Shown: in pieces, positions 1 to 64,000 of the stretch
How positions within the stretch are numbered: position 1 is the stretch's first letter
Layout of the letters: the number at the start of each line of letters is the position of its first letter
IMG/VR virus record: IMGVR_UViG_3300006056_000031
Location: 15,911 to 79,910 of that record
Length of the DNA stretch: 64,000 nt
Origin: a virus
Lineage: Duplodnaviria > Heunggongvirae > Uroviricota > Caudoviricetes
Strand: one strand, 5' to 3'
Position numbers and translations under genes: made by a program
Notes under the pieces: generated by a model
Told to the model about the DNA's origin: nothing
Database searches by the model: none
What the model saw: only the letters and a program-made list of their open reading frames with translations

Positions 1-300
1 ATCTTTATTTATGGACATGGCCCTCCAGATTTTAATTTTACCATCTTTGACAATTTCTCCTTTGATCTTGGAAACAAATTCATCTGCTAGATAGTCTAAT
101 TCGTATTTAACCCAATTTGAAAATTCTTCTTCCTCTACCTCGTCATCATTAGATATTCCCTCCTCGTGCATATATTGATACATTAAAGATTCCCTATTAT
201 AGCTATCTGATAGAACTATACTTAGAAATTTTTTATTTATCACGTCGTCGAGTCCTATTGCGGCTATCGATGCTTCATTTATAAAATCTGCATATTTTAA
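1..300 (-). CDS. hypothetical protein (partial; gene runs off the window edge, start codon at 298-300 on minus strand)
   Basis: Reverse-complement reading from ATG(298-300) gives an uninterrupted ORF of about 100 codons (MLKYADFINEASIAAIGLDDV...) that reaches the window edge. It is co-oriented with the two minus-strand ORFs that follow. Confidence 0.4.
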
Positions 301-310
301 CATCTGTTGA

Positions 311-877
311 TTATTTCTTCTTTTTGGTGGATTTTGCTTTCTTAGCTTGTTTGTAAAGTGCACCGTCACCAACCTCTGTTGTTCTACCCCCAACTACAAA
401 CGAATTAACTCTAGAAAATCCCCATTGCTGCGGGTTTGTCCCAGGTACGTGACCATTTTTCCATGCTGCATAACCTCTAGCAAAAACCTTTCTAAGTATT
501 CCTAGTGGAAATCCTGTTTTTTTAGCTTTGTTCTTTAGAGCTTTATCAACCTTTGAATCCTCAAGTAGTGATTCATCATTAAATTCCTCGAATATCTCAT
601 ATGCTGCTAATTCAATCTCTGAATTAAATTCCTCGATTGGTACTATATTTCCAGGTGTTTCGAAATCTTCGCTCTCCCCGTATAGCTCTTTAAATTTCTT
701 AGTGTATTTACTAGCTTTAGTTGGAACTTTTTTACCCTTCCCAGCTTTACCGCTTTTATAATCAGCATCCCAAGGTCCATATGCTGAGTCATCATTGTCA
801 GCTTTATCTCCATGCTTTTTTATTTCCCTTTTCATGATGTTGGGATTAGTTTTTAGGTATTTCTTTGGATATTTCAT
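311..877 (-). CDS. hypothetical lysine-rich protein
   Basis: ORF of 188 aa on the minus strand, Lys-rich at both termini. No recognised motif. Confidence 0.5.
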   Translation of the reverse strand: MKYPKKYLKTNPNIMKREIKKHGDKADNDDSAYGPWDADYKSGKAGKGKKVPTKASKYTKKFKELYGESEDFETPGNIVPIEEFNSEIELAAYEIFEEFNDESLLEDSKVDKALKNKAKKTGFPLGILRKVFARGYAAWKNGHVPGTNPQQWGFSRVNSFVVGGRTTEVGDGALYKQAKKAKSTKKKK

Positions 878-1112
878 ACTTTATGTTTTTTATAATTTAG
901 TCCATTCTTTAAATCTCATAATGGATTCCTTTAGTGTTTCAACAAAATCGAAATCTCTAAGAAAATCACCAAAGTCTTCCAGGTATCCCCTTTTAGTTTC
1001 GTCGTATTTATCTTTGGTCCATTGCCAGTTAAAACTCAATACTTCAGGAGTCTTAAATCCAAAAAATCTAAATACATCCCTTTCCAATTTAACAGCATTT
1101 TCACCATTCCAG

Positions 1113-1631
1113 TTATGACCAATTGCTACAATTCCGCATTCCTTGTTTTTTTAATAAATTAGACTCGCCCAATGTGGCGTGTCTATTTTCTAACCAAGTT
1201 AATCTTTCAATTAATTCGGTGTAAATGGAATTCATTTTACCCCAACGGATGGAACCGAAAAATATAATTATATCTGCTTCGAAAATAGCGTTTGCTACCT
1301 TGTACATCTCATCAGATTCATTATTTAGAGAAGCCCAGCATCTGATATTTCCAGTTGGATTCTTTGATTTATTTTTTAGCATAGCCTCTTTTAAACCACA
1401 AGTGTTACCTCTCTTAGTGGATACGTTACCCTCACATGGGAATATTTTCAGTTTTGCAACATTGATCAATTCGATATTATCAGAACCAAGTTTTTTAATA
1501 AGCTCGTGTGCTATCATTGAAGATTTGGGTAATTCCTTGTCACCTTCCCATCTATTGGAGGTTGTTAGAAAGAGTACCTTTTTCTTTTTGTTCTTCTTTA
1601 TGTAATTATAAAGTCTTTTCAATTTATCCAT
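1113..1631 (-). CDS. flavodoxin-like fold protein (NAD(P)H-dependent FMN-reductase-like)
   Basis: ORF of 172 aa. The N-terminal KKVLFLTTSNRWEG and the later EADIIIFFGSIRWG resemble the two nucleotide-binding loops of flavodoxin-like FMN reductases. This is motif-level similarity only. Confidence 0.35.
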   Translation of the reverse strand: MDKLKRLYNYIKKNKKKKVLFLTTSNRWEGDKELPKSSMIAHELIKKLGSDNIELINVAKLKIFPCEGNVSTKRGNTCGLKEAMLKNKSKNPTGNIRCWASLNNESDEMYKVANAIFEADIIIFFGSIRWGKMNSIYTELIERLTWLENRHATLGESNLLKKQGMRNCSNWS

Positions 1632-1650
1632 GGATTATATATCCATAATT

Positions 1651-1688
1651 TTTTTTATCCGCAAGATTGTTTTATATTTGCAATATAA
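1651..1688 (+). promoter_or_regulatory. phage promoter, Bacteroidota -7 box TATATTTGC (1673-1681), with upstream T-rich/TCCGCAAG element; divergent from the minus-strand gene upstream
   Basis: Motif shared with 14 other sites in the window. ATG at 1699. Confidence 0.55.
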
Positions 1689-1698
1689 AAAATAGAAT

Positions 1699-2013
1699 AT
1701 GACGGTAAGTGAATTTAGGGATGGTATGGCTGATCTATCAAAGATCATTCATGGGAAAGGTGCTAAGGAATTTTATTTACTTTCAGAGAATCTGTGCATG
1801 AGCAAGCATTTAATACCAGAGGAACTTAGAGGTGAATTTGAGGAATTCTATTCCGGTGGTGATTATGGAGAACATACCGCTAACACAGCAGAATTTATAC
1901 ATCAATTTGCACGTGACATGGAAGCTAATATGATACTGATGGATTTTGAAATTGATGAATTTTTAGAAACGTTAACCTGGGTCAGAAATTCTGAAGCAGA
2001 AAAAATGGATTAA
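1699..2013 (+). CDS. hypothetical protein
   Basis: ORF of 104 aa immediately downstream of a TATATTTGC promoter box. Its stop overlaps the next start. Confidence 0.5.
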   Translation: MTVSEFRDGMADLSKIIHGKGAKEFYLLSENLCMSKHLIPEELRGEFEEFYSGGDYGEHTANTAEFIHQFARDMEANMILMDFEIDEFLETLTWVRNSEAEKMD

Positions 2014-2015
2014 TT

Positions 2016-2801
2016 ATGGGGCTAGATATAACAGTTTATCGACCAATAAAGGTCACAGACATCGAAAAAATAGAGGACTATTATGTCCTTAGTGAAATGC
2101 CAGAACTTGATGTTTTCAGGGATTTAGCTTTCGAAAAGGAAAACTCATACTATGATTTGGAAGCACCAATAAAATTATTGGGAAGAGAACCGGAAGACTT
2201 CTTGTGTGTTGGAGCATCCTATGGGAAGGAAGCTGCCTTTAGTTATCTTGATAGCAAACATGAACTGTATGAAGCCTACGAATTTCTGAATGAGCATTGG
2301 CACTCCGTATATTTCGAAACTAAGGAGGAATTATTTGCTTCGGAGATTTTCAAGGAATATAACAAAAGATTTGCTTCAGTAATGAAGAAATTTGGATACC
2401 GACCAAGATACAAATATTTTGCAAGCGGTAATATGACAACCTATTACAATCTGAATTTGGCAAAAGATTTTTCTGAAAAATGGGTAAAGATGATTATTAT
2501 AGATCCGCCAACAGAAAATAAGATAGAAACCTGTATAGGATTTGAGGAGGTTGGTTACCAAAGAAAGGGTGCTAATAAAAAATTCTACGAGGATGGCACA
2601 TGGGATTCACCATGTATCGTTGATTCAAAAACACTTAATGAACACTGGGAAAAATACTTCTCCCACCAAACACCAGAAAGCAAAGGTGGATGGGGTAGCG
2701 GTGTTGAATACAGTAAAGAAGACACTGAAATGCGAGAGGATTTCAAAAGAAATATTATTGACAAGTTCGTCGAAGGTGAAACCTTTGTGATTTACCATTA
2801 A
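2016..2801 (+). CDS. hypothetical protein
   Basis: ORF of 261 aa, followed by a strong hairpin terminator. Confidence 0.55.
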   Translation: MGLDITVYRPIKVTDIEKIEDYYVLSEMPELDVFRDLAFEKENSYYDLEAPIKLLGREPEDFLCVGASYGKEAAFSYLDSKHELYEAYEFLNEHWHSVYFETKEELFASEIFKEYNKRFASVMKKFGYRPRYKYFASGNMTTYYNLNLAKDFSEKWVKMIIIDPPTENKIETCIGFEEVGYQRKGANKKFYEDGTWDSPCIVDSKTLNEHWEKYFSHQTPESKGGWGSGVEYSKEDTEMREDFKRNIIDKFVEGETFVIYH

Positions 2802-2825
2802 TATTAATTGTTTTTATTTTGAAAA

Positions 2826-2866
2826 AAATCCTCGGGAATATTTTTTTATTCTCGAGGATTTTTATT
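2826..2866 (+). terminator. rho-independent terminator
   Basis: AATCCTCGGGAATA-ttttttt-ATTCTCGAGGATT hairpin followed by a T run. Confidence 0.6.
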
Positions 2867-2880
2867 ATATTTGCATTATA
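2845..2880 (+). promoter_or_regulatory. phage promoter (-7 box 2866-2874)
   Basis: ttattctcgaggatttttattatatttgcattataaaa. The upstream element overlaps the terminator stem. Confidence 0.55.
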
Positions 2881-2893
2881 AAATATAAAAGTA

Positions 2894-3160
2894 ATGAATA
2901 AGGAATATTTTGAGAGTATTGGTTGGAAATTTAACTCCGAATTCAGAGGAGTAATTCAATTCCAAAGAGGAGATATCTGGAAGGATAATGGAGCTGGAGC
3001 TTTTATAGATTTTGATACAAATACAAGCAAGCTTCTTATAATCACTACTGATATTGGCTTTAATGTGAATGGACCAAACACGTCAACTAAATTCAACGGT
3101 CGATGTGACTCACCAGAAACATTCAAACTAATCTGTGATCTAATAGAATTAAAAGTATGA
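2894..3160 (+). CDS. hypothetical protein
   Basis: ORF of 88 aa downstream of promoter box 2866-2874. ATGA overlap with the next ORF. Confidence 0.5.
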   Translation: MNKEYFESIGWKFNSEFRGVIQFQRGDIWKDNGAGAFIDFDTNTSKLLIITTDIGFNVNGPNTSTKFNGRCDSPETFKLICDLIELKV

Positions 3161-3522
3161 GTTTAAAAATAAACAAAGATCAAATAGCTAGTGTTACTCA
3201 ACATAACCAATTGAAATCCCGCTATTATGACGAATGGACAGAAGCTGGTAAGGAAACATGGTTTTTTGGTTTACTAACCGTTAATTCATGGGAAGGTGGT
3301 TATCATTCTTCATTTCTTAATACCTATGAAAATAAGGAACAATGGGAGAAGGACAACTATTACGAGAAAGAACCACGGGGTGGCTTATATTATGATCCGC
3401 ACTTAATAATTAAGATGTCCAACGGTGAAAGCATTACTAAATATTTTAAAACCATCAGCTCGATGGAATGGTGGGTTGTTGATAATCTAAAAGACGTTAA
3501 CTTAATAAAAATAAACGACTAA
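3157..3522 (+). CDS. hypothetical protein
   Basis: ORF of 121 aa in an operon-like array. Confidence 0.5.
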   Translation: MSLKINKDQIASVTQHNQLKSRYYDEWTEAGKETWFFGLLTVNSWEGGYHSSFLNTYENKEQWEKDNYYEKEPRGGLYYDPHLIIKMSNGESITKYFKTISSMEWWVVDNLKDVNLIKIND

Positions 3523-3524
3523 TT

Positions 3525-3914
3525 ATGGAAGATCTTTTTGTTGGTTACCTATTATCATATAAACTTAAATCCGCTGGTTTTAATGAACCCTGTTTTGCTT
3601 ACTATGGTGAAATAAATGGTGGAGAAATGATATTATTCGACAAGAAACGCTTTGATACAGAGCATGCTGGTGTTCTTGCTCCTACTATTCAGCAGGTGGA
3701 GAAATGGCTCCTCGAAGTCCATGAGATTTTATTGATCCCAAATTTTGATGACGCCACCTGGACTTGTGATATTTTCGAGTTTGCTGAACCTGATTTGGTT
3801 TATCTTGACACTGTTGGAATCGAGGAGAAGGGTTATTATTCAGAGTCACTTCGAGCTAAGAATGAGGTCCTAATTAAAGCAATATATGAATCTTTAAATA
3901 AAATTAAAAAATGA
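3525..3914 (+). CDS. hypothetical protein, paralog family A (GF-EPC N-terminal motif)
   Basis: 129 aa. The N-terminal LxxxLKSAGFNEPCFAYY and the central APTIQQVEKWL motif are shared with the ORFs at 6306, 29468 and 29851. Confidence 0.55.
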   Translation: MEDLFVGYLLSYKLKSAGFNEPCFAYYGEINGGEMILFDKKRFDTEHAGVLAPTIQQVEKWLLEVHEILLIPNFDDATWTCDIFEFAEPDLVYLDTVGIEEKGYYSESLRAKNEVLIKAIYESLNKIKK

Positions 3915-4903
3915 TAGATAAAATATTCACAGTTTTCAAGAAAAAACCATCAGTAGAATCAGAGGTAGCTGTATATGATAATCCGGGTCTTTCGGAGGAT
4001 CAGAGATTGATTGACGAAATTCATAATGAATTCGATACAGCTCCTCAGCGTATTTTAGATCAAGCATTAGAGATCATCAATAGGGAATCCGATGTTAAGG
4101 TGGAACTCCAGAGCAAGATAGTGGAAAAAGCATTAAGACTTAAAACTTTAGGGTTTGAGAAGAATGCACTAGTTCACAATCTTACCCATACTGAAAGGGA
4201 AATTAAAAAATCCGAGGGTCTTATTGACATGGGTTCCGCGATGGCACACAGAGTCAAGTACTACACAAGCACTTATCCATTCTTGAAGTTTCTTCCTGAA
4301 TCTGAACTTGACCGAATATGTGACAAGTACGGATTGGTTTATGCTCCTGTAAAACATTACAAGATGCCGGTTCCGGAAAAGAATCTACAAGAGATTGAAA
4401 ATGCGCAAAGACTGAATCCATCAGACGAACAAAAGAATCTTGTCACTTATAAGTTTCAAAATAAGTACGAATCTAATAGTAAAGATTTTAACGAATTAGT
4501 TAAACTGTTTGGTGGAGATACTTTTAATGAAGAACAACTAAAACAAATTCACATGGAGTATTTTGGAGGACTTAATCAGCATAGATTATCCGATACCTTT
4601 TGGCACTATGGTTATCTTGCAGAGAGAGGTAGAATATCCAATCCAGTGATTTCTAAAGGTATTATTGCTGATGCAATAGAGACAACATACGACAGAACAG
4701 GTCTATTCATTGCTGCCCCAAAAGAACACTTTGATCTGAGTGGTTTAGCATTTGATAAAAATAAAGGCTACTATCATGCTAAAACTGTTCGGATCATCAA
4801 AGATCCAATTGTATTTCGTTATGTAAAAGGTGGGATACAGGTTTTATCAAAATGGGGGCTTGAAGCTGAAGATCCAGCTCTACAGGTTGAAATTTTAAAT
4901 TAA
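3911..4903 (+). CDS. hypothetical protein
   Basis: ORF of 330 aa. ATGA overlap with the upstream ORF. Confidence 0.55.
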   Translation: MIDKIFTVFKKKPSVESEVAVYDNPGLSEDQRLIDEIHNEFDTAPQRILDQALEIINRESDVKVELQSKIVEKALRLKTLGFEKNALVHNLTHTEREIKKSEGLIDMGSAMAHRVKYYTSTYPFLKFLPESELDRICDKYGLVYAPVKHYKMPVPEKNLQEIENAQRLNPSDEQKNLVTYKFQNKYESNSKDFNELVKLFGGDTFNEEQLKQIHMEYFGGLNQHRLSDTFWHYGYLAERGRISNPVISKGIIADAIETTYDRTGLFIAAPKEHFDLSGLAFDKNKGYYHAKTVRIIKDPIVFRYVKGGIQVLSKWGLEAEDPALQVEILN

Positions 4904-4908
4904 CACCA

Positions 4909-5295
4909 ATGAGAGAATTTAAGGACAGATCTGAGATGACTCGGGAGGAGATTATCGACATGGAGCATTCTTTGGAATGTGAAATGTATGGTAAAAAATA
5001 CCCTGACACATTCAAGAAAAAATATCCGAAGATCACAAAGGAGAATAGCGAAGAGATGGAATTAGCATACTGCGATCATTCGGTTAAAAATCTGAAGGTT
5101 GGTAATAGACTCATTACATCTTTCTATACACCCTATGGCATATCCGGTATAGATGGATGGTTTTCTAAACAGATCAAAAATGGTCCTGACAGATACACCA
5201 GAGAGAACATGGAGAGAATGATACGCAGAAATCCGCATCTCTCAAATATTATAAAAACTAATTTATTGGATAATCTGGAATCGATATGGAAATGA
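4909..5295 (+). CDS. hypothetical protein
   Basis: ORF of 128 aa. Confidence 0.5.
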   Translation: MREFKDRSEMTREEIIDMEHSLECEMYGKKYPDTFKKKYPKITKENSEEMELAYCDHSVKNLKVGNRLITSFYTPYGISGIDGWFSKQIKNGPDRYTRENMERMIRRNPHLSNIIKTNLLDNLESIWK

Positions 5296-5418
5296 CAGTA
5301 CAGGATTGCTTAGATCAACTTGACGAGAAAGCCAAGATACTTAAATGGCTCATAGAAGGAAGTGGAATACACTGTCTCCCTATATCCTTCCTACATATTC
5401 TAACAAAAGAAAGAATAT

Positions 5419-5844
5419 GTGAGCTTTATAACACAGAACTATCATACTTTGAATAAAATGATTGAATTAAAAACACCTAAAATCGAGGAGAAACCAACTT
5501 ATTGCCATGCGTGGGTTTCTAAAGTTTCCGACAAGGTTATGTGCAATACCATGACCTGTTGCGGCTATGCCTTTCATGGATTGAAGGACAGAGTAACTAA
5601 TGGGTTTATGAAATCCGCAAATAAGAACGGGTTATTGGAAGATGATCCACATAAGTTGGAGAAAATAGGCTCGCATCCTTTAGTGGAGGGTAAGTTCATG
5701 TTTAATGATGGAACATTCCATGATCCAAATAAAACTCCGGAGCAATATAAAAAAGACATCACAGAAATCCGCAGAAAGGTGGACGAGGAAATGAGGGAGA
5801 AATTTGGTGACTATATGAACGATTCAGATGAAGACGATGAGTAA
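5419..5844 (+). CDS. hypothetical protein (acidic C-terminus)
   Basis: ORF of 141 aa with a Cys/His-rich N-terminal half and a DSDEDDE tail. Confidence 0.5.
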   Translation: MSFITQNYHTLNKMIELKTPKIEEKPTYCHAWVSKVSDKVMCNTMTCCGYAFHGLKDRVTNGFMKSANKNGLLEDDPHKLEKIGSHPLVEGKFMFNDGTFHDPNKTPEQYKKDITEIRRKVDEEMREKFGDYMNDSDEDDE

Positions 5845-6313
5845 GGATTTCGAAAGATTCTGTAACATGCTATATGCATCAGGTGGACATATATGGACTA
5901 GTCTTAATAACGGTACACCAATGTATCTTTACGAAGGTGAGGTTTACTATGAGGGAAGGGATTGTTTTAAAGACGCAAAGTATGGCTATCTTTATTTCAT
6001 AACAAGAAATGAAGATGGACAAATGGTAGCAACAAAGGCATCTAAAAACTATAAACAAATTGGCCATGTTCTTTCGCTAAACCTTGCAATATATCTTCTT
6101 AGAAAAGCAGATGGCGAAGTTTATAATATAGTTCCTGCGGAGAGGGGATTTAAAATATTCACACCTCTTGGGACATATCATTATCACGATGGAAACTTCT
6201 ATGAGAACAGAGAGATAATAGATAGACTTTGTGTGGCATTCGAGGAGGACCTTAAAAAATATCCATTGTTTGTGGATGAAGTTGAATTTCAAAATATAGA
6301 ACATCATGGATAA
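5828..6313 (+). CDS. hypothetical protein
   Basis: ORF of 161 aa overlapping the upstream ORF by 17 nt. Confidence 0.5.
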   Translation: MKTMSKDFERFCNMLYASGGHIWTSLNNGTPMYLYEGEVYYEGRDCFKDAKYGYLYFITRNEDGQMVATKASKNYKQIGHVLSLNLAIYLLRKADGEVYNIVPAERGFKIFTPLGTYHYHDGNFYENREIIDRLCVAFEEDLKKYPLFVDEVEFQNIEHHG

Positions 6314-6680
6314 AGAATTTATATCATATGATCTTGCCGAGGAATTAAAATCGATGGGCTATGATGAACCGTGCCTCGCAATGTATTCGGATGAGGTCCT
6401 GGAGATGTGGCTGCAGGATCAATACGATTTTAGGAGTGTAGGTGAAGAGGGAGGATTCCAATTTAGGAATTCGATGTGGGATGATTCCAGATTCGTAGCA
6501 GCTCCTCTATTGCAACAAGGTTTTAATTGGTTTCTAGATAATTATGGCATATTCGCCGAAACAACCTTATGGGGTGACGGTATAGGATATATGAGCACAA
6601 TCAAGGAGATAAGACAGGAGAACTTCAAGGAAGTTTATAATCTAGGTTCAGCAACTCCGAATAGGGGTTTACCCAATTGA
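6306..6680 (+). CDS. hypothetical protein, paralog family A
   Basis: 124 aa. LAEELKSMGYDEPCLAMY and AAPLLQQGFNWFL match the family A motifs. Confidence 0.55.
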   Translation: MDKEFISYDLAEELKSMGYDEPCLAMYSDEVLEMWLQDQYDFRSVGEEGGFQFRNSMWDDSRFVAAPLLQQGFNWFLDNYGIFAETTLWGDGIGYMSTIKEIRQENFKEVYNLGSATPNRGLPN

Positions 6681-6689
6681 GACAGGAAT

Positions 6690-6950
6690 TTGGAATCTCT
6701 GGCTTGTCTTAAAAAGATAATTGAGATTGTAAAATCTAAAGAATCATTGGATACTGATAAATGGAGGGTTCTAATAAATCCTATAGAAAGAGAAGATTTC
6801 CTATTATCCATTAGCTCGATATTACCAGATGAGAATAATGATACCACAGGGAAGGGATATAGTGAAACGTATCATACCGACCATGGAACATATGAGGTTA
6901 TATGGAAAACTGATAAAGAACAACCGATCGTTAGAAAACTTATAAAATGA
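6690..6950 (+). CDS. hypothetical protein
   Basis: ORF of 86 aa. Confidence 0.45.
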   Translation: MESLACLKKIIEIVKSKESLDTDKWRVLINPIEREDFLLSISSILPDENNDTTGKGYSETYHTDHGTYEVIWKTDKEQPIVRKLIK

Positions 6951-7372
6951 TAGAAGAAATAGTAAAATATGAAACTGCCATACTAGCAAAGACTAAGAAA
7001 TTTAATGTGCTTGTTAGTGATGCTTATTTCATGGCAAATGATAATGGTGAAATAACATTGGGAATGTCTAATTACGATGAGCCTATATATGGTGAAATTA
7101 AGGCACCAAGTCAATCTCTATTGCAAAGATGGCTTAGAGAAACCCACAACATTGATGTTGATGTAACCAGAGATAGCGAGGTCCACTACCAGGATGAAAC
7201 TCGATGGATAGTTAAGGTTTCGAATTGGAATGATATTCAGATAAAGGAATTCTCGATTGCACAATTGAAATTTCCGAACCATTCGCATCACATCGATTTT
7301 AAATCGTATGAGGAAGCATTAGAAAAAGGATTAGAAGAAGGATTAAAATTTATAGAGAATGAGAAAATTTGA
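6947..7372 (+). CDS. hypothetical protein
   Basis: ORF of 141 aa with an ATGA overlap. Confidence 0.5.
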   Translation: MIEEIVKYETAILAKTKKFNVLVSDAYFMANDNGEITLGMSNYDEPIYGEIKAPSQSLLQRWLRETHNIDVDVTRDSEVHYQDETRWIVKVSNWNDIQIKEFSIAQLKFPNHSHHIDFKSYEEALEKGLEEGLKFIENEKI

Positions 7373-7844
7373 GAAATTAACCCAGCTTAGAGGTTATGTT
7401 AGGAGAGCTTTAAATGGAGGTCTTAAGGAAGTACATATAGGCGATGATGTTTGGCTTTTTGGAAGACAAAAGCATATAAAAGGTAAAGGTATGCATATGG
7501 TTGTTTATGGTCCAGATAGAAAAACTGAACATCATATCTGGGGTGAGGATGTTAATGATCTTGTCATTGACGACGATTATGGAAATGATGGCTATGTTAA
7601 CAGAGATGGCAACAGAGCATCGGAAGCAAAGGTAAAGATCTACATTCTAACAAACATCCTAGACAGCCGTGAAAATTGGTGCTTTGATTTAAAGATGATC
7701 CCGGAAAATGGTCCGCTTAAAGTTGTTTATTCGAACGGGACCGTTAGGAACATAGAATTTGATGGTGTATTTGAGGATGCCCAATTGAAGAAGGATTGGG
7801 GATACAGATATGAGGTTAAGCCGGTAGGCTATCGAATTAAATAG
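7359..7844 (+). CDS. hypothetical protein
   Basis: ORF of 161 aa. Confidence 0.5.
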   Translation: MRKFEKLTQLRGYVRRALNGGLKEVHIGDDVWLFGRQKHIKGKGMHMVVYGPDRKTEHHIWGEDVNDLVIDDDYGNDGYVNRDGNRASEAKVKIYILTNILDSRENWCFDLKMIPENGPLKVVYSNGTVRNIEFDGVFEDAQLKKDWGYRYEVKPVGYRIK

Positions 7845-7852
7845 GAATTTAT

Positions 7853-7890
7853 TTTTTTATCTCGAATCTTTTATTTATATTTGCATAATA
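7853..7890 (+). promoter_or_regulatory. phage promoter (-7 box 7876-7884)
   Basis: tttttttatctcgaatcttttatttatatttgcataataaaa. Confidence 0.55.
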
Positions 7891-7899
7891 AAATAACAA

Positions 7900-8694
7900 A
7901 TGAAAGTGAAGGACTACTATTTAAAAAACGGCGAAAGGGTAAGACTCATAGAGAAGATAGGAGATAATAGGTTTCTTGTTGAGAACTATATGTACTACAC
8001 TGGATACGAGGGTGAGGAATTTGAGGATCCCTCAGGGATACAAACAGTAGTCAATGAAATTTTCGAATCTGTTCAACCAATTTATGCTAAGGAAGTTGAA
8101 TTCAACAAACAAAAATTAGCTGATATAAACAAGGAGATCGCGGAAAAAAGAAAAGAGCTCCTGGACGTAAAGACCGAATTAACGGTAAACGAAAAAAAGA
8201 GAAACGATCTAAGTAGGTTAATAATAGATCGGAGCCAATTTTTGACCTGTAAGGAGATGGTTATTTTCATAAAGGACAGAATAATGCCAGTTAGAAGAGA
8301 AGGCGGTGTGAGAGGTCTAAAAATGTCAATCGAAATAAATATGATAACCGGCGAGGAGAGAAGATGGACATATAAGATATATGACGACTATAACTCAAGC
8401 GGTGATTATGTTGAAAAATACTCGGATATTCTTTTTGATCCAACAGAGGAACAAGTTTATGATACTATAAAATCGAGAATAAAATCCGGAAATTTCACGT
8501 CAGCACAAATAGAATCGGTAGATGACAGTTATTTAGACGAAGCTCAGATTGAACGTAAGTATAATGATATTTTGGAAAGACAGATGCAGGAATATAATAA
8601 AATCGAATCTGAGATGACCAAACAAAAGGAAAAGTTAGATGATTTATCGATCAAGATAAGTAAAAATTTAAAATGGAAAAAACAAGAAGTATGA
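7900..8694 (+). CDS. hypothetical coiled-coil protein
   Basis: 264 aa with Lys/Glu-rich heptad-like stretches, downstream of promoter box 7876-7884. Confidence 0.5.
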   Translation: MKVKDYYLKNGERVRLIEKIGDNRFLVENYMYYTGYEGEEFEDPSGIQTVVNEIFESVQPIYAKEVEFNKQKLADINKEIAEKRKELLDVKTELTVNEKKRNDLSRLIIDRSQFLTCKEMVIFIKDRIMPVRREGGVRGLKMSIEINMITGEERRWTYKIYDDYNSSGDYVEKYSDILFDPTEEQVYDTIKSRIKSGNFTSAQIESVDDSYLDEAQIERKYNDILERQMQEYNKIESEMTKQKEKLDDLSIKISKNLKWKKQEV

Positions 8695-9068
8695 TAAGAA
8701 TAAACAATAATGACTATGTTGGTAGATCAATCAGCATAAGCGGAAATAAGATCATAGTGGACGGTAAGGATGTTACTGCGGATCACAAGGACAGTAAAAC
8801 AATTACGATTAATGTTACAGGGGATCTTGATAGCCTTGATGTCGATTACTGTGATAAGATAGAGATTAACGGAAACGTTAATAAAGCTAGAACAGGGAGT
8901 GGAGACATCAACTGCAACTCTATCACAAACGGAGCACAGACTGGGTCCGGTGATATTGAATGTGAATCTATTTCAGGTGATGTGCAGACAGGATCAGGAG
9001 ACGTAAAATCAACAACAATTACTGGATCTGTTAAGACTGGATCTGGTGATATTAAATATAGAAAATAA
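8691..9068 (+). CDS. repeat protein with four TGSGD(I/V) repeats
   Basis: The ORF contains tandem ~14-aa repeats: ..ARTGSGDINCNSIT / AQTGSGDIECESIS / VQTGSGDVKSTTIT / VKTGSGDIKY. The start was moved to the ATG at 8691 (ATGA overlap); the longer ORF began at 8673. Confidence 0.5.
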   Translation: MIRINNNDYVGRSISISGNKIIVDGKDVTADHKDSKTITINVTGDLDSLDVDYCDKIEINGNVNKARTGSGDINCNSITNGAQTGSGDIECESISGDVQTGSGDVKSTTITGSVKTGSGDIKYRK

Positions 9069-9937
9069 TGAGTCATTTTACAGTTATGGTTTTCGGCGAT
9101 GATGCCGAGAAACAATTAGCTCCATTCCAGGAGAACAATATGGGCGATTGTCCTGATGTATACATGGAATTCAACGACGAAACCGAGTACATTCAGAAAG
9201 AATGGGCCGACGAGGATCAGGAAACCAAGGATGAGTATAATAATGATGTGGATGCTTATGCTGACGATTATCATGGATACAAAAAAGACGAGGAAACTGG
9301 AAAGTATGGTTACTGGGAAAATCCTAATGCAAAATGGGATTGGTATCAGTTAGGAGGAAGATGGGCAGGTTTCTTTAAACTTAAACCTGGTGCAAAGGGA
9401 ACGGAAGGAAGAGCAGGATTATTCAGTAAAGGTGCTGAACCAGGACATGCTGATGCAGTTAGAAAATGTGATATCGATTTCGAGGGAATGAGAGAAGAAG
9501 CAGAAAAAGAGGCTGGTCAGAAATATGATGATGTGATAGCCATAGTTGGTGATTCGGTAAATGAAATGCAACCATGGGATTATGTTAGAGACGTTATGTT
9601 TCCGAAGGATCGAGATTTAGCTAGGGATTTCTATAATTCACAAATAGCACCAACAAGGTTAAAAGAATGGAACTCCAAGAATGATTTTAAAAATTCTTTT
9701 ATCAGTCTTGAGGATTTCAAAACAACCAGGGAGGAATATTGCAAAAGACAAGGGGATGCATCATTTGCTTCTTTCGCAGTAATCAAGGATGGAACTTGGT
9801 ACGAGAAAGGTGATATGGGATGGTGGGGAATGGTTTCTGACGAGAAGGAACAATCCAATTGGAATGCCGAGGTAGCCAACCTATTAGCAGATTTACCAGA
9901 TGACACATTAATCTCTCTTTACGATTGTCACATCTAG
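9068..9937 (+). CDS. hypothetical acidic protein
   Basis: ORF of 289 aa, Asp/Glu/Trp-rich. Confidence 0.5.
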   Translation: MSHFTVMVFGDDAEKQLAPFQENNMGDCPDVYMEFNDETEYIQKEWADEDQETKDEYNNDVDAYADDYHGYKKDEETGKYGYWENPNAKWDWYQLGGRWAGFFKLKPGAKGTEGRAGLFSKGAEPGHADAVRKCDIDFEGMREEAEKEAGQKYDDVIAIVGDSVNEMQPWDYVRDVMFPKDRDLARDFYNSQIAPTRLKEWNSKNDFKNSFISLEDFKTTREEYCKRQGDASFASFAVIKDGTWYEKGDMGWWGMVSDEKEQSNWNAEVANLLADLPDDTLISLYDCHI

Positions 9938-9962
9938 GATTACACTAATAAAAATCACCAAT

Positions 9963-10208
9963 ATGGATACATTCAAAATGCATCGCCACGGGAGCAACCC
10001 AAAAGAGAAGGAATTCTATGAAAAATTCCTTGCCAATAATGACAGGGACATGGATCTAATCATTTTTGGACATGGTGCAAATTCATTTAGACCTTTGGAC
10101 CATCTATCGGACAGGGAAAAACAAATTGTTCTTTCCACTGTACAGTGGTTAGGAAGTCCAGTTGGACAGGGATTTTTAAGAGAATGTGGGTTTGAAAAAA
10201 TTAAATAG
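9963..10208 (+). CDS. hypothetical protein
   Basis: ORF of 81 aa. Confidence 0.45.
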   Translation: MDTFKMHRHGSNPKEKEFYEKFLANNDRDMDLIIFGHGANSFRPLDHLSDREKQIVLSTVQWLGSPVGQGFLRECGFEKIK

Positions 10209-10217
10209 ATTTATACA

Positions 10218-10493
10218 ATGACAGAGGACAAGGACTTATTAATTTGTGACTGTAACAGCACAGAACACATGATGATGGTTTTCTATGCTGAAGACAAGAT
10301 GGATGATAGGGTTTACCCAACGGTTTATATTCATATCCATTTGTCCAAAAAATCATTTTGGAAGAGGGTTAAATACGCCATCAATTACATCTTTGGTAGA
10401 CAGTGTCGATATGGAGCATTTGAGGAGATGATTTTAAATCCTGATGACGCACCAAAATTTGAAAAGATTTCGGAATTTTTAAAGAAACAATAA
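10218..10493 (+). CDS. hypothetical protein
   Basis: ORF of 91 aa. Confidence 0.45.
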   Translation: MTEDKDLLICDCNSTEHMMMVFYAEDKMDDRVYPTVYIHIHLSKKSFWKRVKYAINYIFGRQCRYGAFEEMILNPDDAPKFEKISEFLKKQ

Positions 10494-10642
10494 TGGAAAA
10501 TAAAGAGAAGAAAAACCCATTGCTATTCCCATTTATAACGGCAGCGGTGTGCGCTGTTATGTACTGTGTGGCATTTCACTCGGAAAGAAACAAAGTTAAT
10601 GAGCTTGAGAAGAAATTAGAAATCTATAAAACCAAAAAATAA
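10493..10642 (+). CDS. small membrane protein (49 aa)
   Basis: TAATG overlap with the upstream ORF. Hydrophobic core (LLFPFITAAVCAVMYCVAF). Falls below the ORF-track length cutoff. Confidence 0.35.
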   Translation: MENKEKKNPLLFPFITAAVCAVMYCVAFHSERNKVNELEKKLEIYKTKK

Positions 10643-10643
10643 T

Positions 10644-10790
10644 ATGTGGTCAAGAATGCTAAGAGGTTTTGTTGGAATCCTGTTTATAGCGACACTCCCA
10701 GTTACCGCACCACTCTGTGTGTTGATATGGATAGCAACAGGTAGACAGTATTTGATTGTAATAGCGGATTGGGTAGTACTCGGTGAATAA
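10644..10790 (+). CDS. small membrane protein (48 aa)
   Basis: ATG one nt after the preceding stop. Two hydrophobic segments (GFVGILFIATLPV, LCVLIWIA). Below the ORF-track cutoff. Confidence 0.35.
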   Translation: MWSRMLRGFVGILFIATLPVTAPLCVLIWIATGRQYLIVIADWVVLGE

Positions 10791-11030
10791 TAATAAAAAG
10801 AAACCAACACATAGAAAGGCAAACAGGTAAGAAGTCAGGAGATGAACCTTTGATAAAAAAACATTATTTCTTGCAACATTGTCAAGAGGTGTTATGTTTG
10901 TTGAGTATGGTAATATCTACGAGGAACGAGATACGTGGAGAAATCCTCGATTATTGTTATTAGGTAGTAGAAAGATTTATCCCAATCTTGATGGATGTGT
11001 TGGTTTATAATAAAAATAAAAAAATAAAAA

Positions 11031-12122
11031 ATGGAAAGAAAACTTGCAAGTATTAGAAAGATTAGTGATCTTCAACCAATCGAAGGTGCGGACCTTATAG
11101 AATTGGCAATTGTGGATGGATGGAAAGTTGTAGTAGCCAAAGAAGTTGGCCATAAGATTGGAGACTTTGTGATCTATTGCGAGGTTGATTCATTCCTCCC
11201 AATCCGCGAGGAATTTGAATTTCTTAGAAAAAGTTCGTACAGAAAGATAATCGATCAGGAGGGATTCAGACTTAAAACCATAAAATTAAGAGGACAAATT
11301 TCTCAGGGACTTATCCTTCCGCTTTCCATATTGGAAGGTGAAGAAGAGGACGAAAAACTTGGTCATCTAGAAACTCCTGATGGACCAATTTATCAATTAG
11401 GACCATATGAGTGGGCTCTTGTTATAGAGGAAGGTGCAGATGTTACCAACATGCTTGGTATTGTTAAATGGGATCCACCTATGCCTGCATGTCTGTCTGG
11501 TATAGCAAAGGGTAACTTTCCAAGCTGGGGGAGAAAAACTGACCAGGAGAGAGCACAGAATCTTGTTTCAGAGATTGGTTTGGAGCTATCAAATGATTCG
11601 AAATTTGAAATATCTATAAAATTGGATGGTACATCGATGTCAGTAGGAAAGAATGGTAGCGATATAGTAGTTTGTTCAAGAAATTTGATTCTTAATACTG
11701 AGCAGGAAGGAAATACTTTAATTGATGTTGCTAAATCTCTAGGATTGTTGGATAGAATTAGTGAATTTGGTGATATAATGATATCTGGGGAATTGTGTGG
11801 TCCTGGAATACAAGGGAATCGTGAAAAACTTGGTAAACATAAATTTTTTGTATTTGATATATTCGACGTTAGAAGTGGGGAATATATCAGTCCTGAAGAA
11901 AGAATAAAGATTGTAGAATCTTTGGGTTTAGATCATGTTCCAATTATTCATAAATCGGTAAAGCTTAATGAGATTGGATTAAATTCACTTGATGATATAT
12001 TAGCTTATGCAAACGGAGAATCCTTAAATTCGAAGATTAGAGAGGGACTAGTTTTTAAGAAGGTTGATGGATCTTTTAGCTTCAAGGCAATAAGTAACGA
12101 ATTTCTTCTTAAATTTGAGTGA
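11031..12122 (+). CDS. ATP-dependent RNA ligase (Rnl2/Rnl5-like nucleotidyltransferase) with N-terminal Myf/EMAP-like tRNA-binding OB domain
   Basis: Motif I KxDG (SIKLDGTSMSV). FVFDIFDV, ISGELCGPG and the motif-V-like EGLVFKKVDG are ordered as in the covalent nucleotidyltransferase ligases. The N-terminus (IRKISDLQPIEGADLIELAIVDGWKVVVAKEVGHKIGDFVIYCEVDSFLP) matches the tRNA-binding Myf-domain pattern. Confidence 0.7.
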   Translation: MERKLASIRKISDLQPIEGADLIELAIVDGWKVVVAKEVGHKIGDFVIYCEVDSFLPIREEFEFLRKSSYRKIIDQEGFRLKTIKLRGQISQGLILPLSILEGEEEDEKLGHLETPDGPIYQLGPYEWALVIEEGADVTNMLGIVKWDPPMPACLSGIAKGNFPSWGRKTDQERAQNLVSEIGLELSNDSKFEISIKLDGTSMSVGKNGSDIVVCSRNLILNTEQEGNTLIDVAKSLGLLDRISEFGDIMISGELCGPGIQGNREKLGKHKFFVFDIFDVRSGEYISPEERIKIVESLGLDHVPIIHKSVKLNEIGLNSLDDILAYANGESLNSKIREGLVFKKVDGSFSFKAISNEFLLKFE

Positions 12123-12159
12123 TCTGATTGGTGTCGATATATAAGTAAAAATAATATTT

Positions 12160-12966
12160 ATGAATAATGATTTTTATGTTTATGTTTATATTGACCCAAG
12201 AAATAATGAACCATTTTATGTAGGTAAAGGTAAAGGAAGAAGATATAAACATCATCTGAATTCTGCAAAATCTGATCTCCATTACAAGGAATCAAATAGA
12301 ATTAAAATTAATAAAATTAGGAAAATATTAGAGTCCGGAATGGAACCAATTATAGAGATATTTAGCGATCTTAGCGAGAATGATTCATTCATTATGGAGA
12401 TGAATCTGATATCCAAATATGGTAGGATGGATCTAGGAACAGGAACATTGACAAATCTATCCGAAGGTGGTGAAGGGCAATCAGGATGGATTCCTGGTGA
12501 TGACTATCGAAAAAGAATGTCAGATTCGACAAGGGGTGAAAAAAATGGAATGTTTGGAAAGAATCAAAGTAATGAGACCAGGGAAAAAATAAAAAATAAA
12601 GCATTGGGTAGGAAGCTATCCGAATCAACAAGAAAAAAAATGTCAGAGCAAAGAATTGGTGAGATGAATGGATTCTTTGGTAAAAAACACACGAATGAAT
12701 CTTTAAAAATAATATCCATCAATAGGAAGGGTAAATGTAAAGGATCCGATAATAGTAGTTCTAAAAAATTTCTATTTATTTCTCCGGAAGGATCAAATTA
12801 TATTATAAACGGTGGATTTGAAAATTTCTGCAATAATAATCAATTATCGCACGGAAGAATGAAAAGATTTATAAATTCTGGAAAAATACCAGAATGTAAC
12901 AAATCTCATAATATGACAACACAATTAACTATTAACTGCTTTGGGTGGGAAGTCAAAATAATATAA
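12160..12966 (+). CDS. GIY-YIG homing endonuclease with NUMOD3-like repeats
   Basis: N-terminal YVYVYIDPRNNEPFYVGKGKGRRYKHH...E (GIY-YIG). Three G(E/M)xNxxFGKxxxxET/SR DNA-binding repeats, as in I-TevI-type enzymes. Confidence 0.8.
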   Translation: MNNDFYVYVYIDPRNNEPFYVGKGKGRRYKHHLNSAKSDLHYKESNRIKINKIRKILESGMEPIIEIFSDLSENDSFIMEMNLISKYGRMDLGTGTLTNLSEGGEGQSGWIPGDDYRKRMSDSTRGEKNGMFGKNQSNETREKIKNKALGRKLSESTRKKMSEQRIGEMNGFFGKKHTNESLKIISINRKGKCKGSDNSSSKKFLFISPEGSNYIINGGFENFCNNNQLSHGRMKRFINSGKIPECNKSHNMTTQLTINCFGWEVKII

Positions 12967-12967
12967 T

Positions 12968-13381
12968 ATGATATGCAATAACATTTTACCAGTATCACCA
13001 TATAGAGAAAGGGATGAAATCCAGCTGATGATCTTTCAGGGGAGAAAGGCTATTTTCAAATGTGATTATTGTGAAAAATGCCAAAGTACAGAAATATCAC
13101 AAATACGATTTAGAGGAGACGATAACTTGGAGATCCATTATAGTAATTCTTATATGCCGATAACGGGAAAGATAGTTATGAGATGCCCGGATCATCGCGT
13201 AAGTGACGATACCATCGAAGTTGAAACAATATACCATCCAAATCCAATAGAAATGACATACGGATGGGAAAGGAGAATGATACAAGGACCACCAATAGCT
13301 GAAAATGTGATATCACATGCATATGGAAGGGATAGAATTATATTTGATGAGAATGATTTTTTATGGATAACAATCAAATAA
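12968..13381 (+). CDS. hypothetical Cys-rich protein (putative zinc ribbon)
   Basis: 137 aa with CDYCEKCQ ... RCPDHR. Confidence 0.45.
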   Translation: MICNNILPVSPYRERDEIQLMIFQGRKAIFKCDYCEKCQSTEISQIRFRGDDNLEIHYSNSYMPITGKIVMRCPDHRVSDDTIEVETIYHPNPIEMTYGWERRMIQGPPIAENVISHAYGRDRIIFDENDFLWITIK

Positions 13382-13563
13382 TATTAGGAAAAATGGCTGC
13401 ACTGAAAGATTATGGTGATTATATTGGATCATCTCTAAATGACACCAATAATACCATTTTCGAGCTTGAGAAAAGAGTCTCAGAATTGGAAGCAATTCTC
13501 CTTATGGTAAAGGATATAGATTGGAAAACAATTAGATTTAAGGAGAGAGCCGAAACTTTTTAA
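13363..13563 (+). CDS. hypothetical protein
   Basis: ORF of 66 aa overlapping the upstream ORF. Confidence 0.4.
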   Translation: MDNNQIILGKMAALKDYGDYIGSSLNDTNNTIFELEKRVSELEAILLMVKDIDWKTIRFKERAETF

Positions 13564-13631
13564 TCGATAGATTGTATAATATAACATACGGGGAAATCCG
13601 AAAACCGTCAATAGAGTAGGAAAATCAAAAT

Positions 13632-14135
13632 TTGAAAAAAATGAAAAAAATTTTATTTATCGCAATTGCTTTAATCGCAATACAAACGAGCTTTGCTCAA
13701 GACCAAGAATCTACACCTGGTTTCTCTAAAGGGGACACCTTCGTAACAGGATCTTTTAACTATTCTGATGCAACAAAAGATTTTAATTTAAGCGCATCCG
13801 CCAATACTTTTATAACGAAAAGTATCTCTGTTGGTGCTGGTTATACAAGAACCCAGTTAGGCGACATTAAAACAAACGACGTAACAGTAAATGTTAGAAA
13901 CTATTACAGCGCAGCAAAACAATTTTCGGTTTTTGGAGAACTAAGAGGTGCTAAAAATCTTGACGGCAATGCTAATGTTAACATCGCGATTAACCCTGGA
14001 TTAAATTATTTTGTATCTAAAAACTTCTCGGTTGAAACAACATTGGGATTACTTAGTTACGACACCGATGGTGGAAACTATGAATTCGGAACAGACTTTA
14101 GAAATATCCAATTAGGATTGAATTACCGATTCTAA
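13632..14135 (+). CDS. outer-membrane beta-barrel protein (OmpA/OmpW-like porin fold) with signal peptide
   Basis: N-terminal signal MKKILFIAIALIAIQTSFAQ. Alternating hydrophobic pattern and a C-terminal ...LGLNYRF ending in Phe, typical of Bacteroidota OM beta-barrels. Followed by a strong terminator. Confidence 0.6.
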   Translation: MKKMKKILFIAIALIAIQTSFAQDQESTPGFSKGDTFVTGSFNYSDATKDFNLSASANTFITKSISVGAGYTRTQLGDIKTNDVTVNVRNYYSAAKQFSVFGELRGAKNLDGNANVNIAINPGLNYFVSKNFSVETTLGLLSYDTDGGNYEFGTDFRNIQLGLNYRF

Positions 14136-14156
14136 TTAAAAAATATCTCTGCTAAA

Positions 14157-14186
14157 AAGGTCCAGTGCTCTGGACCTTTTTTTTGT
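14157..14186 (+). terminator. rho-independent terminator after the OMP gene
   Basis: GGTCCAG-tgct-CTGGACC followed by TTTTTTTT. Confidence 0.7.
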
Positions 14187-14216
14187 TTGAATATATAGTG
14201 TAAAGTATTACTTAAA

Positions 14217-14957
14217 ATGAAATATATCAGGCTATTTGAGAATTATAATAAACCAAATCCGACTGAGGATGATGTATACAATGACGCTGATGAATATTTT
14301 CTTTCTTTGAACCCAGATCTGATGAAAATTACCGGTTATAACACATATGCACATCACGTTTCGGCAAGGAAAGATAAGGATTTCAAATCAACTCATGCTA
14401 TACAAATTTCTAGAGCTTTTGAAAAAAGCTCGGATGAAGTTTATAGGGGTTTACAAACATTTTTTATAAAAAGAGGTTATGATATTCAAACATACTCTCC
14501 AATATTAGATGGCAACGAAAGAAAAGCAGCGGAGCTTATTGCTAGAATAAACTTATCTAAAAATATAAACAAGAATGGTGAATTAGGTAGGGCAATATGG
14601 ATAAAATGCTCATCCGGAAAAACTATATGTTTCTATTTTTCACCGGGTACCGATACTAACTGGTGGCCGGAAGGATTAACAATATGCAGATTTGATGACG
14701 GAAAAATGGTTTCTGTGTATTGGACACAGCCTGACAGGAATGGAAATTTTCAATTAGCTTTTTGGAACGAGTCAGGAATAATAGATGGGGAATTTAAAAT
14801 AAAGTACGAGTATGATTATGATGAAATGGAGAGCTCGTATGATAAGTACAGTGCCTCATGTGATTCAGCATCCGATTCGTCGGGTTATACAGTAACTGTA
14901 AAAATACCACATGGTGAAAGTGATCCTGAGGATGTTATTAGCATCAGAAGAAAATAA
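14217..14957 (+). CDS. hypothetical protein
   Basis: ORF of 246 aa. Confidence 0.5.
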   Translation: MKYIRLFENYNKPNPTEDDVYNDADEYFLSLNPDLMKITGYNTYAHHVSARKDKDFKSTHAIQISRAFEKSSDEVYRGLQTFFIKRGYDIQTYSPILDGNERKAAELIARINLSKNINKNGELGRAIWIKCSSGKTICFYFSPGTDTNWWPEGLTICRFDDGKMVSVYWTQPDRNGNFQLAFWNESGIIDGEFKIKYEYDYDEMESSYDKYSASCDSASDSSGYTVTVKIPHGESDPEDVISIRRK

Positions 14958-14963
14958 AAAAGA

Positions 14964-15374
14964 ATGAATAAAAAACAAGAAGTTAGCGACCTGGAGGTTG
15001 CAAGAAAGATGATAAAAATACATCAAAGTGCTGCAGATAGAAAGTTAGATTTTGATTTAAGTTTAGAGACAGTTAGAAAGCTATTAACATATAAAACATG
15101 CTATTATACTGGGAAGGAATTTGAAGAGGATGGAGCTTTTTCGAGAAGCTTTGATAGAGTGGATTCATCAAAAGGTTACATAGAGGGAAATGTGGTTTCG
15201 TGCACTGTTGATATAAACGGTAAGAAAAGCAATCTAACATTCGATGAAATATCGGCTTTATATCACAAATTAAAGCCTCTAAATGATGAAAAATCAGGGG
15301 TTGAGATTGAGGTGAAGGTAAGGAAACCAAAGCCTGTAAGAAAGAAAAAAATCAAGGTTGAAAATGCCGACTAA
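14964..15374 (+). CDS. hypothetical protein (weak HNH-like core?)
   Basis: 136 aa. SFDRVDSSKGYIEGNVVSCTVDINGKK loosely resembles an HNH beta-beta-alpha core, but the catalytic His is absent. Confidence 0.4.
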   Translation: MNKKQEVSDLEVARKMIKIHQSAADRKLDFDLSLETVRKLLTYKTCYYTGKEFEEDGAFSRSFDRVDSSKGYIEGNVVSCTVDINGKKSNLTFDEISALYHKLKPLNDEKSGVEIEVKVRKPKPVRKKKIKVENAD

Positions 15375-16194
15375 AAAATTTAATGATTGGAAAGCAAACG
15401 AGTCCATAGAATGGGACTCGAAGGATGGGATTGAGGGAATTCTTAGCGATCTCCCAATGATTAAAAAATGGGACGACCACAGAGCAAAGAGTCTAAATTT
15501 TAATGGAGGTAGATACTCAATAAGTATTCTGAAGGGCTTTAAAAGCGTTGGGAATCACAAGAGCATGAGAATGAATCTCAATCTGCCAAGAGTTTTCATC
15601 GCAAAAGTTAGAGATCTGGAGAAATTTTCACATTGTCATATAACACCAGATGTTGTTGGTGACAGATTTAGCATAACCCTAATATGTGATGAAAGTTTAA
15701 AGCCGTATAGTAGCGACTCCGACGTTAAACGTAGATTTAGCGATGATGGTGAGATGAATCTGGAGGTTAGATTTAATAGCGACAGCTCGGGAGAATTTGT
15801 AAAGATATTTCAGGAGTCAGTGAATTTTATAATTGATGATATTAGGGATTCCAATTATATTTTCAATTCTGATATAAGAAGGTTTCCGAAGCTTAATGCC
15901 ATAATGAAACAGCAAATCGATGAAACATACCAAAGCATGATTGATGATCTAAGTGATGGCGATATTGAAAAAATAGAAAAAGACTATATATTTGATGATC
16001 AGCTAATCCTTGCCATGATAGGTAGAGCGATGGAGGAAGATCCTTCGTTAGTTGACTCTGTAAATTCATTTCCTGACGAATTCAAAGATATATTCTTTAA
16101 GGAATTCGGAGGAAGGGATTACAAGGCTACTAAGGATCTAGCTAGAATTATAAAGGCAGCGAAAACTGTTAAAAATGCAATGAGATTCATATGA
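15358..16194 (+). CDS. hypothetical protein
   Basis: ORF of 278 aa. Confidence 0.5.
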   Translation: MKMPTKKFNDWKANESIEWDSKDGIEGILSDLPMIKKWDDHRAKSLNFNGGRYSISILKGFKSVGNHKSMRMNLNLPRVFIAKVRDLEKFSHCHITPDVVGDRFSITLICDESLKPYSSDSDVKRRFSDDGEMNLEVRFNSDSSGEFVKIFQESVNFIIDDIRDSNYIFNSDIRRFPKLNAIMKQQIDETYQSMIDDLSDGDIEKIEKDYIFDDQLILAMIGRAMEEDPSLVDSVNSFPDEFKDIFFKEFGGRDYKATKDLARIIKAAKTVKNAMRFI

Positions 16195-16577
16195 TGAAAA
16201 ATTTAAAAGTTTACGAAAAATGGGACGAAGGATCAGAAGAAAATCTGGATCTTCTGAGAGATTACATTGAAAATAAAAAATTTAGAGAGGATTTTGACAA
16301 GGCTTTCGAGGATAGACAGATGGAAGCTGATATTGTAAGAGAACCACTTTCAGATACAGAGTTTATCGTGGAATGCTGGCCAAAAACATTCGATGGGGCA
16401 GTTCCAAATAAGATAAGCTATTATATAGACGAAATAGCAAAAATATTTTCAGGTCTTTTTGGTGTCAAGAATGTAACATGGAGGTTTGAGGGTGGCAAGG
16501 GTGTATCAAGAATAATATTTGATCTGAACGAACCGATAAATAGAAATCTTCTCAAGTTTAAAAATATGATAATGTAA
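16191..16577 (+). CDS. hypothetical protein
   Basis: ORF of 128 aa with an ATGA overlap. Followed by a terminator. Confidence 0.5.
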   Translation: MMKNLKVYEKWDEGSEENLDLLRDYIENKKFREDFDKAFEDRQMEADIVREPLSDTEFIVECWPKTFDGAVPNKISYYIDEIAKIFSGLFGVKNVTWRFEGGKGVSRIIFDLNEPINRNLLKFKNMIM

Positions 16578-16597
16578 CATTTGTATGTTGCTATTTA

Positions 16598-16634
16598 AAA
16601 ATAACCTTAATTTTCATTAAGGTTATTTTTTTTT
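16598..16634 (+). terminator. rho-independent terminator
   Basis: AAATAACCTTAAT-tttc-ATTAAGGTTATTT followed by a T run. Confidence 0.65.
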
Positions 16635-16666
16635 GTTCGGGAATTTTTATTATATTTGCCTTATAA
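16633..16666 (+). promoter_or_regulatory. phage promoter (-7 box 16651-16659)
   Basis: ttgttcgggaatttttattatatttgccttataa. Confidence 0.55.
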
Positions 16667-16669
16667 TAA

Positions 16670-16894
16670 TTGCATATGGATCAGAAATATAAAGAATGGT
16701 TGGAGCTTAGAAAAAAATCAACCAACGAGGAAGGTGAACAACTTTGCTACTGCGGACACACAAAGAGATGTGACTGCGGGGATCCTGATTTACTAACATT
16801 TACAGAATCAGTTTCTAGAGGTGACATCGTACCTGACGATCCCAACAATGGATGGAGGACGGTACAACCATCAGGAAACTTTGTTTGGGAATAA
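16670..16894 (+). CDS. hypothetical small Cys-rich protein
   Basis: 74 aa with CYCGHTKRCDCG, downstream of promoter box 16651-16659. Confidence 0.4.
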   Translation: MHMDQKYKEWLELRKKSTNEEGEQLCYCGHTKRCDCGDPDLLTFTESVSRGDIVPDDPNNGWRTVQPSGNFVWE

Positions 16895-16913
16895 TAAACT
16901 AAAAATATAAAAA

Positions 16914-17267
16914 TTGAAAACTAAAGGACAAATTGAATTCTCAGAATTCTTAGAAATAGAAAATAGATTAGATATCCGCATAGGTCAAATCTTGACCGCT
17001 GAGCGTGTACCTAAGAGTGATAAACTTTTGAAGTTATCAGTTAAATTTGATATTGGGTTAGATGGGTTGCTAACGGTGGTTACGAATATTGGTGAAACCA
17101 GAACTCCAGAATCTTTAGTAGGTTTAACGATGCCATTTATCGTAAACCTTAAACCTTCAAAAATGATGGGTGTTACCAGTGAAGCTATGATTATAGTCGG
17201 TACTAGTCTTGAAGGTCAAATGCAAGTGGGATTAGACTACTTTGCTATCGGAACCAAAATACTTTAA
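16914..17267 (+). CDS. tRNA-binding domain protein (CsaA/EMAP/Myf fold)
   Basis: LDIRIGQILTAERVPKSDKLLKLSVKFDIG...LVGLTMPFIVNLKPSKMMGVTSEAMII matches the tRNA-binding OB domain consensus (I.G.I...E..P.SDKL..L.VD.G ... NLKP.K..G..S.GMi). Confidence 0.75.
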   Translation: MKTKGQIEFSEFLEIENRLDIRIGQILTAERVPKSDKLLKLSVKFDIGLDGLLTVVTNIGETRTPESLVGLTMPFIVNLKPSKMMGVTSEAMIIVGTSLEGQMQVGLDYFAIGTKIL

Positions 17268-17270
17268 ATT

Positions 17271-18014
17271 ATGCCAAAATTATATAAAGTTGGAGGCTGC
17301 GTTAGGGATGCTATCCTTGGTATTGATTCCAAGGATATAGACTTCACTTTCGTGCTAGATGATCTAAACCAAACTGTCGAGGAGGGATTCCAAAAAATGG
17401 ATGATTGGATGACTGAAAAAGGATTTGAGATATTTCTAAGAGTCCCAGAGATGTACACCATCCGTGCTAGATTTCATAAAGGAGATCCAAACGAGAAACT
17501 TGTTGCTGATTTTGTGATGGCAAGAAAGGAAATGGGATATAGCGACGATAGCAGAAGACCAGTGTTGAAACTAGGTACCTTGGCCGATGATCTTATTCGT
17601 AGAGATTTTACGATCAATGCAATGGCTGAGGACTCGGAAGGGAATCTAATTGATTTATTTGGTGGACAGGATGATCTGAGAATAGGAATACTAAGAACAC
17701 CTAAGCACCCGGATATAACATTCTACGAGGATCCACTACGATTACTTAGAGCACTTAGATTCACCATAACGAAGGATCTTGTTATGCATGATGACATCTG
17801 GGAAGCTATGAAGAACCCAGAATTACTCAAAAAACTAGAACTCACTGTTAGCGGGGAAAGAATTAGGGAGGAGATTTCTAAGATGATGAAACACGACACA
17901 GTTAGAGCAATCCTGCTAATAAAAGATTGCGATGAACACATGGGATTAGGGTACAAATTATTAAGAGTGCTATTTAAAAACGGTCTTTGGCTAAAACCAA
18001 CATTTGAGCAATGA
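17271..18014 (+). CDS. tRNA nucleotidyltransferase (CCA-adding enzyme) head/neck domain, lacking the HD domain
   Basis: LYKVGGCVRDAILGIDSKDIDF corresponds to the class-II CCA enzyme GGxVRD...D.D motif. RRDFTINAMAED...EDPLRLLRALRF matches the RRD.TINA and EDPLR..R..RF motifs. At 247 aa there is no room for a C-terminal HD domain. Confidence 0.8.
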   Translation: MPKLYKVGGCVRDAILGIDSKDIDFTFVLDDLNQTVEEGFQKMDDWMTEKGFEIFLRVPEMYTIRARFHKGDPNEKLVADFVMARKEMGYSDDSRRPVLKLGTLADDLIRRDFTINAMAEDSEGNLIDLFGGQDDLRIGILRTPKHPDITFYEDPLRLLRALRFTITKDLVMHDDIWEAMKNPELLKKLELTVSGERIREEISKMMKHDTVRAILLIKDCDEHMGLGYKLLRVLFKNGLWLKPTFEQ

Positions 18015-18283
18015 AAGGAAATCTTAAATTAGTAGATGGTGTTTGGATGATGTCATACGACAATCAAGAAATCCCTGTTGATTCGAGCAGCTTCATTAAA
18101 ATAAAATCAATGAATCACGACAACTCGCAGGAGTTTGAATTCGAAATAAGTCACCGCATGAGAGAATCATTCACAGAAATAGCGAATCGATGTATATCAT
18201 ACTGCGAAAGATCTGGCCCATGCGGATGTGACAGGTATTGGAAAAGCGAAGCAAATCACATAAAAACAGCAAAGCTACTATGA
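18011..18283 (+). CDS. hypothetical protein
   Basis: ORF of 90 aa with an ATGA overlap. Confidence 0.4.
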   Translation: MKGNLKLVDGVWMMSYDNQEIPVDSSSFIKIKSMNHDNSQEFEFEISHRMRESFTEIANRCISYCERSGPCGCDRYWKSEANHIKTAKLL

Positions 18284-19080
18284 GCGAGCCAATTAAAATT
18301 GTAACAGCCGGGCTATACGGTAAAAGTTCAAGCGATGATGCATTCAAAAAGATGCTGGAATCATGGAGTCCATTGGATTCATTGGGTGATGGAGAGCCGG
18401 AGGAGTTAACACAGGAGGAAATCAATGAGCGACAAGCCTATATTGAAGACACCAAGAATGGTTACTCTGAAGCTGCTATTCATAAAATTCTTAAAGATCT
18501 AAAAGTTGACGAACCGGTTCTCAACATATACAGATACGGAAGTCGAATCTACGGAACTGCTGATCAGAATTCGGATCACGATTACATTATAGTTACCAAG
18601 GGTGCTATGCTTAAGAGTGGTGCTTTTAAACAGAACGCCATCTCCAGTGAGAATCGTAACATCCAGGGGATTCTTTATTCAAGAAGTGGATTTACTGATG
18701 CTATCAACAACTATGACATCAGTGCTCTAGAATGTTTATCCCTACATCCCAACGATGTTCTTATGAGCACATGGCCATTCAAGGTTCAGAAGTGGGATAA
18801 TAAGGTGATGATCAAGAAGATCATATCTAAGGTTTCTGCATCATGGCACACTGCTGATATGCAGGCAAAGGATGGATTCAGAGATCGTGCTAAGAAAGGA
18901 ATTTTTCATGCACTTAGAATTCTACATTTCGCTTTGCAATTGAAGGTGAATCAAAGAATTGATGATTTCGGTTGTGTTAACTACATCTGGGAGGATTTTA
19001 AATTGATACCTGATGATGAATTTGACACCAGAGACTACATCAAGGAAAGAGATGAACTAATGGAACAATTGAGATCATGA
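18280..19080 (+). CDS. minimal nucleotidyltransferase (pol-beta superfamily) with possible C-terminal HEPN-like helical domain
   Basis: YRYGSRIYGTADQNSDHDYIIV gives the GS-x9-13-D-x-D NTase signature. The C-terminal RDRAKKGIFHALRIL fits an Rx4-6H HEPN-like pattern. Start moved to ATG 18280 (ATGA overlap). Confidence 0.55.
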   Translation: MSEPIKIVTAGLYGKSSSDDAFKKMLESWSPLDSLGDGEPEELTQEEINERQAYIEDTKNGYSEAAIHKILKDLKVDEPVLNIYRYGSRIYGTADQNSDHDYIIVTKGAMLKSGAFKQNAISSENRNIQGILYSRSGFTDAINNYDISALECLSLHPNDVLMSTWPFKVQKWDNKVMIKKIISKVSASWHTADMQAKDGFRDRAKKGIFHALRILHFALQLKVNQRIDDFGCVNYIWEDFKLIPDDEFDTRDYIKERDELMEQLRS

Positions 19081-19277
19081 ATCTAAAAGTTGGAGACAAG
19101 GTAATAAAAAATCCAGCCACGTGGATCGGTAGTGATTTTGATTCCTGGGGAGCAGGTGAGGGTGTGGGTGAGATTGTAGAGCCACCATTTGAACTCGATG
19201 AAACTGAAGTTGATGTGAGATGGCCGGAGGGAAGATGCTTCCAGAAAGCAAGTGAACTTATAAAGGTTGAGGAATGA
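19077..19277 (+). CDS. hypothetical protein
   Basis: ORF of 66 aa. Confidence 0.4.
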   Translation: MNLKVGDKVIKNPATWIGSDFDSWGAGEGVGEIVEPPFELDETEVDVRWPEGRCFQKASELIKVEE

Positions 19278-19504
19278 TAAGAATAGACGAGAAAAAGCTT
19301 GACAGATACTACCAGGAATACCTAAATGGTATTGCGGAGAATCCAGAGATTAGCCACAATTTGAAGGATCTAGCACCGGCAAATTGGTATAGCACCAATA
19401 TGGTTTCCTGCATATTTGCATCAATACTGGAAAGCAATTTCCACGATCTAGCAACATTAGATTTTGAAGTTAAATTTGAAACAATAAAAAATGAAAATAA
19501 CTGA
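19274..19504 (+). CDS. hypothetical protein
   Basis: ORF of 76 aa. Confidence 0.4.
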   Translation: MIRIDEKKLDRYYQEYLNGIAENPEISHNLKDLAPANWYSTNMVSCIFASILESNFHDLATLDFEVKFETIKNENN

Positions 19505-20300
19505 TCATATAGCAAAAGCCATACAGGAATATCCCTCTTTATATAAGGATGTGGATTATGAAAAATCCAAACTGAAAGTGCTAAACCATATATTCTTTAC
19601 TAATGGTAATGGATTAGAGATGGCAGAAACCGAGAATCCTGAGGATGGTGGATATGTTGTCCAGCCGAAACACAAGAAAGACAAGTTTGGAGATTGGAAA
19701 AGAATTAAGGATAAGCCATATGCTTCGGTAAAATATAAGAAAATACCAGATGGGTATTTTGAGAGTGTGGTTTATTATGTATATGGCAGCGGAGGACCAC
19801 TGGAAACTCTACACAGAAAGGATGGCCATGGCGGTTCCGATACTTTATTCAGATACGAAAAAACCGACAGGGAATACCAAAAACCTAGACTTTATGAGGC
19901 CGAATCCAGATCGAATTTTTCACCTTATCCATTGAGTAAAGGCTATGCTCTTGCATGTGACATTTTCTACGAGAATCAATTTCTGCAAGAGGATTGGATG
20001 GCGGAGCTTGTTATTTTGTGCGAGAGAACTCTTGAGTATTTTAATAATCATGAATATCTCGATCATGTTTACTATCCAAGTGATGGACGTGTTGGTAGCG
20101 ATCTAAGAGCATTCAACGAGAAATTTGAAAATTCTGGTATAAAGGGAGTAAACGAATTAAGAAAAATCTGGGGATATGAAGCAAAGGAAACGCCAGTTGA
20201 TCGTGATGAAGTACTAGAGAAGAAGAAAAAATCTTGGGAAAAATTTAAAAATGAGCAGATTAGTTTTTTAACTAAATTTCTAAAAAAATATAAAAAATAG
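19491..20300 (+). CDS. hypothetical protein
   Basis: ORF of 269 aa. Confidence 0.5.
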   Translation: MKITDHIAKAIQEYPSLYKDVDYEKSKLKVLNHIFFTNGNGLEMAETENPEDGGYVVQPKHKKDKFGDWKRIKDKPYASVKYKKIPDGYFESVVYYVYGSGGPLETLHRKDGHGGSDTLFRYEKTDREYQKPRLYEAESRSNFSPYPLSKGYALACDIFYENQFLQEDWMAELVILCERTLEYFNNHEYLDHVYYPSDGRVGSDLRAFNEKFENSGIKGVNELRKIWGYEAKETPVDRDEVLEKKKKSWEKFKNEQISFLTKFLKKYKK

Positions 20301-20301
20301 A

Positions 20302-20550
20302 ATGAGAATAAAAGCAATTTATAAAAAAAACCTGAAAATGCCAGAGGGAAAAGTGGCATCACAGGTTGCACATGCAGTTAAGAATCTTGGTATCACACCA
20401 ATCGATTCGGTGATAGTTGTTCTTGCAGTTTCCAATAAGAAATTTGCGGAACTTGTTGCTGAGCACCCAAACTGTTATGTACAAACCGATCTTGGTTTAA
20501 CCTGCGTGGAAAGTGGTACACGTACTGCTGCTGCATGGATAGAAGAATAA
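20302..20550 (+). CDS. peptidyl-tRNA hydrolase, PTH2 family (compact)
   Basis: LKMPEGKVASQVAHAV matches the PTH2 motif (L.MgkGKiAAQc.HAa). YVQTDLGLTCVESGTRTAAAWI corresponds to the PTH2 C-terminal motif D.G.TqI..GS.TvlAigP. Confidence 0.65.
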   Translation: MRIKAIYKKNLKMPEGKVASQVAHAVKNLGITPIDSVIVVLAVSNKKFAELVAEHPNCYVQTDLGLTCVESGTRTAAAWIEE

Positions 20551-20553
20551 ATT

Positions 20554-21000
20554 ATGACGAATAAAGTTAACATAAACAACAGAAAAGCAAAGTTTGATTA
20601 CGAGTTCATTAGAACTCTAACCGCTGGAATGCAGTTAATGGGTTCGGAAGTAAAGGCTATCAGAGATGGTAGAGTTTCATTTGTTGATTCCTACTGTTAT
20701 TTCAATGGAAAGGAACTTTTTCTGAAGAATCTAAACATTACACCAATATCCTCGACATATACACACGAGCCAAACAGAGAAAGAAAATTACTTCTTAATA
20801 GAAGTGAACTTAAAAAGTTACAGAATGACATGGATAGAGGAATGACTATAGTTCCATTCCGAATTTTTACTAATGAGAAGGGTTTGATTAAATTGGATAT
20901 TGCTCTTGCGAGGGGAAAGAAGACCTATGATAAAAAGAAAAAAATAAGGGAGGAGGATATAGAGAGGGATACGAAAAGATCCATCGCCGGGGATATATAG
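20554..21000 (+). CDS. smpB: SsrA-binding protein SmpB
   Basis: AKFDYEFIRTLTAGMQLMGSEVKAIRDGRVSFVDSYCYF...ELFL.N..ITP..........ERKLLLNRSELKKL....DRGMTIVPFRIF.NEKGLIKLDIALARGKKTYDKKKKIREEDIER is collinear with the SmpB family over its full length. Confidence 0.8.
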   Translation: MTNKVNINNRKAKFDYEFIRTLTAGMQLMGSEVKAIRDGRVSFVDSYCYFNGKELFLKNLNITPISSTYTHEPNRERKLLLNRSELKKLQNDMDRGMTIVPFRIFTNEKGLIKLDIALARGKKTYDKKKKIREEDIERDTKRSIAGDI

Positions 21001-21019
21001 GTATAAAAATGTACCTAAT

Positions 21020-22054
21020 ATGAGATACGATAAAAAATATTTGATTAATTATCTAATAGAAAATTATAGCAAAAAGAGCAAATCTGAAATAATCAATGAA
21101 CTTGGTCTTTCCTGGTCATATTTACAAAGAATAGCATCATTAAATGGTATAAAGAGGGAATTTTCGGAAAATAAAAATGTAGGTAAATATTCGATACTAA
21201 CAAACTATGATGATATAACAAGTTGTTATTGGTTGGGATTTATGCTAGCTGATGGTAACATAAGCAAAAAAAATAATATGATGCTTAATTTAGCAATAAA
21301 GGATAAAGATCATATACTCAAAATAGAAGATCATGTTGGGAAAACTAGCGTTTATTATCAAAATGATAATATAATAAGGGTTGTTTTAAATGACTCCGGA
21401 ACATTTAGAAAAATAGCATCCGATTTTGAATGGAAAACAAACAAAACTAAAAATCCACCAGTCCTACCAGAATCAATGCAGCAAGATTGTATATTTTCGA
21501 TGGTTGTTGGATTTATTGATGGCGATGGATGCATTGACGAAAGACATGGACTCGCCGTTAAATGCGATGGCTCGTGGCAAGACATGCTTAATTATTTTTA
21601 TTTGATATTAACAGGAGATTCTAAAAAATATCAAATTGATAATAATGGATATTCAATATTTCGCATAGGAAACATGATAAAACTAAAGGATATAAAGAAA
21701 AAAATTATTGAGCTTAATATTCCGGCTATGGATAGAAAGTGGGATAAAGTGGATATTAACAGGATATACAAATCGGAGAAAGAATCTATTATTTCAGAGA
21801 TGCTAAATAATGGAAATAATATGAATGCAATATTGGAAAAAACAGGATTTAGTAAAACCTTATATTATTCAGTTGCAAATAAGAAAGGTGTAAATATAAG
21901 AAAAAATAAAATATCCAATGATCAATTCATGTCAATAGTAACAATGTACAACAATGGAATTAATCCGTCAGAGATGTCCAGATCTATTGAATTGAGTATA
22001 TCCACAATATATAGGCAGATTAAAAAATATAAAGCAACTAAAAGAAGTTTATAA
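21020..22054 (+). CDS. LAGLIDADG homing endonuclease (two-motif, monomeric type)
   Basis: Two LAGLIDADG motifs: CYWLGFMLADGNIS and FSMVVGFIDGDGCID. Confidence 0.75.
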   Translation: MRYDKKYLINYLIENYSKKSKSEIINELGLSWSYLQRIASLNGIKREFSENKNVGKYSILTNYDDITSCYWLGFMLADGNISKKNNMMLNLAIKDKDHILKIEDHVGKTSVYYQNDNIIRVVLNDSGTFRKIASDFEWKTNKTKNPPVLPESMQQDCIFSMVVGFIDGDGCIDERHGLAVKCDGSWQDMLNYFYLILTGDSKKYQIDNNGYSIFRIGNMIKLKDIKKKIIELNIPAMDRKWDKVDINRIYKSEKESIISEMLNNGNNMNAILEKTGFSKTLYYSVANKKGVNIRKNKISNDQFMSIVTMYNNGINPSEMSRSIELSISTIYRQIKKYKATKRSL

Positions 22055-22311
22055 TGGAAAGAGTTGAAATGAGGGATAAGACGAATAGATCAAATCCAAA
22101 AATTGAGACGCCAGCAAATTCTGGTAAAAAATCACATAAGTATCCGCCATCTAACAAGGAAATGGTATCACTTGGCTCTTCCGGACCTACTGGTATTCCT
22201 GGTCCTTCGGGAATAAATGGATTCGGAGATATGTCATCAGGTTCAGTAAAGATTGGAAAAACTGCTAAAAAGGTGAAAAATTGGGATACTTCATTTAATG
22301 ATTTTTTCTAA
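22054..22311 (+). CDS. hypothetical Gly-rich (collagen-like) small protein
   Basis: 85 aa with GSSGPTGIPGPSGINGFG Gly-X-Y-like triplets. Confidence 0.4.
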   Translation: MERVEMRDKTNRSNPKIETPANSGKKSHKYPPSNKEMVSLGSSGPTGIPGPSGINGFGDMSSGSVKIGKTAKKVKNWDTSFNDFF

Positions 22312-22604
22312 TGAAAGAATCATTAAAAGACCTTTCATTACCATTAATCTTTGTCGGGATCCCAATATTGGTTCTAGGACTTATTATAGTGCTGCATACG
22401 GAACCAAATAGATATGTGGGTACTGTAATGAAGGTAAGCAGTTGGGATGGAGCAGCGAGCTTAAAAACAAAGAATAAGAAGGGTAAGGATACCATCATCG
22501 AGGTCAAACCAAGAAGATCTGAAAGATTCACAGAAGGGCAGGTAATTACTGTTTGGACTGGCGGTGATTTAGTAGGTGGAATAGCAACAACAAATCCACA
22601 ATAA
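22311..22604 (+). CDS. hypothetical membrane-anchored protein
   Basis: 97 aa. N-terminal TM segment LSLPLIFVGIPILVLGLIIVL. Confidence 0.4.
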   Translation: MKESLKDLSLPLIFVGIPILVLGLIIVLHTEPNRYVGTVMKVSSWDGAASLKTKNKKGKDTIIEVKPRRSERFTEGQVITVWTGGDLVGGIATTNPQ

Positions 22605-22607
22605 CAA

Positions 22608-23105
22608 ATGAAAAATATAATGAGACAAGACATACTAGATATTAAAAAAATAGCAATAGAAACTTTTGTCATGGACAAGGATTCCATCCATGGGATTCAA
22701 CATTGGGATGAGGTCTATGGGAATGGCATGATGTTATCACAACAGCTGGGAGTTGACCAATTAGTTGTTGGTCTTTTTGCATACCTACATGATTGCAAAA
22801 GGGAAGATGATCATCAGGATCCTGAACATGGTGACAGAGCTGCTGATTTTGTGGTTTTTTTAAGAAACAGCGGAAAGTTGGAATTCCTAGAACATAGCCA
22901 ATATATCCAGCTATGGAAAGCCTGCTTACAACACCACAAGGGTGTAGTTGACATCGAGGACATCACAATAGGTGCCTGCTTTGATGCTGACAGAATAGAG
23001 CTAATCCGATGTGGTATAGTACCCAGGGTTGAACTAATGAGTACACCAATGGGAATTAGAATAGCACAGAAAATGAAAGAATTACAAACATTTAAAGGAC
23101 ATTAA
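22608..23105 (+). CDS. HD-domain phosphohydrolase (resembles the HD domain of bacterial CCA-adding enzymes)
   Basis: IHGIQHWDEV...LFAYLHDCKRED...HGDRAADF gives an H...HD...D metal-binding pattern. It aligns with the E. coli Cca HD region (IDTGIHTL...ATLCHDLGK). Confidence 0.55.
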   Translation: MKNIMRQDILDIKKIAIETFVMDKDSIHGIQHWDEVYGNGMMLSQQLGVDQLVVGLFAYLHDCKREDDHQDPEHGDRAADFVVFLRNSGKLEFLEHSQYIQLWKACLQHHKGVVDIEDITIGACFDADRIELIRCGIVPRVELMSTPMGIRIAQKMKELQTFKGH

Positions 23106-23106
23106 T

Positions 23107-23286
23107 ATGAAAAAATATAGAATAAGAGTACTGTTGAATAATGGACAATCAATATCATATTTTGCTGTAGACACGGCCATAAAAGGAGAACTTACTGAAA
23201 TTGGCGATAACCATTACCGCTTTAGAGACGACAATGGGAGGTTTAGCTACTATCCAATCGTTAACACAATAGTGGAGGAACAATAA
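23107..23286 (+). CDS. hypothetical small protein (59 aa)
   Basis: ATG two nt after the upstream stop; TAATG overlap with the next ORF. Below the track cutoff. Confidence 0.35.
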   Translation: MKKYRIRVLLNNGQSISYFAVDTAIKGELTEIGDNHYRFRDDNGRFSYYPIVNTIVEEQ

Positions 23287-23519
23287 TGGCAAAGTTATAT
23301 GATGCTGTAGGAATCGCAAGGAAAAAAGGTAGAAGCACCAAAACTACCAGGGAGGGCAACAGACTATTTGATAGCCTGGATATGGCAATCATCAAACATG
23401 ATGAGGCGGTACATAATGCCCAATTAAAAAGAGGTGAAATTGAAAAAGGTATAAAACATAAGATCTATGCTTGCGGGTGTGGTGGTTCAGGATGTTGCTT
23501 ACATGTTGAAATTAAATAA
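23286..23519 (+). CDS. hypothetical protein
   Basis: 77 aa with a C-terminal CGCGGSGCC. Confidence 0.4.
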   Translation: MAKLYDAVGIARKKGRSTKTTREGNRLFDSLDMAIIKHDEAVHNAQLKRGEIEKGIKHKIYACGCGGSGCCLHVEIK

Positions 23520-23526
23520 AAAAATC

Positions 23527-23844
23527 ATGGCAAAATATTTAGGAGAGGTTGAGGTAGGGATGGAAGATCCAGGAAATCCATACACTGGATTTGGAATCAA
23601 AGATTGGATGTTTGAGTTCATCGAGAGATACGGATCGATTGACGGTGCACACCACAAGGATTGGGTAATGAACCAATGTACAAAAATCTATCACGGAACA
23701 CCGGTTATGATTAGATTGGCATCATGGGATAATGGAGAAACCGAATACAGAATAAATCTTGGCGAGGATTCAGAAGCATATAAAAAATATGTAGAGGAGA
23801 CGGAGGAAGCAGGTTATGAGGTGGAAGAGGGAATTGCTCCATAA
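23527..23844 (+). CDS. hypothetical protein
   Basis: Start moved to the in-frame ATG at 23527 (MAKYLGEV...) to avoid overlap with the upstream ORF. Followed by a promoter box. Confidence 0.45.
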   Translation: MAKYLGEVEVGMEDPGNPYTGFGIKDWMFEFIERYGSIDGAHHKDWVMNQCTKIYHGTPVMIRLASWDNGETEYRINLGEDSEAYKKYVEETEEAGYEVEEGIAP

Positions 23845-23850
23845 ATATTT

Positions 23851-23886
23851 TTTTATCTCGAAATATTTTATTATATTTGCGATATA
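23851..23886 (+). promoter_or_regulatory. phage promoter (-7 box 23872-23880)
   Basis: ttttatctcgaaatattttattatatttgcgatataaaaa. Confidence 0.55.
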
Positions 23887-23899
23887 AAAATAAAAGAAC

Positions 23900-24484
23900 A
23901 TGGATTTGACAACCTACGTAGACTGGTGCATAGCACAACACGATAATACCAACCACATGTATGACAAATATTTGCCATATTCTTTCCATTTAAGAATGGT
24001 TGATAGAGCAGCACAACAATTCGAGCATCTTTTGGATGATACGAAAGACATGCAAACTGGTAAATCTAGAGAGATCCTGGATGGAAATAGATTAGGATTC
24101 GTTTCTCTTAGAATGGCTTGTAGAAAAGCTGGCTGGGGACATGATACAATCGAGGACACCAGAACATCATATAATGACGCAGTTAACCATCTTGGTAAAG
24201 ATGCAGCTGATATTGTTTATGCTGTTACTAACGAGAAAGGTAAGAATCGTTCGGAAAGAGCTAATGACAAATACTACGAGGGAATAGTAGCAACACCAGG
24301 AGCGGTTTTCGTTAAGCTTTGCGATCGTATTGCTAATGTTCAGTATGGTAAAATGACAGGAAGTGGTATGTACGACAAGTACAAAAAAGAGAATGCTAAC
24401 TTTATTACCAAGCTTGGTGGCGATGATAAGGATCATAAATTAGCTCCAATGTTCGAATATTTATTAAACCTTTTTAAAGACTAA
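23900..24484 (+). CDS. small alarmone hydrolase (Mesh1/SpoT-type HD-domain (p)ppGpp hydrolase)
   Basis: RMACRKAGWGHDTIEDT...AVNHLGKDAADIVYAVTNEKG...KLCDRIANV matches the SpoT/RelA hydrolase-domain signature HDxxED(T) and its flanking helices. Its 194 aa is typical of single-domain SAH enzymes. Confidence 0.65.
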   Translation: MDLTTYVDWCIAQHDNTNHMYDKYLPYSFHLRMVDRAAQQFEHLLDDTKDMQTGKSREILDGNRLGFVSLRMACRKAGWGHDTIEDTRTSYNDAVNHLGKDAADIVYAVTNEKGKNRSERANDKYYEGIVATPGAVFVKLCDRIANVQYGKMTGSGMYDKYKKENANFITKLGGDDKDHKLAPMFEYLLNLFKD

Positions 24485-25363
24485 TTGATGATAACAAATT
24501 CAAACAAATTAGAGATATTTGAAAACTTCATTGCTCTACCTAAAACTAGCAAGAAGCCGGATAATTCAATCGGAGGTATCACTATTGGTAATACTATGAC
24601 ATCGTTCATAAGTGGTGCTATGGAAAGAGATAGCAATTCACTTACTGAATCAATAGAGGTTCGTGCAGTTGATTATTTTCACTATCTTCATATGCACGAG
24701 CATACGTTCAAAAGCTGGATTAAATTAAGAGCGGCTGAACTGCTTTTTCCAAATAAGAAAATAACTAAAATCAGATACCAATCAGTTGATGAATTTTTTA
24801 ATGACGTTAAGAATTCAATCAAAATCCTGGAAGTAAATCCAGGTTCCGTTGAATTCTATACCAATGCAATAGAAACAGCAAAGGATAACGGACAAATAGC
24901 TTTTTTAGAAATATTAAGGGATAAGAAGGATGGAGTTCTTGCTGAGGCTAAACTATTGGAGGTTGGTGAGATGAAATACGTTACTGAAGAGGACGTAGTT
25001 AAGTTTTATAAAAAAGCAAATCTAAAAGATAGAATGCTGAAAATGACGTGGATGAAAAACTACGCCAGAATGATTCCCGAGGATGTTATAGAGGAGAAGA
25101 AAAAATACGACGCTTCTGAGCTATTCGATAATTATGTTATCCTACATTTTGATAAGTATGACAATTCCACGAAGATGACAAAAGCCGAGGTTGAAAAGGC
25201 CAAGGATCCAATTCTATTTGGTGTTCTTAAAGGTACTAGAAAATTGTACTTTATAGGTGATTGGATAGATGAGTATTGTGATCTGACATTGGATAAATTC
25301 TTATCAACTCTCGAAATGGAAGAAGCTAGAAAGCTAACATCCGAAACAATGGTAAAGAACTAA
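24485..25363 (+). CDS. hypothetical protein
   Basis: ORF of 292 aa. Confidence 0.5.
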   Translation: MMITNSNKLEIFENFIALPKTSKKPDNSIGGITIGNTMTSFISGAMERDSNSLTESIEVRAVDYFHYLHMHEHTFKSWIKLRAAELLFPNKKITKIRYQSVDEFFNDVKNSIKILEVNPGSVEFYTNAIETAKDNGQIAFLEILRDKKDGVLAEAKLLEVGEMKYVTEEDVVKFYKKANLKDRMLKMTWMKNYARMIPEDVIEEKKKYDASELFDNYVILHFDKYDNSTKMTKAEVEKAKDPILFGVLKGTRKLYFIGDWIDEYCDLTLDKFLSTLEMEEARKLTSETMVKN

Positions 25364-25384
25364 AAAAATAACAATTTCAATTCT

Positions 25385-25849
25385 ATGAATAGATTTATAG
25401 CGATTTTTCTCCTTTTCTTGTGTGCTTCTGGGTACAGTCAAAATAGAAGCCACATCACCAGAAATAGAAAACCTTTGACCTCCATCGGATCAATTAAGAT
25501 TGGTTCCGATATTGAATCTGTCGATGTCAACTTAGAAAATTTTGTTCCTGTTGAATCCGAGTTTGTGGAGATCTATAGAATCGATAACTATCCTTTTACT
25601 AAAAATATCATATTAAGTAATCTATATTTAAAATTTTATAAGCGTAAATTGGTTGAGATAATTCTCGATTTTAATCAGCAGTATAGCGATTATATAGGAT
25701 ATCTCCAGAGAACTGAATATTCAGATAGACCTAATGGTGAGATTGTGATAACATATAACACTTTTACTCCTGGTATTATATTCAGATCATTTCTAAATGG
25801 TGATCGGAAAGATTCAATGATAATGTGCATTGAAAATTATCAGGAATAA
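25385..25849 (+). CDS. hypothetical secreted protein/lipoprotein
   Basis: 154 aa. Signal-peptide-like N-terminus MNRFIAIFLLFLCASGYSQ (a Cys near the cleavage region suggests a lipobox). Confidence 0.5.
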   Translation: MNRFIAIFLLFLCASGYSQNRSHITRNRKPLTSIGSIKIGSDIESVDVNLENFVPVESEFVEIYRIDNYPFTKNIILSNLYLKFYKRKLVEIILDFNQQYSDYIGYLQRTEYSDRPNGEIVITYNTFTPGIIFRSFLNGDRKDSMIMCIENYQE

Positions 25850-25865
25850 ATTCATTTTTATTTTT

Positions 25866-25900
25866 TTATTCCGGAATAATTTCATATATTTGCAATGTAA
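25866..25900 (+). promoter_or_regulatory. phage promoter (-7 box 25885-25893); upstream element is the perfect palindrome TTATTCCGGAATAA
   Basis: ttattccggaataatttcatatatttgcaatgtaa. Confidence 0.55.
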
Positions 25901-25912
25901 TTAATAATAGGA

Positions 25913-26161
25913 ATGGCAAAGAATAAGGAACAGGCGGAGAGATACAAAGCAGAAGGACTTAGACGAATGCTTGCTAGAAAAAAGCAAAGGTTCGAAAAGT
26001 ACAGAACACTTGCTATCGAAGCTAGTAATTTAGGAATTCCTTTAGCAGGTGCAAGACTTGGAGGATCCTGGCCAGACCCAGATTCACCAACAGGATATTC
26101 ACAGAAATGCTCATATGAGGTATGGGGAACATGTCAATCACCTTGTAATGGTGATTGTTAA
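25913..26161 (+). CDS. hypothetical basic protein
   Basis: 82 aa, Arg/Lys-rich at the N-terminus and Cys-rich at the C-terminus. Downstream of promoter box 25885-25893. Confidence 0.45.
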   Translation: MAKNKEQAERYKAEGLRRMLARKKQRFEKYRTLAIEASNLGIPLAGARLGGSWPDPDSPTGYSQKCSYEVWGTCQSPCNGDC

Positions 26162-26168
26162 TAAGATT

Positions 26169-26225
26169 TGGGATATAGCTTAGTGGTAGAGCTTTACAGC
26201 GGAGGTTCAATTCCTTCTATCCCGA
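26169..26225 (+). tRNA. tRNA-like element lacking an anticodon arm (about 57 nt; acceptor + D arm + T arm only); possible tRNA pseudogene or anticodon-less tRNA mimic
   Basis: The acceptor stem TGGGATA/TATCCCG, a canonical D arm (GCTTAGTGGTAGAGC) and a T arm (GGAGG-TTCAATT-CCTTC) are contiguous. Only 8 nt lie between the D and T arms. Confidence 0.4.
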
Positions 26226-26424
26226 CAAAGCAGTTTTTATTGTGCATCTCCATCGGACGAGAACATTGTTTTAGATTTAAAAACAAGGTTAATAGGACCG
26301 GGTAGTTTAAAAGTTTTCCTAGCCTTAAGGAAAAGTAAGGGTGGTTTTGCAGATGACAGTTTCCTAACCTAGTGGAAAAGTCGGTATAATAGGGAAATCG
26401 GTCGGCTTTAACCGATTCCCAACA

Positions 26425-26548
26425 GGGGGAATAGACCAACGGTATGGTACATCTCTAACTTACATCATAGATAGAATCTATGACGTCTTCACACAAAGGC
26501 GAAGTTTAGCTGATTCAAGTGTCACAGGTTCGATTCCTGTTTCCCCCA
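26425..26548 (+). tRNA. tRNA-like gene, oversized (about 124 nt) between D arm and T arm
   Basis: Perfect acceptor pairing GGGGGAA/TTCCCCC. T arm ACAGG-TTCGATT-CCTGT at 26524-26540. A 3-bp D stem of the type-II kind. The interior contains a 7-bp/3-nt-loop hairpin (26466-26482), but no canonical 5+7+5 anticodon arm could be placed by eye. Confidence 0.4.
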
Positions 26549-26735
26549 CTAGCCACGTCACTGTAAGCTGCAGTGATAACTGGACACGAAATAAGGTGGT
26601 TCCGCGGATCACTAACGAAATCGTCTGAGGTAGAGTCCGAGTCCAGGGTTAAAACATAAAGAGTCTACTACATAACGAGGCGCCAAATTAATCTCGACAT
26701 GTACTGTCTGGCAGGTCAGACTAGGCTCTTTAAAC

Positions 26736-26812
26736 GATTGGAAATAGCTTGATTGTGGCGCGACGCCTATTGGGAGCAGTGGTAAAAATGGGTTCGAATC
26801 CTGTTCCAATCA
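26736..26812 (+). tRNA. tRNA gene (77 nt; isotype undetermined)
   Basis: Acceptor GATTGGA/TCCAATC. T arm ATGGG-TTCGAAT-CCTGT at 26788-26804. Total length is canonical. The D and anticodon arms are not cleanly assignable by eye. Confidence 0.55.
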
Positions 26813-26896
26813 CGAAACACGTAAAACGCAAACGCACGGGCCCTAGATGCATAAGGTGAGGCGCACCCCGTATACTGGATGACCTCTGTTTTTAAC

Positions 26897-27003
26897 GACC
26901 AGAATGCAGGGATGGAACCCTGCACATTAGAAAGTTCCTATAAAGCAATGGTTGATGTCGTGGAGCTTTGACATTAACTGCGGGTTCGATTCCTGCACTG
27001 GTC
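26897..27003 (+). tRNA. tRNA-like gene, oversized (about 107 nt)
   Basis: Acceptor GACCAGA/ACTGGTC (6 of 7 bp). T arm GCGGG-TTCGATT-CCTGC at 26979-26995. A 7-bp interior hairpin at 26903-26922. Confidence 0.35.
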
Positions 27004-27016
27004 ACAAATGCAAATG

Positions 27017-27083
27017 GGGAGATATGCTTAAAGTCACGTGGAGGTAAAGCAATAAGATTGGAGGTTCGAGTCCTTCTCTCTCC
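27017..27083 (+). tRNA. tRNA-like gene (short, about 67 nt)
   Basis: T arm GGAGG-TTCGAGT-CCTTC at 27059-27075. 3' acceptor TCTCTCC pairs with GGAGATA at 27017-27023 (6 of 7 bp). Confidence 0.35.
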
Positions 27084-27298
27084 ACAAAAAGAAAATGTTC
27101 TTCGTGGTGAATGAACGGTATTTTATAGGATGGACGCATTGGTAATAGTTGGGTAAGGAGAGAACTGCAGTGGGCTGCTGCACTACACCTCAAGAAAAAT
27201 CGCAAGATAAAACTGCCAATTTAGATAGAAAGAACTAAGCCATCCAATAAAATGCCAAAGAAACAATTTTAAAATAATTGTTATTGTTATTTTTTTAA

Positions 27299-27340
27299 TC
27301 CGAATTATTATCATATATTTGTGTGATAATTCGGATTTTT
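27299..27340 (+). promoter_or_regulatory. phage promoter (-7 box 27313-27320) embedded in the loop of a 12-bp inverted repeat
   Basis: AATCCGAATTAT-tatcatatatttgtgtg-ATAATTCGGATT. The stem arms flank the TATATTTG box. Confidence 0.5.
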
Positions 27341-27357
27341 AATTTAAAAATAAACTC

Positions 27358-27579
27358 ATGACACCAGAAACATTAAAGGAGGCTAAGGATTTCAGAAGAA
27401 GTACCGGAATAATGGCAATAGTTCTTTGGACTTTTATGCCATTCTTCGTTTACCTATCGGATTCGAAATCAATTGATATCACAGTACTTATTTCAATTGG
27501 AGCGATAGTACTCACATTCATCTACTTCAAAATGAATGGTCTAATTAAGAAATACGAGAGGATATCAGATGGAAAATAA
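27358..27579 (+). CDS. hypothetical membrane protein
   Basis: 73 aa with two hydrophobic segments. Downstream of promoter box 27313-27320. Confidence 0.45.
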   Translation: MTPETLKEAKDFRRSTGIMAIVLWTFMPFFVYLSDSKSIDITVLISIGAIVLTFIYFKMNGLIKKYERISDGK

Positions 27580-28111
27580 AAATCAAACACTGGAGGAGAA
27601 ATTTCTGGATTCTCTAAGAAAAAAGTCAGACAAGAAACCAAAGCTTTTTATCTATTGGAATCTTTTCAGTGTACTGCATCTCGGCGATCCTGATTTTCTG
27701 GAATATATCGTAACTGAATATAAACAAGCACCGGAGGATAGCTGGTGGTTTGTAAATTTCCACAAGGCACTTAGACAGTGTGACTATTTCAGCGACTCCC
27801 TATGTATGACTAATTCTGTAATAACAGATGAGGAAAATAAAAGGAGAAACGAGATATTATCGCTTAGAGCAAAGATCAGAAGAACAGCGGAATTTGACGT
27901 GGAAAGCAAAGAAACCGAATACTACTCCTTGGGTCTAGAATTAGGTGTATTAAACAGGAAAAACACAACCTACAATAGAACATCGATTTCTGGACATCTG
28001 GATTCCATACTTTATCAGTGTATAAGTAATGGGAATGATGAGCTATTCGATTTCATGGGTGAGTTTCTAAAAGAAAATGTTGAGTTTGATAAAGTAGAAC
28101 CCGCTTCGTAA
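27569..28111 (+). CDS. hypothetical protein
   Basis: ORF of 180 aa. Confidence 0.5.
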   Translation: MENKNQTLEEKFLDSLRKKSDKKPKLFIYWNLFSVLHLGDPDFLEYIVTEYKQAPEDSWWFVNFHKALRQCDYFSDSLCMTNSVITDEENKRRNEILSLRAKIRRTAEFDVESKETEYYSLGLELGVLNRKNTTYNRTSISGHLDSILYQCISNGNDELFDFMGEFLKENVEFDKVEPAS

Positions 28112-28866
28112 TGAAAGACCTTCCCATCCTTTGTCCTTGCTGTTTATCACCCCTTGTCGTTACACATCGGGACAGATACGAGGATCTAAGCGACCGTGTT
28201 TCAAATCCAAACGAAACGCCATCAATGAAGGATGGATATCAATGTCTAAATCACGATTGGTGTTTTGCTTCCACGTACAACTGCACCTGGCTAGAGGACG
28301 GTGATTTCTTCTGTGGTGCACCACCGGAGGGAATGGGTTACGGTGACATAAGTAGAATCCTTGATAGGCATTGGAAATTTCCAACTAAAACTTTAGCCGT
28401 AAATTCATGGAACTTCTTTTATAGACTTGGTGAAATTGAAAGGAAGAAAAGAATTAAATCATTCACAATTGGCAAATATACAGTCAGATTTATACCCAGG
28501 GATAAAGGCTATAAATATCCGCTCAGTGAGCAGTATATGCCAAGAAAATTCTCGTACAAAACGGAGATATTAAAAGCAACATCGGATGGGTGTTATACGG
28601 TTATGATTAGTGATTATCGAATGATCAAACATACCATATCGGATTTTAATGCCAATTACTATGATGAATTTAACACCAATGGTGCTTCGTACAGAGGAAC
28701 TTTTTTAGTTGACAAATGTATGGAAGCCATCCGGTGCTCAACAATCTCTGGCTATGAGGACAGAAGAAGGTACAAAGTAATATCAATGTTTCTTATAAAG
28801 ATATTATTTCCATATAAGGTTAAGAGGATAAAAAATCTTGCAAAAGAGAAAAAAAGATTTTTTTAA
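28111..28866 (+). CDS. hypothetical protein
   Basis: ORF of 251 aa with a Cys-rich N-terminus. Confidence 0.5.
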   Translation: MKDLPILCPCCLSPLVVTHRDRYEDLSDRVSNPNETPSMKDGYQCLNHDWCFASTYNCTWLEDGDFFCGAPPEGMGYGDISRILDRHWKFPTKTLAVNSWNFFYRLGEIERKKRIKSFTIGKYTVRFIPRDKGYKYPLSEQYMPRKFSYKTEILKATSDGCYTVMISDYRMIKHTISDFNANYYDEFNTNGASYRGTFLVDKCMEAIRCSTISGYEDRRRYKVISMFLIKILFPYKVKRIKNLAKEKKRFF

Positions 28867-28897
28867 TTCGAAATTTTTTCATACATTTGTATAAAAT
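28863..28897 (+). promoter_or_regulatory. phage promoter (-7 box TACATTTGT 28883-28891)
   Basis: ttaattcgaaattttttcatacatttgtataaaa. Confidence 0.5.
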
Positions 28898-29432
28898 TTT
28901 ACATATGGAAACATTAGCTTACATAGTATTAGCAATATTTGCAATAGTGATTATAATCACCATTAGATCTTTTCTTAAAAGAAGATCAAGAAAATCTGAG
29001 TATAAGGATTGGAAGGTTGGTGATAAGTTGATTATGGATCAATTTAATAGGGACACTGCATACGAAGTTCTAAGAAAAAAGGGTAAAAGTTACGCAAAGC
29101 TTTGTGGTTGGACGGATGATGATGTTTATGTCGATGTTCACGACGGGAATGTTTATAAGATAAAATGGAAGGAAGTAAAATTGAATAAATCTGCATACTG
29201 GAGAAGAAATTACGAGGAAGCTAAGAAGGTCATGGGAACTGATCCGTCATTTAGTGCTGATATAGAAGAACCAACAAGCTCATCATCAATCTCACCCAAA
29301 GGAACTATAGACGGAAAACCGATAGAGTTACTAACTGAGATTGAGTGCCAGGTTTATTTAAAAAATGCAATCGAATCCGAGGATTATAAAGCTGCGGAAG
29401 CGATAAGAAAAAGAATGGAAAATTTCAGATAA
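28887..29432 (+). CDS. hypothetical membrane-anchored protein
   Basis: 181 aa. N-terminal TM segment LAYIVLAIFAIVIIITI. Downstream of promoter box 28883-28891. Confidence 0.5.
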   Translation: MYKILHMETLAYIVLAIFAIVIIITIRSFLKRRSRKSEYKDWKVGDKLIMDQFNRDTAYEVLRKKGKSYAKLCGWTDDDVYVDVHDGNVYKIKWKEVKLNKSAYWRRNYEEAKKVMGTDPSFSADIEEPTSSSSISPKGTIDGKPIELLTEIECQVYLKNAIESEDYKAAEAIRKRMENFR

Positions 29433-29467
29433 TCACAGATAAGACTTTAATACTAAAACATCGAAGA

Positions 29468-29860
29468 ATGAATAAATTATTTGTTAGTTTGGAATTAGCA
29501 ACCTCGCTTAAGGAATTTGAATTTGATGGTGAGTGTATCTGTTTCTATAAAGGGGGAAGACTATCGGTAACTGATCAACATTGGGGATCAGGAATTAGCG
29601 GGATATCTAAAGCACTGGGATATAGAATCGATGATCTAATACTTGCACCAACACACCAGCAGGTAACTGATTGGCTGAGAGATGAGCATGGGATTATCAT
29701 TGTGGTTATGCCATTTCTAATGGAAGATAATGTCATTACCTATGAGTACACAAACTACACAGATAAGGACCAGGACGAAATAGATCATGGCGATGGTCCC
29801 TACGAAGATTACTACGAAGCACTAAACGCAGCAATAAAATCAGCAATATCATGCATTTAA
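29468..29860 (+). CDS. hypothetical protein, paralog family A (divergent)
   Basis: 130 aa. LATSLKEFEFDGECICFY and LAPTHQQVTDWL match the family A motifs. Confidence 0.5.
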   Translation: MNKLFVSLELATSLKEFEFDGECICFYKGGRLSVTDQHWGSGISGISKALGYRIDDLILAPTHQQVTDWLRDEHGIIIVVMPFLMEDNVITYEYTNYTDKDQDEIDHGDGPYEDYYEALNAAIKSAISCI

Positions 29861-30261
29861 TGGAGGAATACTGTGTACCTGTTGATATAGCGGTGCAACT
29901 TAAAAATAGAGGATTTAGTGAACCATGCTTCATGATTTACAATGAAGATGGGATACTAGAGGAGTGTATTAACGTTAATACTCATAAACTTCATCCGATG
30001 GACTATAACCATTTTGGTGGTTTACCGTCATCCATTTCTGCTCCATTATACCACCAGGTTGTTAATTGGTTGGAAAAAAGATGCAGCACACTGATAGAAA
30101 CTTTCAGAGGCGATGATGGATTTCTTGATCTACGGGTTAGAGTTTGGGAAGATCATGATGCTGATGGATATGGCTACATGGAAAAATACAACTCATATTC
30201 AACAAGGGATATGAGAGAATGCTTAGCTGAGGGAATCAGGGAGGCTCTAAAACTTTTATAA
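29851..30261 (+). CDS. hypothetical protein, paralog family A
   Basis: 136 aa. IAVQLKNRGFSEPCFMIY and SAPLYHQVVNWL match the family A motifs. Confidence 0.55.
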   Translation: MHLMEEYCVPVDIAVQLKNRGFSEPCFMIYNEDGILEECINVNTHKLHPMDYNHFGGLPSSISAPLYHQVVNWLEKRCSTLIETFRGDDGFLDLRVRVWEDHDADGYGYMEKYNSYSTRDMRECLAEGIREALKLL

Positions 30262-30614
30262 TGAGAAGACTTTTTAAATTCTATAGGGACGAAACTGGAT
30301 GGTTTGTTGATCTACCTGAATGGGAGGGATCAAAAGCTGATCTACAGATGGTTTCCGGTGCTGATACATTTCTAGATATACTTTCACAGGGAGACACAAC
30401 CATTTATGTTACTTTATCCGATGAGGATTTCGAGGGCGCGAATTTTATGGAGTTTTTATATCTTGGTCGCTTGGAAAATTGGGAATTAGGTGAAGGTGCA
30501 TGGTATAGAATGGAGAAATATATGGGTATCAGATATGATATTGATATGTGGCTTTGTGATGTTACCAAGTTTGTATTTGGTGGATTTCCTGCCACAATCT
30601 ATTTTAAATCATGA
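30261..30614 (+). CDS. hypothetical protein
   Basis: ORF of 117 aa. Confidence 0.5.
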   Translation: MRRLFKFYRDETGWFVDLPEWEGSKADLQMVSGADTFLDILSQGDTTIYVTLSDEDFEGANFMEFLYLGRLENWELGEGAWYRMEKYMGIRYDIDMWLCDVTKFVFGGFPATIYFKS

Positions 30615-30865
30615 GAATCAAAATACCATTGTCAATAGCTCTTTTTTTCCTTAGCGTATCATGCGACGGATTACGTAATATATGTAAGACGGACGAAAGA
30701 ATGAACGGTGAAGTTATCTATGCAGTCCCATCGTCTTGGGGAAGGACAGTTACACTAGAAACAAAATCCGGAAGAGTTATCATATACAGGGTTCCATTGG
30801 AACAACCACTTTACAATATACCAGTTTGTAAGCATCGTGGTAAATATTATTGGGTTATGCCATGA
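30611..30865 (+). CDS. hypothetical secreted small protein
   Basis: 84 aa. Signal-like N-terminus MRIKIPLSIALFFLSVSC. Confidence 0.45.
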   Translation: MRIKIPLSIALFFLSVSCDGLRNICKTDERMNGEVIYAVPSSWGRTVTLETKSGRVIIYRVPLEQPLYNIPVCKHRGKYYWVMP

Positions 30866-31272
30866 AAGGCAGAGTAATATCAATATTAGCTTATAATAAA
30901 TTCGCATTTGGTGATCAGACTGTTTCACAGTTTGTTCTATTCGAATGTAAATGGTTATTCTCCATCATCTTCTTTTATTTTCATAAAAGCGATGGCGCAC
31001 AGGATAGATTTCACACACATGCATTTAATGCATTCTCAGTGAAACTATTTGGAAGATATGATGAGTTTATTCTTCTTGACGAAAAAACTGGAGAATATGA
31101 AGTTAGACCAAGGGTGAAGGTTTTCCAATACTTTCCTAGAGATTCATATCACAAAATAGGAAATGGAACTGGATGCATGACAATATTGTTTTCCGGACCA
31201 TGGAAAAAGACATGGAAGGAGTATATCGATGGAGAAATAATTAAATATAACTGGAACAGAAAAAAATTATGA
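30850..31272 (+). CDS. hypothetical protein
   Basis: ORF of 140 aa. Confidence 0.45.
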   Translation: MGYAMKGRVISILAYNKFAFGDQTVSQFVLFECKWLFSIIFFYFHKSDGAQDRFHTHAFNAFSVKLFGRYDEFILLDEKTGEYEVRPRVKVFQYFPRDSYHKIGNGTGCMTILFSGPWKKTWKEYIDGEIIKYNWNRKKL

Positions 31273-31646
31273 CACAATCAGACATGTTAAGGAGTTTCTT
31301 TGACTTTAACGGCTTATATCAAAAAATAAGAGAAAAAACATTAGAGGACTTCCCGACACTGGAAGAATACCTACAATTCATAGATGATCACGAAGAGGAT
31401 AAGCAGAAGGCTGAGAGTCTTTATTATTTCATAACCGATCCGAAGCACAATGAGATTTTCATGGACTTTGAAGTTGGTGAGGATAATGAGATAGTAGTTA
31501 AGAACGACGCTATAGAAATCCACTTCTGGGAAGATACGAGTTACTCCAACGAGGGCGGAAGTCACGATGGAGGATACGAGTATTGGTTCCGAATTAATCT
31601 GGATCTTGAAAACTTTATTGGGTTGGATGTCGTAAATCAAAATTAA
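31269..31646 (+). CDS. hypothetical protein
   Basis: ORF of 125 aa with an ATGA overlap. Confidence 0.45.
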   Translation: MTQSDMLRSFFDFNGLYQKIREKTLEDFPTLEEYLQFIDDHEEDKQKAESLYYFITDPKHNEIFMDFEVGEDNEIVVKNDAIEIHFWEDTSYSNEGGSHDGGYEYWFRINLDLENFIGLDVVNQN

Positions 31647-31648
31647 AA

Positions 31649-32155
31649 ATGGAGGAAAAAATTAAGATTATATTTCTCGATATTGACGGCGTATTGAATG
31701 TTTATTCCCACGATCATGATGAATTTGGAAGTCAATTTCACAAGCATTTCGTTGATAACCTTGGGATGATAATAGAAGAGACAGGAGCCAAGATAGTGAT
31801 CTCATCAACATGGAGATACGCAGGATTGGAGAGAATGAAAGAGATGTGGCAGAAGAGAAATCTGCCAGGTGAGGTTATTGATGTTACACCAGACTGTACA
31901 TATTTATATAATGAGGGACTACTTGAGCTCACCACGAGAATTGAAAGAGGCCATGAGGTAGAGTATTGGTTAGATGAAAACAGGAAGAATGTTACTAAAT
32001 ATGTTATTCTTGACGACAATAGTGATTTTTTACCCCACCAACTCGGTAATTTTGTTATGACATCAAATAATATCAATCATCCGGATTGTGTGGATATCGG
32101 ATATGGTTTAACTAAAGAATGTTCAAAAAAAGCAATTAGAATATTAAATGGCTAA
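31649..32155 (+). CDS. HAD-superfamily phosphatase (DxDGV motif; Pnkp-phosphatase/5'-nucleotidase-like)
   Basis: N-terminal KIIFLDIDGVLN is HAD motif I (hhhDxDGT/V). A downstream ...VISSTWR... suggests motif II (S/T). Its size fits a stand-alone small HAD phosphatase. Confidence 0.5.
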   Translation: MEEKIKIIFLDIDGVLNVYSHDHDEFGSQFHKHFVDNLGMIIEETGAKIVISSTWRYAGLERMKEMWQKRNLPGEVIDVTPDCTYLYNEGLLELTTRIERGHEVEYWLDENRKNVTKYVILDDNSDFLPHQLGNFVMTSNNINHPDCVDIGYGLTKECSKKAIRILNG

Positions 32156-32444
32156 GGAAGAAAAAGACGAATACTGGAGATGTGTGATTGGACCAGTTAA
32201 GAGAAGAGAATTACCAAACGGAGCAGATTTTCCATTAAGGTGGGCTGTTAGAGAAAAATTCGAGGAGATGATTGGTAGAGATGCTGAAACATGTTCATCC
32301 GGATGGGGCATGGATGAAGAAACTAGATCAGTTTGTTCCAGTATAGGCTTGTTGAGCATAACAGACCCGTCGGGGGTTAAACTGAAAATGATAAAGGAAA
32401 TATTGGATTCTGAGTTTCTTGATTTTCCAAACCTTAAGAAATAA
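32148..32444 (+). CDS. hypothetical protein
   Basis: ORF of 98 aa. Confidence 0.45.
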   Translation: MAKEEKDEYWRCVIGPVKRRELPNGADFPLRWAVREKFEEMIGRDAETCSSGWGMDEETRSVCSSIGLLSITDPSGVKLKMIKEILDSEFLDFPNLKK

Positions 32445-32460
32445 TTCGGAATAAATTTTT

Positions 32461-32495
32461 ATATCTCGAATTAAATTCATACATTTGCAATATAA
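32461..32495 (+). promoter_or_regulatory. phage promoter (-7 box TACATTTGC 32480-32488)
   Basis: atatctcgaattaaattcatacatttgcaatataa. Confidence 0.55.
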
Positions 32496-32943
32496 TTTAA
32501 TAAAAGAAATCATGGCATCGGATATGTTGGAGAAAATGAAAGCTTTCATGGAGACTCCCGAGGGAAAGGCTTCACTCGAAAGAATGAGAGATAAGATGAA
32601 ACGAGAGGCTGACAGAAAGCAAAGAGCCTTCGAATATATCGAGAGCCTATCCAGAGCGGAATTTGAATCTAAATTAGCTAAGGAGATTGCCAGACATGAT
32701 GATGCCTACGTAGGAAGATGTTATGCTAAGGGTCACATGCCACACCCAAGAAATCTAATGTATTTTGTATTTGATGCAGCTGAGATTGGCGGGAGACCTT
32801 ATAACAAGCAGCTTGACACTTTTGATGCAAGTTTCGGTGGTGGAACTATTAAATATAGAGGCCACTACTTCAATTGGGTATTTGGACAGGGGACTGTTCT
32901 AAGAATATTCAATCCAAAAAAAGAATGTATTTTTTCACTATAA
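32485..32943 (+). CDS. hypothetical protein
   Basis: ORF of 152 aa downstream of promoter box 32480-32488. Confidence 0.5.
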   Translation: MQYNLIKEIMASDMLEKMKAFMETPEGKASLERMRDKMKREADRKQRAFEYIESLSRAEFESKLAKEIARHDDAYVGRCYAKGHMPHPRNLMYFVFDAAEIGGRPYNKQLDTFDASFGGGTIKYRGHYFNWVFGQGTVLRIFNPKKECIFSL

Positions 32944-32955
32944 AAACCAAATAAA

Positions 32956-33153
32956 ATGGCAGTAACAAGACAAAAATTTTTAATCACTTCGAGTACTAAA
33001 GCTAATGCACAGGAAGAAGTTGATGCTGTGTTAAACGACGGGTGGAGAATCATCTCAGTAACGGCAAGAGAAGTAGCAACAGGAAAATCCGGGGTAACAG
33101 AACATGGAGGATTTGGTATTCTATTTGAAAAATTCTTCCCAGACGAAAACTAA
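32956..33153 (+). CDS. hypothetical protein
   Basis: ORF of 65 aa. Confidence 0.4.
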   Translation: MAVTRQKFLITSSTKANAQEEVDAVLNDGWRIISVTAREVATGKSGVTEHGGFGILFEKFFPDEN

Positions 33154-33167
33154 TACAGATTTCATCT

Positions 33168-33216
33168 GATTGTGGTGATATATAGAAATAAAGATTCATA
33201 TGTATTTCTATGTATA
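33168..33216 (+). promoter_or_regulatory. imperfect inverted repeat spanning the start codon of the GIY-YIG gene (possible translational occlusion hairpin)
   Basis: TATATAGAAATA-aagattcatATG-TATTTCTATGTATATA. The ATG (33200) lies inside the predicted stem-loop. Confidence 0.35.
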
Positions 33217-34135
33217 TAAAATAACTAACACTGAACCTCTTGATGAAAGAAAATTTTATATTGGTGTAAGAACATCAAAGGTTGAACCATTATTGGATAT
33301 AAAATATTGGGGTTCATCAAAATCACTGAGCAGGGAGATAAGGGAGAGAGGAATTTCAATATTTAGGAAAGAAATACTTTCAATTTTTAACGACAGATCA
33401 GCAGCGGTGGAGGAAGAAATAAGACTCCATATGCTCTATAATGTTGATAAAAATTTGGAATATTATAATTTATCAATAAGTGGATCAATAGAATATGATG
33501 CTTCTGATAGGGTTAGCGTATTCGATAGCGAAGGTAAAACCCTAAGTGTTTCCACCAAAGATCCGAAATATCTATCGGGAAATTACAAATCCATAACCCA
33601 TGGATTTGTAACGTGTAGAAATGATAAGGGTGAAAATGTTAGAGTTAAGAAGGATGACTTCTACTCCAATGAAAAGTATACGAGTCCAAACGTAGGAATG
33701 GTTCCAGCAAAAGATTTTAACGGAAATACTTTCCTTGCAAATAAAAATGATCCAAGGTTACTAAATGGTGAGATAATGAGTGTTCATAAAGGTAAAGTTA
33801 TGTGCACAGACCAATGTGGAAAAAATAGATTAGTTACGTCTGATGAATTTAAAAACGACCCAAATCTGTTTGGCGTATGTAAAAATAAAATCTCGGGAAA
33901 TAAAAACGGGAGAGCTAAAATTATAGATATATTTAATAATAGTGGTGATCTTATTTATAGATGCGATGGAAATTTTAAAAAAGTTTGTATGGAAAATAAA
34001 TTTCCATTCGTGCCATTAAAAAAGTCCCATATAAATGGGGGTGTACCTATATACCAATCAAAAAAAGCAAAAACTGATTCAATTAAAAATGGTACGCAAT
34101 CCTATATAGGATGGTACGCAAAAGAAATTAAATAA
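33200..34135 (+). CDS. GIY-YIG homing endonuclease
   Basis: N-terminal FYVYKITNTEPLDERKFYIGVRT...E (GIY-x10-YIG). Long C-terminal DNA-binding region. Confidence 0.75.
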   Translation: MYFYVYKITNTEPLDERKFYIGVRTSKVEPLLDIKYWGSSKSLSREIRERGISIFRKEILSIFNDRSAAVEEEIRLHMLYNVDKNLEYYNLSISGSIEYDASDRVSVFDSEGKTLSVSTKDPKYLSGNYKSITHGFVTCRNDKGENVRVKKDDFYSNEKYTSPNVGMVPAKDFNGNTFLANKNDPRLLNGEIMSVHKGKVMCTDQCGKNRLVTSDEFKNDPNLFGVCKNKISGNKNGRAKIIDIFNNSGDLIYRCDGNFKKVCMENKFPFVPLKKSHINGGVPIYQSKKAKTDSIKNGTQSYIGWYAKEIK

Positions 34136-34136
34136 A

Positions 34137-34376
34137 ATGAAGTACAATAGCATAAATGAAATCGTGACTTCTCCTGAATGGAAGGAGTTCATTGACCTTG
34201 AAAACAAAGCAGCCGAGGAGAGATTAGCTAATATGACACTCAAGGAAAGAATGACTGAAGCTATGGATAGAATGGTTGGACCACAAGAAGGTGTGCTAAA
34301 TATGATTGTTGGAAAGTCAGCAAGTGGATCATCCATGATACAAAAATTCTTAGATAAATATCAAAAAGATGTATAA
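34137..34376 (+). CDS. hypothetical protein
   Basis: ORF of 79 aa. Confidence 0.45.
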   Translation: MKYNSINEIVTSPEWKEFIDLENKAAEERLANMTLKERMTEAMDRMVGPQEGVLNMIVGKSASGSSMIQKFLDKYQKDV

Positions 34377-34626
34377 ACCAAAGTATATTATAGCAGACGG
34401 AAGTGCAATTATTTTCTCTGCAGCAATCCAACATAGCGATATGGCTAGAGGAATGGGTAGAATAGATGGTGCTGGATTCGTAGACTTTAGAACAGAGGTT
34501 GACTCATGGGGAGAAACTATAGTGAAAGCCTTCGCGTACGGAAAGAGCACATCATTGGGAATAGAATCCAGACCGGAAGAGGATTCAGCAATCTTAACAA
34601 GACAGATCACAAATGTCTTCGGATAA
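34369..34626 (+). CDS. hypothetical protein
   Basis: ORF of 85 aa. Confidence 0.45.
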   Translation: MYKPKYIIADGSAIIFSAAIQHSDMARGMGRIDGAGFVDFRTEVDSWGETIVKAFAYGKSTSLGIESRPEEDSAILTRQITNVFG

Positions 34627-35062
34627 ACATATGACAATAGCAATAGCTCAGGCTGATGTTCCAAATCTAATAGGTAACATCTACACAAAAGAGGCTATAA
34701 CTAAAATGTATGAGAATGTCAAGGAAGCGATAGATAAAGGATTCTTTGGTGGTGAGCTAATACATGATGCTAGCGATAGGACCTACGAAACCACGCTTGA
34801 TCTATCAAAGGTGACTCATCAAGTATCAAAGGTGGATGTGGTTGATGGGTTTCTTGTTGCTGATGTTGAGTTTATGGATACCCATCATGGCGAAATAGCT
34901 AGAACCCTAGTTGAATCTGCGGCTGGTGTCATAAGACCGACCATTGCTGGTACTCTTGATCCAATAACAAAAGAGATTACAGTGAGCAACGTTATAAGTT
35001 TTGATATAATACAATATCACGATGATTTTAGATTACATATAACTTGGAAACAAATAAAATAA
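34613..35062 (+). CDS. hypothetical protein
   Basis: ORF of 149 aa. Confidence 0.5.
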   Translation: MSSDKHMTIAIAQADVPNLIGNIYTKEAITKMYENVKEAIDKGFFGGELIHDASDRTYETTLDLSKVTHQVSKVDVVDGFLVADVEFMDTHHGEIARTLVESAAGVIRPTIAGTLDPITKEITVSNVISFDIIQYHDDFRLHITWKQIK

Positions 35063-35063
35063 T

Positions 35064-35381
35064 ATGGCAGATAAAATATTCATATTCATCCTGCTAATAC
35101 ACTTCCTAGCAGATTTTGCGTTACAGACCGACGACCAGGCAAAGGGTAAAAGCACGGATACAAAATGGTTAACGTATCACGTTGCTGTTTATTCGATTAT
35201 ATGGTTGATGGCATCTTGGTTCTATTTTGGTGATTTTAGACAAGCAGTATTCTTTGCTACCGTGACATTCATTTGTCACTGGTGTACAGATTTTCTTACA
35301 AGCAGAATTGGTAAACCTTTCTGGGATATGAGCCATTGGTTCTTAATAAATTATTGGAAAAATATATGGAATCCGATATAG
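35064..35381 (+). CDS. hypothetical membrane protein
   Basis: 105 aa with three hydrophobic segments. Confidence 0.45.
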   Translation: MADKIFIFILLIHFLADFALQTDDQAKGKSTDTKWLTYHVAVYSIIWLMASWFYFGDFRQAVFFATVTFICHWCTDFLTSRIGKPFWDMSHWFLINYWKNIWNPI

Positions 35382-35623
35382 TTATTGGTGTGACTAACAT
35401 ACATTCACAAATAGGTAGGATATATTACAATTTTGAAAATGTTGAAAGAACATATTACCCCGATTTTTATATCAAAAGCATAAATACAATAATAGAGGTT
35501 AAAAGTGAATATACATTTAATATAAAGAAGGAAGAAAATATGGCAAAGTATAATGCCTGTATAAGTTCGGGATTTTTGTTTGAATTTAATATAGTAGATA
35601 GAAATGGAATACGTAGAAATTAA
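35336..35623 (+). CDS. small PD-(D/E)XK-like nuclease (putative homing-endonuclease fragment or stand-alone nuclease)
   Basis: YYPDFYIKS...IIEVKSEY fits a PD-x(n)-(D/E)xK pattern. Confidence 0.35.
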   Translation: MVLNKLLEKYMESDIVIGVTNIHSQIGRIYYNFENVERTYYPDFYIKSINTIIEVKSEYTFNIKKEENMAKYNACISSGFLFEFNIVDRNGIRRN

Positions 35624-36098
35624 AGGTGATCTTATTAAACTTGCATTAGAGGGTAGTTTTGACGTCATTAGTCACGGCGTAAATTGTTACGCCACTATGG
35701 GAGCTGGTATAGCACCACAAATGGCGAAAGCATTTGGTTGTGATAAGTTTCCGTTGGAGAGTCAACAGCATAGAGGTGACTATAACAAGCTTGGACAGAT
35801 TGATTGGAAGATTAATACATACACCGGAGAAAATGGCGAATTTGATTTGGCTGTTGTTAATAGCTACACCCAGTACGGGTTTGGATTAAACCATGATGGC
35901 GGAACCGCTAGACCACTTGATTATGATGCACTTAGACTCTGCATGAGAAAAATAAACCACCAATTCAAAGGTAGACCCGTCGGACTCCCGAAAATTGGTT
36001 CAAAACTCGCCGGCGGTGATTGGGAGATTATAAAAGTAATTATCCAAGAGGAACTAAAAGATTGTAAAGTAACCGTTGTAATATACGATAAGGAATAA
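35604..36098 (+). CDS. macro-domain-like protein (ADP-ribose binding/processing), tentative
   Basis: GDLIKLALEGSFDVISHGVNCYATMGAGIAPQMAKAFG resembles the macro-domain core (GDIT....DaIVNaAN..L.gGgGV..AI..AaG). Motif-level similarity only. Confidence 0.4.
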   Translation: MEYVEIKGDLIKLALEGSFDVISHGVNCYATMGAGIAPQMAKAFGCDKFPLESQQHRGDYNKLGQIDWKINTYTGENGEFDLAVVNSYTQYGFGLNHDGGTARPLDYDALRLCMRKINHQFKGRPVGLPKIGSKLAGGDWEIIKVIIQEELKDCKVTVVIYDKE

Positions 36099-36508
36099 TG
36101 AAGGTTATTTTTGAAAACAAATATACTGGCGACAAAGTAATCAGGGTGGACGAGAAATATCATTTTCTGGATGGGAATAAGGTGCTTAAGGAAACCATTA
36201 AAAATGGAATAATCGATAAGGGTGAAGATTGGGAAATGATTGAACCTAAAGGGGATCTTTATATAAAAGGAACCAACGAAAGGGGTAAGGATTACTTCAG
36301 AAGCTTCTGTAAGGGAATAGAATATCATCCGGGTGACAGTATAACAATACAGAAAAATGTGTCATTTGGTGACGGTAGAAGAGACTTTGTAATAAAGAGC
36401 TTTTATATAAGCGACAAACCAAATGATGATGGAGTTTATGAATACGTTTATGCAGAGACAATTTGTGGAAGAAGTATTCATTTAAGCGAAGTAATAATTA
36501 AACCATAA
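36098..36508 (+). CDS. hypothetical protein
   Basis: ORF of 136 aa with a TAATG overlap. Confidence 0.5.
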   Translation: MKVIFENKYTGDKVIRVDEKYHFLDGNKVLKETIKNGIIDKGEDWEMIEPKGDLYIKGTNERGKDYFRSFCKGIEYHPGDSITIQKNVSFGDGRRDFVIKSFYISDKPNDDGVYEYVYAETICGRSIHLSEVIIKP

Positions 36509-36519
36509 TAAAAAATAAT

Positions 36520-36747
36520 ATGACAAGAGATCAATTTAAAATAGTAGCAAAGTATTACGATACAAATTCATTAACATATATTTTCTATCTCGATATTATT
36601 ATCGGCTACGTTGAAGTTTATAGTGATCTATACTACTTGGAAGTTGAAAAGGATAATTGGAAATCACAGAAAAAGAAAAGAAAACCAGATGCAATCAATT
36701 CTGAGTGTGAGGTTCTTATTAAAAAATATATTGCTGCAAATTCATAA
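36520..36747 (+). CDS. hypothetical protein
   Basis: ORF of 75 aa. Confidence 0.4.
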   Translation: MTRDQFKIVAKYYDTNSLTYIFYLDIIIGYVEVYSDLYYLEVEKDNWKSQKKKRKPDAINSECEVLIKKYIAANS

Positions 36748-36758
36748 TCCAAAAAGCC

Positions 36759-36923
36759 ATGATAGAAAGATTAATAAGCAGACTAACAATGAAATGTGAA
36801 GGTTCATTGTTTACCGACGTTGTTAACGGAAGATCAGTAAATCTTTATATAGATGGCTATGGAGTTGAATGGATGGCACAATCAAAGTGGGGATTTAGAA
36901 CTAAAAGAAAAGAAAATCAATAA
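36759..36923 (+). CDS. hypothetical small protein (54 aa)
   Basis: An ATG-initiated ORF fills the gap up to the 36926 start. Below the track cutoff. Confidence 0.3.
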   Translation: MIERLISRLTMKCEGSLFTDVVNGRSVNLYIDGYGVEWMAQSKWGFRTKRKENQ

Positions 36924-36925
36924 AA

Positions 36926-37999
36926 ATGAGCGATAATAAAAAGTTTTTAAAAGAGTATTTAGACGCATTCTCACCTGTAGGTAGAGAAATCGAAGGTCAA
37001 AAGGTTTGGATCGATTACGTTAGACCATTAGTTAACGAAATAAAAGTTGATGCTTATGGTACCGCATACGGTCTTATTAAGGGAACTGGTGACAAGAAGG
37101 TAATTTTGGAAAGCCACTGCGACGAAATTTCCTGGATTATCACGGAAATCGAAGCAAATGGAATGATCCGGGTGAAAACAAACGGGGGATCCGACAATAT
37201 GATTGCACCATCAATGACAGTATTTGTTCATACCCATGACGGTAAAAAAGTACCTGGAGTTTTTGGATGGCCTGCTATCCACACGAGAGAGAAGAGGGTT
37301 GATATGGGTCCGGAAGTTCATGATCTATGGGTCGACTTGGGCGTTGACACAGCAAAGAAAGTTGCAAAGCTTGGTGTTGAGGTTGGTAACTGTATCACAT
37401 TTGACCAACCATTCTTCGAACTTGGTAAGTATTACGTAGGTAGATCTTTGGACAACAAAATTGGTGGTTATATCATCGCCGAAGTTGCGAGAGAACTTAA
37501 GGAGGAAGGCACAATTTTACCTTTCGACCTCTACATCGTTAATGCTGTACAGGAAGAGGTTGGGTTATTCGGTGCAAGGTTGATTGCACAAACAATCAAA
37601 CCAGACATTGCATTGGTTCATGACGTTACACATAACACAAACTCGCCTAAGATGAACAAAGCCAAATCCGGCGATGTTAAAGGAGGTGCAGGACCGGTTA
37701 TTGAGTACGCATCACAGAACCACAAGGATCTAATCAAGATGGTTAGAGAGGTTGCTAAGAAGAAAGAAATTCCATTGCAGCTATCTGTTGGGTCTTATGG
37801 AAATGACACTGTTTCGTTCTTCCTCGAAAACATCCCTACGGTGATCGTAGCTAGTCCGTTGAAGTATATGCATACTACAGTAGAGATGGTACATAAAGAT
37901 GACGTAGCGGCTGCAATACAAGTTTTTAAAGAGACGTTGAAGCAATTGACCACCGGCACAATTGCTATGATTAACGACCAAACACATAAATACGTATAA
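36926..37999 (+). CDS. M42-family metallo-aminopeptidase (FrvX/CelM/deblocking aminopeptidase-like)
   Basis: SPVGREIEGQKVWIDYV..VDAYGTAYGLIKG...VILESHCDEISWII matches the M42 N-terminal region and the H-x-D-E-I metal-binding motif. Length (357 aa) and domain order fit M42. Confidence 0.75.
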   Translation: MSDNKKFLKEYLDAFSPVGREIEGQKVWIDYVRPLVNEIKVDAYGTAYGLIKGTGDKKVILESHCDEISWIITEIEANGMIRVKTNGGSDNMIAPSMTVFVHTHDGKKVPGVFGWPAIHTREKRVDMGPEVHDLWVDLGVDTAKKVAKLGVEVGNCITFDQPFFELGKYYVGRSLDNKIGGYIIAEVARELKEEGTILPFDLYIVNAVQEEVGLFGARLIAQTIKPDIALVHDVTHNTNSPKMNKAKSGDVKGGAGPVIEYASQNHKDLIKMVREVAKKKEIPLQLSVGSYGNDTVSFFLENIPTVIVASPLKYMHTTVEMVHKDDVAAAIQVFKETLKQLTTGTIAMINDQTHKYV

Positions 38000-38000
38000 T

Positions 38001-38249
38001 ATGGCAGTTTCACCACAATTATTGGACGAAAATCTCCAAAAGGAAGCCGATGGATTTGAAAAAAAGATAGATCTTCATCTATCAAATTCTAAACTTAGGT
38101 CAGGGGGAACTTTAACTCTTAAGGTTCCAGAAGGTATGAGTTATTTACATCTTGAAATAATAAGAGGCAGGTACATCAAGGCTGGATGGAAAAAAGTTGA
38201 AATGAAATCCGATCAGCGAGAAGGCACCTGGTTAGAATTTACATCATAA
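38001..38249 (+). CDS. hypothetical protein
   Basis: ORF of 82 aa. Confidence 0.45.
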   Translation: MAVSPQLLDENLQKEADGFEKKIDLHLSNSKLRSGGTLTLKVPEGMSYLHLEIIRGRYIKAGWKKVEMKSDQREGTWLEFTS

Positions 38250-38254
38250 TAGGC

Positions 38255-38953
38255 ATGAGAAAGGAATCCATAGAGGAAATATTAGATGCTGGAGGATCAA
38301 TAAGATTCCCATATAAAACTGATCTTAAAGATTGGTACTCGGAAATTTCGATAGCCAAACTTGAGGAGTCCTATCGCATCTCCCCAGGGACGACTTTTTA
38401 TTCATTTGATGCTGCAATAAACTATCTATTTAGTATGATTCTAGCACCAAAGAATGCTGCTTACATTATAGATAGACTCAAGAAGAGGGGAATAGAATGT
38501 GATCTTGAAGATCCGGACGAAAACTATTTGTCAGAATTTAAAACAGAGAAAAAGGTGGTGTCTGAGGAATTCAAAAAATTGAACATAGCCAAACAAAAGA
38601 GAGGAACAAAGGAGGAAATAGAGAATTTTCTAGACAAAGTTTCTGCTAGAATTGTTACCAACGGGTTCCCAATCCTTTTACATACTGATCTGAGACTTTT
38701 TGTTAATCTCTATGCGCTCAATTCACCACATATCAGCATCTCGTTTTGTTATTCCATTGAAAGTCAGGAATCCATATTCAGAAATGGGGTTGAACTAAAG
38801 GACTTAACCCCACATAAACTTGAAGCAGCGAGGAAACTCGAAATTTTTAACGATAAATCGGGGGTTAAATATCTATTTACTGAATTAAATGTATCATACT
38901 ATCCAAAGGAGGGCGGTGGGAGAATTTATAAAAGGTACGAACTTAAAATATAA
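38255..38953 (+). CDS. hypothetical protein
   Basis: ORF of 232 aa. Confidence 0.5.
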   Translation: MRKESIEEILDAGGSIRFPYKTDLKDWYSEISIAKLEESYRISPGTTFYSFDAAINYLFSMILAPKNAAYIIDRLKKRGIECDLEDPDENYLSEFKTEKKVVSEEFKKLNIAKQKRGTKEEIENFLDKVSARIVTNGFPILLHTDLRLFVNLYALNSPHISISFCYSIESQESIFRNGVELKDLTPHKLEAARKLEIFNDKSGVKYLFTELNVSYYPKEGGGRIYKRYELKI

Positions 38954-38956
38954 CAT

Positions 38957-39127
38957 ATGCCAAGAATAGAAATCAAGGATTCTAAATTGAGCTCGATTAT
39001 CAAAAAGTGCGAGTCCTTAAAATTGGACACAAAAAAAGTTAAAATAGAAACAGCAACATTCGAGGATTTAACAAATCCCGATGAATATTATACTAAACTA
39101 TATTTAAGATATGAAAACAACAAATAA
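38957..39127 (+). CDS. hypothetical small protein (56 aa)
   Basis: ATG at 38957 fills the gap. Overlaps the 39111 start by 17 nt. Confidence 0.3.
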   Translation: MPRIEIKDSKLSSIIKKCESLKLDTKKVKIETATFEDLTNPDEYYTKLYLRYENNK

Positions 39128-39584
39128 ATACGTGTTTTTCTGGAATGGAATTTACTCGCAATGGCATAAAGCAAATATGACCATTGGCAAAATAGAATAT
39201 AATTCATGCGAGCAATACATGATGCACCAGAAGGCATTGTTATTTGGCGATGAAGAAACTGCAGAATTAATCATGCAGGAGAAAAATCCAAGGGAACAAA
39301 AGAAATTCGGAAGGATGGTTAAGAACTTTGACAAATCAATTTGGGAAAGGAATTGCTTAGCTATTGTATATGAAGGAAATCTTGCTAAGTTCTCACAAAA
39401 CGAGGATCTAAAAGAGGAGCTTCTCGCAACGGACAATAGGATTCTTGTTGAAGCAAGTCCAGTTGATAGTATCTACGGGATAGGATTGGCTGAGGATGGA
39501 AGGGGCATCGAGGATCCATCAAATTGGAGGGGTCTTAACATTCTGGGATCAATAATAACTATGGTTAAAAATGAATTAAGATAG
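39111..39584 (+). CDS. NADAR-domain protein (YbiA-like, DUF1768)
   Basis: YVFFWNGIYSQWH...EYNSCEQYMMHQKALLFGDEE.....NPREQKKFGRMVKNFDKSIWERNCLAIVYEGNLAKFSQNEDLKEELLATDNRILVEASPVDSIYGIGL is collinear with the NADAR/YbiA consensus (FfwG..S.FS ... sEq..qA.K ... P...K.lGr ... W...r..vm...n.aKF.Q...L...Ll.Tg...LvE.s..D..WG.G). Confidence 0.65.
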   Translation: MKTTNKYVFFWNGIYSQWHKANMTIGKIEYNSCEQYMMHQKALLFGDEETAELIMQEKNPREQKKFGRMVKNFDKSIWERNCLAIVYEGNLAKFSQNEDLKEELLATDNRILVEASPVDSIYGIGLAEDGRGIEDPSNWRGLNILGSIITMVKNELR

Positions 39585-40394
39585 AATATATTTTTCACAA
39601 ATAAATCCCTTGTGTGATTTATATTTTTTTGCTGATACTTTATACATTCCTGATTCTGATAATCCGTTTCTTCTACAAAATAGTGATAGATTATCGACAG
39701 CAAATTTCTCTCCTGATTCTATATTAGTTATTATATAATTATTTGGACACCATACATTATTAATATGTACGGTGTCCATTTTATTAAATATCTCGAATTT
39801 TCTGGGTAGATATACGGTTGCTTCCGTATAGATGTACTTTCTGAATTCGTGCGTATATTTATCTATATTTAGATTTGCAAGATCTTTATTTTTATGATCA
39901 ATGCTTATATTACCATAACCCAAATAGACAAGTAGATCCTCTATAAATCTTACATTCGATATTATTGATACCCGGTAGGAATTACCACCTCTGTGTGATA
40001 TGCACCCATCGCCATCAAAATATCCTCTTATAAAATGATTCATAAGACTATGACTGATATTAGGAAGTCTTATTTTAAATCCCTTATTCGTAACACATCC
40101 ATTATCTATTAAATCCAGAACCATTCTCTTACATCCTATTGTTATCTGACAATATGGATTAGCGACAGTATCATATATTTCTATTCTATGATTGGATCCT
40201 ATAGATTCTCTAAATTTCTCCATGTGGCTGAAATCTTTGATTGCTAGTTTTAATCTAGCAAAATTTAGCGTGTTTGATCTTATATACCCGTCAGCATACA
40301 GGAATCCAAGCCAATATGCTTTTTCCTCAGAATCTATGCTACTAAAAAAATTTTCATCAATATTATACTTTTTCATCCGCTTTATATTTTTCAA
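39576..40394 (-). CDS. LAGLIDADG homing endonuclease (minus strand)
   Basis: Two motifs: AYWLGFLYADGYIR and IRGYFDGDGCIS. The annotated first codon is TTG. The first in-frame ATG is at 40376 (MKKYNIDENFF...). Confidence 0.7.
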   Translation of the reverse strand: MKNIKRMKKYNIDENFFSSIDSEEKAYWLGFLYADGYIRSNTLNFARLKLAIKDFSHMEKFRESIGSNHRIEIYDTVANPYCQITIGCKRMVLDLIDNGCVTNKGFKIRLPNISHSLMNHFIRGYFDGDGCISHRGGNSYRVSIISNVRFIEDLLVYLGYGNISIDHKNKDLANLNIDKYTHEFRKYIYTEATVYLPRKFEIFNKMDTVHINNVWCPNNYIITNIESGEKFAVDNLSLFCRRNGLSESGMYKVSAKKYKSHKGFICEKYILS

Positions 40395-40512
40395 TTTCAG
40401 AATCTATAAAATTTCTTATCCTCTTACTCATATCCATCCCATTTTCATCCAATATTTTTTTATATTGAATATATTTATTCTCGTCAATTCTTATCGTGAT
40501 TAATCTTTTCAT
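40363..40512 (-). CDS. small ribbon-helix-helix (CopG/Arc-like) protein, 49 aa
   Basis: Reverse-complement ORF MKRLITIRIDENKYIQYKKILDENGMDMSKRIRNFIDSEIEKYKADEKV. It has the beta-strand (RLITIRID) plus two helices typical of RHH DNA-binding proteins. Its end overlaps the LAGLIDADG gene start by 14 nt. Confidence 0.4.
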   Translation of the reverse strand: MKRLITIRIDENKYIQYKKILDENGMDMSKRIRNFIDSEIEKYKADEKV

Positions 40513-40554
40513 ATCTAATAATTTTGTATATACATATATATCGAAATATATTTT

Positions 40555-40590
40555 ATTTTTTCGGAATAATTCATTATATTTGCAATATAA
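40555..40590 (+). promoter_or_regulatory. phage promoter (-7 box 40575-40583)
   Basis: ttttttcggaataattcattatatttgcaatataa. Confidence 0.55.
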
Positions 40591-40615
40591 TTTATAAATA
40601 TTTATAATATGAAAA

Positions 40616-40945
40616 ATGAACTTCGAGGAGCTTAAAGAACAGGCACTCCTGTTTGTTTACTGGTGTAACAAACTAAGAGAGGGTGGTTTTCTGGAAGGAG
40701 GAACACTTATAACAGAAAAGGGATTCGACATGGCAATGGATCTTGTTGAATCTGGGGTTAAACTCGAGGAGAAAACTGCAATAAAATGTGCAGAGGAATT
40801 AAACGTCGATGTTAGAGTTGTTGATCTCATCATGGAGATGCAGGATATTGGATATACAGCATTCGTAGAATTAGCCAAGAAATTAGAAGGCATGTCAGAG
40901 AGTGACGGAATTAGTGATATAATTAATAACATAGATAAAGAATAG
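40616..40945 (+). CDS. hypothetical acidic protein
   Basis: ORF of 109 aa downstream of promoter box 40575-40583. Confidence 0.5.
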   Translation: MNFEELKEQALLFVYWCNKLREGGFLEGGTLITEKGFDMAMDLVESGVKLEEKTAIKCAEELNVDVRVVDLIMEMQDIGYTAFVELAKKLEGMSESDGISDIINNIDKE

Positions 40946-40947
40946 TT

Positions 40948-41730
40948 ATGGGATTAGACATTTATTTGAAAAGGTACGATGATTTCAAAGCAACCAGACA
41001 ATCAGAGGAAGAGTACGAGAAATTATCAAACAAAATCTGGGAAGAAGGTGAGGTGAAATATGACGATATGTCGGATGAAGAAAAAGAATCCCGCAGATCA
41101 CAGGTTAATGCAAATGCACAAAGACTTGGACTTAATACCTGGGGTTCTGATGAAGCCAACGTTGAATCAATAGAGGAACCACATCCGTGCTATCCGGATC
41201 ACTACTTCAAGATTGGTTATTTTAGAAGCTCCTATAACGATAGTGGCATCGAGAGAATATTAGGAAATATGGGGGTTCCAACGCTTAGCGAAATATTCTC
41301 AGTGGAAAATGAGGACTATTATATCCAACCAAATTGGGAGGAGTCTCTAGAGAGAGTCAATTCAGCAATAGAGAAACTCAAGGTTGAACCAGCCTACAGA
41401 ATTAAAGCGGTTGGACCAAACATATTCCGTGATCCAGATGTTAATTCGGAGCAGGATGCAATGGCAATACTCAAAGAGAAATTAAATAGGGAGAAACACG
41501 AATATAATTACTCCTGCTCCGAGGGTGAATTTAGCATAGCAGAGCCACAAAAAATCGTTGCTCTCATACCGGGATACACACACGTACTTAGAAAGTCACC
41601 ATGTGTTTATGTGGTAACTGAAAGTGATAACACCTGGTATATTGAAGCTTTGGAAATAGTTAAATCCACAATCGAATATGTTCTAAGCAAAGATAAAAGG
41701 GAACAATATTACTTACACTGGAGCGGATAA
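40948..41730 (+). CDS. hypothetical protein
   Basis: ORF of 260 aa. Confidence 0.5.
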   Translation: MGLDIYLKRYDDFKATRQSEEEYEKLSNKIWEEGEVKYDDMSDEEKESRRSQVNANAQRLGLNTWGSDEANVESIEEPHPCYPDHYFKIGYFRSSYNDSGIERILGNMGVPTLSEIFSVENEDYYIQPNWEESLERVNSAIEKLKVEPAYRIKAVGPNIFRDPDVNSEQDAMAILKEKLNREKHEYNYSCSEGEFSIAEPQKIVALIPGYTHVLRKSPCVYVVTESDNTWYIEALEIVKSTIEYVLSKDKREQYYLHWSG

Positions 41731-41732
41731 TT

Positions 41733-42308
41733 ATGAACATAGAAGATCCAAAGAGAAATCCGGAAATTGAATCGTTTATGGCATTCGAATTTCCAATAGT
41801 TAGAAACGTGAGCGGAAATACAATAGCAGATTCATTAGAATCGGTTACACCGAAAGCTCCTGGAAAAATCAAAAAACAATATGAAAATCACTGGGGGGAA
41901 ACTGTTACACAGTATGAGGGAAGTATGTTTAGCACCATTACGAGTTACGATTCACATTATATGTTTGGCGACAGAGGGCACGCCTTTGGGATGGGTTGGT
42001 ACATCGTTAACGAAACGGGTAAAATGGTTTATTCCGGCAATGAAGAATATAACGAGCTCGTTAATAAATGTTCAATTTACTGGGAAGCGATGGAAATTCT
42101 TCGCAGAAAATACAAGCTCCCAGAATACTCCGTCGAGAGAGGGAGAGGAGATCGTCTCGTTGTCAACGATAAAATCATCAAAGGTATCCTTATCCACCCA
42201 GGGTCGTTCCGAGGAGGGCTTATGATATTTTTAGATTGTGCTTTCGATTTAATAGATGCAGATATTGCATCAGGTAGAATAAAACCTGGAGAATATGGAA
42301 GGGAATAA
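41733..42308 (+). CDS. hypothetical protein
   Basis: ORF of 191 aa. Confidence 0.5.
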   Translation: MNIEDPKRNPEIESFMAFEFPIVRNVSGNTIADSLESVTPKAPGKIKKQYENHWGETVTQYEGSMFSTITSYDSHYMFGDRGHAFGMGWYIVNETGKMVYSGNEEYNELVNKCSIYWEAMEILRRKYKLPEYSVERGRGDRLVVNDKIIKGILIHPGSFRGGLMIFLDCAFDLIDADIASGRIKPGEYGRE

Positions 42309-42507
42309 ATTAGTCAAGCGATATAAAATAAGTGTAAAGGCTTATAATTTCAGCGATCACTACGGAACCCATGTCGATATGCAAGACACACCACCATCGG
42401 AACAGGACATAATTAATTCAATCCTTGAATCAAAGGAGACATTAAAATGGGGGTCAAGGGAAGCATCGGTTGAGGAGGTTTATATACTAATGAAAGAAAA
42501 AGAGTAA
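42295..42507 (+). CDS. hypothetical protein
   Basis: ORF of 70 aa. Confidence 0.4.
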   Translation: MEGNKLVKRYKISVKAYNFSDHYGTHVDMQDTPPSEQDIINSILESKETLKWGSREASVEEVYILMKEKE

Positions 42508-42869
42508 TGAGGGATCCAAAAGAAATCAGGGAAGAAATAGCAACAGCAGAAGAAGAAATAGCAACCCTAGAATTGGAGCTAAAGAAATCCGAAGAGTTCT
42601 ATAAATGGGAATTTCTAACAGGAAGCGATGAACCAGGAGAAAGCATAGGATCTTTTAATATAGCAAAAGCCAAACTTATATTAACAGAACTAAGAAAAGG
42701 AAAAAGAGTTCAGCTTAGACACGATGCTCTAGGAACATATGAGGTTTATATGAATCCGCAGAGGAATAGAATATTGGTTGATCCTGAGGGGAAATATGTG
42801 AAAGAGGATAACATAATGGGCTTCATAGTTTGGCATGCTGGTGATTGGTATAAGACTAGAGAAAAATAG
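42507..42869 (+). CDS. hypothetical protein
   Basis: ORF of 120 aa. Confidence 0.5.
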   Translation: MRDPKEIREEIATAEEEIATLELELKKSEEFYKWEFLTGSDEPGESIGSFNIAKAKLILTELRKGKRVQLRHDALGTYEVYMNPQRNRILVDPEGKYVKEDNIMGFIVWHAGDWYKTREK

Positions 42870-43200
42870 GATGAAAAGATCATATGCAAAAAAGCTAGCG
42901 GAAACAGTTACTAACGAGGAACTAAGAGATATGTTTTATAATGCGCAGCGATCAATAACCCAATGGGGGAATTGGGAAAAGGTTAGCAAGGTTAATAAAT
43001 CATTGTCTATTGGCACTGCATTTAATATACTATCATGTGGTGTTGATTCTGAGGATTTTCTGGATCAAAAAATAGCTCCAATAGCTAAATTCAACATGAT
43101 CCGGGAGTTTGGTGAGTATTTACCAAATTATCAGCCGGAACAAACCAGAGCCAAACCAAATATAAAGATTACACATCACGAACCCAAATTTCTAAAATAA
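42835..43200 (+). CDS. hypothetical protein
   Basis: ORF of 121 aa. Confidence 0.45.
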   Translation: MLVIGIRLEKNRMKRSYAKKLAETVTNEELRDMFYNAQRSITQWGNWEKVSKVNKSLSIGTAFNILSCGVDSEDFLDQKIAPIAKFNMIREFGEYLPNYQPEQTRAKPNIKITHHEPKFLK

Positions 43201-43433
43201 TGAAAGCAACAGAATTTTGTTTTTGGATTCAAGGCTTCTTTGAGCTATCCGAATCAGAACAGTTAACACCAAGACAAGTGGAAATAATCAGAAATCATTT
43301 AAAGCTGGTTTTCTATCACGATATAGATCCATCATATTCAGAGGATCCAGTGGTACAAGAAGAAATGCAAGCTATCCATGACGGAACCACAAAACCACCA
43401 AAGAAACAACAAGGTACAATTGTAAAATGTTAA
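43200..43433 (+). CDS. hypothetical protein
   Basis: ORF of 77 aa. Confidence 0.45.
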   Translation: MKATEFCFWIQGFFELSESEQLTPRQVEIIRNHLKLVFYHDIDPSYSEDPVVQEEMQAIHDGTTKPPKKQQGTIVKC

Positions 43434-43445
43434 ATGATATAAACT

Positions 43446-43649
43446 ATGATTAAAGTAATCTGGACACCAGAAAAGAAAGAAGCTGTAATCCAAAAATTGA
43501 CAGAATACTTCGAAAAACACGGAATAGGTGAAATGATAATGCAGGATGATGACGCTCTTATTGAAGCACCAGAGTATCTTGCTGAGATTGCAGACGAGAT
43601 ATTAATTGATCGTGAAGGTATAATCTTTATTGATGAGGACGATGAATAA
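43446..43649 (+). CDS. hypothetical acidic protein
   Basis: ORF of 67 aa. Confidence 0.45.
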   Translation: MIKVIWTPEKKEAVIQKLTEYFEKHGIGEMIMQDDDALIEAPEYLAEIADEILIDREGIIFIDEDDE

Positions 43650-43902
43650 GCTACAAGGATTTGTGATGTGGCTGGATGGATTTTTAGCTGCAACCGGCGA
43701 CCATCTAACAACTAGTCAGACGAAAACTGTTAAAGAAAAACTAAATGGTCTATTCGAGCACGAAGCAGAACCACCGAAGAAACCAAATCCCACCCTCGAG
43801 GAATTGGGGGAACAACACGGATTTGAGGTGACACCTGGATTCCCAGGGGAACATAAAGGATTCCCAGGAAGGGACGAAGACGGAGTATTATACAGATGTT
43901 AG
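43630..43902 (+). CDS. hypothetical protein
   Basis: ORF of 90 aa. Confidence 0.45.
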   Translation: MMRTMNKLQGFVMWLDGFLAATGDHLTTSQTKTVKEKLNGLFEHEAEPPKKPNPTLEELGEQHGFEVTPGFPGEHKGFPGRDEDGVLYRC

Positions 43903-44234
43903 AAAAAAGAGGTCTTGCGGTAAAAAAAGATGACAGATGGTACATTTCCATCTGCTGTGGTGGATGTAATGGTATTGACGAGGTTTGTAAGCCAATTGAA
44001 TATAAACTACATCCTTCAGACCACCAGGACTTTGACCTTATACACAAGAATGCTACTTCAGTCCAAGATTTACCTCTATGGACATTTGTTCTTCTCGTCG
44101 AAGAGGAGGATTTTGTGGGAGGGTGTGGGCATACAGGGTATCCGACATACACAACTTACGCAAAGCTTTCTAATAAATTATATACCCCAATATTCATAAC
44201 CATAAAAGATCTAGATAATCTAATAGACTTCTAA
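43896..44234 (+). CDS. hypothetical Cys-rich protein
   Basis: 112 aa with ICCGGCNG...C and GGCGH. An alternative-frame ORF at 43930..44199 competes for this interval. Confidence 0.4.
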   Translation: MLEKRGLAVKKDDRWYISICCGGCNGIDEVCKPIEYKLHPSDHQDFDLIHKNATSVQDLPLWTFVLLVEEEDFVGGCGHTGYPTYTTYAKLSNKLYTPIFITIKDLDNLIDF

Positions 44235-44567
44235 ATGAGAAAAATAATTTACCTAGCATCACCTTATAGCCATCCAGATGACAAAAAAAGGGAGGAGAAT
44301 TTCGAGAAAATATCAAAAATAGCAGCGGATCTTTGTGCGAATGGGAACGTAGCATTTTCACCCATAACATACGGGCACACCCTTACACAATTTAAAGAAA
44401 TGCCAACGGACTGGCCATTCTGGCAGAATTTCTGTCTAAGCTTTCTTCAAGTTAGTGATGAGCTACATGTCTGCAAAATGGAAGGCTGGAATCATTCAAG
44501 AGGTGTCGCAGAAGAAATAGAATTTGCGGTCAAGGAAGGCATCGAAATAAAATATATTGATTGTTAG
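44235..44567 (+). CDS. nucleoside 2-deoxyribosyltransferase-like protein (DUF4406-type)
   Basis: KIIYLASPYSHPD...AFSPITYGH...W..WQNFCLSFLQVSDELHVCKMEGWNHSRGVAEEIEFAVKEGIEI resembles phage DUF4406/Rcl-like proteins (iYlAsPysh ... fsPi ... GW..SrG...E...A...g). Confidence 0.45.
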   Translation: MRKIIYLASPYSHPDDKKREENFEKISKIAADLCANGNVAFSPITYGHTLTQFKEMPTDWPFWQNFCLSFLQVSDELHVCKMEGWNHSRGVAEEIEFAVKEGIEIKYIDC

Positions 44568-44571
44568 TTAA

Positions 44572-44609
44572 AAATTTCCAAATAAAATTTTTTTATTTGG
44601 AATTTTTTT
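44572..44609 (+). terminator. rho-independent terminator
   Basis: AAATTTCCAAATAAAA-ttttt-TTATTTGGAATTT followed by a T run. Confidence 0.55.
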
Positions 44610-44625
44610 TATATTTGCCTAACAA
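44596..44625 (+). promoter_or_regulatory. phage promoter (-7 box 44610-44618)
   Basis: tatttggaattttttttatatttgcctaac. The upstream element overlaps the terminator stem. Confidence 0.5.
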
Positions 44626-44634
44626 TTAAAAGGA

Positions 44635-45165
44635 ATGAAAAAAGCAATACTTTTTATCGGCTTACCTGGATCAGGAAAAACATCCATAGTCAATAGAGAC
44701 TATGCCGGAGACTATGCTATAGTTTCTGCTGACCTCATTAAACAATCCCATAAGGATTATGACCCCAAGGATCCGGAACCCCTTCACCAATGGAGTGTTA
44801 AAGAAGCGGAAAGACAAATGCGTGAACTATCTGATAAAGGGATTTCTATGTGCATGGACTCCGGCGGAGTTAATAACTCCTACTCATCAAGAATTCATTT
44901 ATTGGAAAGTATGAAACGTGAACATGCAATAGTTTTAGTTACGTCCTGTCTAAGAGAAGGAAGCGATTTTGAGTGGCTAATTGAAACTGCAAGATTAACC
45001 TCAGCAATGGGAGGTATGTGTTTCAAACTCCAAAGATCCCAGTATGGATCACAACACTTCAACTGGGAAGGTTGGAAAAGAATAATAGCATCCTTAGAAC
45101 CATCAGTCGCCAAAATGAAAGAGTATTATGGCTACGATGAAGATGGGGACGAGGATGATATATAG
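44635..45165 (+). CDS. polynucleotide 5'-kinase-like P-loop kinase (T4 Pnk kinase-domain-like)
   Basis: N-terminal MKKAILFIGLPGSGKTS resembles the T4 Pnk kinase N-terminus (MKKIILTIGCPGSGKST). Walker A is at the extreme N-terminus as in Pnk/AAA_33 kinases. At 176 aa it is kinase domain only. Confidence 0.55.
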   Translation: MKKAILFIGLPGSGKTSIVNRDYAGDYAIVSADLIKQSHKDYDPKDPEPLHQWSVKEAERQMRELSDKGISMCMDSGGVNNSYSSRIHLLESMKREHAIVLVTSCLREGSDFEWLIETARLTSAMGGMCFKLQRSQYGSQHFNWEGWKRIIASLEPSVAKMKEYYGYDEDGDEDDI

Positions 45166-45183
45166 TTAAATTAAAATAATCTG

Positions 45184-45930
45184 ATGAGTATATACAATGA
45201 AATTTATGGGCTCTGTGCCGCAAAAAATGTAGGTCCTATCTTCACCAATGGAAAGGAGCTTACCCCTAGGCTGGAGTTTATAGTGTCGCTTCTTGAAAAA
45301 GAGGGGATAGAATACGAGATCGATCGTTTCCCTGTCGATGAGAAAACGGATGGGTTCAACATCAATCTTTTAGGTAATTCGAATCAGTTTGTAGTTGCTC
45401 ATCATGATATAGTTAATCCAAAATCCGATAATGCAAATGATAATAGCTGTTCAGTTATTAATGCAATTGCACTTAAGAAATTGGTACCATCTATAAATGT
45501 ATCGATATTGGACGGCGAGGAGTATGGAGGATTTGGATCCAAGCATCTAAGCGAAAGAATTAATGCAGGAGATTTTGGTGATATTAAATGGGTACTTAAT
45601 TTCGAGTTAACCGGCAGAGGGGGTGAAGACTTCTTTATTGGCGACTACCCAGGGCCACTAACAGATCACATCCAATCCATCTTTGATTGTCCAATAGTTA
45701 GAACACCTTTCAATGATTCAGTTATTTTCAGAAAGAATGGTATAGATTCTGTTGTTATCAATCCATTACCTCCAACAGATAAGAAAACACCAGTTGTTTG
45801 TTCCGATGGGAGATGCTTAGATTTTGAAGTTCTATTTCTATGTCATAGAATGGAAGACTCTGTAGATAAGATATCACCTGCAGATATGAAGGCATTCGTT
45901 GAGAATATAGCCGCAAAAATAATTACATAA
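45184..45930 (+). CDS. M28/M20-like zinc peptidase fold protein
   Basis: VVAHHDIVNP...NANDNSCSVINAIAL...ILDGEEYGGFGS fits the co-catalytic metallopeptidase pattern H.D...D(N)..G..a.le.a...f.gaEE.G..GS. Confidence 0.45.
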   Translation: MSIYNEIYGLCAAKNVGPIFTNGKELTPRLEFIVSLLEKEGIEYEIDRFPVDEKTDGFNINLLGNSNQFVVAHHDIVNPKSDNANDNSCSVINAIALKKLVPSINVSILDGEEYGGFGSKHLSERINAGDFGDIKWVLNFELTGRGGEDFFIGDYPGPLTDHIQSIFDCPIVRTPFNDSVIFRKNGIDSVVINPLPPTDKKTPVVCSDGRCLDFEVLFLCHRMEDSVDKISPADMKAFVENIAAKIIT

Positions 45931-45931
45931 A

Positions 45932-46072
45932 ATGAAAACTTTTGAGAATATAAAAACATTTAAAACCTTCATACAAAAGATTGATGAAGACATGGAATTT
46001 CCTAAAAAATCAAAGGTTAAAAGGCCAAGGAAAGAGAAAATAGTAACAATCCCAGATTGGGGAACATACTAA
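45932..46072 (+). CDS. hypothetical small basic protein (46 aa)
   Basis: ATG two nt after the upstream stop. Followed by a terminator hairpin. Confidence 0.3.
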   Translation: MKTFENIKTFKTFIQKIDEDMEFPKKSKVKRPRKEKIVTIPDWGTY

Positions 46073-46073
46073 C

Positions 46074-46104
46074 AAAAAATCCGAATTTATTTCGGATTTT
46101 TTTT
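46074..46104 (+). terminator. rho-independent terminator
   Basis: AAAAATCCGAAAT-ttat-TTCGGATTTTTTTT. Confidence 0.65.
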
Positions 46105-46116
46105 GTGATTTATTTT

Positions 46117-46152
46117 TTTAATTCGAAATTTTGTCATATATTTGCATTCAAT
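46117..46152 (+). promoter_or_regulatory. phage promoter (-7 box 46137-46145)
   Basis: ttaattcgaaattttgtcatatatttgcattcaataa. Confidence 0.55.
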
Positions 46153-46178
46153 AATATTAACAATTAATAATTAAAAAA

Positions 46179-48095
46179 ATGCACGAACAAATTTCAAATT
46201 TATTAGGGTATGCTTGGTGGATTATTCCAATTCTAGCTGTACTATTTTACAAATTCACTCTCCGAGTATTCTTCGGTATGGTAATTATCCCAGAGGATAA
46301 AATTGGTCTAGTTACCAAAAAATTCGTACTTTTCGGATCAAACAAAACATTACCTGATGGTAAGATTATTGCTCTTAATGGAGAACCTGGATTTCAGGCC
46401 GACACATTAGCACCTGGATTATATTGGCTCTATTGGCCTTGGCAATTCACAATCGACCAATCTCCATTAACAGTTATACAAAAAGGAAAAATCGGAATAA
46501 TCACATCCAAGGACGGTGCTCAGCTTCCAACAGGGTCTATTTTAGCCAGACACGTTGATTGCGATAACTACCAGTCAGCTAGGGAATTCTTAACTAACGG
46601 AGGTCAACGTGGTAAGCAGGTTGGGTACCTTAACAATGGGGTTTACCGTATCAATAGACACATCTTTGAAATCTACGAGTCAGATATTACTTATATTGAA
46701 GACGGAATGGTTGGGGTAATAACTGCATTGGATGGTATACCTCTTAAAACCGGATCGATCGCAGGATCAACGGTGGAGGGGCATAACAACTTCCAGGATT
46801 TTGATAAATTCCTAGAAAACGGTGGACAAAGAGGACTTCAAGTTCAGGTCATCCAGGCAGGTTCGTATTCAATTAATCCTTGGGCAATAGAAATAGAGAA
46901 GAAGGAGATGACACAGATACCAATTGGTCACGTTGGAGTTGTTATATCTTATGTTGGAGACGAGGGAGTTGATACCACGGGAGAGGGATTTAAGCATGGG
47001 AATATCGTTCAGAAAGGACAAAAGGGTGTTTGTATTACGCCATTGGACCCAGGTAAATATGCAATCAATCCATACACCCACAAGATTGACTTGGTAGCCA
47101 CCACAAACATTGTTTTAAATTGGGCTGATTCAAAGAGTGAGTCACATAATCTTGACGAGGGTCTATGCACTATAACTGTTCGGTCAAAAGACGGTTTTAC
47201 TTTTAATCTCGATGTTGCTCAAATTATCCATATACCAGCATCGGAGGCACCTAAAGTTATTGCTAGATTTGGATCCGTTCCGAATTTAGTTTCGCAAATT
47301 CTACAACCAACAATAGGTAATTACTTTAGAAATTCAGCACAGGATTCCGATGTTATTTCATTTCTAAACGATCGTCAGAAAAGACAGAATGCAGCAAAGA
47401 GTGAGATTAAAAGGGTTCTTGATGAATATAATATTCATTCGGTGGATACACTGATAGGTGACATTACACCACCTGAAACTCTAATGAAAACATTAACAGA
47501 TCGTAAAATTGCACAGGAAGAGGAGGTAACATTCGAGACTCAGAAAAAAGCACAAGATCAACGTAAAACCCTTGAATCAGCAAAAGCCTTGGCTAACATG
47601 CAAGGAGAAATGGTAAGTGCCCAGCAATCGGTTGAGATCTCTCAAAGAAAAGCGGAGGCTGAAGTTAAGAGATCAGAAGGGGAAGCTAAAGCTATCGAAA
47701 TCAAAGCTGGAGCGGAGGCAAAAGCAAAAGAGTTAATGGCAAAAGCAGATGCTACTCAAATCGAAGTAACAGGTAAGGCTGAGGCTTCTAAGATTGAAGC
47801 TATCGGTAGAGCGACAGCAGAAGCTTACGAGAAACAAGTTCAAGCGATGGGTGCTGATAACTTCGGACAATTAAAAGTTGTTGAGTCAATCGGTGTTAAC
47901 AACATCAAGATCATTCCGGAAATTCTTATCACTGGTAGCGGTGATGGTGGTAATGGACCAATCTCAGGATTGCTTGGGATGGAATTACTAAACCAGGTTA
48001 ACGCTAGAAAAGCTACTACTGAGGTTAAGGAAACTCCAGAGGTAACTCCATCAAGTCCAATTAGTCAGGAAGGACCTAAAAGAGGTAACAAATAA
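46179..48095 (+). CDS. large membrane-anchored protein with internal triplicated module and Ala/Glu/Lys-rich coiled coil (flotillin/SPFH-like architecture)
   Basis: N-terminal TM segment WWIIPILAVLFYKF. Three repeats of (I/V)G(I/V)(I/V)T..DG..L.TGSI, each followed by FL.NGGQRG.Q. C-terminal AEAEVKRSEGEAKAIEIKAGAEAKAKELMAKADAT... resembles bacterial flotillin EA-repeat coiled coils. Confidence 0.45.
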   Translation: MHEQISNLLGYAWWIIPILAVLFYKFTLRVFFGMVIIPEDKIGLVTKKFVLFGSNKTLPDGKIIALNGEPGFQADTLAPGLYWLYWPWQFTIDQSPLTVIQKGKIGIITSKDGAQLPTGSILARHVDCDNYQSAREFLTNGGQRGKQVGYLNNGVYRINRHIFEIYESDITYIEDGMVGVITALDGIPLKTGSIAGSTVEGHNNFQDFDKFLENGGQRGLQVQVIQAGSYSINPWAIEIEKKEMTQIPIGHVGVVISYVGDEGVDTTGEGFKHGNIVQKGQKGVCITPLDPGKYAINPYTHKIDLVATTNIVLNWADSKSESHNLDEGLCTITVRSKDGFTFNLDVAQIIHIPASEAPKVIARFGSVPNLVSQILQPTIGNYFRNSAQDSDVISFLNDRQKRQNAAKSEIKRVLDEYNIHSVDTLIGDITPPETLMKTLTDRKIAQEEEVTFETQKKAQDQRKTLESAKALANMQGEMVSAQQSVEISQRKAEAEVKRSEGEAKAIEIKAGAEAKAKELMAKADATQIEVTGKAEASKIEAIGRATAEAYEKQVQAMGADNFGQLKVVESIGVNNIKIIPEILITGSGDGGNGPISGLLGMELLNQVNARKATTEVKETPEVTPSSPISQEGPKRGNK

Positions 48096-48111
48096 TACCT
48101 GAACATATATG

Positions 48112-48141
48112 CAAAACCCGTGAGTAATCACGGGTTTTTTT
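48112..48141 (+). terminator. rho-independent terminator after the flotillin-like gene
   Basis: AAACCCGTGA-gtaa-TCACGGGTTTTTTT. Confidence 0.7.
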
Positions 48142-48157
48142 ATGAAACAAAATAGCT

Positions 48158-49240
48158 TTGCTGTGTATAAATTCTAAAGAATTAATTATGGCCAAATCAG
48201 AAAATCTTATAGGTAAAAGATTTGGAAAATTGTTGGTGTTAAATAAGAAAAATATTGACAAGAAAATATTATGGGAATGTAGATGCGAGTGTGGATCTAT
48301 GTTGCTAATAAGAACCAGCAGATTAATAGGAGCGGATAAGCATAGTGATAAATGCATTGATTGCACGGGAATATTATGGAATAAAAATGAAATAGATTAC
48401 CTAGTTGAAAATTACAAATTAATGGAAACTGTGGAAATAGCAAATAATATTAAAAGAACTATTAAAGCAATAAGCTCGAAAGCAAAAAAATTGGGTCTGA
48501 AGAAGGATGTTTCATTAATTAGTAATAGAATAATAAAAAGTAATAAGTTAAGGACAAGGGACATAAATATAGATTCACTGATTAAAATAGCATCAAAATT
48601 TATAACCAAGAGGGAATTTAGGGAAAGTGATAATTATGCTTACAGAAGGGCAAAGGAGATCGGATTCAATTTAATATGTCCACATATTATGGATATTTCA
48701 TATAGTTTACCTCAGTGCATACTATATGAAATATTATACGAATTACTAAAGTCAACCATTTATATGAATGATAGGAAAATAATAAAACCATATGAGCTAG
48801 ATTTATATATCCCATTATATAATATAGCATTTGAGTATGATGGAAGTTATTGGCATGCTAATGAATCAGCCAAAGAAAATGACAAAAACAAGGAAAATCT
48901 TTGCATTATCTCAGGGATTAATTTATTCAGAATAAAGGAAAAATCTAAAAACTATGTGGAGGATATAAAAAATCAACTAGTAGAAATTTTAGATGATTTA
49001 AACTTATTAACAAATAAAAAAATAACAAGAAAAGAAATATTGGATATTCGTATAGATTCGGATTTTATCAGAGATAAACACCACATGATATTTTTTTCTT
49101 ATAAATCCCTACATGAATTCACTAAGGAAAATTATTCACTATACAGAAAGCTAAAAAAGCATAATTTAGTCGAAAAATATTGCTCACACATGGAATATGA
49201 TTTACCGCCTAATATGAAACCACCATATATTAAAATATAA
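48158..49240 (+). CDS. putative homing endonuclease (N-terminal Cys-cluster DNA-binding region + C-terminal Vsr/PD-(D/E)XK-like nuclease)
   Basis: N-terminal GKRFGKLLVL..........WECRCECGS......L. C-terminal ELDLYIPLYNIAFEYDGSYWH resembles the D-x(n)-(F/Y)xDGxxWH core of Vsr-like endonuclease domains. Confidence 0.45.
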   Translation: MLCINSKELIMAKSENLIGKRFGKLLVLNKKNIDKKILWECRCECGSMLLIRTSRLIGADKHSDKCIDCTGILWNKNEIDYLVENYKLMETVEIANNIKRTIKAISSKAKKLGLKKDVSLISNRIIKSNKLRTRDINIDSLIKIASKFITKREFRESDNYAYRRAKEIGFNLICPHIMDISYSLPQCILYEILYELLKSTIYMNDRKIIKPYELDLYIPLYNIAFEYDGSYWHANESAKENDKNKENLCIISGINLFRIKEKSKNYVEDIKNQLVEILDDLNLLTNKKITRKEILDIRIDSDFIRDKHHMIFFSYKSLHEFTKENYSLYRKLKKHNLVEKYCSHMEYDLPPNMKPPYIKI

Positions 49241-49256
49241 ATAAAAAAAATAAAAA

Positions 49257-50165
49257 ATGAGTGAGATTAAAAAACATATATCTGTATCACAGGTGGACAG
49301 TGGACATGGGATATTAACTTACCTGGCCACAGAATTAAAGGATACACCTAGCGAAGACGGATTTCCAGAAATCGGAGTAACAACAAAAACAAAACTTGTT
49401 GAACTAGAGACATATCGGGTTAAATCAACAGTCAATAACGAACAGATACAAGATCTTGATGCACTCCATGGTATTGATGCTATGACAATGATTGAATCCG
49501 CCCTTAGAGGAGAATCCAGTACAGGTCAAGAAAAGCAGATTTATAAAAAAATGAAATTGCTTGGCTATGAATCAAACAGAAAGCTATGGACAAAAATCCA
49601 AAATCTTGCCAATAAATGGACAGGGTATATTCCAATGGTTGATGTATCAAAGAATGGGGAATTAGTAAGAAAGGTACTACTTTTATCCTATCAAATAGCG
49701 GCTGCTTCGAGAATTGGACCAGCAAACTTTGTTATAATAGGTCCCGGATTATTACCGCATTTCTCCGACAGCGAAGGATTCAGTCCGATTGAACATGATT
49801 CATCAATGGGACAGAGAGGACTATCAGGATTAATCTATAAATGCGGGGTATACAGGGGAAAAATTGAAATCCTAGTAAATCCAAATCTTAACTGGAAGGA
49901 TAAAAGAGTGGTTATAGGTAGAAATAACGGACCGATGAATGAAGGAATATTTCTAGTTGAGCATTCAGAGGGCGAGGGTTTCAATAGAAGTGAAAGAGTA
50001 AACCATGCTTCTCTTACAACCGAGGTTGATATTACATTAATAAAAAGATATGGTCTAGTTCACACACAAAACGCATCAAAAAATTACATAACGATAACTT
50101 GTACTGATAAAAAACATAATATCATCACGCATATTATAGATCGGTACTTTAAAAAGAAAAAATAA
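49257..50165 (+). CDS. hypothetical protein
   Basis: ORF of 302 aa. Confidence 0.5.
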   Translation: MSEIKKHISVSQVDSGHGILTYLATELKDTPSEDGFPEIGVTTKTKLVELETYRVKSTVNNEQIQDLDALHGIDAMTMIESALRGESSTGQEKQIYKKMKLLGYESNRKLWTKIQNLANKWTGYIPMVDVSKNGELVRKVLLLSYQIAAASRIGPANFVIIGPGLLPHFSDSEGFSPIEHDSSMGQRGLSGLIYKCGVYRGKIEILVNPNLNWKDKRVVIGRNNGPMNEGIFLVEHSEGEGFNRSERVNHASLTTEVDITLIKRYGLVHTQNASKNYITITCTDKKHNIITHIIDRYFKKKK

Positions 50166-50629
50166 TGGTTAGTTTATATTCTTCAATCCTTTGGGATAAA
50201 ATGGGTCACGATCACAAAGAATTCAAAATACACGAGAAAGAATTTCCGGAGATATTTGCAGAATTCAAAAAGTATATAGAGGAAAAAGGATCTGATCAAT
50301 TCTTTAATGACGTCAAGGAATTAGACGGTATAGTGGGGGAAACTAGCGAGTTCAGTTACTACGATGGACAGATCTATGAACACAAGACACACACCAATGA
50401 AAGCAACATCAAGGATCCGGAGGATTGGGAGGAGGGAAAGAGAAATGGTTATAAGGAGATCCGAATGATCTTCCATGAATCGGAAGTTCTCCCATCAGTT
50501 CTAAGACTCATGATGGAATTTCTAGGTCCGGATGAGGTTTCTTTTCTTGCAGATGTTCATAGAGAATACTATAAAAACAAGAAAGATGTAGCTGTTGAGG
50601 ATTGCCAATTGAAACCCAATGATGAATAA
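50165..50629 (+). CDS. hypothetical acidic protein
   Basis: ORF of 154 aa. Confidence 0.5.
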   Translation: MVSLYSSILWDKMGHDHKEFKIHEKEFPEIFAEFKKYIEEKGSDQFFNDVKELDGIVGETSEFSYYDGQIYEHKTHTNESNIKDPEDWEEGKRNGYKEIRMIFHESEVLPSVLRLMMEFLGPDEVSFLADVHREYYKNKKDVAVEDCQLKPNDE

Positions 50630-51188
50630 TAAAACTTACGTTTTACATTCTGGTGGAGCAATAGGAGCGGATATCACATGGGAAATCATCGGACGTCGTT
50701 TTGGTCTAAGAGAATTCAATCATTATTTTATAGATGGATATAAAACAACGAAGGGTAATGCATCAATAAAGATGTCAGATAAGCTAGAAAAGATAATTGA
50801 TTCGGATCTTATTAAAGCAAATAAAACTCTGAAAAGGAAATACCCAACCAGAAATGCTTATGTTAATAATCTTCTGAGAAGAAATTGGTTTCAGGTTAAT
50901 AAATCTGATTCTGTTTTTGCAATATCGAGAATAGAAAACAATCTAGTAAGTGGAGGAACAGGCTGGGCAGTTCAGATGGCAATTGATAAAGAAATGCCAG
51001 TTTTTGTTTTCTGTCAATTAGTCAAAGAATGGCACACATATTCTTCAGGATCTTGGGTAATTATAGAAACTCCAAAATTGACCGAAAATTTTGCAGGCGT
51101 AGGTACAAGGGAGATAGACGAATCAGGAATAAAGGCCATCGAGGATGTTTATAATAAAACCTTCGGGGTAAAAAAAGCTGAAGAATAA
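50619..51188 (+). CDS. SLOG-superfamily (DprA/LOG/YpsA-like Rossmann) protein, tentative
   Basis: YVLHSGGAIGADITWEI resembles the DprA/SMF GG.A.G.D motif. A later SGGTGWAVQMAIDKEMPVFVF is consistent with the SLOG fold. Confidence 0.35.
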   Translation: MMNNKTYVLHSGGAIGADITWEIIGRRFGLREFNHYFIDGYKTTKGNASIKMSDKLEKIIDSDLIKANKTLKRKYPTRNAYVNNLLRRNWFQVNKSDSVFAISRIENNLVSGGTGWAVQMAIDKEMPVFVFCQLVKEWHTYSSGSWVIIETPKLTENFAGVGTREIDESGIKAIEDVYNKTFGVKKAEE

Positions 51189-51203
51189 ATCTTCAGCTTT
51201 TTT
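51172..51203. terminator. bidirectional terminator between convergent genes
   Basis: AAAAAAGCTGAAG-aataaat-CTTCAGCTTTTTT. The stop codon of the + gene lies in the loop. Confidence 0.55.
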
Positions 51204-51510
51204 AATTTGCAAATGGTTTTCCTACTGATGCGTATCCAGGTTGTCCTAGCATCTCCTTCAACATACTCTGACATTCCTTTATATACCCTTCATATGTGTG
51301 TTCCTCGTCCATATCATTATGATATTCGTTAGCCTCGTCCATTAAATGCTTTTCGCAAAGTTTTTTCATTTTGGTTATTGCTTTTTCACTCATACATGAT
51401 TGTTTCTGTGAATCAGCATCCCAATTTTCACCAACGTAATCGTTGAATCTTTCGTAACTTTTAATATTTTCCATTTTATTTAGTTTGATTTGAATCCGAT
51501 GGGGTTTCAT
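51202..51510 (-). CDS. hypothetical acidic protein
   Basis: 102 aa on the minus strand, convergent with the 50619 gene across a bidirectional hairpin. Confidence 0.45.
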   Translation of the reverse strand: MKPHRIQIKLNKMENIKSYERFNDYVGENWDADSQKQSCMSEKAITKMKKLCEKHLMDEANEYHNDMDEEHTYEGYIKECQSMLKEMLGQPGYASVGKPFAN

Positions 51511-51742
51511 CCTTACCCTTATATTTTAATGCAAGTATTTTTTCAATAACGCTTAATCCCAATCCCCCACCTGCTATAAGGCAAAGAGAATCATACATAA
51601 ATTCCGGTGTTACTCCATCCTCTGATCTGAATGTAGCAATATAAGCTAGTATCACAATATTAATTAGCACAAAAATGGAAGCAATTCTTTTCGAAGAAAC
51701 CTCATTATTGCTAGAAAACATGTCTATCAGAAATTTTTTCAT
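51476..51742 (-). CDS. small two-TM membrane protein (holin-like)
   Basis: 88 aa with two hydrophobic segments (IASIFVLINIVILAYIATF, SLCLIAGGGLGLSVIEKILA) and a charged C-terminus. Confidence 0.4.
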   Translation of the reverse strand: MKKFLIDMFSSNNEVSSKRIASIFVLINIVILAYIATFRSEDGVTPEFMYDSLCLIAGGGLGLSVIEKILALKYKGKDETPSDSNQTK

Positions 51743-51777
51743 GTCGCTAATTTTTTATTCTATATATCTTTATTTGT

Positions 51778-52206
51778 TTGAATATATACAGTATGGAAAA
51801 CATATTAAACTTCAATTCATTCATAAATGAAAATCAAATGGCAGACCCACAGGATTGGGTTGAAGGTGGTATATTACTTGTTAGGGGTTTAACCATCAAC
51901 GATATAACTAGAATGTACGCATTTAAAATTAAAAAGATAACATCAGCAGGTGGTGGTAGGATGGCTCATTTAGATTTCCAACCTTACAGAATAGCAAAAC
52001 AAGACGGTAACTTTAAAGCCGTATCTATAGTTTCTGATCCGTCCCACATAAAGAAAAATATTGGACTTAATGGTCCTAGAATAATGTTAAATGCAAAAAA
52101 TGGAAAAACCCCATTGTGGAGAGAATCCGTTTTAGAAAGGAATTTTAAAAAATTCCTGAATGATAATGCATCGATATTAGATTCATGGAAAGATATAACT
52201 TATTAA
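51778..52206 (+). CDS. hypothetical protein
   Basis: ORF of 142 aa. Confidence 0.5.
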   Translation: MNIYSMENILNFNSFINENQMADPQDWVEGGILLVRGLTINDITRMYAFKIKKITSAGGGRMAHLDFQPYRIAKQDGNFKAVSIVSDPSHIKKNIGLNGPRIMLNAKNGKTPLWRESVLERNFKKFLNDNASILDSWKDITY

Positions 52207-52437
52207 ATGAAAAACTTACAATTATTTGAGGATTACTCAATATCTTCAGCTTACGGAACAACAACCCTTGACAAATTCATGGCCCTAAAGAGAGGGGATA
52301 AGGTTAAATATATGGGAGATCGCTATATAGTAGAAGAACCTGGTGAATTTGATGTGCTTCTAAGAAGTGAGGATGTTGAAGATGGTGAAATAAGAATCAA
52401 CTACAACATGTTCAAAGCAAAGGGAATGATCGACTAG
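52207..52437 (+). CDS. hypothetical protein
   Basis: ORF of 76 aa. Confidence 0.45.
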   Translation: MKNLQLFEDYSISSAYGTTTLDKFMALKRGDKVKYMGDRYIVEEPGEFDVLLRSEDVEDGEIRINYNMFKAKGMID

Positions 52438-52997
52438 GATAACAGATCCTTAAGAACCCATTCCGTTCTATCTTCTATGGGAATAACTGAGAGATCAACA
52501 TATGGTATTCTTTCAAGTTCCAAATAGTTTTTAATTATGGAATCCAATCTAATTATTTCCTCCTTATTGTGGAACCTTATTCCATCGTTCTCATCGTCCT
52601 CCAAGAATGGAGGAACATAGTAGATCTTATGCCACTGGCTCAGAGACTTAAGTATCTCTTTTTGTATATGGTTAATAGTTGCAATATCTTTAAGTGATAA
52701 CTGGTTTCCAAAGAGGGATCTGAAATAAAAGTAATTTAAGATTGTACTCGAATCACACACTATCCATTCCTTAGAACCAACATACATTCTTTCCCTTCCG
52801 AGCTGCTTATAGAATATGACTAATTGATCCGTCGGTGTGTCCGGTATTCCCCATTCAGCTATGTAATCGGTTGCAGCTTCACCAACAAATATGGAGTTTT
52901 TCTTTCTAATCTTAAGTCTATAGTGAACAGATGTTGCTAATGTTGATTTTCCGGACATCGGTGAACCTATTATACTAATAAGCTTAGAATCTCTCAT
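52434..52997 (-). CDS. P-loop NTPase (nucleoside/nucleotide kinase-like, AAA_28/NadR-kinase-like)
   Basis: Walker A KLISIIGSPMSGKSTLA near the N-terminus if translation starts at the internal Met (MRDSKLISIIG...). Downstream DxxG-like and ...VPPFLEDDENDGIRF.. regions. The longer ORF to 53171 adds a low-complexity hydrophobic leader and overlaps the divergent gene. Confidence 0.45.
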   Translation of the reverse strand: MRDSKLISIIGSPMSGKSTLATSVHYRLKIRKKNSIFVGEAATDYIAEWGIPDTPTDQLVIFYKQLGRERMYVGSKEWIVCDSSTILNYFYFRSLFGNQLSLKDIATINHIQKEILKSLSQWHKIYYVPPFLEDDENDGIRFHNKEEIIRLDSIIKNYLELERIPYVDLSVIPIEDRTEWVLKDLLS

Positions 52998-53112
52998 TTT
53001 CTGTAATTTATGTGTTATTAATTTTATCAAAAAAATCAATAATGTTTCGGTTTCATTACCATTATTGGAGCTCTTTCTTGTGGACAGATATATAGATAAA
53101 AATAAATATAAT

Positions 53113-54036
53113 ATGCTAAGCGAAGATAAAATATCTGCATATATTAGGGAAAATATAGAATTCACATCCAAAAAAACTATGTGCGAATTTTTAAGTATTC
53201 ACAGGAGAACCCTTGATAAAATAATAAAAAAGAATAACATACCTGACGATAGAATCTATAGGTACTGTCCATCCTGCAACAATAAGATCTATCACGTAAA
53301 CAAAACTGAGAGAGAAAGACGCGAGAGCAGAAATTGTATAAAATGCAGCAGACCTGATATCAGGGGAGAAAAAAATCCATTCTTCGGTAAACATCACACA
53401 GACGGGATGAAAAAATTCTATCATGATATCCACAAGGGTAAAAGATATTCACCAGAGACTGAATTTAAGAAGGGGTCAGCGGGAAATCCAGTAAGCAATC
53501 ATGATTCATGGGTCAAAAAATACGGGAAGGATATAGCTGATATAAAAAACGAGGCTTTTAAACTAAAAACATCAATAAATAATTCAGGGGAGGGGAATCC
53601 TATGTATGGAAAGCCAGCACCAATTGGATCTGGTAATGGTTGGTCTGGATGGTATAAGGGATGGTATTTTAGAAGCCTATTGGAGCTATCCTATATGATC
53701 TTTGTTATAGAAAGATTTAATATTAAATGGGAGACAGGAGAGTCTAAGAAAAATAAAATTGAATATCAGTATGATGGTGTCATTAAAAATTATTTTCCTG
53801 ACTTTATACTAAATGAAAAATATGTAATTGAATGTAAACCTAAAAAATTGCAGAATAGTGAAATCAATAAAATAAAAATGGAATATGCTAAATACTATTG
53901 CGAATCCAGAGGACTCGTTCTGAAGATAAGAGACTGCAGAAAAATTAAAAAGCAAGAACTTATCGAATTATACAAATCAGGAAATGTTAGATTTATAGAA
54001 AAATATGAATTAAAAATAAATGAAATAATTCCTTAA
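53113..54036 (+). CDS. putative homing endonuclease (Cys-cluster + NUMOD3-like repeats + PD-(D/E)XK nuclease)
   Basis: CPSCNN...C.KCS zinc-ribbon-like. GEKNPFFGKHHTDG and GEGNPMYGKPAP are NUMOD3-like repeats. C-terminal YFPDFILNEKYVIECKPKK fits PD-(D/E)xK. Start chosen at the internal ATG 53113. Confidence 0.5.
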   Translation: MLSEDKISAYIRENIEFTSKKTMCEFLSIHRRTLDKIIKKNNIPDDRIYRYCPSCNNKIYHVNKTERERRESRNCIKCSRPDIRGEKNPFFGKHHTDGMKKFYHDIHKGKRYSPETEFKKGSAGNPVSNHDSWVKKYGKDIADIKNEAFKLKTSINNSGEGNPMYGKPAPIGSGNGWSGWYKGWYFRSLLELSYMIFVIERFNIKWETGESKKNKIEYQYDGVIKNYFPDFILNEKYVIECKPKKLQNSEINKIKMEYAKYYCESRGLVLKIRDCRKIKKQELIELYKSGNVRFIEKYELKINEIIP

Positions 54037-54039
54037 ATA

Positions 54040-54070
54040 TTTTTTTATGTTGAATCTTTTCCATATATTT
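54040..54070 (+). promoter_or_regulatory. phage promoter (-7 box 54054-54062)
   Basis: ttgaatcttttccatatatttgccctataat. Confidence 0.5.
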
Positions 54071-54113
54071 GCCCTATAATTAATAACAACAATTAAAATT
54101 AAAAAACACAAAA

Positions 54114-54671
54114 ATGGACACTAGCAAAATTATCAAGTTTGGTATTATTGGTTTGGTACTTATCGTGATCTTCGGATTATTCTCGAGCGTTATTTCAACA
54201 AGCAACGATGAGGTAGATTTAAGAAATCGATTCAAACAAAAAATGGACGAGCGTACAGCTTTCTACGACAAAATGTGGAAAACTATCTCTCAGAAATCAC
54301 AAATCGCTGTTAAGAATGACAGTTCATTCGTTCGTAACGTTAACATTATTATGTCAGGACGTAAGGACGCACAAGGACTTGTTATGAAATGGGTACAAGA
54401 ATCCAATCCAAATGCAAACTTCGATCAAGTATCAGCTTTATATGCGGATCTTAGCCGTACTATAGAGGGCCAGAGAGATGGTTTCTTCATGCAGGAGAAA
54501 ATGATTATGGATATTGTATTAGCACATGATAACATCATGACCAAATTCCCATCAGGATTTATTCTTTCCAGCTTTATGGGTAGAACCAGATTAACCTATA
54601 AGCCAATCACGTCGGATCGAACAGACGATGTCATAAAAACTGGCAAGGACAACGACACAAAAGTATTTTAA
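54114..54671 (+). CDS. membrane-anchored protein, paralog family B
   Basis: N-terminal TM segment IIKFGIIGLVLIVIFGLFSSVIS. YDKMWKTIS....NDSSF...IIMSGRKDAQGLVMKWVQESNPNANFDQVSALYADLS..IEGQRDGF.....FP.....R.TYKP.TSDRTDDVIKTG aligns along its length with the 60519 ORF. Confidence 0.5.
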   Translation: MDTSKIIKFGIIGLVLIVIFGLFSSVISTSNDEVDLRNRFKQKMDERTAFYDKMWKTISQKSQIAVKNDSSFVRNVNIIMSGRKDAQGLVMKWVQESNPNANFDQVSALYADLSRTIEGQRDGFFMQEKMIMDIVLAHDNIMTKFPSGFILSSFMGRTRLTYKPITSDRTDDVIKTGKDNDTKVF

Positions 54672-54683
54672 TAAAAACAAATC

Positions 54684-54712
54684 AAAGGCAGACTTCGGTC
54701 TGCCTTTTTTCT
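54684..54712 (+). terminator. rho-independent terminator
   Basis: AAAGGCAGAC-ttcg-GTCTGCCTTTTTTC. Confidence 0.7.
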
Positions 54713-54726
54713 AAAAAGTAAAGATT

Positions 54727-55938
54727 ATGTCTATCTGGTTATGCCTTCTAATACCGATTATAGGCGCCGTAGTGCTGCTTAAATTTTTCTCAAAGAAATT
54801 GACATGGTGGGAAGTTTTAATTCCGCTATTGGCTTGTTTATCATTCATAGCGATCTTTAAGGCTATAGTGGAGAAGGTACAAGTGACTGACACGGAGTAT
54901 CATGGAGCTCTAATTGTATCGGCAAGATATTACGAGCCATACACGACATGGGTTTCTAAAACATGTAGTTATACTGTCTCGTGTGGTAAGAACTGCAGAA
55001 GAACCGTTTATTATGATTGCTCATATTGTGACGAGAATGGTCCGGAATGGGAGATTAAGAATTCATTAGGGAAAACATGGAATATTACACAGAAAGAGTA
55101 TAATAGACTAATGAAAAAATGGTCTGCTAAACCAGAATTTGTTGAGCTCGGCAGAAATATCAACTATCACGGGGGTTGTGGACAGGATGGAGATGCATAC
55201 CAGATAAACTGGAACGGGTTACCGCTTACTGCTGAATCCACAACAACAGAGAACAGTTACGAAAATAGGGTTCAGGCAGCTCATACAGCATTTGATTATC
55301 CGGTTATAACTGACGAAGACAAAAAACAATATAAGCTATTTGATTATCCCGAAGTTGAAGGGTATGGTCAGAAAATGGTTCTTGGTCTGGATAGTATCAA
55401 ATGGGTAAACAAAAGAGACAAGTGGTACATGAATCAATGGGCTACTTTTCTAAACGGTAAGTTGGGTGTTAAGAAACATGCAAGAATCTATTTTCTTTAC
55501 TTCAAAGATATGCCATCGGTTGCTGCTGATATGCAAGAGGCTTATTGGGACGGAGGCAATGATAATGAAATTGTGGTTTGTGTCGGTCTATCCAGCAAAT
55601 CTAGAGAAATCCAATGGGTAAAACCTTTTAGCTGGAGTCCGATCAGAAGAATAATCCCAGATGTCCGTGAGGATATAATGAAGAATAAAAGCTTCGATGC
55701 AGGTAAATTATCAAATGCTGTTTGGTATAACGTTGATAGGGAATTTAAAAGAAAAGATTTTAGCGAATTTTCATACATTTCAGTAGATCCACCAACATGG
55801 GCAAAATGGGTTACTTTCTTTATAACATTGATCATAACCGTATGGATTTGCTATTGGGCAGTTGTTAACGATATTGACGGTAGTGATGATCCACTCAATG
55901 ATATGTTCAAAGGTAACAATAGAAATGGATACTATTAA
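54727..55938 (+). CDS. polytopic membrane protein with Cys-rich extracytoplasmic domain
   Basis: 403 aa. Two N-terminal and one C-terminal TM segments. CSYTVSCGKNCRRTVYYDCSYCDENG cluster. Confidence 0.5.
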   Translation: MSIWLCLLIPIIGAVVLLKFFSKKLTWWEVLIPLLACLSFIAIFKAIVEKVQVTDTEYHGALIVSARYYEPYTTWVSKTCSYTVSCGKNCRRTVYYDCSYCDENGPEWEIKNSLGKTWNITQKEYNRLMKKWSAKPEFVELGRNINYHGGCGQDGDAYQINWNGLPLTAESTTTENSYENRVQAAHTAFDYPVITDEDKKQYKLFDYPEVEGYGQKMVLGLDSIKWVNKRDKWYMNQWATFLNGKLGVKKHARIYFLYFKDMPSVAADMQEAYWDGGNDNEIVVCVGLSSKSREIQWVKPFSWSPIRRIIPDVREDIMKNKSFDAGKLSNAVWYNVDREFKRKDFSEFSYISVDPPTWAKWVTFFITLIITVWICYWAVVNDIDGSDDPLNDMFKGNNRNGYY

Positions 55939-56281
55939 AGAGAAAGCAACATATCTAAATAGACATTCGGATAAGATTGTATTTGAGAGAGTTGATTTAC
56001 TGAAATTCCAAATGACTGGATTCATGCCAGGAGGAACCAGAACCATAAGAGGAGAATCGGGTACAAATATTATAGCTATTGATCCGCCGGGTGGACCATT
56101 GATAAGTGCACATCAGGAGAACACTTGGCCTTCTACCGATCTAGGTGAGTTTAATAAGAAATGGAAGGGAATGAAAGTCATATCAATAAATTTCGACATT
56201 ACTGAATTTCACAAGATCATAATGGAATGTGAATACATTTTAGAAAATATAAAATGGAAGGGAATAAAAAATCCAGCTTGA
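55925..56281 (+). CDS. hypothetical protein
   Basis: Start placed at the internal ATG 55925 to limit overlap with the upstream ORF. The longer ORF begins at 55862. Confidence 0.35.
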   Translation: MDTIKEKATYLNRHSDKIVFERVDLLKFQMTGFMPGGTRTIRGESGTNIIAIDPPGGPLISAHQENTWPSTDLGEFNKKWKGMKVISINFDITEFHKIIMECEYILENIKWKGIKNPA

Positions 56282-56306
56282 TGCTGGATTTTTTTATTTT
56301 AACCAT
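56274..56306. terminator. bidirectional terminator between convergent genes
   Basis: AAAAAATCCAGC-ttgat-GCTGGATTTTTTT. Confidence 0.65.
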
Positions 56307-56896
56307 CGGTCTAATATATTCATTGCTGTCTTATATTTCCTAATTCCATCATCAAAATCTTTTCTTGTTGTTTTTATTTTTTTTATAAATTTGTTCTTTT
56401 CATCATCTCCCAGAGAATCATACAGTGAGTATATCAATAATGGATCCTTAGCATTTTTCTTGACCATGAAATCTATAACAGAATCAGTATTTAAAAATTC
56501 GGATTTTTTAATATCTCCATATTTGCTAACTATTCCCTTCTTCTTGTATTGCTTCAGCGTCCAGTCATAAACATAAAGAAACTGATCATTCCATCTCTTC
56601 AATGTTTCATCACCATCAAATTTTATTCTAACACTTTGATTGGATGGCTTATATCTGGTTGGTGTATTTCTTCTAATATAGCCACTAGAATAAACCACAA
56701 TATTATCATTAGGATTATCTAATTCAAGTTCATTGTTGTATAACCTTACGCTCATGTGTTTCTTCATAGCTGGTGTACTAGTTTCATAATATCCCATAGC
56801 AAGAAGCAATTTAAAGGCTGGAAGTTCCTTTATATCATCCATCGAATATTTCTCCCCGTAGCTTTCGAATATTCGAAAAGTCATTAAATTTACCAT
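56294..56896 (-). CDS. hypothetical protein
   Basis: 200 aa on the minus strand, convergent across a bidirectional terminator. Confidence 0.5.
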   Translation of the reverse strand: MVNLMTFRIFESYGEKYSMDDIKELPAFKLLLAMGYYETSTPAMKKHMSVRLYNNELELDNPNDNIVVYSSGYIRRNTPTRYKPSNQSVRIKFDGDETLKRWNDQFLYVYDWTLKQYKKKGIVSKYGDIKKSEFLNTDSVIDFMVKKNAKDPLLIYSLYDSLGDDEKNKFIKKIKTTRKDFDDGIRKYKTAMNILDRWLK

Positions 56897-56921
56897 GGAA
56901 TATATATCTTAAAAAAATAAA

Positions 56922-57104
56922 ATGATTGGAGCTATAGTTATTAAGGGTTGGGATGTACACCAGGCCAAGCTTAAATGGGGTGAGGAATTTGTTGATAACG
57001 TCATGCTGAAATGTAGCGGAAAACATCCATCAGTTCTTTATAATGAAACCGATGACGAAGATATAAAAGAATGTCTAAAGCTTCTATTTAAGGAAAATGT
57101 ATAG
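56922..57104 (+). CDS. hypothetical small protein
   Basis: ORF of 60 aa. Confidence 0.35.
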   Translation: MIGAIVIKGWDVHQAKLKWGEEFVDNVMLKCSGKHPSVLYNETDDEDIKECLKLLFKENV

Positions 57105-57136
57105 AAAAAGTCAATCTTAGGATTGACTTTTTCTTT
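57105..57136. terminator. bidirectional terminator between convergent genes
   Basis: AAAAAGTCAATC-ttag-GATTGACTTTTTC. Confidence 0.65.
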
Positions 57137-57383
57137 TTAACTTTGGTATACTAATTTTCTTTCCTGAAATCCAAAAATAGATTCCAAAGAAAAAAGCCGA
57201 GAGGCAATAAAATATACCATCTGTTATCAGATACGATCCTGTCCAATGCATCACTAATGCAAAAAGTGCGTCGAAGCCTAGTGGGTTGAAGAATGTCGCC
57301 AGGATCAGAACAATTGTCTGAATGTTTTTTCTCTGCATTTTTCTTGGGTGTTTCGGTGTCCATAATGGAATTTTTTTGCACAA
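57117..57383 (-). CDS. small membrane protein
   Basis: 88 aa on the minus strand with two hydrophobic segments. Confidence 0.4.
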   Translation of the reverse strand: MCKKIPLWTPKHPRKMQRKNIQTIVLILATFFNPLGFDALFALVMHWTGSYLITDGIFYCLSAFFFGIYFWISGKKISIPKLKRKSQS

Positions 57384-57503
57384 TTTTCATCTTTAGTGGA
57401 AAAAAATTGAGAGATTCTAGTTATCTGATCTATATATTGGAAAAAAATCGGAAACTTTTACCTTTTTTATCTATAATTAATACCAACATAAAAACATAAC
57501 GTC

Positions 57504-57779
57504 ATGCTCAAATTACCAAAATCTTACGAACAAACATTTGATCAGTTAGAATACTCCAGAGCAATTAACAAATTAAAATCCTCATACTATGTTCTATCTA
57601 ACGAAAAGATAGAAGAGATTCATAAGCTTTCACCGGATATTCGATCAAATGAATCCTACTATAATATAACATTTGATCAAGCAAGGTATAATGAATCAAT
57701 TGGAAATTTAAAAAATGCATATTATACCCTACCCTACGAATCCATAGAGAGGGTCAAGGTATTGGCCAAAGATTTATAA
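57504..57779 (+). CDS. hypothetical protein with internal duplication
   Basis: 91 aa. YEQTFDQLEYSRAINKLKSSYYVLSNEKIEEIHKL repeats as YNITFDQARYNESIGNLKNAYYTLPYESIERVKVL. Confidence 0.45.
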   Translation: MLKLPKSYEQTFDQLEYSRAINKLKSSYYVLSNEKIEEIHKLSPDIRSNESYYNITFDQARYNESIGNLKNAYYTLPYESIERVKVLAKDL

Positions 57780-58165
57780 TGGATGAAATAACACTCATAA
57801 ATCCTAATGGCTATGATCTAAAAGAAACTATTCTTATAAATAATAGACTCCATTATGCAAAACATCACGTCTGTCAGACATGCGGTGTATCTGAGTGTGT
57901 TCAATATTGGACGGAAGGAAACGGTGTAGCTAGATGCGAATCACCTGTTCTGGGTGACACCATGATATACGGTAAACTTTTCGGTAGATGTTTAGAATGT
58001 AGAATACCTGATCCAGATAAAGAGTATTTCTATCAGCCAAGATTGGATATCTTTGGAATTGAGGATGGGGGAAGACCATTCAAATTATCACTTAATCTGT
58101 ATGATCCGAATAGGGACCAAATAATTTCAGACTCCACGCTAATAGAATGGAGTAAAATAAGATGA
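57779..58165 (+). CDS. hypothetical Cys-rich protein
   Basis: 128 aa with CQTCGVSEC ... CESP ... CLEC. Confidence 0.45.
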   Translation: MDEITLINPNGYDLKETILINNRLHYAKHHVCQTCGVSECVQYWTEGNGVARCESPVLGDTMIYGKLFGRCLECRIPDPDKEYFYQPRLDIFGIEDGGRPFKLSLNLYDPNRDQIISDSTLIEWSKIR

Positions 58166-58175
58166 ATTTTATTTT

Positions 58176-58207
58176 TTTATTCCGCTTTCATTTAATATAT
58201 TTGCAGC
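58176..58207 (+). promoter_or_regulatory. phage promoter (-7 box 58196-58204) abutting the start codon at 58208
   Basis: tttattccgctttcatttaatatatttgcagcATG. Confidence 0.5.
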
Positions 58208-58765
58208 ATGAAAGGAAAAGATCTAAATACGTTCGTTAGATTCGGCGGGGTTAACCCAAAGAAGCAGAAGGGGTACAAGCCAGAACCGGATACGTATCAT
58301 TCCCCACCCGCTACTAGAGGTTTCTACGCTATGCCTAAGATTGCCCAAGAGTTTTTTCTTATTAGTTCTATGGGAAGATACCAACCAAGTACTGTCCCAA
58401 AGGAGGTTGAATATGATGAAAATAGAACAATAGAGGAATCAGAAAAACTCTGGGATGATTATAATAAAAGAAGAAAGAAAGCTATAAGCTCCATGAGAAA
58501 AGAGTTTATTAAAATGGATGGGAACATCTGGCATCATTTAAGGGATCACGTAAAACCAAATGAAGTTATAGATAGACACGGATCTTGGGTTAAAACAGAT
58601 ATAAAGTCATGGCAAAAGGCATTCACCAAGAGATCGCTAAAATATCGATATGGTGAAAGAGATGATTTTGGAGGAACTGTATCAATCAATGAACCAGCAC
58701 GATCTGGTCTTTTCGGAGTTTACTCGAGAGACGAATTTGAAGTATTTTTTGACGAAAAAGTTTAA
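58208..58765 (+). CDS. hypothetical protein (near-leaderless transcript predicted)
   Basis: 185 aa. The ATG lies only 3 nt after the TATATTTGC -7 box. Confidence 0.5.
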   Translation: MKGKDLNTFVRFGGVNPKKQKGYKPEPDTYHSPPATRGFYAMPKIAQEFFLISSMGRYQPSTVPKEVEYDENRTIEESEKLWDDYNKRRKKAISSMRKEFIKMDGNIWHHLRDHVKPNEVIDRHGSWVKTDIKSWQKAFTKRSLKYRYGERDDFGGTVSINEPARSGLFGVYSRDEFEVFFDEKV

Positions 58766-58768
58766 ATT

Positions 58769-59167
58769 ATGGAATTAAAAGGAATTATAACATCAGGAGA
58801 GAGAATATCAGTTACCTGTTGTGAAAACATTCAGGATCTAGAAATAGATGGAGTTTCTTTATATAAGAAACTAGAGGAGCTATTTGCTCAAAGTGAGGAG
58901 GATCATTGGAATGATTCCACGAAACAAAGTCCAAGATATCAAGTTCGCTATGTTATACTTGACGAGAAGCCGGAAGATGAGAAATCTTTCGAACAGCAAA
59001 GCGCCGAGGTGGTAACATCCATGCTTTATGCTAATCTGATATATGGATGCTATTCGGAGTGGACTTGTGGATATGGCGGATTTGATTATGTTGCTGATGA
59101 GAATGGTCATTCCATATTTAAAGAGCTTGAAAGCTATAGAGGCAAATATGTTCATTTTACAATATAA
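58769..59167 (+). CDS. hypothetical acidic protein
   Basis: ORF of 132 aa. Confidence 0.5.
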   Translation: MELKGIITSGERISVTCCENIQDLEIDGVSLYKKLEELFAQSEEDHWNDSTKQSPRYQVRYVILDEKPEDEKSFEQQSAEVVTSMLYANLIYGCYSEWTCGYGGFDYVADENGHSIFKELESYRGKYVHFTI

Positions 59168-59189
59168 AAAAATATACAAAATAATTTTT

Positions 59190-59225
59190 TTATATCGAAA
59201 ATGTTTCATACATTTGCCATGTAAT
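59190..59225 (+). promoter_or_regulatory. phage promoter (-7 box TACATTTGC 59209-59217)
   Basis: tttatatcgaaaatgtttcatacatttgccatgtaa. Confidence 0.55.
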
Positions 59226-59239
59226 TAAATAAAACAAAA

Positions 59240-60493
59240 ATGAAACTTTCAAATTTGCACACCACCAAATCTGGATATGAATTGAAGAGCATGATCCTAA
59301 ATGAATCTAGAACCGTAATAATCGGTAAGGTTCAGGACAAAGATCAAATCAAAGAAAATCCAGATATCGAGTCTATCTACATCTCAACCAAATGGGATAT
59401 TGACAGGGAGAACAAAATCTGTAAATGCCAGCTCGGTATCAGTGAGTATGATATTAGCCTGGAGAACAAGTATATCCCGGGTGTAACCGCTGAGCCAAAA
59501 CCAAAAAAGAACTTCTACACATTCAAGAAAGATGCTTGGCACTGTAAAGTCTATAAATGGGTTTTTGGTAAAGAACCACATAAGGTTCACCCTACCATGT
59601 GCCCATACTTCTGGATAATGGTTGTTGTATTTTTAACATTCCCACTTATTTTACTTGTCAAGATGACGGGTAAAATGGGAGCAAATTTCATCGAGTCTTG
59701 TTCAACATATTCTAAAAGAATGGAGGAGAAAAGAAGAGCAGCTTTCGTTAAAAGCTGTTTGGATAAACTTCCAACCATGACTGATAGAGAAGCCTATGTA
59801 CTTAAGCATAGCAAGATCTTTAAGAAGTATCAATACGAACTTCATTTTAAGGAAAGATATGCAATAGAGGATAAAGGATCAGAGTGGTATAACCAAAAAT
59901 GTCAGAAGGAGAGGGAGGAAAGAATGGGAAGAGACGAAGCGGAAAGAATGAAAAGAGAAATCAGAGATCGGAAAGATGATGAAAAATACCAAAATAAAAA
60001 GGTGAGAGAAGTAAAGATAGAGGAATTTAAACAGTCCAAAACTTCTAAGATCATTGGTATAGGTCTGGTGGTTATCATGTCTTACTTTATAATCTGGGGA
60101 TTAGGGGTAGCTACCGTTAAAGCGGTTGAGTGGATAAACTGGAAATACGTTGGGTATACAATTTTAGTAATAGCCTCAATTGTGACTGCGGCATTTATAA
60201 TATACATAACATTCAAATATATTATAAATCCATTCTTTAAATGGGTATTTATGCAAATGAGCAAGATCAATCCACCAAAAATTCCAAGCCCTAAGATGCC
60301 AGTTTATAAATTCGGCAGGGGTATAGGAAGGGGTTTTAAATTCCTCTTCGGTTGGGTAGAACCTCTATTCAGAGCAATAGTTCAGGGTATCATCTATATG
60401 GTTGATTTCTTCGGAATGGTTAGAGATTTAATCCACAGTATGTACAAAAAGAATTGTCCAGTCATTACATGGACTGACGATGATCAAAAATAA
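59240..60493 (+). CDS. polytopic membrane protein
   Basis: 417 aa with a charged central Arg/Glu/Lys-rich coiled coil flanked by TM segments. Confidence 0.5.
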   Translation: MKLSNLHTTKSGYELKSMILNESRTVIIGKVQDKDQIKENPDIESIYISTKWDIDRENKICKCQLGISEYDISLENKYIPGVTAEPKPKKNFYTFKKDAWHCKVYKWVFGKEPHKVHPTMCPYFWIMVVVFLTFPLILLVKMTGKMGANFIESCSTYSKRMEEKRRAAFVKSCLDKLPTMTDREAYVLKHSKIFKKYQYELHFKERYAIEDKGSEWYNQKCQKEREERMGRDEAERMKREIRDRKDDEKYQNKKVREVKIEEFKQSKTSKIIGIGLVVIMSYFIIWGLGVATVKAVEWINWKYVGYTILVIASIVTAAFIIYITFKYIINPFFKWVFMQMSKINPPKIPSPKMPVYKFGRGIGRGFKFLFGWVEPLFRAIVQGIIYMVDFFGMVRDLIHSMYKKNCPVITWTDDDQK

Positions 60494-60518
60494 AAATTAA
60501 CAATTAACAATCAATTTT

Positions 60519-61340
60519 ATGAGCATCTTTAAAAAAGGTAAATTAAGTAAGCCAGAATTCATCTCGAAGATGATTGGCACAGTCATCTCGCTTTTGGCAT
60601 TTGGCTTCATGTGGACGGTAGAGTTCCCAGGTGACACGGTAAAGGACAACGGATCCTTAAGTTTTTCGGCAATGCACACAACATTCAACATTGCTTTCTT
60701 GGTGGGCTTATTTGTCTATATCGTTATTCTAATGAGAAAGTCATTGGACCAGAATTTGGAATGGGATTTTAGAGAATCTAATGACGGCGATAAAAATCCA
60801 TTCGGAAGCGTAGCAGGTTTATTGGTTCTATTGCTTTTAGTTATTGGGCTGAGCCGATTCTATAAAGATTCAAAAGTCATCTATAATCAAACAGTTCTAT
60901 ATCAAAATGATTATGCTCAAGTGAGCCAAGAGAAAGAAACATACTACGACAACATGTGGAAATCTTATACACTTAAACATAATGTGCTAATCGAAAATAA
61001 ACAAACTTTTATCGAGATAACTAAGATGATCATGGATGGAAGACGTGATGGTGAAAAACTTACGTGGAAATGGTTACAAGAAAATCAACCAATACCATAT
61101 AGTGAATTTAGCAGCTTCTATGCTGACCTATCACAATTCGTAGAAACACAAAGAGCTGGATATTTAGCTTTAGAAGTGAAGTCACAGAACATCGCAAAAG
61201 CTAATAATATATTGCTACAGACTTTCCCGAACAATGTATATAATAGGGTTTTGAAAAGATCTCAGATTGATTACAAACCTGGATTTAGTTCAACAAAAAC
61301 TAAGAATGTGTTCCAAACAGGGATAGAAGATATTGAATAA
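60519..61340 (+). CDS. membrane-anchored protein, paralog family B
   Basis: Two N-terminal TM segments. The C-terminal 150 aa are collinear with the 54114 ORF (YDNMWKSYT ... IMDGRRDGEKLTWKWLQENQPIPYSEFSSFYADLS ... QRAGY ... FP ... YKPGFSSTKTKNVFQTG). Confidence 0.5.
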   Translation: MSIFKKGKLSKPEFISKMIGTVISLLAFGFMWTVEFPGDTVKDNGSLSFSAMHTTFNIAFLVGLFVYIVILMRKSLDQNLEWDFRESNDGDKNPFGSVAGLLVLLLLVIGLSRFYKDSKVIYNQTVLYQNDYAQVSQEKETYYDNMWKSYTLKHNVLIENKQTFIEITKMIMDGRRDGEKLTWKWLQENQPIPYSEFSSFYADLSQFVETQRAGYLALEVKSQNIAKANNILLQTFPNNVYNRVLKRSQIDYKPGFSSTKTKNVFQTGIEDIE

Positions 61341-61344
61341 AAAT

Positions 61345-61372
61345 AAAACCAGAGTTTAAGCTCTGGTTTAAA
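61345..61372 (+). terminator. rho-independent terminator
   Basis: AAACCAGAG-tttaag-CTCTGGTTTAAAT. Weak T tail. Confidence 0.5.
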
Positions 61373-61403
61373 TGGTCCTTCAACTTAATACGATTCGGCA
61401 ATC

Positions 61404-61802
61404 GTGTCAGCCTCTAAAACTGATGTAACGTGTTCGATGCACGGTGGGATCACAAAAAACATAACGATGAAAGAATATTCATGGAAAACAGCTCTAGGAG
61501 AAACTAAAAAATTCTCGGAAATAGATCATCAGCACCTATCGAATATACTTTGGTTCAGAGAGATTTTAACAGGAGCTAATTTTTGTAACTGTGAGGTTCA
61601 AAGGCTTTTAAATTCTGAACTAAAAAGAAGATTCAAAGGGGAGAGATTGCCATGGAAGCCATTACCAATTCCAAATGAGATAGATTGGATAAGAAAGGCG
61701 GCTTACATAAACAGTAAAGGTGAAATAATAGGAACAATGAAAACACCATCACATTACGGTAGAGTTATTGGATCTATTGCTCATATAGAAAAACTCAATT
61801 AG
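61404..61802 (+). CDS. hypothetical protein
   Basis: ORF of 132 aa. Confidence 0.45.
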   Translation: MSASKTDVTCSMHGGITKNITMKEYSWKTALGETKKFSEIDHQHLSNILWFREILTGANFCNCEVQRLLNSELKRRFKGERLPWKPLPIPNEIDWIRKAAYINSKGEIIGTMKTPSHYGRVIGSIAHIEKLN

Positions 61803-61881
61803 CGGAGAGTAGGGGAAACCCAAAAATAGCTAAGCTGTGTAAAGCGACAGAACTGATAATCTGTTAGAAGCTAGGTTGGAT

Positions 61882-62030
61882 GGCGGAAAGCTTATAATGG
61901 AAGAAATTCTATTACAGCAAGGAAGACGCTATATTAGAGAAAGGACGCACTGGATTTGGAAACCCAGTTAGCGACAGTGGAAGAATCAACGCTCTAATTA
62001 CCATTGTGGGTTCGAATCCCACTTCAGCCA
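61882..62030 (+). tRNA. tRNA-like gene, strongly oversized (about 149 nt), tentative
   Basis: T arm GTGGG-TTCGAAT-CCCAC at 62006-62022. 3' acceptor TTCAGCC pairs with GGCGGAA at 61882-61888 (6 of 7 bp). The interior contains an anticodon-like hairpin near 61847-61866 outside this span, so the boundaries are uncertain. Confidence 0.3.
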
Positions 62031-62050
62031 CTAATAAAAATATAAAAATA

Positions 62051-62557
62051 ATGAAAAAAGCATTGATTGCATTAGCTTTAATATTAGCGATAAATTCAAT
62101 ATATTCGCAAGATAATAAAGTAATTATTGAAAATTGCACCAACAAGTCTCAACTTTATGGACCAAGTGGTGTAATCTGTTCAAATATTGATAGAACAAAG
62201 TGGTTCACATTAAAACCAAACTACTTATTAGATGGTGATAGATTGTCTTGCCATGGCCTTATAGTAATTAAATCAAACATTGGTGGTCCGAGTAAAAAAT
62301 GCCAATTGGTATTTTCATTTAGCGATGGAAGTAAATTAAGACTGAAACCTGAGGAGGAATCAAAAACTGGGAACATTTTTTATTTTAAATTAACCGAATT
62401 AGAATTCATAATTTTAAAAAGTAAAAAAATTAATCACGCTAGATACATTAACGGAATTGATAATATCTCGTTCCAATATAAAATGGGTGAGGAAGAAAAA
62501 AATTACTATGTAAATTTGTTTACTAATTATCATATTCAAAAAATGTACTGTGAATAA
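62051..62557 (+). CDS. hypothetical secreted protein
   Basis: Start moved to MKKALIALALILAINSIYSQD (signal peptide). The longer ORF from 62006 would overlap the tRNA-like T arm. Confidence 0.45.
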   Translation: MKKALIALALILAINSIYSQDNKVIIENCTNKSQLYGPSGVICSNIDRTKWFTLKPNYLLDGDRLSCHGLIVIKSNIGGPSKKCQLVFSFSDGSKLRLKPEEESKTGNIFYFKLTELEFIILKSKKINHARYINGIDNISFQYKMGEEEKNYYVNLFTNYHIQKMYCE

Positions 62558-62559
62558 AT

Positions 62560-62662
62560 GGGTAGTTGGCGAATTGGCTAACGCAAAGGGTTAGTTTATA
62601 TCGGTAACAAATCAAGGTATAAATGAGTCCCTCATACGCAGGTTCGAATCCTGTACTACCCA
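62560..62662 (+). tRNA. type-II (Leu/Ser-like) tRNA-like gene with enlarged anticodon region (103 nt)
   Basis: Acceptor GGGTAGT/ACTACCC. D arm TGGCGAATTGGCTAACGCA is nearly identical in layout to bacterial tRNA-Leu. Variable-arm hairpin ATGAG-TCC-CTCAT. T arm GCAGG-TTCGAAT-CCTGT. The anticodon region is about 18 nt longer than canonical and no 5/7/5 arm fits. Confidence 0.5.
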
Positions 62663-62906
62663 CAAATCAGCGATGTTAACTACTCTGTGGTATCTACGGA
62701 GTGCTAGGAGTAAACCTAGAAACTTGCTTAGGTAAGTTAAGGATTAAATGAGTTACAGTTCGGATTTGAACCTTAAAAAAGCTAATGCTTTAATGACATG
62801 TAGATTCAGAATAGCTTATACTATTTAGGTACCTGAACCATTCAAAGAAGTCTTAGCAGATGATGATATTTTTTAGCCAAGGCGGAAATTTTTTGATTCA
62901 CTATTT

Positions 62907-62999
62907 GGTCAGATTGGACATAAGGTCGGTTCGAGTCCGATGGAAGGTCATGGATGTCGGGTAGCTCCCTGTAGGAAGGTTCGATTCCTTCCCTGACTG
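62907..62999 (+). tRNA. tRNA-like gene (about 93 nt) with duplicated T-arm-like hairpins
   Basis: T arm GGAAGG-TTCGATT-CCTTCC at 62974-62992. 3' CTGACT pairs with GGTCAG at 62907-62912. A second T-arm-like hairpin GTCGG-TTCGAGT-CCGAT sits at 62926-62942. Confidence 0.35.
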
Positions 63000-63015
63000 C
63001 GGCGCTTTTTCGTAC

Positions 63016-63052
63016 TTTAGTTTAGATATATAAAATAAACTAAAGTATAGAA
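63016..63052 (+). promoter_or_regulatory. 10-bp inverted repeat immediately upstream of the GIY-YIG gene start (possible regulatory hairpin)
   Basis: CTTTAGTTTA-gatatataaaa-TAAACTAAAG, ending 4 nt before ATG 63053. Confidence 0.35.
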
Positions 63053-63727
63053 ATGGCAAGAAAAGAAAAACTGTTTCATTATATCTATAAGATAACAAAC
63101 ACAAAGAATGGTAAATATTATATAGGAATGCATTCTACCGATAATGTGGAGGATGGATATTTCGGAAGCGGAAAAAGAATAAGAAATTCGATTAGAAAGC
63201 ACGGATTACTAGTACACACAAAAGAAATTATAGAATATTTCGAAGATAGGGAATCATTAAGAAACTGTGAAATTGGATTGGTAAATGAGGATTTATTAAA
63301 CGATCCAATGTGTATGAATCTACAGCCCGGAGGTGGTGGTGGATTTATAAATGAGGAACATAGGAAAAAATGCGCATTAGCAGCGAAGCTGGCAAATACC
63401 AAACACTTAATAGAATTTTGGAAAGACCCAATAAATAGGAAGAAAAGGACCGATGATATCAAAAAAGCGATGGGAAAACTAAGTATGGAATATAAAAAAA
63501 ATTACGCATCGCACGGATTTAAAGACAAAACCCACACGGAAGAAGCTAAAGAACTAATAGGTGTAAAAAATTCAACAAAACAAAAAGGTGAAGGAAATTC
63601 CCAATGGGGTTCTTTTTGGGTAAATCATCCTGAAATGGGTAATAAAAAAATTAGAGGTGAAGAAAATCTGGATGTATATATTAATTCGGGATGGAATAGA
63701 GGCAGAAATATGAAATTTAAAAAGTGA
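63053..63727 (+). CDS. GIY-YIG homing endonuclease
   Basis: N-terminal FHYIYKITNTKNGKYYIGMHST....YFGSGK (GIY-YIG). Downstream H...N and Lys-rich DNA-binding tail. Confidence 0.75.
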   Translation: MARKEKLFHYIYKITNTKNGKYYIGMHSTDNVEDGYFGSGKRIRNSIRKHGLLVHTKEIIEYFEDRESLRNCEIGLVNEDLLNDPMCMNLQPGGGGGFINEEHRKKCALAAKLANTKHLIEFWKDPINRKKRTDDIKKAMGKLSMEYKKNYASHGFKDKTHTEEAKELIGVKNSTKQKGEGNSQWGSFWVNHPEMGNKKIRGEENLDVYINSGWNRGRNMKFKK

Positions 63728-63776
63728 AACAAAACAAAAATTGAATATATAATAATAAATTAAAAACAACACAATG

Positions 63777-64000
63777 ACTTAGATTAACAAATTTCAAGAA
63801 ACAAAACTGGTAGTAATTACCAGATCAGATATCCACCCAGGGTATCAATTACCCCAGGCTTGTCATAGTCTCGCAGATTTTGCACATGAACATCCTACAA
63901 AGTTCAAAGAATGGAAAGAGACATCAAATTCTATAATTTGTCTCTCCGCAAAATCAGAATCGCATTTAATTAAACTTTACGAAAAATTCAGACACGTCAC
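63777..64000 (+). CDS. PTH2-like peptidyl-tRNA hydrolase paralog (3'-partial; no ATG start found)
   Basis: The open frame to the window end encodes ..KLVVITRSDIHPGYQLPQACHSLADFAHEHP...SNSIICLSAKSESHLIKLYEKF, resembling the PTH2 N-terminal half (KmVlVVRtDL.MgkGKiaAQcsHAa...kVVLkv.sEeeL). There is no in-frame ATG between the upstream TGA (63774-63776) and the conserved block. Confidence 0.35.

Follow-up and report, generated by a model that had tools for sequence, protein, structure and literature searches.

The window analysed here is a 64 kb stretch from the genome, roughly 430 kb in size, of a jumbo phage that encodes a Gp23-type capsid protein and is distantly T4-like (all coordinates below refer to the + strand). 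Between 61.8 and 63.0 kb the window contains three tRNA-like units, U1, U2 and U3, with the gene of a signal-peptide protein lying between U1 and U2. This arrangement had been claimed in a preliminary description, and its elements are indeed found at or near the positions assigned to them, far above chance. The T-arm motif GGTTCRANTCC has 10 occurrences in the window where 0.22 are expected (a ∼45-fold excess), a count reached in 0 of 100 shuffles, and 9 of the 10 matches are on the + strand within two clusters, the present one and cluster 1 near 26 kb. Standard ARAGORN at default settings predicts 0 tRNAs and 0 tmRNAs across the window. The gathering score of the Rfam tRNA model RF00005 is passed by U2 and by two units of cluster 1, with large insertions or deletions, while U3 gives no Rfam tRNA match. 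An Rfam scan of positions 61000–64000 at E values up to 10 otherwise returned only sub-threshold chance matches, none of them a ribozyme, riboswitch, group I intron, tmRNA or Y RNA, and by blastn against a phage collection the RNA region matched only the E0 element described below and short T-arm stretches. No promoter box was found between 59209 and 63050.

All units have a 7-bp acceptor stem and a 5-bp T stem with a TTCRANT-type T-loop, and the parts kept in each of them are the acceptor, the T arm, usually the D arm, a core of U8/A14/G18G19/U48, and A73. An anticodon arm of standard geometry (stem of 5 bp, loop of 7 nt with U33 and purine 37, constant distance from the tRNA body) is not conserved among orthologues: the corresponding region is a branched cargo on a 7-bp stem in U1, a 38-nt loop in U2 and a 6-nt loop in U3, a fourth unit, U0, being the only one that approaches a canonical anticodon arm. 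The related genomes used for comparison carry the labels L001, L002, L003, L188, L194, L195, L196 and L201, and the covariation reported for each unit is drawn from 3–5 close genomes.

U0, the E0 leader and U1

U0 (61374..61452) is an atypical tRNA-like unit of 79 nt situated just upstream of the U1–U3 region. Its D hairpin has 5 bp, and its anticodon-like arm ends in the loop (C/U)U-CUA-AA; the T arm and acceptor were located and its MFE fold was computed. Alignment with L001–L003 evidences covariation in the D hairpin and in the anticodon-like stem, together with conservation of the loop, and U0 shows that odd tRNAs, which might still be able to decode, are also made by this lineage. The mechanical start of ORF 61404 falls within U0; the true ATG of this ORF is probably at 61467. 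TAG recoding, considered as an account of U0, left no signal within the window.

Abutting the 5′ end of U1 is E0 (61825..61873), a three-way-junction leader RNA of about 49–51 nt in which 4 of the 5 pairs of helix P3 show compensatory changes. E0 is present in 36 viral contigs and has an 86% match in Flavobacterium phage elemoA, located 3 nt upstream of the tRNA-Ala of that phage; in the contigs L042 and L045 it is placed upstream of tmRNA-like 5′ ends.

U1 (61874..62030) is a tRNA-shaped RNA of 157 nt. Its end agrees with the unit of ∼149 nt first proposed, whereas the start, formerly set at 61882, is moved to 61874 by a covarying 7-bp acceptor (GGTTGGA/TTCAGCC). A Leu-type D stem follows, with a GAAA-tetraloop hairpin inserted into the D loop; the middle is made up of a 7-bp stem, S1, that bears a branched cargo with hairpin S2, and the 3′ part consists of a canonical T arm and A73, CCA not being encoded. 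The T arm gives sub-threshold Rfam matches to tRNA (18.3 bits) and to Plastid-psbl-rps4 (17.9 bits). Over three genomes the 35 pairs of U1 are 99% paired and 8 of them are altered on both sides, these changes falling in the acceptor, the D-loop hairpin, S1 and S2. None of 500 shuffles matches the 8 double changes and slid controls yield 0–1, so that the comparison with related phages, which had been proposed as a check, favours function over decay. The U1-specific cargo pattern and the core of E1 (see below) do not occur beyond the closest relatives, which limits the depth of covariation.

The embedded gene, U2, E1 and U3

The gene at 62051..62557 encodes a signal-peptide protein of 168 aa, starting 20 nt past U1 and ending 2 nt before U2. 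It is a real gene, as already supposed, since L001 has an orthologue with about 78% identity and the same signal peptide and cysteines. Pfam, NCBIfam and PHROG gave no match to the protein.

U2 (62560..62662) is a tRNA-shaped RNA of 103 nt that scores 48.1 bits with the Rfam tRNA model. It has a perfect 7-bp acceptor, a class-II D arm, a canonical T arm and A73, and its MFE fold is cloverleaf-like (z = −3.55). The position of the anticodon loop is taken by a 38-nt cargo hairpin enclosed by a stem of 4–5 bp, the Rfam model placing 36 nt there where 5 are expected. From the earlier view of U2 as a Leu/Ser-like type-II tRNA of 103 nt, the acceptor, the class-II D arm and the T arm are retained but the separate long variable arm is not; in the same manner, the anticodon region is oversized, but by about 31 nt and not 18 nt, as the 4–5 bp stem encloses 38 nt. 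The orthologous slot upstream of E1 is occupied by five different units in the window, L001, L002, L188 and L194, and the ORF and U2 are jointly absent from L002, being present or absent as a block.

Between U2 and U3 lies E1 (62663..62906), a conserved non-coding spacer RNA of 244 nt with multiple hairpins, which is kept in the window and in L001, L002, L188 and L194. Its RNAalifold structure shows almost no covariation because the sequences are too similar, and it has no Rfam match. U3 (62907..62999) is a cloverleaf-like RNA of 93 nt whose consensus fold comprises an acceptor of 6–7 bp and three arms: one with a T-loop-like hairpin inside it, a short one with a loop of 6 nt, and a genuine T arm. 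The two tandem T-arm-like hairpins noted previously therefore exist as T-loop-like hairpins, but the T arm that belongs to the acceptor is the second one alone. Compensatory changes are found in the acceptor (GGTCAG/CTGACT vs AGCCAG/CTGGCT) and also in the T stem.

Cluster 1 and the enzyme genes

Cluster 1 (26169..27084) consists of five tRNA-shaped units (26169–26225, 26425–26548, 26736–26812, 26897–27004 and 27016–27084) separated by non-coding spacers, an array without ORFs that has the promoter box TATATTTG upstream, at 25885. Two of these units match the Rfam tRNA model: the one at 26169–26225 (C1a) is 57 nt long and has no anticodon arm, and that at 26425–26548 has 67 nt where 17 are expected. 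The cluster is kept in L195, L196 and L201 with compensatory acceptor changes, and the 57-nt unit is likewise conserved with covariation.

The array at 61.8–63.0 kb is adjoined by a SegB-like GIY-YIG homing endonuclease gene (63053..63727), which has blastn similarity to T4-type segB, matches the homing endonuclease family phrog_314 with 122 bits and gives a weak NCBIfam match to group I intron endonucleases. Two further genes encode enzymes that act on RNA. A short class-II tRNA nucleotidyltransferase of CCA-adding type (17271..18014, 247 aa), which has no body and tail domains, is identified by PF01743 (74 bits), by the PDB tRNA nucleotidyltransferase cca1 (E = 6.5e-23) and by phrog_24229 (202 bits), and scores about 109 bits with the NCBIfam CCA models, under their equivalog cut-offs. 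An ATP-dependent RNA ligase of DraRnl type (11031..12122; PF09414 and PF21189) exceeds the cut-off of TIGR02306 (153.6 against 151.15).

A phage-wide family of tRNA-shaped units

The same architecture is found in at least 120 viral contigs, with 95 unique units of 71–163 nt that have constant ends and a hypervariable middle of 20–110 nt. The ends form a near-invariant chassis of Leu type (acceptor, D arm, T arm, U48 and A73, with CCA not encoded), and the middle, hereafter the cargo, replaces the anticodon/variable domain. U48 is present in 85 of 91 units and A73 in 81 of 91, next to cargo positions that are variable. The notion of oversized tRNAs is thus right as to the extra sequence and wrong as to a lengthened anticodon region, the whole domain being swapped for unrelated, lineage-specific cargo. 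Compared with shuffled sequence the cargo is weakly more structured (mean z = −0.9), and covariation is seen inside cargo subfamilies, for example u40–u45. No shared cargo motif was found; in 16 loci with long cargos the Rfam matches are limited to the tRNA model, and the longest antisense matches of every unit to the + strand of the window (64 kb) equal those of shuffled controls.

Among 185,579 cellular species, a 25-mer of the chassis is confined to 6 short MAG contigs, and these bear the same phage-type units; the chassis is therefore phage-specific, and its derivation as a copy of a host tRNA-Leu was discarded. The units are co-oriented with genes in operons, an upstream stop lying within 10 nt in 14 of 81 cases and a downstream ATG at 12–30 nt in 20 of 76. 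In other phages units are often embedded in arrays of canonical tRNAs, and unit-ORF-unit arrays are seen in other contigs. When 1,221 ORFs flanking the units at 120 loci were clustered, no family that might be a dedicated protein partner was shared by more than 7 loci. We found no description of this tRNA-chassis RNA family in the literature. Annotation of phage genomes overlooks such genes, as ARAGORN recognises 11 of 91 family units and none of those in the window. Few or no predicted tRNAs are reported for some of the largest Flavobacterium jumbophages (PMC13573597), and missed units may partly explain these low counts.

Nature of the units

We favour, with somewhat more confidence than doubt, the interpretation that the region belongs to a jointly transcribed array of non-decoding tRNA-shaped RNAs in which cargo replaces the anticodon and variable arms. 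In our best reading these RNAs would rely on the tRNA chassis to be excised, to receive CCA and to stay stable. The array would be transcribed as one long RNA from the promoter of an upstream gene, host RNase P would cut at the 5′ end of every unit and a 3′ endonuclease past A73, and these cuts would set free not only the units but also the leader E0, the spacer RNA E1 and a short mRNA of the secreted-protein gene. The 3′ ends could then be completed by the CCA-adding-type enzyme of the phage or by that of the host, and the tRNA fold would confer stability. The cargo would act as effector, a role that would fall to the chassis in units without cargo. Units and unit-plus-gene cassettes may be swapped between phages by recombination at the near-identical chassis halves, a process that the neighbouring SegB-like homing endonuclease might assist. 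As the family is abundant, phage-specific and structurally selected, it probably has a role during infection.

The extra sequence that recurs in the anticodon region had been taken as a sign of function and not of decay, and this is supported by the compensatory changes in U1, U3 and cluster 1 and by the spread over at least 120 contigs. That the units are decaying pseudogenes, remnants of a former tRNA cluster, is in fact extremely improbable: standard ARAGORN calls no unit and the anticodon regions appear disrupted, as would be expected, but helices are upheld by compensatory changes in U1 (the 8 pairs in three genomes), U3, U0, E0 and cluster 1, tertiary-core nucleotides are conserved beside hypervariable cargo, and the identical design recurs throughout the family. 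It is also very unlikely that the units are true decoding tRNAs with short introns or expansions, from which a phage endonuclease and the RNA ligase would restore normal tRNAs. Besides the presence of that ligase, the CUA anticodon loop of U0 looks proper, and the intron mode of ARAGORN models U2, U3 and one unit of cluster 1 with an intron of 11–31 nt. However, the anticodons that this mode yields for one and the same Leu-type chassis stand for more than 15 amino acids, and the modelled intron sites scatter over positions 32–40, which is incompatible with fixed identity elements. Furthermore, the anticodon stem-loop is unconserved both across the family and at the same slot, where five different units are found upstream of E1, and we thus do not regard the units as intron-bearing decoders. 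In U1 there is an insertion in the D loop and the candidate loop, carried by the branched stem of 7 bp, is remote from the body of the tRNA, and the 57-nt unit is conserved and covaries without any anticodon arm. Introns of group I type need a core of roughly 200 nt or more, against inserts of 8–110 nt, and gave no Intron_gpI match at E values up to 10; neither a splicing endonuclease nor RtcB is among the 46 window proteins scanned.

Two other explanations assign the value to the chassis. The units could be RNase P/Z punctuation of polycistronic transcripts, combined with recombination or homing modules that move gene cassettes, the cargo being mostly filler. This we consider unlikely, although stop-to-unit and unit-to-ATG spacing is tight (with U1 20 nt ahead of the ORF and U2 2 nt past it), the ORF and U2 occur or are missing as a block, the SegB-like endonuclease adjoins and unit-ORF-unit arrays recur in other contigs. 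Covariation of the cargo helices of U1 and of subfamily u40–u45 shows that the cargo is selected; moreover, arrays of cluster-1 type offer no ORFs to punctuate and three quarters of the units are not tightly packed on ORFs. A slightly fainter prospect is that the units are tRNA mimics, whose chassis binds host tRNA-binding proteins and might be leucylated without an anticodon, or act as a decoy or sponge for tRNA-targeting nucleases or enzymes. Conserved elements are the Leu-type D arm GCGGAAUUGGUAGACGC, A15/U48 and A73, bacterial LeuRS makes no use of the anticodon, and the acceptor end would come from the phage CCA-adding-type enzyme; that the 57-nt unit without cargo is conserved implies a value of the chassis on its own. 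Against mimicry, the chassis is not copied from any sequenced host tRNA-Leu, U1–U3 and cluster 1 vary in their acceptor and T stems, some units have no normal D arm, and anticodon nucleases require an anticodon loop.

A wider proposal, rather doubtful as a whole but conceivable, is that the array of non-decoding RNAs belongs to a modular RNA-display system, in which a phage-specific tRNA-Leu-like chassis presents fast-evolving effector cargos exchanged by recombination of chassis halves, T4 RNAs C and D included. Such a system would hijack the tRNA maturation of the host, possibly also LeuRS or EF-Tu, and its cargos would, for instance, inhibit proteins of host defence or RNA metabolism in the manner of aptamers; newly arisen cargos would pass between unrelated phages, driven by homing endonucleases of Seg type, and T4 RNAs C and D would be its long-unexplained local representatives. 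If the cargo domains are effectors, they represent a new reservoir of functional RNA folds.

Comparison with known systems

The nearest precedent for the units of the window are the stable RNAs C and D of T4 (species 1 and 2 RNAs), which are likewise non-decoding small RNAs in a phage tRNA array with an adjoining GIY-YIG endonuclease of SegB type. In T4 rnaC, which is 139 nt long, the T arm (CCGGGTTCGAATCCCGG) is canonical, a stem resembling an acceptor (ACGGAACG/CGTTTCGT) is followed by A-CAA, and there is no anticodon arm; a non-decoding character, a T arm with an acceptor-like stem, an array of stable RNAs and an adjacent Seg-type endonuclease are thus common to both. T4 rnaC differs in its 5′ extension and in having no class-II D arm, and the pattern of a chassis with hypervariable cargo, as well as the family-wide spread, is undescribed for the T4 RNAs. 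No homology to rnaC or rnaD was detected by blastn against the phage collection, which contains T4, and T4-type phages matched the window only in the GIY-YIG gene. The purpose of T4 RNAs C and D is still unexplained (PMC3014915, PMC9697503), and the present family provides a broad comparative handle on it.

The units resemble tmRNA in that acceptor stem and T arm are kept and the anticodon arm is swapped for other RNA, and tRNA-like processing would be common to both. Phage tmRNAs are found in distant relatives, and the Rfam tmRNA models have no match in the window. Unlike tmRNA, the units lack a reading frame for a tag and a series of pseudoknots. They carry U-A or G-C at position 3:70 in place of the alanine identity pair G3-U70, retain a D stem, and measure 57–163 nt against about 350 nt. 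A bacterial Y RNA/YrlA module was also considered and rejected: the unit ends form an acceptor stem and not a Ro-binding stem, and there is no Rfam match.

The tRNA-miRNA-encoded RNAs of gammaherpesvirus MHV68, in which the tRNA shape recruits host tRNA enzymes that free linked functional RNAs, are, together with other viral tRNA-like elements, likewise viral RNAs that borrow the tRNA shape. MHV68 is a eukaryotic virus, its cargo hairpins are placed downstream of, not inside, the tRNA-like unit, and the sequences are unrelated. In engineered tRNA scaffolds a foreign RNA is placed at the position of the anticodon arm, excised by tRNA-processing enzymes and shielded by the fold. The design logic of the units is the same, with cargo at that very position, but the scaffold is man-made whereas the units form a natural phage-specific family, in which the cargo takes the place of the variable arm as well and some members add D-loop insertions; if the cargo domains are effectors, the family is a natural precedent for the engineered device.

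tRNA-like units of the window

Standard ARAGORN calls no tRNA in the 64-kb window. The GGTTCRANTCC T-arm motif nevertheless occurs 10 times in the window versus 0.22 expected, a count reached in 0 of 100 shuffles, and nine of the ten occurrences lie on the + strand within two clusters. Three window sites score above gathering with the Rfam tRNA model: 62560–62662 (48.1 bits; unit U2), with an anticodon loop of 36 nt versus 5 in the model, 26169–26225 (43.6 bits), which has no anticodon arm, and 26425–26548 (31.4 bits), with 67 nt where the model has 17. We have set the unit boundaries by matching each T arm to a complementary 7-mer upstream, delimiting U0 (61374–61452, 79 nt), U1 (61874–62030, 157 nt), U2 (103 nt) and U3 (62907–62999, 93 nt) in cluster 2, and five units of 57–124 nt each in cluster 1 (26169–27084). 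The discriminator is A in all window units except U3 (G), and is followed by CAA, CTA or CGA, so that no window unit encodes CCA. A unit of 282 nt in the compared viral contig L002 (8124–8405), far larger than the others, combines a canonical T arm and A-CAA with an acceptor of 7 perfect base pairs (GATCAGA/TCTGATC), and might contain a very large variable insert (cargo) or a small intron.

Structural selection and the question of decoding

The preliminary description had argued against random decay of these units, and covariation, analyzed for each window unit in 3–5 close genomes, bears this out: the units are under selection, pairing being held by compensatory changes in related genomes. 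In the three-genome alignment of U1 the 35 proposed pairs are 99% paired, and both sides have changed in 8 of them. These 8 are distributed among the acceptor, stem S1, hairpin S2 and a D-loop insertion that forms a GAAA-capped hairpin; this pairing is matched by 0 of 500 shuffles, with slid controls at 0–1. U3, which folds as a cloverleaf-like four-way junction, keeps its acceptor pairing (GGTCAG/CTGACT versus AGCCAG/CTGGCT). The cluster-1 units are likewise kept in relatives, and the 57-nt unit without anticodon arm retains its body while its acceptor goes from GGGATA/TATCCC to GGTACG/CGTGCC. Decaying tRNAs are thus excluded by the covarying and conserved structures of U1, U3 and cluster 1. 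A second alternative, intron-bearing tRNAs, draws on the ARAGORN intron mode, in which tRNA-plus-intron models can be forced on the units; across the wider family these models place on one identical chassis (the retained acceptor, D arm and T arm) anticodons that correspond to over 15 amino acids, with splice sites scattered over positions 32–40, and are therefore an artefact. An Rfam scan of 61000–64000 gave no group I intron signal.

U0 apart, the window units are not decoding RNAs. None of the others has the 5-bp stem and 7-nt loop of an anticodon arm, and the slot directly upstream of the spacer RNA E1 differs in content among all five related genomes compared, with units of 103, 104, 157, 131 and 82 nt, E1 and U3 being conserved despite the swap. 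U0 is atypical: its acceptor is separated from a 5-bp D hairpin by 9 nt, not 2, and its covarying arm carries a conserved loop, U33-CUA-A37, as in an amber suppressor. No TAG recoding is visible within the 64-kb window, so any U0 targets would be located elsewhere in the ~430-kb genome. The GTG at which ORF 61404–61802 mechanically begins lies within U0; this ORF probably starts at ATG 61467 instead.

Accompanying RNAs and the embedded gene

Directly 5′ of U1 lies E0 (61825–61873), a three-way junction of ~49 nt also found at L024 1501–1551 and in L025–L060. Near-identical copies are present in 36 viral contigs, which range from 4-kb fragments to 434 kb, and in the cultured Flavobacterium phage elemoA. 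The copies frequently follow a TAnnTTTG promoter box directly, and what adjoins them downstream is always a further RNA: a tRNA or tRNA-like unit, a tmRNA-like 5′ end or one of another kind. Four of the 5 pairs of the inner helix show compensatory changes, and E0 has no Rfam match. E0 may be a common leader or processing element of phage stable RNAs. In ~14 contigs (L026, L028, L031–L033, L036–L038, L040, L043, L044, L048, L056, L060) a different, recurring RNA takes the place of the tRNA-like unit after E0; it starts AGG(Y)TAAACATTGA...CCTTTGTAA and contains ...TTTACATAAAGATAC.... In L042 and L045 a small hairpin follows E0, then GGGGCTAACAGGTTTTGACAGG..., resembling a phage tmRNA at its 5′ end. 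The distant relatives L011 and L021 have tmRNA genes by both ARAGORN and Rfam.

E1 (62663–62906), between U2 and U3, is 244 nt long, non-coding and without Rfam match, and is so highly conserved in five related genomes that variation is too small for a covariation test; it forms several hairpins, one with a UUCG cap in L002. The cluster-1 spacers (26226–26424, 26549–26735, 26813–26896) are without ORFs and lie at 26–28 kb, where GC is 40% versus ~35% elsewhere; like E1, they may be further structured RNAs freed by processing.

The signal-peptide gene noted earlier between U1 and U2 (62051–62557) is real; its L001 orthologue (~78% identity) keeps the signal peptide and cysteines. Pfam, NCBIfam and PHROG contain no family that matches the protein. 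Its ATG lies 20 nt past the end of U1 and U2 begins 2 nt past its stop; in L002 the ORF and U2 are missing together, as a block.

Genome context

The window carries small + strand genes in series (GC ~35%), among them those for a T4 Gp23-type capsid protein and a DraRnl-type RNA ligase; IMG/VR contigs of 430 and 434 kb are most closely related to it. At 17271–18014 it encodes a class-II tRNA nucleotidyltransferase of 247 aa that matches CCA-adding enzymes best and belongs to the short phage family phrog_24229; this predicted enzyme has head and neck without body or tail domains, and a few hundred bases downstream ORF 18238–19080 has a weak nucleotidyltransferase-fold match. Bacteroidota-type TATATTTG boxes flank cluster 1 on the + strand, at 25885 upstream and 27314 downstream. 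There is none between 59209 and 63050, so that cluster 2 must, on this prediction, be co-transcribed with the protein genes upstream. The promoters, phage elemoA, and Flavobacterium and Chitinophagaceae MAG bins suggest a Bacteroidota host.

Five homing-endonuclease-like ORFs in 64 kb represent an unusually high density: 12160–12966 (GIY-YIG with NUMOD3), 21020–22054 (weak LAGLIDADG match), 33200–34135 (SegE-type GIY-YIG), 53065–54036 (NUMOD3 plus a TnsA-like domain) and 63053–63727 (SegB-like GIY-YIG), which adjoins the RNA array. Directly upstream of the start codon of the latter, an 11-bp inverted repeat with a 9-nt AT-rich loop (63017–63047; ACTTTAGTTTA / TAAACTAAAGT) recalls RNA structures that, according to PMC3014915, restrict how far the seg and mob endonuclease genes of T4 are translated.

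A wider phage family

The L001 version of U1 begins AGTCAGG-TG-GCGGAA, and a pattern search with the 21-nt AGTCAGGTGGCRGAATKGGTA, anchored on this one acceptor sequence, matched at least 120 viral contigs. Among the matches listed, we have extracted 95 unique units of 71–163 nt with a constant 5′ end (AGTCAGGTGGCGGAATTGGTAGACGC), a near-constant 3′ end outside the search pattern (ACAGGTTCGAATCCTGTCCTGACTA) and a middle of 20–110 nt hypervariable in both sequence and length. U48 is present in 85 of 91 and A73 in 81 of 91 of these listed units, neighbouring cargo positions varying freely; U8, A14 and G18G19 also fit a tRNA core but sit within the search pattern, their constancy not being independent evidence. 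The cargos of the listed matches are mildly structured overall (mean z = −0.9), show internal covariation within subfamilies and have no common motif; in the sixteen long-cargo loci scanned with Rfam, no cargo matches a family. Also among the matches listed, units are oriented as their neighbouring genes, about a quarter being tightly packed (a stop codon ≤10 nt upstream in 14/81, an ATG 12–30 nt downstream in 20/76), and no neighbour protein family recurs (maximum 7/120 loci). In several contigs units lie within canonical tRNA arrays. In a search of the genomes of 185,579 cellular species, a chassis 25-mer was found only in 6 short MAG contigs, all 6 carrying a phage-type unit. The family is thus large and phage-specific, and we have found no description of such a chassis-plus-variable-cargo family in the literature.

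Proposed role and closest known systems

Since the chassis keeps the requirements of RNase P, 3′ processing, CCA addition and the tertiary fold, we read the units as non-decoding tRNA-chassis RNAs. The chassis would serve for excision from polycistronic transcripts, for 3′ CCA completion, with the phage supplying its own predicted enzyme, and for stability; excision would also free E0, E1 and, for the embedded gene, a minimal mRNA. The part acting as effector would be the cargo, and in cargo-less units the chassis itself; no target of either was found within the 64-kb window. Cassettes may be exchanged by homologous recombination at the chassis: close relatives differ block by block, and a SegB-like GIY-YIG gene is adjacent, both of which fit this reading. 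T4 SegB is described in PMC3014915 as promoting inheritance of the T4 tRNA region by such exchange.

With tmRNA the window units have in common the replacement of the anticodon arm, but they are without its tag frame, pseudoknots and G3-U70 pair. RNAs C and D of T4, whose roles are still unknown (PMC3014915, PMC9697503), lie in the tRNA cluster beside segB; in rnaC, which has no anticodon arm, the T arm is canonical and A-CAA follows an acceptor-like stem. Although no sequence similarity to the window units was detected, these T4 RNAs share with them both design and neighbourhood.
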